Made by a program: the position numbers and the translations under genes. DNA of 20,000 nucleotides from an uncultured virus (IMG/VR IMGVR_UViG_3300013370_000002) (lineage: Duplodnaviria > Heunggongvirae > Uroviricota > Caudoviricetes): positions 45,702-65,701 of IMG/VR virus record IMGVR_UViG_3300013370_000002. One strand, written 5' to 3'. Under the pieces are notes generated by a model. That model ran no database searches. It was given only the letters and a program-made list of their open reading frames with translations, and was not told the DNA's origin. Each line of letters starts with the position of its first letter. Position 1 is the stretch's first letter. This document shows, piece after piece, positions 1 through 20,000 of the stretch.

Positions 1-1
1 C

Positions 2-424
2 GCCTTTTACCGTCGTCACGGGCAAGGGCGAGCGCTTGTGGATATCCGCCGCATACGTCAAGAAAATATCGAGCTGCTGGCACGATCAGCGATTACCCTT
101 GATGCTAAAGACTTGGTACACATTAAAGCCAAAACCATCACTATTGATGCAACCACCGTCAATCTTAATGCCAGTAACTTTAATATCACCGCAGAAACCA
201 GCGTCAAAGGCAACATCAAACAAGCTGGAAACTACTCAATGCAAGGCAATCAGTCAATCACTGGCAGCCATACCGTCAACGGCAATAGCACCTCTTACGG
301 CAACCAGACAATCAATGGCAGTGTGTCTGCCACAGGCGATATCAAGGCGGGCGGTATATCGCTTAAATCTCATAAACATGGCGGCGTGAAGTCGGGCGGC
401 AGCTCAACCAGTGACCCACAATAA
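2..424 (+). CDS. Baseplate central spike protein (P2 gpV / Mu gp45-like), 5'-truncated by the window edge
   Basis: The frame is open from base 2 (AFYRRHGQGRALVDIRR...). It has ~6-residue beta-helix repeats (SVKGNIKQAGNYSMQGNQSITGSHTVNGN) and the C-terminal GISLKSHKHGGVKSGGSSTSDPQ with the HxH metal-binding tip motif typical of gpV spikes. Confidence 0.85.
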   Translation, partial: AFYRRHGQGRALVDIRRIRQENIELLARSAITLDAKDLVHIKAKTITIDATTVNLNASNFNITAETSVKGNIKQAGNYSMQGNQSITGSHTVNGNSTSYGNQTINGSVSATGDIKAGGISLKSHKHGGVKSGGSSTSDPQ

Positions 425-458
425 CATTTGCTAGAACACAGCTTAATAGGCGTAAAAC

Positions 459-2087
459 ATGAAACTACTTAATACCATGGCAAACATGCTGATTAGCAAT
501 CGTGAGATGAAGCGGTCTGCCACGCCAGCTAGCATTGGTGATGTCAACCGCCAGTATGAAGCGCTTAATCAGATGGAGCTTGGCACCTTTAACAGCCCTG
601 AGAACGCGCCGCGAACCCGTCAAGATATCTACTCAACGTGGGAGCTGATGCAAAAGGACCCACAAATAGCAGAGGCATTAAGCTTGCATGTTACGGCAGC
701 ACTCGGCGGGCATGAAACCACGGGTGACATGATATTTATTACCCCGCATGAGCGCGTGCGCGGCAAAGGTCGCCGTGCTAAAGAATTGCGCGATAAGGTC
801 GAGCGTGAGGCATTGCATATTGCGCCCATTATTAACCGATACGCCTTTACCTTAGCCCGCCAAGCCATCGCCTATGGGGACAGCTACGCACGTATCTATA
901 CCGACAAACGCAAGGGCGTGGTTGGGCTTATGAACAATCGTCATACTGCGCCATCACTTATTATGCCGTTTGAGCAGGCAGGCGAGACCGTCGGCTTTCA
1001 CGGGCTTGAAGAGGAGGACTACGAGCGCTCTATTGCCAAACTGACCCCTAGGCAGCTATTGCGCGTCAAGATGCAGCGCATTGAAGTTATCCCGCAGATG
1101 ACCATGCAGGTATGGCAAGACAGAAAAACACTGATCTACAATGAGCGCTGTGACAACCCTATCTTGCCAGCGGAAATCGGCGGATCGTTTCTCTATCCAG
1201 TAGAGAAGCCGTGGAAGGATGTTGTTATTAGCCTTGCAGGACTGAACAATCAGCAAATAGCCGATAGTGTCAAACAAGCCTTTTTGACCGTCAACATGGA
1301 GGGGATGCCACCTAAGCAGCAAAACAAATATAAAGAAAGCGTCACTAAGATGCTGACCAACTACCGCGATCAGATACAAGAGGCGTTTAAAGGCGGTGAG
1401 GCATTACACGGCACCAAATATCATGTGTTGCCGCAATGGGGTGATAAGCAGATATTGCAATCAGTAGGGGATTTATCACAGCGCAATATGCCACTAAACC
1501 CTGAAACGCTCATGCTCAACCTTCGCCGCGTGGCAGGTGGTCTGGGGATTGATTTATCCTTAGTCGGTTGGGCGGATATGCTGGCAGGCGGACTGGGTGA
1601 TGGCGCATCTTTTCAAACGTCCGCACAAATTATGCGTCGATCTAACCTTATTCGCACCTCGTTAATTGACGCCTTTAATCACTTAATGAGCATTCATTGG
1701 GGTATTAAGTACGGGGAATATTTTGACGCTAAAGAGTACCCGTGGCAGTTTGACTTCTTCTCAGATGCCGGAGCCGCTACCGCGCAAGCACTAAGCAATA
1801 AGCAAAACAAAGCCAACACACTGACTATCGAGATGCAGGCAGTGCAGATGATAAAGGACTTGGGGCTTGGTAAAGAGGCGACACAACTCATGCTTGAAGA
1901 CCGCTTGGATTACGACTTAGCTTTTGCTGAAAAAGTTGCTATTGCAATCACCGCGCCACCAATGGGCGAAGAGGGCTTGCCAGCAGGGATGCCGCAACCT
2001 CCTAGTAATGCTGATATGAGCAATAATCCTGAAGACGACGACTTGCCAGATGGCCTAGACGATATGGAGGATGACTATGAGGACTGA
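459..2087 (+). CDS. Probable phage portal protein (P1 Prt-like)
   Basis: 542 aa. Portal-like segments 'RQDIYSTWELMQKDPQIAEALSLHVTAALG' and 'LARQAIAYGDSYARI', a Pro-rich and acidic disordered C-tail, and a position among virion genes. Confidence 0.7.
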   Translation: MKLLNTMANMLISNREMKRSATPASIGDVNRQYEALNQMELGTFNSPENAPRTRQDIYSTWELMQKDPQIAEALSLHVTAALGGHETTGDMIFITPHERVRGKGRRAKELRDKVEREALHIAPIINRYAFTLARQAIAYGDSYARIYTDKRKGVVGLMNNRHTAPSLIMPFEQAGETVGFHGLEEEDYERSIAKLTPRQLLRVKMQRIEVIPQMTMQVWQDRKTLIYNERCDNPILPAEIGGSFLYPVEKPWKDVVISLAGLNNQQIADSVKQAFLTVNMEGMPPKQQNKYKESVTKMLTNYRDQIQEAFKGGEALHGTKYHVLPQWGDKQILQSVGDLSQRNMPLNPETLMLNLRRVAGGLGIDLSLVGWADMLAGGLGDGASFQTSAQIMRRSNLIRTSLIDAFNHLMSIHWGIKYGEYFDAKEYPWQFDFFSDAGAATAQALSNKQNKANTLTIEMQAVQMIKDLGLGKEATQLMLEDRLDYDLAFAEKVAIAITAPPMGEEGLPAGMPQPPSNADMSNNPEDDDLPDGLDDMEDDYED

Positions 2088-2697
2088 TCTAGTGCAAGGG
2101 CTAATCGCTAGCAAAAATGATGTTGGGCGCGTAAAAGTAGGTACGGCAACCAATTCGCAGTACATGCAGTCTTTACAGTTACTCTATGGTAAATTACGGG
2201 TACATGAAGCGTTATTGCAGTGTATGTATGTGGTCAAGATTGAAGATATATTCGGCAATGGCTCTAACATTCCTTGGTTTAGAGATAAAACATTATGCTA
2301 CCTAGCAACTGAGGCGGATATGTCGCTGGGTAGCGCTGATAGCGAGACCTTTTACGCTGGCTCGTATCAAGCAGGGTATCTGACGCAAAAAACAGCCGAT
2401 GATATGGATGTGACGTTTATTGAGACCATCAATGGCGATATATCCAATTCCTACCGAGATTGTCACAAACTTGCCTTTAATGACGATGGCACGGTGAACG
2501 AGTCTAAAAAATACGCATTTAAGTTAAGTGTTGGCCTTATCAATCATAAAAAACCCAACAGCGAGCCAGTTATCACAAGGTCGTGGTTGGTTGGTGCCAA
2601 AAGCGCCCGTCCTGAGATTAGTAGTACGGGGCGTAGTGAGATTGTCAAAGTGCCAGTAACCTTTCAGAAGCTCAGGCCACTTATGTTTGAGCGATGA
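2077..2697 (+). CDS. Putative tail tube-like / baseplate protein
   Basis: ATG at 2077 lies 6 nt after GGAGG (2066-2070), whereas the track's ATG at 2071 abuts the SD. It overlaps the portal stop. The beta-rich pattern 'MDVTFIET...NDDGTVN..KY...EIVKVPVTF' resembles tube-fold proteins of contractile tails. Confidence 0.45.
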   Translation: MRTDLVQGLIASKNDVGRVKVGTATNSQYMQSLQLLYGKLRVHEALLQCMYVVKIEDIFGNGSNIPWFRDKTLCYLATEADMSLGSADSETFYAGSYQAGYLTQKTADDMDVTFIETINGDISNSYRDCHKLAFNDDGTVNESKKYAFKLSVGLINHKKPNSEPVITRSWLVGAKSARPEISSTGRSEIVKVPVTFQKLRPLMFER

Positions 2698-2712
2698 TAT
2701 CTCTTAGCTAAT

Positions 2713-2741
2713 AACCCACTCTTTGAAGTGGGTTTTTCTTT
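2713..2741 (+). terminator. Rho-independent terminator
   Basis: Stem AACCCACT / AGTGGGTT, loop CTTTGA, followed by TTTCTTT, just after the 2697 stop. Confidence 0.85.
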
Positions 2742-2755
2742 GCCTAACATTCAGC

Positions 2756-2797
2756 GGAACACCCCCGCTGCATAGCCGCCAAACCTTGTCACAATAA
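2756..2797 (+). promoter_or_regulatory. Candidate activator-dependent late promoter for the darA-like operon
   Basis: GGAACAC (2756-2762), 27 nt, then CACAATAA (2790-2797). Same layout and spacing as 10971-11012. Confidence 0.55.
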
Positions 2798-2836
2798 ACC
2801 TATCTTATTATCCCTAACAAACATAGGCGTCCTGCA

Positions 2837-5800
2837 ATGGCATATATCACACTCAATAAAGCGCATACTCACCATAAAACAACTATCAATGGTCAGCCTA
2901 CTAGCCAGTATAGCCGCTACGAAACAGGTTTAATCACTGGCAACAAGCGAGACTTGCCAGCCATTCTAGCGGATAGTACGGGCAGTGACGGCTATAGTTT
3001 TGATAGTGCAGTCGGTAGTGCTGATGATAGCTGGCACGTATTAAACGCCTTTGATAAACAGGGCTTGTATGTCGATAGTATTGCGGTTGGCGGCGCTATG
3101 GATGCCGATCACGCTACCGTGGTAGCGCGCACCCAGCTTGACAGCCTAGGCGCAGCTAACCTAAAAGTGATTGGTGAGGGATTGGTTCAGTTTGACAGTA
3201 TCAATCAATCGAACGCTGGCACGTTTTCAGTTGACGCCATCAACAAGCTTATGGACAACCCTTCGCAAGATAAAAACTACCTACCGATCATTACCGCCTC
3301 AGAGCTTGCTTATGAAGCTGATCGCGTTACCTTTGACAGTGTGGAGTGGGGCGAAGGAGCAGAGCTATTAAGCCATGACGGGCGTGATAGCACACTCATG
3401 CTAGACATGACTCGTGCCGATACTCGCAGCGACTTAGTAAACGAATTTGAGCTTGCAGACGTACTCGACTTGCTGGGCGCTGAACCTGAGCAGAGCTTTG
3501 ATGCCTTGATGGACACCAAAAACCGTTTAGGGCTATTGAAAGATCGCTTATATAACGCGATGAGCCGTGCCGGTAACGATACGGTATCAGTTACTAATGT
3601 CACTGAAACCAAGCCATTTAAGCGCCAGGGCGTGACTAATATTGCCTTTGTGTTTGATCTATCAGACGGTCAAAAATTGTCTATCTGGTTCCACAATCCA
3701 GACAGTACGCCATCCAAGTTAATGCCAAGCGATATCATGATTAGCTGGAAATGGATGTTAAACAAGCGTGATGTGACCGCCGCATTATCACCAAAACAAG
3801 GTGATAACGTCCAGTTGCCTGCGCTGGCAAGTCGAATCATGCGCGTAGCTGCCAAGAACTCTATGCCATTTAAGCGTACACAAGCCAAGCGCTTAAAGCT
3901 AGATAATGAGCTAGCAGAAGCAAAAATGACGATTGAAAATAAGACTGCCACTATCGAGCAGTTGGATCAAGATATTGCCAGCCTAAATAGCCAGATTGAT
4001 GCGGCTATGAAAGCGCCTAAAGTTGAGCCAGCGGTTAATAATTCTGATATTGAAGCAAATAACCCGTCATTGAATGGCACGGACAGCGCATTATCCGAAA
4101 AGTTGAATCTAAGCGCTAAAGACTTAAATGCTTTTAATGCAGGCTTATCCGAACATGACACTGTTAATATCGATGGTTATGCCGATAAGATCAAAAGAAA
4201 GCAAAAGCAGTTAGACGATCAAGGCGTGTCCTATGTGGGTCAAAGTGAATTTCAAAATCTTATCAACAATGGCGATGAGCCGGGACTATCTGAGCAGAAG
4301 CAAAAAGAGACTATAGACAACTTAATAAAAGACGCTGAGAACCTTCGTGATAAAAAAATAGGTCCATCAAAAATTGTTGGTGCAGGCTACAAAGATGCTC
4401 GATCAGTCGCTTTTAAGTGGTTGGCAAAAACAATAAAAATGGACCAAGAAGCTTTTAACGGCGATGTTGCAGGTTTTAATAACATTATCAACATGAGCAA
4501 TTATATTATTTATTTAGGCCAACAGTTAAGTGGCAGCAACAATGAAGGTGCAGCGGCAGATAACGCGACTGACACCGAAGCAGATATAGCACTAGCCAGA
4601 CCAAGTCAAATGGAAGAGCTTAAAAACCTTAGAAACTTAGCGCCTAAGTCTGGCGAGGCTATAAAATCAGATGATCCGGACGCTATTGAGAAGCTAGAAG
4701 CTAAACTGGGTTACTTGCAAGCGTTTGCAGCCGTGATGCGTACTGCTAACAAGCATGTGCGTAAAGGTGATGACGCCGCGCTTAGCAAGATGGGTTTAAA
4801 TGATAAAGAAATCGCAACCCTAAAAGAGCCTGATTATGCGGGTCGAACCGGCTTTGCTGATTATCAGATGACCAACAACAACGGTGAAATGGGGCGTATC
4901 AAGAAGCGCTTGAAAGGTCTTTATCGTGAGCGCGAATTAGAGCAGGCTGAAAATATCGATAGCGATCCAGCTAGCCAGCCAAGCCAAAATATGACATCCG
5001 CTGAGATTGATGCTATTGAACTTGAGGCATTCAAAGCCTTTACGGTTAGTAATGATTTTTGGAATAAACCTACATCGGTTGTCCAAGCGTTAAGCGAGAG
5101 TGACTTCAATCGCTTATCAGAGTCATTAACAGACGTTAATTACCATAAAGAAAATGCTTTTTTTAAGGCAAAACGCACCGGCGATCAATCTTTGATTAAT
5201 AAAACCATGTTTGATTTGCAAAATAGCGCTGAAGATGCCGCCGTATTACCAGATGGTTACGATGTCGATACCGCAAGCAATGATGCGATTATTAACGACA
5301 CTAGAATACAGTCGCTAATCACTGACTTAGGTTTAACGCTTACATCTAGTGAGAATAACGAGTACGAGTACGGTACAAAAACCGATAATAGCGCTTTTTC
5401 GTTTAAGCTGAAGCACGGTGAGCTATCAACCGTTTATTTTGTTCAAAACGGCGATGGCAGCAATCTAAATAACGCAATGACTGAGGTTAGCGATATAGAC
5501 GGGTTTATCACTCAAGCAAAAGATATGCACGCTAAATACATGGCTTTACTAGGTGAGGATAATACGCCTGATCCTGACAACACGCCAACCAACCCCAACA
5601 ACAAAAAGATAGTTAAAGGCAAGTCAAACAAAGCTAAAACACCCAAAGGCACCAAAATTGAAAGCGTCTTTGCTTTAGTTGATGCTAAATTCCTGATTGC
5701 CTCGCATACCGCAAACGGTAGTAAAAACCCTAAATACCCGCAAGAGCTACAGCCGCGTGATCGTGCGCGTGAATCTTCTATTGCATGGGTACAAAAAACC

Positions 5801-7531
5801 TCAAGAGAGCTTGATCCTGAGAGCTTAGGTCGTACTGGCCGTGTTGATACCGGCGCGCCTATCGTTGGTGATGATCTAGTGGTAGAAAGCGGCAACGGTC
5901 GCACTATTGCGATCAAGATGGCTTACGCCAATGGCGATGCTAGCGAGTACAGAGAATGGCTTGCTGAGAACGCTGATATGTTCGGTATGACCGCTAAGCA
6001 AGTAGAGAGCTATAAGCAGCCTATTCTTGTGCGTATGCGTACCACGCAAGTGAACCGCAGCGAGTTTGCAGTAGAAGCGAACCAAGACGACAAACTAAGC
6101 TTTACCGCCTCAGAACGCGCCAAATCAGATGCTAAGCGGGTTAATGCTGGCATGTTAGAGCTATTCGATCCTAGCGAGTCAGGCGACATCTTAGCCGCCA
6201 GTAACCGCCCATTCGTAAAATCGTTTCTAGCCAGCCTAGGCGCGACAGAAGCAGCGCAATATACCGACAGTAACGGCAATCCAACTCAAGCGCTAGTCGC
6301 TCGCATTAAAGGCGCATTGTTCAGTAAAGCCTATGACGATGACCGCTTGCTTGAGATGATGGCAGATCAAACAAAGCCTGAGCTACAAAACACCCTAAAC
6401 GCCCTAACAATGGCCGCGCCTAAGTTTGTAGCAGCACAAGCGGTCAACCGTAGTGACGCGCAGGACTTGGCTGAAAAAGTGGTTGATAGTGTCGAGCAGT
6501 CGCTAAGCGACGAGGTTAAAAACGCCATTGTTGATGCCACCAACATGATTATGAACGCCAAGCTTAGCAATCAAGATATTAAAGAATACGTGCTGCAACA
6601 AGGGTTGTTTGAGCAAGTGGACGATGCCACCGCTGAACTGGCCGTATTTCTTGCCGCTAATGCTCGTAGCGCCAAGAAAATGACTGAGTATTTTAATGCA
6701 ATGGCAAGCTATATCGAGCAAGACAGCGTGAGCCGTCAAAACCTTGATATGTTTGGCGAGCCTGAGCCGTTATCGCTCGCTGATGTGATTGCTCATGCCA
6801 ATAGCAAAGCCAATGACAATACCGACACCATAGGATCACTTGATATGTTTAATGAGACGGTAGTAGAAGAAGCGGTAGTGACTGACAACCAAGCTACCAC
6901 AAGCGACAAGAATTACTCATCCAGCAACCCTTATGCTGCTTACGCTAATGATGACGAAGATGCTATGAATAACGCCGACCAATGGGAGGCCAGAGAGCCG
7001 CTAACAGAAAACCGTTTGGATCAGTTTAACAAAATGGCAGAATCGCTTGGTTTTAGCACCTTTATCGAATCAAGACATGCAGGCTTAGGGGTATTCCAAG
7101 CAGCCAAAGAAGTATCTAATCGCAAGGTCGAGATTGACGGTAAATTCAAAAACAATGACAGCCAGTCATCAAAAGAAGCGCCTAGAGACTTCACTATCGA
7201 AAAATCTGAAAACGGAAACATTGTTGATTACCAGTACACCAACGACTTATCAGATTATATTAAAAAGGCGAACGACTGGCTAAATCAAGCCAGCCCACTA
7301 GACGACTTCAGCACAGCTAACCTAGCCGCCAAAGTTGACGGTATAGTCGCTGAGATCAACTCAGACGACTTTGACCCAGAGATTTTTGATGTTGATGCGC
7401 TAAGTGCTATTGCAGATGAGGCTGAGGGCAATAGCGAGCTTACCGCAAAACTTGAGGCTGCAAGTGAGGTGTATCAAAACAAGTTGATCGCAGTTGCTAT
7501 GCAAGCTATGTCTGATATGGCGGGCAAGTAA
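2837..7531 (+). CDS. darA: Large polyvalent virion protein: DarA N-terminal domain + coiled coil + DUF3560-like segment + DdrB-like ParB-superfamily domain
   Basis: ~3530-3900 'FDLSDGQKLSIWFHNP...LNKRDVTAALSP..G...RIMRVAAKNSMPFKRTQAKR' resembles P1 DarA_N. ~4655-4920 'IKSDDPDAIEKLEAKL...PDYAGRTGFADYQMTNNNGEMGRIKKRL' resembles DUF3560-type regions. ~5630-6130 'LIASH...NPKYPQELQPRDR...GAPIVGDDLVVESGNGRT' is the ddrB-ParB signature. Confidence 0.8.
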   Translation: MAYITLNKAHTHHKTTINGQPTSQYSRYETGLITGNKRDLPAILADSTGSDGYSFDSAVGSADDSWHVLNAFDKQGLYVDSIAVGGAMDADHATVVARTQLDSLGAANLKVIGEGLVQFDSINQSNAGTFSVDAINKLMDNPSQDKNYLPIITASELAYEADRVTFDSVEWGEGAELLSHDGRDSTLMLDMTRADTRSDLVNEFELADVLDLLGAEPEQSFDALMDTKNRLGLLKDRLYNAMSRAGNDTVSVTNVTETKPFKRQGVTNIAFVFDLSDGQKLSIWFHNPDSTPSKLMPSDIMISWKWMLNKRDVTAALSPKQGDNVQLPALASRIMRVAAKNSMPFKRTQAKRLKLDNELAEAKMTIENKTATIEQLDQDIASLNSQIDAAMKAPKVEPAVNNSDIEANNPSLNGTDSALSEKLNLSAKDLNAFNAGLSEHDTVNIDGYADKIKRKQKQLDDQGVSYVGQSEFQNLINNGDEPGLSEQKQKETIDNLIKDAENLRDKKIGPSKIVGAGYKDARSVAFKWLAKTIKMDQEAFNGDVAGFNNIINMSNYIIYLGQQLSGSNNEGAAADNATDTEADIALARPSQMEELKNLRNLAPKSGEAIKSDDPDAIEKLEAKLGYLQAFAAVMRTANKHVRKGDDAALSKMGLNDKEIATLKEPDYAGRTGFADYQMTNNNGEMGRIKKRLKGLYRERELEQAENIDSDPASQPSQNMTSAEIDAIELEAFKAFTVSNDFWNKPTSVVQALSESDFNRLSESLTDVNYHKENAFFKAKRTGDQSLINKTMFDLQNSAEDAAVLPDGYDVDTASNDAIINDTRIQSLITDLGLTLTSSENNEYEYGTKTDNSAFSFKLKHGELSTVYFVQNGDGSNLNNAMTEVSDIDGFITQAKDMHAKYMALLGEDNTPDPDNTPTNPNNKKIVKGKSNKAKTPKGTKIESVFALVDAKFLIASHTANGSKNPKYPQELQPRDRARESSIAWVQKTSRELDPESLGRTGRVDTGAPIVGDDLVVESGNGRTIAIKMAYANGDASEYREWLAENADMFGMTAKQVESYKQPILVRMRTTQVNRSEFAVEANQDDKLSFTASERAKSDAKRVNAGMLELFDPSESGDILAASNRPFVKSFLASLGATEAAQYTDSNGNPTQALVARIKGALFSKAYDDDRLLEMMADQTKPELQNTLNALTMAAPKFVAAQAVNRSDAQDLAEKVVDSVEQSLSDEVKNAIVDATNMIMNAKLSNQDIKEYVLQQGLFEQVDDATAELAVFLAANARSAKKMTEYFNAMASYIEQDSVSRQNLDMFGEPEPLSLADVIAHANSKANDNTDTIGSLDMFNETVVEEAVVTDNQATTSDKNYSSSNPYAAYANDDEDAMNNADQWEAREPLTENRLDQFNKMAESLGFSTFIESRHAGLGVFQAAKEVSNRKVEIDGKFKNNDSQSSKEAPRDFTIEKSENGNIVDYQYTNDLSDYIKKANDWLNQASPLDDFSTANLAAKVDGIVAEINSDDFDPEIFDVDALSAIADEAEGNSELTAKLEAASEVYQNKLIAVAMQAMSDMAGK

Positions 7532-8376
7532 TGCCAAACGCGCCAGCCACTAATAAAAACAAGACTACCAATGGCAATACCATTGGTAGCACTTGGGGCG
7601 AGAAGGGATTAAACAAAAACCTTCTTGTCAAAATACGGCCAGTAATCGAGGGCAATATTGAAGGCGGGCAAGGGGCGCAGACTTATGACGCTGATGCTAG
7701 TCAGCCCACGGTTGAGTCCATCTTTGAGGATGCTGAATTTACCATTGAATCGCAGTACAGCACGCCTTTTGAGTCGAGCAACCCTGAAGGTCGTCTTCCT
7801 AACTTAATGGGTATGATCCAGTCAGGGCAAGCCGCTGCTGCTGGTTACAGTATATTTGCTGCTGCTGGCGGCGGCGTAGTCGCTGATGTGGCTGACGCGG
7901 CGGCTAACTTCATTGGCGCCAAAGACGTTATTGAGTCGGGACAAGCCGAACTAGAAGGACTGATGGGTAAGTCCAACTTCACCAAGCTCAATAGCCGCCA
8001 AATTTTCACCTCATCAAACTCAATACGCATTACTGGCAGCCTTGTCTTTCAGGCATGGAGCGACGCCGCAACCGAGGTTGAGGCAGCGGTAAGCCAGTTG
8101 CAGCGCTGGGCGTCCGCTAAGAGCTTGTCAAAAACATCATTGATTGTCGGTGCGCTTGATGAAGGGTTGTCGGCTATGTTCCCCTCAGAAATACCGCCAA
8201 TGGTGCAACTTCAATACGGTGGTAAAACCTATAAGCCGATGGTGATTGAGAGTGTATCAGCACCCATCACCGCCCCTATGACCAAAGACGGCAATCGTAT
8301 CGCTGTCAAAGTGCAAGTCACTTTCTTGTCCCTCACCGCATGGGATCAACAAAATATCATAGACATGAGCCGCTAA
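7531..8376 (+). CDS. Baseplate / tail-tube initiator protein (P1 gp24-like)
   Basis: 281 aa, translationally coupled by a TAATG overlap with the darA-like stop. Motifs 'SQYSTPFE', 'TKLNSRQIF', 'EVEAAVSQLQRWA' and 'PPMVQLQYGGKTYKPMVIESVSAP' resemble tube-initiator proteins of contractile tails. Confidence 0.55.
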   Translation: MPNAPATNKNKTTNGNTIGSTWGEKGLNKNLLVKIRPVIEGNIEGGQGAQTYDADASQPTVESIFEDAEFTIESQYSTPFESSNPEGRLPNLMGMIQSGQAAAAGYSIFAAAGGGVVADVADAAANFIGAKDVIESGQAELEGLMGKSNFTKLNSRQIFTSSNSIRITGSLVFQAWSDAATEVEAAVSQLQRWASAKSLSKTSLIVGALDEGLSAMFPSEIPPMVQLQYGGKTYKPMVIESVSAPITAPMTKDGNRIAVKVQVTFLSLTAWDQQNIIDMSR

Positions 8377-8392
8377 CCCAAAAGAGACCATC

Positions 8393-9133
8393 ATGGAAAC
8401 CACTTTAGATGTACAGCTTTTAGAGACCAGTATATTACTGCCCGACCTTCAGATAGGGCAAGCAATGGATATTGCCAAGATACCCGTGGCATTCAATGAA
8501 AAACGATTGAGCGCCATGATCTCGCACTTAACGGGCAATCCTAGCTTGGCTGGCAAGTTAACCGCACAAGAGCGTTATTTTGTCCTACTTAATCACCAAG
8601 CGATATCGCAAAGCCAGCATATCGGGGACAGTGATATTGATGGTTACGCCCTGCCTACTATTCAGTCGGATGTGCCAAAGTGCCACCAAGTAGGTGATAT
8701 GTATGTTAATCACTTGCTAGGTGCTCATGTGGTCGTGCTTGAGGGTATTTGCGAGAATGTCTACGACTGGATTATCGGACAAATGGCCTGCCAGCTTAGC
8801 GGTGATATCTCATCCGTGATTGGCGGCGACAGTAGCGACAATCTCAAGTGGGATGTGATTGATGCTGGCATGACTGAAAACGAGATTAACGAGGCGATAC
8901 AAGGCCGTATTAAGTTTATAGAGACGCTAAGCGCTAACGACGATTTTAATATCTTGCATGATGCTTATAGCATAGGGGTTGATGCCCTATCTCATTTTTT
9001 AATACTAGGCTGTGAAAACAAAGGTTTAACCGTTATTAGCCAAGGAGGTGATGGCGCTGGCGAGCCGTCACGATTTCTCACCCTTGATAGCTTACAAGGG
9101 ATCGCCAGAGTTATTGCAGAGTGCGTTGCTTGA
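8393..9133 (+). CDS. Putative tail/baseplate assembly chaperone
   Basis: 246 aa acidic protein in the tail module with 'LTAQERYFVLL' and a C-terminal 'RF' motif. It is overlapped by a short +1-frame ORF, as in chaperone G/GT-type pairs. Confidence 0.4.
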   Translation: METTLDVQLLETSILLPDLQIGQAMDIAKIPVAFNEKRLSAMISHLTGNPSLAGKLTAQERYFVLLNHQAISQSQHIGDSDIDGYALPTIQSDVPKCHQVGDMYVNHLLGAHVVVLEGICENVYDWIIGQMACQLSGDISSVIGGDSSDNLKWDVIDAGMTENEINEAIQGRIKFIETLSANDDFNILHDAYSIGVDALSHFLILGCENKGLTVISQGGDGAGEPSRFLTLDSLQGIARVIAECVA

Positions 9134-9332
9134 TGATGCGTTTGTGATGGTGGAACACGGCAATATGAGCTTGCCAGAAGCGCTTAAAATAGGACTATCT
9201 TTTTTAACAATGTACAAAACATCGTCAAGTTTTGATTTAGTGTCTAAGCGCCTAGAAAGCGAGCATCTACATAAAATTGCTGTTATTAGTCGTCTTGATG
9301 CCATTATTAAAACCAATCAGAGCCGTAGATGA
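9048..9332 (+). CDS. Short ORF overlapping the upstream gene in the +1 frame; probable second part of the tail assembly chaperone (start uncertain)
   Basis: It fills the 9134-9332 gap. The helical 'FVMVEHGNMSLPEALKIGLSFL' pattern resembles chaperone extensions. Candidate slippery site CGA TTT C at 9071-9077. Confidence 0.5.
   Translation: MMALASRHDFSPLIAYKGSPELLQSALLDDAFVMVEHGNMSLPEALKIGLSFLTMYKTSSSFDLVSKRLESEHLHKIAVISRLDAIIKTNQSRR
9152..9192 (+). promoter_or_regulatory. Candidate late promoter for the lysis cassette
   Basis: GGAACAC (9152-9158), 26 nt, then TAAAAT (9185-9190). It lies ~200 bp upstream of the first lysis gene, inside a coding region. Confidence 0.35.
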
Positions 9333-9388
9333 TGCCGTCAAATTACAACAGTAGTTATATTTAATCATCAATTTAATTGGGATAGACA

Positions 9389-9865
9389 ATGCCAGACAAA
9401 TACTATTCAGCTGTGCAGACAACCAAACTACTGGCATTGTCAGGTAGCGGTACGGTTATTAGCGCAGTCAGTGTGATGGTACAACTCAATGAGCCTCACA
9501 CCTTTTTATATCTAAGTTTACCGTATTGGTATTTTTTAGTAGCGACAATTTTACTGGTTTTTGTGGGCGCAGGGCTTGCAATGACCAACGATTACATGAA
9601 GAAGCAAGGCACATTTTGGGGCAATCTGCTGCTAGCGATAGTGGTTGGTTTTATCATCTCATTCGTTATCTTGCCAGCAATCAATGACAAGCCAACGGTC
9701 GTCATTATGATGCTAACCGCTTTTTTTGGTGGACTACTTGGTACGATATTTTTACGCATGATACTAGAATTGTCAGCAGATGACGATCTCAAGGTGGGTG
9801 TTCAGTCTATTGTTAAAAACCTTATCCTAAAATGGATCAATAGATTCTCAGGGGGTGATAAGTGA
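9389..9865 (+). CDS. Putative holin (3-4 transmembrane helices)
   Basis: Hydrophobic segments YWYFLVATILLVFVGAGLAM, FWGNLLLAIVVGFIISFVILPAI and VVIMMLTAFFGGLLGTIFLRMIL; located two genes upstream of the endolysin. Confidence 0.6.
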   Translation: MPDKYYSAVQTTKLLALSGSGTVISAVSVMVQLNEPHTFLYLSLPYWYFLVATILLVFVGAGLAMTNDYMKKQGTFWGNLLLAIVVGFIISFVILPAINDKPTVVIMMLTAFFGGLLGTIFLRMILELSADDDLKVGVQSIVKNLILKWINRFSGGDK

Positions 9866-10167
9866 TACCTATCATCAACACATTATTAGCTTTTACTGGC
9901 CTCATGATATGCACCTGTTTTTTATTGTCAGATCGATTCAATACAACATCAAAAGAAACCCTTGGACAGTTGGGCGGCTGGATTATCGTATGGATATTCT
10001 TAGTCTCAGCGTCACTACCAAGCAGTAGTTTTGAGCCGTCGTGGTCTACCACAGCAGCTCGAACAATCGTTTTGATTTTAAATATTTGGCACTTTAAAAA
10101 GTTGATTATTAGGCGATGCAAAAGAGCGCACGGCCTACGCAAACCAATTAAACAAAAAGAGGTGTAA
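9862..10167 (+). CDS. Small membrane protein, putative holin/antiholin
   Basis: GTGA overlap with the upstream stop, GGGGGTG SD, about 3 hydrophobic segments and a very basic C-tail (KKLIIRRCKRAHGLRKPIKQKEV); immediately precedes the endolysin. Confidence 0.6.
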   Translation: MIPIINTLLAFTGLMICTCFLLSDRFNTTSKETLGQLGGWIIVWIFLVSASLPSSSFEPSWSTTAARTIVLILNIWHFKKLIIRRCKRAHGLRKPIKQKEV

Positions 10168-10169
10168 TC

Positions 10170-10907
10170 ATGGCAATTATTGAAATGCAAAAAGAGCTGG
10201 GCGTACTTGCTGATGGTTGGTGGGGCGGTGACTCGCAACGAGCCTACCTAGCACAAGGCAAACAGCTTGATTTTAACTGGGCTTATCTGAGACGCAAGCT
10301 AGCAGGCTCTTTTAGTCAATCTCAAGTAGATGGCTTTAACCGGATTATGGCTGCGTGCAACCGCGCCAAGCTATCGCCGCAGCACGCCGCCTATATTCTA
10401 GCGACTGTATGGCATGAGAGCGCCACAACCATGACTCCTATTAATGAGCATGGCAAGGGTCGCAAAAAGCGTTATGGTCAATGGTTTAAAAACAGCAAAG
10501 GGGTTGTTTATGGCATTCGTAATGGCAATCTTAGCCGTCCCGCCTACCTAAAGTCCGATTATCCTCACCTATTTTTTGGGCGCGGGGATTGCCAGCTTAC
10601 GTGGCTCGATAACTATATCAAGTTGGGGTTAATACTAGGCGTAGACCTTGCTAACAATCCTGATCTTGCGCTTGACCCCGATATTTCAGCCGATATTTTA
10701 GTGATTGGATCAATGCGAGGGCTGTTTACGGGTAAGAGTATTCCGCATTATGTTACGTTTGGCACTTTTAATGAGTTTGTGCTGGCACGTTATGTCATCA
10801 ATGGACGTGATAAGCGCGATCTTATTGCTGGGTATGCTAAAACCATTATGACCGCTATGCAACTAAAAGACGATGCTATTTGTGCTGAGTCTTTGCTGGT
10901 CGCTTAA
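10170..10907 (+). CDS. Endolysin, glycoside hydrolase family 19 (chitinase-like) with a short N-terminal peptidoglycan-binding-like motif
   Basis: GH19 motifs 'AYILATVWHES', 'FFGRGDCQLTWLDNY', 'DLANNPDLALDP' and 'ARYVING'. N-terminal 'MQKELGVLADGWWGGDS' resembles PG_binding DGxxG. GAGGTG SD. Confidence 0.9.
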   Translation: MAIIEMQKELGVLADGWWGGDSQRAYLAQGKQLDFNWAYLRRKLAGSFSQSQVDGFNRIMAACNRAKLSPQHAAYILATVWHESATTMTPINEHGKGRKKRYGQWFKNSKGVVYGIRNGNLSRPAYLKSDYPHLFFGRGDCQLTWLDNYIKLGLILGVDLANNPDLALDPDISADILVIGSMRGLFTGKSIPHYVTFGTFNEFVLARYVINGRDKRDLIAGYAKTIMTAMQLKDDAICAESLLVA

Positions 10908-10928
10908 AAGCAGCTTTGACTAACAACC

Positions 10929-10960
10929 AAAAACCCCGCCTAAATGGTGGGGTTTTTATT
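10929..10960 (+). terminator. Rho-independent terminator
   Basis: AAAAACCCCGCC-TAAAT-GGTGGGGTTTTT-ATT after the endolysin stop. Confidence 0.9.
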
Positions 10961-10970
10961 GCAAGGCTGT

Positions 10971-11012
10971 GGAACACACTAAAAGCTGGCAAGTCGTTAC
11001 ACCTCATAATAA
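10971..11012 (+). promoter_or_regulatory. Candidate activator-dependent late promoter for darB-ulx
   Basis: GGAACAC (10971-10977), 27 nt, then CATAATAA (11005-11012), directly after a terminator and 31 nt before the darB ATG. Confidence 0.6.
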
Positions 11013-11043
11013 GGAATCGATAACACCAACTAGGCCATAAGAT

Positions 11044-14000
11044 ATGAAAGAGAAACTTGCTAGATTAAAACGACTACAAACCGCGCTTGCCAGCCTAAAA
11101 GCGGCCAATGATATTAAAAGCCGTATAGCCGCCGCTAAAGAGCTGACCGCTGTGCTAAAAGAGCTTGGCGCGTTTGCTAAAGCTAAGCCGCTAGATAGCA
11201 CAGCGCCTACCAGTAAAGACGCTACTACCAAAAAGATAGTTAATCGAACCACTATCGCTATTCCAGACAAGCCAGCCGCCCGTCAAAAAGCCAATGACAC
11301 TGCTATCGCTTTACTGGATGAGATACAAGGTAAAGGCTTAACCCGTGACGATCTAACTGATGAGCAAATAGAGGTTTTAGCTAAATATACCGGTAGTGGT
11401 GGCGGATTAACCGCTAAAGATGGTCGCCGCGGGTCAGCTTATGAATATTACACGCCTGAAGCAGTCGCGCAGTCTGTTTGGGATTTAGCAAGTGAGATGG
11501 GTTTTAGTGGCGGCAAGGTGCTTGATCCGAGTGCTGGCACGGGCATTTTCGCAGCAACCAGCCCAGAAAGCGCAGTCGTAGATAGTATTGAGCTTGATGA
11601 GACATCAGGCGGTATTGCTCAGATACTAAACGATGGTGAGCGCAGTAAAACGATTATCTCTCCTTTTGAGGCGCAAGCCGCGCTTATCGCTGATGACAGC
11701 CTTGATATGGTAGTGACCAATGTACCCTTTGGTGACAATAAGACACGCGGGGCTAATGCAACGCTTGATAAAGCCTATCAAAAAGAGTCGCTTGAGAATT
11801 ACTTTATCTTACGATCACTTGAAAAGGTGAAGCATGGCGGCCTCGCTATATTTGTGACACCAACGTCCGTAGTATCTGGCAAAAAAGCGGATAAGAAAAA
11901 GTTGCGCAAGCTCACTAGCTTAAAAGCTGACTTTTTGGGCGCGTATCGCTTGCCTACCAGTGTGTTTGAGCAGACGGGCGCGGACGTGGTAACAGACGTT
12001 ATCGTTTATCGTAAACATAGCCGCGATGCTATAGAGCAAATTAACGACTTATACCAAGCGGGTGATATTGACGCCCTCGTTAACAGCAACGTGCTATGGG
12101 ATGGCTATTTAAGCGGCAATTACTTTAAAAAGGCTGAGCATAAGCGCTTTATTTTAGGCGATGTGGTTAGTGAAAAAGATCGCTGGGGCAAAATGGCTGA
12201 AAAAGTCGTTAGCACTAAAAAGACACCTGAAATTGCCAAAATGATGAAAAAGTTTGGTGACAGCCGTATTGATTGGAATATGCTAGGCGCGGCTGGCGCT
12301 GAGATTATCGACTATAAAAACGGTGATGTAGTATTTCAAGACGGCAAGCAGTTAGAGTATCAAGACGGACGCTGGCAGGCGATAGAAAAAGAAGTGACTA
12401 GCACCGAGCTTGAAATACAACAGCAGCTTGCCAGCATGGGTAGCGCTATCGACATGGTGATGGCTCGCGTGACCTATGAGCAGATAAGCGCCACGTTTGA
12501 GTATAGCCAAAAAACTGGTCAAGCAGGATTGATCCCTAGCGATGCTTTGTCCATGTTAGATCGCGCCTCAAAGAGCGTGACTTCTGATCGCGCGGCTGCA
12601 TGGAACTGCGTATTGTGTGCGCAAGCTATCCGGGAGGCTATTGAGCTACATGAATACGGCTATGACTTTAAGAATGGCGAGCCTGAAATCACAGATTTTA
12701 TGAAATACGCGTTTTTGGATGGCAAAAACACTAAGTTATCTGGTGACGCTAAGCAAGATCATAAATTCGTAGCACTGTATTATGCCAATGGCAAGTATAA
12801 CGATGCTTGGCTTGGTAATATCAATAGCGAGGTTGTCGATAATGGCGCCGCTAAGAGCTATCAAAGCGTTATTGCGCGTATGCAGTACGAAAACAAAAGT
12901 CTTTACGTCACCCCTGAGCAGTTAAAACAGATTGATCCCGCCGCTGATCCAATCAGTAACGATGACTGGTTTACTAATCATGATGGCAGTCAGATTATCG
13001 CCGCTAATGACTTCTTAGTTGGTAGTTTGTCAGACCGCTTAAAAGATATCGATAATCAGATTGAACTTACTAATGATGAGCAGATTAAAGCCAAACTAAT
13101 TAAGCAAAAATCCATTGCTCGTGACAGCGTGGCGCGTATCGATGTTAAGCGCCTTGAGCTTGATCTTCGCACCCCGCTTATTAGTGCTGAAGATAAGGTA
13201 AGGTTTTTAAAGCAAACGGTCCATAAAGACGCTTTTGTCGCTTATAACGCACAAGGTCGCGGCATTGCAGATATCGATATTAAAGGCAGTAGCACCAAAG
13301 ACAGCCTTGAGAAAAAAGACAAGGATAAGCTATATAACCGTATCGGTGACTGGCTTGGCAAAGGAACTGTCACGCTAGGCAGCGTTAAGCTTGAGACTAT
13401 GAGTCAACGTGACGCCCTAAACTGGATGACGGAGCAGATCAATACCGCAAACATCAAGTTTAATTCATGGGTTAAGGCCAATAAAAACATCATGTCAGGT
13501 CTTGAGGCTATGATGACCAATGAGGACAATTTATACTTTACTCAAAACGCAGATGAGACGCCGATTGACATTGCTGGCATGAATCCAGCGCTTAGTTTGC
13601 ATGGCTATCAAAATGCCGAAGTGCGCAAACAAGGTCGCTTCTTTGGTGGTATTAACGGCTTCAGTGTTGGACTTGGTAAAACATTTACCTCACTTGCCAG
13701 CGTGCAGCATGTGCATAATATTGGCGTTAAAAAGAAAACGATTTTTGTGGTCCCTAATAGCGTGCTGTCCAACTGGCGTAAAGAGGCTACCTTCGCCTAT
13801 CAGAACACCGATGATTGTATTTTTATAGGCTTACGCGAGGACGGCGAAAAATTCCGTGTCATGTCAAACAAATATGACGAGGACTTGCTGGCTGCTATCG
13901 ATGGCAAGTACCGAAAAATATTCATGACGCTTGAGGCATTCAAGCGCATTCGCTTGAAGGACAACACGCTAGGCGATTATGCGGACTACATCAAGCAAAA

Positions 14001-17000
14001 CGATACCGCTTTTGCTGAAAAAGAGCTGCAAAAAGATGACGAAAAGGTAAACGGTTTAACCGCTGAGCTTATCGAGCGTTTGACAATGAACAGTAATGCG
14101 CCATTTTTGGAGGACATGCGCGTAGATAGCGTGGTGATTGATGAGGCTCATGCCTTTAAAAACTCTATTACAGCGCCTAACACCGATGACCGTATTAAAT
14201 ATCTATCACAGCCTGGTCAATCAGCGCGTGGTGAGGATGCACAAGCCAAGCTTTGGTATGTACGTGGCAGCACGCCTAATAATGATGGTGTGCAGCTACT
14301 CACAGCGACGCCTATTACCAATAGTCCGCTTGAGATTTACTCTATGTTATCGCTGGCAAGTGGCCGTAATACGATTAATAAAATGTGTGGCGGTATAAAC
14401 GGTGCTGATGACTTCATTCAGATCATGTGCCAAATTCAAGAGGAGGTTATGCCAACCATTGATGGCGGCGAACGCTCGCAAAACGTCTTTACTGGTATTC
14501 GTAACGCTAATATATTGCGTACCGTCATCGGATCAAACGCGGTCATTAAAGACGCGCAAGATGTCGGTATGTCAGTGGTTATACCGGACCGTGAAGAGGT
14601 CGCTACTGAGGTTAATTTAGGTAAAGGGGTAATGGATCAACTTCGTATGTTCCAAGATGCTTATACCGTCGCTAAACAGCTTGAGAAAGATCAGCTGGAT
14701 AATGAGCTTGCAGATATCAATCATCCGCAAAGCCCGTTTAACCCCAATAGCCCGTTTAGCATTATTCAGAAAAAATACGGTGAGGAAGTGGAGCTTATGG
14801 CTCATCCGTTTAACTTGATCCGCAAAATGGATGTGATGATTGCAGATAGCGAGTTTAGCGAAATGGCAACCTTCTACGACTTCGAGAAGTCACAAGAAAA
14901 GCTTGCGCAATCAGTCATTGATAAGTTCAATAAAAAAGCGTACTCAGACAGCCGTAAACGCTTAAGCCCTTACACTGACAAGGAAAATGCTGAAGCGGTC
15001 TACACTAAAGACGGTGATACAAAGGTTTTCAAAGAGTATAAAATCACAGTTGAGGCTAAGATTGTGCTGCATGATGGGCGCAAACGTATTGTTGTTGACA
15101 CCTTGAACGGTAAGACGCAATCGAGATTTGAAGATATTGCAGACAAAGATAAACTTAATCTCGATGTGACTACCTCCGCCAAAATAGCCGCTATGCTTGA
15201 AAACTTTAAGACTGAGCAGGCAGAGCCGCGCGGTGCTAACTCAGATGGTACTGCTAGCAATATCGTTAAGCAGATTATCTTTTGCGATCATCTATTTTTG
15301 CATAACAAGATTAAAAAATTAATTGCTAAGCGGGCAGGCGTGCCAGCCAGCAAAATAGCTATCATTACCGGGCAGATCAACAATGAGCCGGATGAGATGA
15401 TCGACATTCAAGATGGGTTTAATGCTGAGAGTGATGATAATCAATACCAGGTTATTATTGCCAACAAAAAAGCTGAGGTTGGTATTAACTTGCAGCGTGG
15501 TACGCAAGCAATCCACCACTTAACAACCGGTTGGACCCCTGATAGCTTAGAGCAGCGTAACGGACGTGGTGCCCGCCAAGGTAACAAGACGCAAAAGGTT
15601 GCTATTTATCATTACGATGCTGATGGCACGTTTGATGAGTTTAAGCGCACGATGATCGATAAAAAAGATGAATGGATCAGCAGCGTCTTAAAAGACGATG
15701 GTAAAAATACCATTGAGGTCACGGGTAGCATCTCACGTACTGAGCAAGACGCGCTTATCGCTACAATGGGTAACAAGGAGGCCATGCGCGAGTATCAAAC
15801 CACTAAGGACGCCAAAGAGAAAGAGGTCAGATATAACGCCGCCGTTAAGCGCCAAAGTATCAATATGGACGTAGTGCGTGAGCAGGCTAGCATGATGGCT
15901 GATCTTACTATCGATAAATTCTATGAGCAGGCTGTTATCAATGTAGTCAGTCTTATTCGTGACAATAGAACACTACTTACCAAAAATCAGAAATCTACCG
16001 CTAAAGCTGATACTCGCAAAAAGAATGAGCTGCTTTATGAGAACTCGAAACAGATCGCGCTTGATCAGTTAAGCGATATCTTGAACTCAGTAGGCGTGCA
16101 GCGCTACGATAAGGCCGAGGATTGGGATAGAACGCATAAGTATGTCCCGGTTGGCAGTATCGTTAGCCCTGATACTTCTGCTAACAATATCTATATCAGC
16201 ATAATGAATGATACTACTGAGTACCCACCAAGCAAGACAGATGAGTGGGCCAAGAAGTTTTCTAATATGCAGATTTTAGGCAGCTCTTATAATCATAGTA
16301 ACGATAAACTTATTATCAACGAGGGCAGCATCTATCAAGCGGCTTATGATGAGGTTAAAGAAACCGCTGAAGGACTTATTAATCAGTCCGTTATTGCGGC
16401 CAACTATATCGCTGAAGAGACGGGGATTGATGGTATTAGCTTGCCCGCTAACGCTGGCGAGCTAATCGCTAGAAAAGAGGCTGTCATTGTTAATGGCGTT
16501 TATATCCAAGTCGGATCAATCGTCATTAAACCGCAAGGGGCCGATAAACCTGATGATATTTATCTCGCTCGTATGGATGATGGTAAACTTACACTGAGTA
16601 AGGTTGGCAAAGCTTCTTTTGGTGGTACTTACTCTGTATCAAATAACACGCCATCCATTACCATGTTTATCGAGGCTGACATGGTGATTAATCCTAATAG
16701 CAGCCGCTACTTGAGTGCGATCAAGCAAATAGCCGCCTTTGAAGATAGTTTGCATCTACAAGGCGCTTTAAAGCCGCTGTCATTTAAGTATAGCGACGTG
16801 TTGCCAGAAGTCGCAGAATACCGCGATGATAGCATCAGACCTATCTGGAATATGAGTGCAGACTTTGGCGGCAGTCATGCCAACATTGAAAACAGTCCTA
16901 TAGCTATCATGTTGCCCTTGTTTGTTTTGAACGCTGGTACGCCATTTGCTAAAGCCATGCTGACACAGTATGCAAAGTACGGCTTTGAGATTAATATTGA

Positions 17001-17967
17001 TAACGGAACCTTTATCACTAAAGACGATGTTACCGTTAAGCGCGCTCACTACTACCCAGGGCAAACCGATTACTTTAACGCTGTTACTGATATTATTAAA
17101 AATAGCGGGGTTAAGATTACAGCAAGCGATAAAGAAATTATTGATAACGATCGTATCCCTTATGCCATACTAAAAGAAAATAGCGCTGCTACTTTTGACG
17201 CTGTAGAGGCTGCCAAAGCATCGATAACGGCTGAGACTGATCCGGCAAGCTTTAATAAGATGGCTATAGATGTTTTCGATAACTATTTGTATGATGATAA
17301 GTATATCGACAAAGGACTTAGCGACGATGTTAAGCTAGCATTAATCAATGCCGCTTATAAAGATGCCTCACCTGGCTATATCAGATCATTTGATGTGATA
17401 GAGTATTTTTCTGAAGCGTTAAAAAAAGCTGTTATCAGTGAAGCGGTAAGCAAGGCGGCAAAAAATGGTGATAGCGTCGAGCAGTTTTCAGAAAATCTAG
17501 GTTTGGATGGATCAAAACTGCAAGCGATTTTAGATGGCGGGGCGACTGAGCATAATATTAATGAGTTTGGACGCTTTGATAAACTAAAAAGCACGGTCGA
17601 CAAAGAAAAGGCAAAGGCGTATTTTGAGGCTTTTGAAGGTGGTAGTATTACCGCGCTCAAGACCAATATGAAAGTCGACTCCACATTGAGATCGTTTATA
17701 TTGAGCAATAGCAAGGCGGCGGATGGTGAAGGCGATAGCGGTATTGCACCGGGTACAATAGTCTATATTGGCGGTGAAACCATGGCTAATAAGAAAACCA
17801 TCAAGGCTTATGCCAAGTCGCACGGCGTAGTGATTAGAGGCACAGTGCAAAAAGCATACTGGGACGGCCCCAATAGCGTATGGGTAACAAGTTTTATAGC
17901 ATGGCAGAAAATGATAGAAGATAGACCGGCCCTAGCAGACGAACTCACCATACAAACTAAAATATAA
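11044..17967 (+). CDS. darB: DarB-like anti-restriction protein: N6-adenine methyltransferase + SF2 (SNF2-type) helicase/ATPase + variable C-terminal domains
   Basis: 'YEYYTP', SAM motif 'VLDPSAGTGIF', motif IV 'VVTNVPFG', Walker A 'SVGLGKT', 'VVIDEAH', 'LLTATPITNSP', 'EVGINLQ' and motif VI 'EQRNGRGARQG'. Size (2307 aa) is similar to P1 DarB, and it is followed by a ulx homologue as in P1. Confidence 0.9.
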   Translation: MKEKLARLKRLQTALASLKAANDIKSRIAAAKELTAVLKELGAFAKAKPLDSTAPTSKDATTKKIVNRTTIAIPDKPAARQKANDTAIALLDEIQGKGLTRDDLTDEQIEVLAKYTGSGGGLTAKDGRRGSAYEYYTPEAVAQSVWDLASEMGFSGGKVLDPSAGTGIFAATSPESAVVDSIELDETSGGIAQILNDGERSKTIISPFEAQAALIADDSLDMVVTNVPFGDNKTRGANATLDKAYQKESLENYFILRSLEKVKHGGLAIFVTPTSVVSGKKADKKKLRKLTSLKADFLGAYRLPTSVFEQTGADVVTDVIVYRKHSRDAIEQINDLYQAGDIDALVNSNVLWDGYLSGNYFKKAEHKRFILGDVVSEKDRWGKMAEKVVSTKKTPEIAKMMKKFGDSRIDWNMLGAAGAEIIDYKNGDVVFQDGKQLEYQDGRWQAIEKEVTSTELEIQQQLASMGSAIDMVMARVTYEQISATFEYSQKTGQAGLIPSDALSMLDRASKSVTSDRAAAWNCVLCAQAIREAIELHEYGYDFKNGEPEITDFMKYAFLDGKNTKLSGDAKQDHKFVALYYANGKYNDAWLGNINSEVVDNGAAKSYQSVIARMQYENKSLYVTPEQLKQIDPAADPISNDDWFTNHDGSQIIAANDFLVGSLSDRLKDIDNQIELTNDEQIKAKLIKQKSIARDSVARIDVKRLELDLRTPLISAEDKVRFLKQTVHKDAFVAYNAQGRGIADIDIKGSSTKDSLEKKDKDKLYNRIGDWLGKGTVTLGSVKLETMSQRDALNWMTEQINTANIKFNSWVKANKNIMSGLEAMMTNEDNLYFTQNADETPIDIAGMNPALSLHGYQNAEVRKQGRFFGGINGFSVGLGKTFTSLASVQHVHNIGVKKKTIFVVPNSVLSNWRKEATFAYQNTDDCIFIGLREDGEKFRVMSNKYDEDLLAAIDGKYRKIFMTLEAFKRIRLKDNTLGDYADYIKQNDTAFAEKELQKDDEKVNGLTAELIERLTMNSNAPFLEDMRVDSVVIDEAHAFKNSITAPNTDDRIKYLSQPGQSARGEDAQAKLWYVRGSTPNNDGVQLLTATPITNSPLEIYSMLSLASGRNTINKMCGGINGADDFIQIMCQIQEEVMPTIDGGERSQNVFTGIRNANILRTVIGSNAVIKDAQDVGMSVVIPDREEVATEVNLGKGVMDQLRMFQDAYTVAKQLEKDQLDNELADINHPQSPFNPNSPFSIIQKKYGEEVELMAHPFNLIRKMDVMIADSEFSEMATFYDFEKSQEKLAQSVIDKFNKKAYSDSRKRLSPYTDKENAEAVYTKDGDTKVFKEYKITVEAKIVLHDGRKRIVVDTLNGKTQSRFEDIADKDKLNLDVTTSAKIAAMLENFKTEQAEPRGANSDGTASNIVKQIIFCDHLFLHNKIKKLIAKRAGVPASKIAIITGQINNEPDEMIDIQDGFNAESDDNQYQVIIANKKAEVGINLQRGTQAIHHLTTGWTPDSLEQRNGRGARQGNKTQKVAIYHYDADGTFDEFKRTMIDKKDEWISSVLKDDGKNTIEVTGSISRTEQDALIATMGNKEAMREYQTTKDAKEKEVRYNAAVKRQSINMDVVREQASMMADLTIDKFYEQAVINVVSLIRDNRTLLTKNQKSTAKADTRKKNELLYENSKQIALDQLSDILNSVGVQRYDKAEDWDRTHKYVPVGSIVSPDTSANNIYISIMNDTTEYPPSKTDEWAKKFSNMQILGSSYNHSNDKLIINEGSIYQAAYDEVKETAEGLINQSVIAANYIAEETGIDGISLPANAGELIARKEAVIVNGVYIQVGSIVIKPQGADKPDDIYLARMDDGKLTLSKVGKASFGGTYSVSNNTPSITMFIEADMVINPNSSRYLSAIKQIAAFEDSLHLQGALKPLSFKYSDVLPEVAEYRDDSIRPIWNMSADFGGSHANIENSPIAIMLPLFVLNAGTPFAKAMLTQYAKYGFEINIDNGTFITKDDVTVKRAHYYPGQTDYFNAVTDIIKNSGVKITASDKEIIDNDRIPYAILKENSAATFDAVEAAKASITAETDPASFNKMAIDVFDNYLYDDKYIDKGLSDDVKLALINAAYKDASPGYIRSFDVIEYFSEALKKAVISEAVSKAAKNGDSVEQFSENLGLDGSKLQAILDGGATEHNINEFGRFDKLKSTVDKEKAKAYFEAFEGGSITALKTNMKVDSTLRSFILSNSKAADGEGDSGIAPGTIVYIGGETMANKKTIKAYAKSHGVVIRGTVQKAYWDGPNSVWVTSFIAWQKMIEDRPALADELTIQTKI

Positions 17968-17976
17968 GGGATATTT

Positions 17977-18402
17977 ATGAATTATTTATTTGATAAAGAT
18001 GATCTAGCAGATAGAACGCAAGCCACTATCAAGTCGCTTGCTAAAAATAAGCCAGACGTAAATTTTACTGAGTTTGCTGCTAGCGTGATATTTGATCGCC
18101 TAAAGAGCAATATACAGCGATACCGCGTTTATGGTCCTTATTGGTGGGCACTAAAAGACGTGCTACGCCGTATGGATTATAACGTAGGCGATGAGACGGA
18201 TAGCGACATGGCTGGCAAGTATTGCGGAAGTAGTGACGCTGAAACACTGGTAGCAGCGGACGCCTTTTATCTTGATATGAGTAAAACCAAGCCAGTCAAC
18301 AACAATACCTGGACGCTTGATGATCGCAAGCGTGACTACGTGCTATATGATAGCGATATGGAAGAGCGCACCAGCGTAGCGGATAGCACACTCGCTTACT
18401 AA
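17977..18402 (+). CDS. ulx: Ulx-like protein (promotes DarB incorporation into virions in P1)
   Basis: 141 aa directly after darB. 'RLKSNIQRYRVYGPYWWALKDVLRRMDY' matches the P1 Ulx pattern as I recall it (RL.KN...YR.YGPYW...K..L....Y); 'TLVAA' is also shared. Confidence 0.75.
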   Translation: MNYLFDKDDLADRTQATIKSLAKNKPDVNFTEFAASVIFDRLKSNIQRYRVYGPYWWALKDVLRRMDYNVGDETDSDMAGKYCGSSDAETLVAADAFYLDMSKTKPVNNNTWTLDDRKRDYVLYDSDMEERTSVADSTLAY

Positions 18403-18424
18403 TAGTTATTAATATATCGCCAAC

Positions 18425-18459
18425 AAAAAGCCCATCTATTAACTTAGGCGGGCTTTTTT
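18425..18459. terminator. Bidirectional Rho-independent terminator between convergent ulx and integrase
   Basis: AAAAAGCCCATCTA-TTAACT-TAGGCGGGCTTTTTT: an imperfect stem with A/T tracts on both sides. Confidence 0.85.
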
Positions 18460-18464
18460 ATTGC

Positions 18465-19721
18465 CTAATGTATTTTATACAGCTTTTCGATAACCTCATC
18501 TTGTGTAAAACCAGCCTCGTTAAATATAAACCCTTCAATATCATTCATGGCTGCACGCAGTCTCTTTTGGCTGACTTGAATATATTGTAACGTCACATCA
18601 TCGGAGGCTTTTGAGGTTCTATGGTTCATTAAGCGCTTAATAACCGATATGTTCAAATTCAAAATATCGCCAATGGTTGAGAAGGTACGACGCAGATCAT
18701 GTGGCGTAATATGAATACCTGCAGCGTCACCTATGTTTGTGTACTGTTTGGATATATCGGTCAGGTTGCCGTCGCATTCTTTTAAGCGAGAAGGGAATAA
18801 CCACGGCTCGTCTTGTCGGTAATGGTGGCGATGGGTAAGCATAGCGCACATAACTTTACCTAGCGGCACATGCAAGTTATCGCCGTTCTTAGTTTCAAAA
18901 ATGGTCATAGTGCCATGCTTTAAATCAATACTATCCCATCTTAATGTATAGCCTTCGCTGGCACGTATGCCAGTGCACAAAAATAGCAGCATGATATCGC
19001 GTGCATTATTACTATGCGGCTGCATGGTATGGAAGTCCTCACTCTTAAAATCTAGCAGCACGCGAGTATAGTTACCCATCGTGTCTTCACTCAGATAAGT
19101 GGTGCGAGGCTTAACTGTGTTCCATAATTTTTTGGCCGTTAGTATCTCGATAGGGCTGGGCTTGATGATTGGTGATTCGGACTTGTCCAAAAAACTTAGG
19201 CGCGAGAAGTTCCAAACCGCATTAAGGGCTCGAAAAGTCGCGTTGGCTTGTGACGGGCTAAGCTTAGTAAGTTCTAAATGTTTTTCAGTGACATTGCTTT
19301 GCATGATCTCGTTCATTGACCTATCTTGCCATTCAGCTAACTTATCTAATATTTGCCGATTGTAGGTTTTGATAGTTGACTGCTTCAGTCCCGGCTTATG
19401 AGTAATATAATATTCATACGCTTCGCCAAGTGTCGGAACAACCACGTCTTTCATGTCATCATTAAACGGATCTCGCCCTTGCATCAAATCGGATATTGCA
19501 GACATGGCACGTTCGCGTGCGTCTTGCAAAGTTATGATTGAGCAGTCACCAATAACGCGGCGATGCAACTTGCCAGCAATGCGCTTATTGATAATATAGT
19601 TTTTACTCGCGCTCTTAGTGCAGACAGCAAAGCCATTGACGAGCTCGTCTTGATGAATAACCGCTTTTTCCGTGTACTCCAAGCCGTCAATAAACCGTTT
19701 GGTAAATTTAGTTTTTGCCAT
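18465..19721 (-). CDS. int: Tyrosine recombinase / prophage integrase with an N-terminal arm-binding domain (P4-like)
   Basis: Catalytic residues in TGIRASE (R), ETKNG (K), PHDLRRT (H-x-x-R), LMNH (H) and VTLQY (Y). The arm-binding-type N-terminus 'MAKTKFTKRFIDGL...DELVNGFAV...RRVIGD...ITLQDARERA' supports a start at 19721 (418 aa) rather than 19853. Confidence 0.93.
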   Translation of the reverse strand: MAKTKFTKRFIDGLEYTEKAVIHQDELVNGFAVCTKSASKNYIINKRIAGKLHRRVIGDCSIITLQDARERAMSAISDLMQGRDPFNDDMKDVVVPTLGEAYEYYITHKPGLKQSTIKTYNRQILDKLAEWQDRSMNEIMQSNVTEKHLELTKLSPSQANATFRALNAVWNFSRLSFLDKSESPIIKPSPIEILTAKKLWNTVKPRTTYLSEDTMGNYTRVLLDFKSEDFHTMQPHSNNARDIMLLFLCTGIRASEGYTLRWDSIDLKHGTMTIFETKNGDNLHVPLGKVMCAMLTHRHHYRQDEPWLFPSRLKECDGNLTDISKQYTNIGDAAGIHITPHDLRRTFSTIGDILNLNISVIKRLMNHRTSKASDDVTLQYIQVSQKRLRAAMNDIEGFIFNEAGFTQDEVIEKLYKIH

Positions 19722-19756
19722 GATCGTTGCTATCCGTAGTGTGAATCTGTCTAGGT

Positions 19757-19785
19757 ATAGTAGAGGATAACGGGTAAAATGAGAA
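19757..19785 (-). promoter_or_regulatory. Putative sigma70 promoter of the integrase
   Basis: Minus strand reads TTCTCA, 17 nt, TACTAT, ending 35 nt upstream of the int ATG. Confidence 0.35.
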
Positions 19786-19806
19786 GTATACCAAAAGTAT
19801 ACTTTT
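19784..19806. repeat. Tandem AAGTATAC repeats with an 11-bp period, the second inside the palindrome AAAAGTATACTTTT; probable integrase arm-type sites
   Basis: AAGTATAC at 19784-19791 and 19795-19802; perfect 14-bp palindrome at 19793-19806; located between the tRNA 3' end and int. Confidence 0.55.
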
Positions 19807-19851
19807 AGCCGTTTTGATATCACCCATAGAGCCAGTGTAAAAACAGCAGGC

Positions 19852-19888
19852 AAAGAAAAACCCCGTAAACAGTGGGTTTACGGGGTTT
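19852..19888 (-). terminator. Rho-independent terminator of the tRNA transcript
   Basis: Minus strand AAACCCCGTAAAC-CCACT-GTTTACGGGGTTT-TTCTTT: a perfect 13-bp stem starting 5 nt after the tRNA CCA. Confidence 0.9.
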
Positions 19889-19893
19889 GAATG

Positions 19894-19970
19894 TGGTGGG
19901 CCCAGTAGGACTTGAACCTACGACCAAAGGATTATGAGTCCTCTGCTCTAACCAACTGAGCTATGGGCCC
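19894..19970 (-). tRNA. ileX: tRNA-Ile2 (anticodon CAT, lysidine-modified); likely prophage attachment site
   Basis: Minus strand GGGCCCATAGCTCAGTTGGTTAGAGCAGAGGACTCATAATCCTTTGGTCGTAGGTTCAAGTCCTACTGGGCCCACCA (77 nt, encoded CCA). G1-C72 pairing excludes the initiator tRNA; C4-G69/C5-G68 and overall resemblance favour Ile2 over elongator Met. Confidence 0.93.
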
Positions 19971-19986
19971 TAACGCTAGACGGACA

Positions 19987-19992
19987 ATGATA
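19987..19992 (-). promoter_or_regulatory. Possible -10 box of the tRNA promoter
   Basis: Minus strand TATCAT, 16 nt upstream of the tRNA 5' end; the -35 region would lie outside the window. Confidence 0.3.
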
Positions 19993-20000
19993 CCTGAATT

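Follow-up and report, generated by a model that had tools for sequence, protein, structure and literature searches.

A DarB-like protein of a temperate Psychrobacter phage carries a module homologous to the extreme C-terminus of HsdR restriction subunits

Results

A DarB-like gene in a Dar-type neighborhood

The stretch of DNA analyzed here (the window; 20,000 nucleotides) is part of a 65.7-kb virus record that includes portal and integrase genes and belongs to a temperate Psychrobacter phage. Within the window, a gene for a DarB-like protein lies among head genes and other genes of Dar type:

459-2087: portal gene (phrog_1497, E 4.2e-151)
2837..7531, + strand: polyvalent protein of 1564 aa with DarA_N (PF18788, 108.5 bits) and ddrB-ParB (PF18763, 112 bits) domains
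7531..8376, + strand: PmgG-like head morphogenesis gene, between portal and darB (phrog_1114, E 3.9e-54)
11044..17967, + strand: DarB-like gene, an ORF of 2307 aa with a dyad of N6-adenine methylase and SNF2/SF2 helicase and a long C-terminal region
17977..18402, + strand: Ulx-like gene directly 3' of darB (phrog_1629 'Ulx-like anti-restriction', E 2e-23)

The 1564-aa protein also matches phrog_1926 ('released from the phage upon host infection') and, judged by its domains, supplies the DarA/DdrB portion of a module of Dar type. The neighborhood formed by ulx, darA/ddrB-type and head genes resembles that of P1 darB, in that a Ulx-like gene adjoins and DarA_N/ddrB domains are found nearby among head genes; the DarA_N/ddrB-ParB, PmgG-like, portal and Ulx-like neighbors are as would be expected of a virion-loaded Dar module.

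The 2307-aa protein matches phrog_11801 (E=0, aa 19-1621) and phrog_10089 'DarB-like antirestriction' (E 2.7e-72). P1 DarB aligns with it at 30% identity over aa 80-1552 (tblastn with P1 darB, E 3e-59), and the two homologs share the arrangement of an N6-adenine methylase followed, on one polypeptide, by an SNF2/SF2 helicase. The parts of the gene are as follows:

11434..12045, + strand: methylase domain, aa ~131-334 (PF07669 Eco57I at 24.2 bits, slightly below the cut-off of 25.3; phrog_10089 stretch at aa 131-330)
13405..15582, + strand: SNF2-type helicase core (PF00176 41.7, PF04851 24.8 and PF00271 26.5 bits, each exceeding its cut-off)
17431..17721, + strand: insertion, about aa 2130-2226, missing from DarB relatives that lack the block (7 relatives aligned)
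17455-17706, + strand: HsdR-like block, aa 2138-2221
17467..17715, + strand: HsdR-derived module core, aa 2142-2224, with five predicted helices and the conserved motif NINEFGRFD...VDKEKAKAYFE
17707..17754, + strand: acidic Ser/Gly-rich linker after the module, NSKAADGEGDSGIAPG, aa 2222-2237
17755..17964, + strand: small C-terminal domain, the last ~70 aa, aligned in all 7 relatives

The methylase domain contains VLDPSAGTGIF and TNVPFG, which we take to be methylase motifs I and IV, and the helicase core is made up of an SNF2-rel_dom/ResIII part (aa 788-1042, with GLGKT and DEAH) and a Helicase_C part (aa 1411-1513); the motifs of the dyad lie at aa 159-169, 225-230, 876-880 and 1033-1036. No similarity to P1 DarB is detectable in the last ~750 aa of the window protein. 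Here, ~86 aa from the end, lies the 84-residue block that the original prediction had likened to the extreme C-terminus of HsdR, a subunit found in restriction-modification (R-M) enzymes of type I; translation of the DNA returns exactly the residues that the prediction had quoted, together with the flanks that it described (SKAAKNG before, the acidic linker after). In one relative, P0273, the linker is longer and more repetitive (SESESESE). The C-terminal domain beyond it is common to block-bearing and block-less DarB relatives and has no match in Pfam or PHROG. The PHROG collection contains no family for the block, for the 205-aa C-terminal end or for the 467 aa before the C-terminal end, and darB had no megablast match among 50,697 phage records; within the phage collection, aa 2103-2307 (the last 205 aa) matched only two sequences, both ordinary HsdR-like ORFs.

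The block is homologous to the ends of HsdR subunits

Searching with the segment alone, as had been suggested at the outset, retrieved HsdR C-termini. Against 5.8 billion proteins (limited to lengths of 241-2000 aa), 235 of the 1435 candidates scored reached E <= 1e-3, and the best HsdR matches had E values of 6.7e-25 (64% identity) and 1.8e-24, the latter to a protein named 'HsdR family type I site-specific deoxyribonuclease [uncultured Psychrobacter sp.]'. Pfam family PF12008 (EcoR124_C) was present in 120/120 matches listed, most of which had the full HsdR domain set. Index-free phmmer across 1.84 billion representatives gave 376 matches at E <= 1e-3, 85 of them at E <= 1e-10. The resemblance is to the very end of the subunit: BLASTP aligns the block, without gaps, to residues 951-1033 of a Psychrobacter HsdR of 1035 residues (52/83 identical, or 63%; 66/83 positives). 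The consensus of 59 aligned homologs (...LGxDExKL...TExNINEFGRFDxLKxTVDKxKAKxYFE...FKVNxKxDxLLRxFIL) reproduces the HsdR C-terminal pattern that the prediction had given, and the window block keeps the consensus positions of the family. These comparisons confirm a likeness to HsdR C-termini that is far beyond chance.

Taken alone, the block scores only 14.1-14.4 bits (E 0.035) against PF12008, below the cut-off of 23.1, because it covers just the last third of the 260-position model (positions 157/188-259). The HsdRs that it matches span the family end to end over their C-terminal ~280 aa; PF12008 covers residues 751-1027 of P0004, 754-1029 of the L071 HsdR and 728-1031 of an E. coli plasmid HsdR. 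Homologous to the final ~85 residues of PF12008-bearing HsdRs, the block is, by these alignments, a fragment of the EcoR124_C domain and not the whole domain. Its carrier is not an HsdR: Pfam detects neither an HSDR_N nuclease nor T1R_D3 in the window protein, but instead an Eco57I-type methylase, SNF2-rel_dom, ResIII and Helicase_C.

By the same kind of comparison, the HsdR subfamily behind the block is not EcoR124I itself. Block profiles did not detect the C-terminal end of the E. coli plasmid type IC HsdR, which aligns with the Psychrobacter HsdR over residues 2-696 only, and the two proteins are linked solely through their end-to-end PF12008 matches; the tail of EcoR124I is not recognizably similar to the block in sequence. 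The roles of the HsdR C-terminal domain are reportedly complex assembly and DNA binding, as named in the title of a 2018 paper by Grinkevich. Because block profiles do not pick up the EcoR124I C-terminal end, the role in complex assembly would carry over to the block by family-level homology only. The docking function on which the prediction drew does stand in print for EcoR124I, where a passage of PMC2878639 implicates the HsdR C-terminal region in binding of the HsdS-HsdM core.

An AF2 model of the block (pLDDT 75) is predicted with most confidence over the module core (85-91) and falls to <50 at model residues 108-116, in the linker; a model of the Psychrobacter HsdR C-terminal end (pLDDT 69) has the same helix pattern as the block core. 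Foldseek retrieved nothing from the PDB at E <= 1e-3 for either model, a result that does not imply a novel fold, and the best VIA-align score for the block model among 48,161 chains was Z 4.8. When solved structures were searched with phmmer, the 205-aa C-terminal end gave 0 matches at E <= 10, and for the final 213 residues of HsdR P0004 there were chance matches only (E at least 0.038); the 59-homolog profile found no HsdR chain at E <= 1. Whole P0004 matches EcoR124I chains (E 1.6e-79), with the best-scoring stretch confined to residues 3-474.

The block is a lineage-specific insertion in DarB

Among six close DarB relatives, four contain the block and two (P0277 and P0278) cleanly lack it. 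In these two, the gap, of about 97 aa, falls between a conserved DVIEYF helix and the C-terminal domain, and the conserved flanks abut. Just one of 60 DarB-like loci in species genomes bears the block, which is absent from 40 of the 41 complete ORFs (at least 1900 aa) at these loci; the last 750 aa of the 41 contain no other HsdR-derived Pfam domains. The block also lies outside the P1 DarB alignment. An alignment of DarB homologs had been proposed as the means of telling a lineage-specific insertion from a universal core element of DarB, and it identifies the block as the former, with the module specific, in comparison with P1 DarB, to a small Psychrobacter-phage lineage.

A scan of viral contigs gave 11 loci: one prophage copy of DarB (the FME13 prophage carries a copy of the window DarB, block included), 8 HsdR-size ORFs and 2 truncated frames. 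In metagenomes, the block ends no more than 11 aa from the C-terminus in the best 80 of 483 confirmed loci, except in L120 and L158, which are small frames. These 80 divide into 17 of HsdR size, 4 cut at a contig edge and 59 others, mostly stop-to-stop frames of 1190-1445 aa from one gut cluster, the remainder being shorter frames. Apart from the FME13 copy, no giant protein with the module was found among the best 80 metagenome loci and the 11 viral-contig loci; capture is therefore rare.

The module traces to the HsdR lineage of the host genus

All five DarB blocks have the same best non-DarB match, the Psychrobacter-type HsdR P0003 (64-79%). In a phylogenetic tree they form a single group (98/89) within a clade (95/90) that otherwise consists of 9 Psychrobacter-type HsdRs. 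The DarB blocks thus fall within, or next to, a clade of HsdR C-termini of Psychrobacter type, a placement that points to capture from the HsdR lineage of the host genus and agrees with the proposal that the phage had taken up a piece of the enzyme against which it acts.

A cognate R-M locus, which the prediction had suggested looking for in the host genus, exists there: the HsdR with the most similar C-terminus belongs to an hsdM-rhuM-hsdS-hsdR locus, and HsdR-size ORFs ending in the module occur in 6 of 154 host-genus genomes. The presumed target is accordingly limited within the genus, an observation that counts against a docking-decoy role of the kind considered below. The sole lysogen examined, G001, has no HsdR with the module tail and is uninformative as to the target. 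GC contents are 42.1% for the block, 44.2% for darB and 41.9% for host hsdR, and the block is 69.5% identical in nucleotides to the 3' end of host hsdR; nothing in these values points to a recent transfer. A long HsdM, homologous to residues 501-918 of the 918-aa Psychrobacter HsdM P0279, is encoded at 12/12 testable loci with a block-type HsdR (a count that excludes 2 loci lacking upstream sequence), and the match of an E. coli EcoR124-like locus to the long HsdM is limited to its N-terminal part.

The module recurs in other giant proteins

Three further proteins, P0149 (2527 aa), P0216 (4398 aa) and P0272 (3087 aa), contain the module internally and have DarB-type methylase and helicase segments homologous to those of the window protein; unlike in the window DarB, the module lies upstream of the methylase. 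It is also borne by P0192, a 1026-aa protein with a Zeta-toxin domain. The modules of all four are placed elsewhere in the tree than the window DarB group. In P0149, the module directly follows EcoEI_R_C, another HsdR C-terminal family (29.5 bits, cut-off 24). Domains found in other carriers of the module, and characteristic of polyvalent proteins, are MuF_C, DarA_C, LPD3, YodL, Zeta-toxin and nucleotidyltransferase.

With a methylase, a helicase, an HsdR-derived module and a further C-terminal domain in a phage protein of 2307 aa, the window DarB falls within the class of giant, multidomain, DNA-delivered polyvalent proteins built on the DarB dyad (Iyer, Burroughs, Anand, de Souza and Aravind, 2017; PMC5512222). 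The text of that paper has 0 occurrences of EcoEI, EcoR124, 'R subunit' or HsdR, and in Pfam, LPD families included, the block finds nothing beyond its weak similarity to PF12008; the HsdR-derived module therefore appears to lie outside the described polyvalent repertoire.

A candidate mechanism and its alternatives

Passages in PMC11109961 and PMC12707154 describe P1 DarB as a virion component that is injected and shields DNA in cis from type I restriction. The prediction had called the Dar mechanism unsettled, and the section of PMC11109961 that treats it likewise presents it as undefined. Packaging and anti-restriction, known only for P1 DarB, would extend to the window protein by homology and context. 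Our preferred reading, in which we place about as much confidence as doubt, is that the block derives by capture from the extreme C-terminal sub-domain of a Psychrobacter HsdR, sits on flexible linkers near the DarB C-terminus, and acts as a docking decoy. The DarB-like protein would be packaged in the virion and enter with the DNA, as P1 DarB does, and the stolen HsdR tail would fill the HsdR docking site on the host HsdM2-HsdS (M2S) core. Methylase cores on the recognition sites of the incoming genome would therefore be unable to recruit the nuclease-motor subunit. DarB would become, in effect, a nuclease-free surrogate HsdR, and its own motor would hold it on phage DNA, which would account for activity in cis from few copies. 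A core blocked in this way might remain as a methylase only or be displaced by the SNF2 motor. Whether as decoy or as tether, the block would bind M2S and thereby affect restriction. In favor of this reading are the homology, the insertion, the origin in the host lineage, the conservation of the module, its recurrence in DarB-type proteins and the Dar-type gene context. Against it count the limited coverage of PF12008 with a score under the Pfam cut-off, the distance to the studied enzyme EcoR124I, the DNA-binding role in the Grinkevich title, the scarcity of the presumed target in the genus, the mosaic C-terminal part of DarB and the rarity of capture. Conceivably, though we rather doubt it, the principle may be wider, such that some DarB lineages are surrogate HsdRs fitted with family-specific docking 'keys' copied from host HsdRs, which exclude the real HsdR and leave, or exploit, the host methylase; the keys would be the EcoR124_C-type tail in the window DarB and, under the same tentative reading, the tandem of EcoEI_R_C and EcoR124_C-type tail in P0149.

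The module could instead be a nucleic-acid or general helper of DarB's own translocase or methylase that makes no contact with a host methylase core; it might, for instance, contribute to a DNA-binding groove of the sort proposed for the HsdR C-terminal domain. The reported Grinkevich title, which pairs complex assembly with DNA binding, would fit this role. HsdR and DarB are moreover both SF2 translocases, so that a module useful to one motor could suit the other, and the modules of P0149, P0216 and P0272 are likewise fused to a DarB-type motor. We nonetheless consider a helper unlikely: the 40 complete DarB-like ORFs without the module manage without it, the block is not markedly basic (net charge -2, against a family median of +2 and a range of -6 to +7 in 111 blocks of 84 aa), and descent from host-genus HsdRs, its nearest relatives, is not required of a generic DNA-binding helper. 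It is distinctly improbable, in our judgment, that the module binds a different partner of the HsdR tail and tethers, mislocalizes or triggers turnover of restriction complexes with no competition for docking. Candidate partners would be the ~400-aa C-terminal extension that sets apart the long HsdM of the subfamily, which accompanies block-type HsdRs at every testable locus, and a host factor controlling HsdR, such as the restriction-alleviation machinery; a passage of PMC11109961 attributes EcoKI restriction alleviation to proteolysis of HsdR by ClpXP. The co-occurrence with long HsdM, however, may merely mirror common descent of the R-M subfamily, in which the N-terminal parts of HsdM are 65-93% identical.

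We regard it as very unlikely that the block is a functionless passenger, produced by illegitimate recombination between a prophage and the 3' end of hsdR and tolerated in a variable, linker-rich C-terminal end. Prophage and hsdR do occur in the same genus, and the C-terminal 600 aa are mosaic, with identity to the window protein of 90-98% in the core and 38-91% at the end (91, 56, 40 and 38% over the last ~70 aa). Adjacent segments also differ sharply in dS (against L004, 0.27 in the block and 0.77 and 1.55 in its flanks). Because this part of DarB is mosaic and variable, the presence of the module there need not mean strong selection. Yet five variants, diverging by up to 40% within the block, all preserve it whole and in frame, and the core motif conserved in the family is retained. 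Comparison with L004 shows 12 synonymous and 6 nonsynonymous differences, and the resulting dN/dS of 0.115, from small counts (18 differences in total), indicates purifying selection. Independent fusions have, in addition, placed the module in three more DarB-type proteins and in one other protein.

Discussion

If the docking-decoy reading is correct, the window DarB would differ in kind from established inhibitors of type I enzymes. Ocr and ArdA mimic DNA and are strongly acidic. The block, with a net charge of -2, does not have a highly acidic, DNA-like surface, and it has no sequence or convincing fold match to either protein; the structural alignment with Ocr (1s7z; Z 3.5, rmsd 5.6, 75 residues) lay at noise level. 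Being copied from a domain of one of the enzyme's subunits, the block would mimic a protein partner and not DNA. Acting as proposed, it would have in common with Ocr and ArdA that type I R-M is the target and that a binding site on the enzyme is filled, a logic that PMC11109961 describes where it deals with these two proteins.

The fusion itself had been put forward as not known to have been described, and literature searches yielded no earlier description of an HsdR tail captured by DarB. A preprint on 'decoy immunity' (10.1101/2023.04.06.535777) concerns host HsdS/HsdM decoys (Ronin), not phage HsdR pieces, and the Loenen 2013 review (PMC3874165) has nothing on the HsdR C-terminal end.

The means by which Dar proteins of the P1 type overcome type I restriction has been a question since the 1980s. 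A DarB relative with a copied piece of HsdR implicated in docking turns the vague idea of 'shielding' into a specific, testable hypothesis about an interface. If DarB is indeed a surrogate HsdR, this would provide the first mechanistic handle on the Dar system and a route to anti-restriction through mimicry of a protein subunit, distinct from DNA mimicry. It would also mean that the last ~85 residues of the block-type HsdR family constitute a functional unit, and would offer a means to predict the R-M families against which a phage is armed. More broadly, the reappearance of the module in giant DarB-type proteins suggests that mobile elements follow a general strategy of gathering the subunit-docking domains of the defense enzymes that oppose them.

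Gene context of the DarB-like protein

The window takes up the last 20 kb, on the right, of a virus record of 65.7 kb rated complete by CheckV, and encodes these genes:

459-2087, portal gene
2837-7531, + strand, 1564-aa protein with DarA_N (aa 220-342) and ddrB-ParB (aa 937-1068) domains
7531-8376, PmgG-like head gene
10170-10907, endolysin-like gene
11044-17967, DarB-like ORF, 2307 aa
17977-18402, Ulx-like gene
18465-19853, − strand, integrase

Because annotated Psychrobacter genomes encode near-identical DarB proteins (84-90% identity overall), this virus is a temperate Psychrobacter phage. DarA_N and ddrB-like ParB domains, which in P1 belong to separate Dar proteins, are fused in its 1564-aa product (2837-7531), in which aa 604-706, a primase-like stretch, also have weak matches among the phrogs.

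Judged by its domains, the 2307-aa protein is a DarB-like methylase-SNF2 helicase dyad: PF00176, PF04851 and PF00271 pass their cut-offs, PF07669 narrowly misses its own, aa 19-1621 match phrog_11801 (E=0), and a phrog labeled 'DarB-like antirestriction' is matched as well. Identity to P1 DarB is 30% and is confined to aa 80-1552. The gene context suggests that the protein is packaged in the virion.

A segment of DarB resembles the C-terminal end of HsdR

The original prediction held that one segment of DarB derives from the C-terminal domain of HsdR, the type I restriction subunit. Translation of 17455-17706 returned exactly the residues on which that claim was based, corresponding to aa 2138-2221, and a search with this block alone retrieved HsdR C-termini: of 1435 candidates scored (proteins of 241-2000 aa), 235 had E <= 1e-3. 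PF12008 (EcoR124_C, the HsdR C-terminal domain family) is present in all 120 listed matches, most of which have full HsdR architecture and a length of about 1035-1060 aa. The strongest match has E 6.7e-25 at 64% identity, and the next, at E 1.8e-24, is a named HsdR of an uncultured Psychrobacter; by BLASTP, the block aligns to the uncultured Psychrobacter HsdR without a gap at 52 of 83 positions identical, spanning residues 951-1033 of 1035. When 1.84 billion cluster representatives were searched by index-free phmmer, 376 proteins came up at E <= 1e-3, 85 of them at E <= 1e-10, and the HsdR C-terminal pattern given in the original prediction agrees with the consensus of 59 block homologues. 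At the level of sequence, the resemblance is thus confirmed. Since the block covers only positions 188-259 of the 260 in PF12008, it scores 14.1 bits against that model, under the Pfam threshold of 23.1. The top phmmer match, P0123 (149 aa), has three matched stretches; part of the module is duplicated within it, the RFDNLKNTVDKKQAKDFLEKREGN segment being repeated.

An AlphaFold2 model built with the 59 homologues predicts a five-helix unit (pLDDT 85-91) that stands between a DarB helix on its N-terminal side and a disordered linker on its C-terminal side, and a modeled HsdR C-terminus ends with the same helix pattern and confidence. Neither sequence search nor fold search tied the block to a solved structure. 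A 112-aa mechanical ORF runs antisense to the block (17376-17714, − strand); because the plus-strand homology is strong, it is very unlikely to be a gene.

The block is an insertion in DarB

For the C-terminal 658 aa of DarB, six relatives were identified. Alignment places the block in four (P0273, P0274, P0275 and P0276); it is cleanly absent from P0277 and from P0278, a protein of another Psychrobacter, in both of which a conserved DVIEYF... helix meets the conserved last ~70 aa via a short linker. The inserted stretch in the window protein spans approximately aa 2130-2226. After it comes an acidic linker rich in Ser and Gly, whose counterpart in P0273 repeats as SESESESE. In a census of one genome per species, which yielded 60 DarB-like loci, tblastn detected the block at one, that of Psychrobacter sp. 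FME13 (94% identity). At 41 of these loci the ORF is complete and 1900 aa or longer, and in the 40 other than that of FME13 the last 750 aa hold no HsdR-derived Pfam domain. The block is accordingly an insertion and not a universal core element of DarB.

The C-terminal part of DarB is mosaic throughout: identity to the window protein among the relatives is 90-98% in the core, 93, 94, 60 and 79% in the block, and 91, 56, 40 and 38% in the last 70 aa. This final stretch (aa 2238-2307; 17755-17964, + strand) is a small domain common to block-bearing and block-less relatives; it has no Pfam or PHROG match and may act as a signal for packaging or for binding a partner. Between the window and FME13 blocks there are 12 synonymous and 6 nonsynonymous differences (dN/dS 0.115, from small counts), and the five DarB variants, up to 40% divergent, are all intact and keep the conserved core of the family; the mosaic makeup of the region tempers what such conservation says about selection on the block.

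Origin of the block

Broadly defined, the EcoR124I family includes the HsdRs matched by the block: P0004, the HsdR named for an uncultured Psychrobacter, matches the EcoR124I/II HsdR chains at E 1.6e-79, and PF12008 is matched end to end by P0004, by the HsdR of a Psychrobacter hsd locus (L071) and by a type IC HsdR encoded on an E. coli plasmid. In the genus holding the FME13 lysogen, 7 of 154 genomes carry the module; one copy is that of DarB, and the other six form the end of ORFs of 1035-1054 aa (48-63% identity). The search for a cognate host system was also borne out, the genus having an hsd locus with hsdM (918-922 aa), rhuM, hsdS and a block-type hsdR.

The best non-DarB match of all five DarB blocks is P0003, a Psychrobacter-type HsdR (64, 65, 64, 67 and 79%). 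In a maximum-likelihood tree of 45 block sequences, whose 84 columns limit resolution, a branch (98/89) sets the five DarB blocks apart as a group, and this group falls within a clade (95/90) that otherwise consists of nine Psychrobacter-type HsdRs. Among the sequences called Psychrobacter-type, P0004 alone bears the name; L065-L070 were so called for their origin in the genus search, and the unnamed P0003 and P0005-P0007 for their similarity. The DarB blocks are nested in or sister to these HsdRs, the order within the clade being unsettled. Every HsdR of this family has the module, whereas few DarB proteins do, so it passed from HsdR to the phage. This was no recent event; the block and the 3' end of a host hsdR share 69.5% nucleotide identity, and the GC content of the block is unremarkable.

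Organization of hsd loci with block-type HsdRs

HsdM proteins of this restriction-modification subfamily are mostly about 850-920 aa long, as against ~520 aa (P0279 and at least 119 relatives), and the ~400-aa C-terminal extension has no Pfam domain. No match to it was found at L084, an E. coli EcoR124-like locus. Two genes of L071 (G114:C8) are:

14529-17294, − strand, long hsdM
13348-14346, − strand, RhuM-family gene (PF13310, E 9.5e-99) between hsdM and hsdS

A second locus, L072, has a 360-aa ORF at the rhuM position. A large cluster of near-identical loci on human-gut metagenome contigs (L090-L156) contains frames of ~1230-1280 aa ending in the module, which, measured stop-to-stop, exceed normal HsdR length; because the related P0104 (1231 aa) also has the HsdS domain PF01420, these suggest fusions of HsdS with HsdR, or open frames that extend far upstream. 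In viral contigs L078 and L080 (8335-9264), the open frame is just 310 aa and ends in the module, and the otherwise similar L079 has an HsdR-size frame of 1048 aa; the former two are probably broken hsdR genes.

Other carriers of the module

Among the 150 phmmer matches listed, three proteins of more than 2500 aa hold the module internally, at 41-49% identity to the window block:

P0149, 2527 aa, module at 684-771
P0216, 4398 aa, module at 2266-2346
P0272, 3087 aa, module at 1011-1099

Each has methylase and helicase segments homologous to those of the window DarB, with the module upstream of the methylase; in the window protein it lies downstream of the helicase. Further domains in the three (MuF_C, DarA_C, LPD3, YodL, nucleotidyltransferase and MutS_I) are of polyvalent-protein types. 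In P0149, a giant metagenomic DarB-type protein, EcoEI_R_C, the C-terminal domain of a different HsdR family, directly precedes the module (580-680; 29.5 bits, cut-off 24), such that two HsdR C-terminal modules stand in tandem at 580-771, flanked by nucleotidyltransferase and YodL-like domains.

In P0192 (1026 aa) the module is joined to a Zeta-toxin domain, and P0245 and P0263, which have no Pfam domain, carry it near the N-terminus. In the tree these other carriers fall outside the Psychrobacter clade, albeit on long branches, a position that fits independent captures. Apart from a prophage copy of DarB, the 11 viral-contig loci and the best 80 metagenome loci are either truncated copies or HsdR-like ORFs that have the module at their C-terminal end; capture is rare overall.

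A possible role on the host methylase core

For EcoR124I, the C-terminal region of HsdR has been implicated in binding to the HsdS-HsdM core (PMC2878639). The title of a crystal-structure study from 2018 names 'complex assembly and DNA binding' as roles of the HsdR C-terminal domain. P1 DarA and DarB are described as capsid-loaded, injected proteins whose mechanism of inactivating type I systems is undefined (PMC11109961) and which act in cis only (PMC12707154).

The best-supported reading, to which we give about an even chance, is that an injected DarB-like translocase takes the place of HsdR on the host HsdM2-HsdS (M2S) core by means of a stolen tail. DarB would enter the cell by injection, the HsdR tail would seat it on M2S instead of HsdR, and no cleavage-competent complex would assemble on the incoming genome. 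In EcoR124I, HsdR is bound weakly and dynamically and the methylase acts well on unmodified DNA, so that competition could be effective and phage DNA would be left for methylation. EcoR124I is a distant relative: in tblastn, E. coli plasmid HsdRs align with P0004 only over residues 2-696, and block profiles did not detect the E. coli HsdR tail. Transfer of the role from EcoR124I therefore appeals to Pfam-level homology.

The block might instead serve as a DNA-handling helper for DarB's own motor, an unlikely role given its net charge of -2. That it is a tolerated passenger seems highly doubtful, as it is conserved and the module recurs in other proteins. Binding to another partner, such as the C-terminal extension of the long HsdM, is rather improbable; the extension accompanies a block-type HsdR at all 12 loci, out of 14, where this could be checked, although this co-occurrence may reflect only common descent.

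As the original prediction supposed, a literature search outside subscription journals found no description of an HsdR-DarB fusion, or of an HsdR-derived domain in DarB or polyvalent proteins; the main text of the 2017 polyvalent-protein paper (PMC5512222) does not mention HsdR, EcoR124, EcoEI or 'R subunit'. This DarB belongs to a known class, the polyvalent anti-defense proteins, here with a putative subunit-mimicry module.
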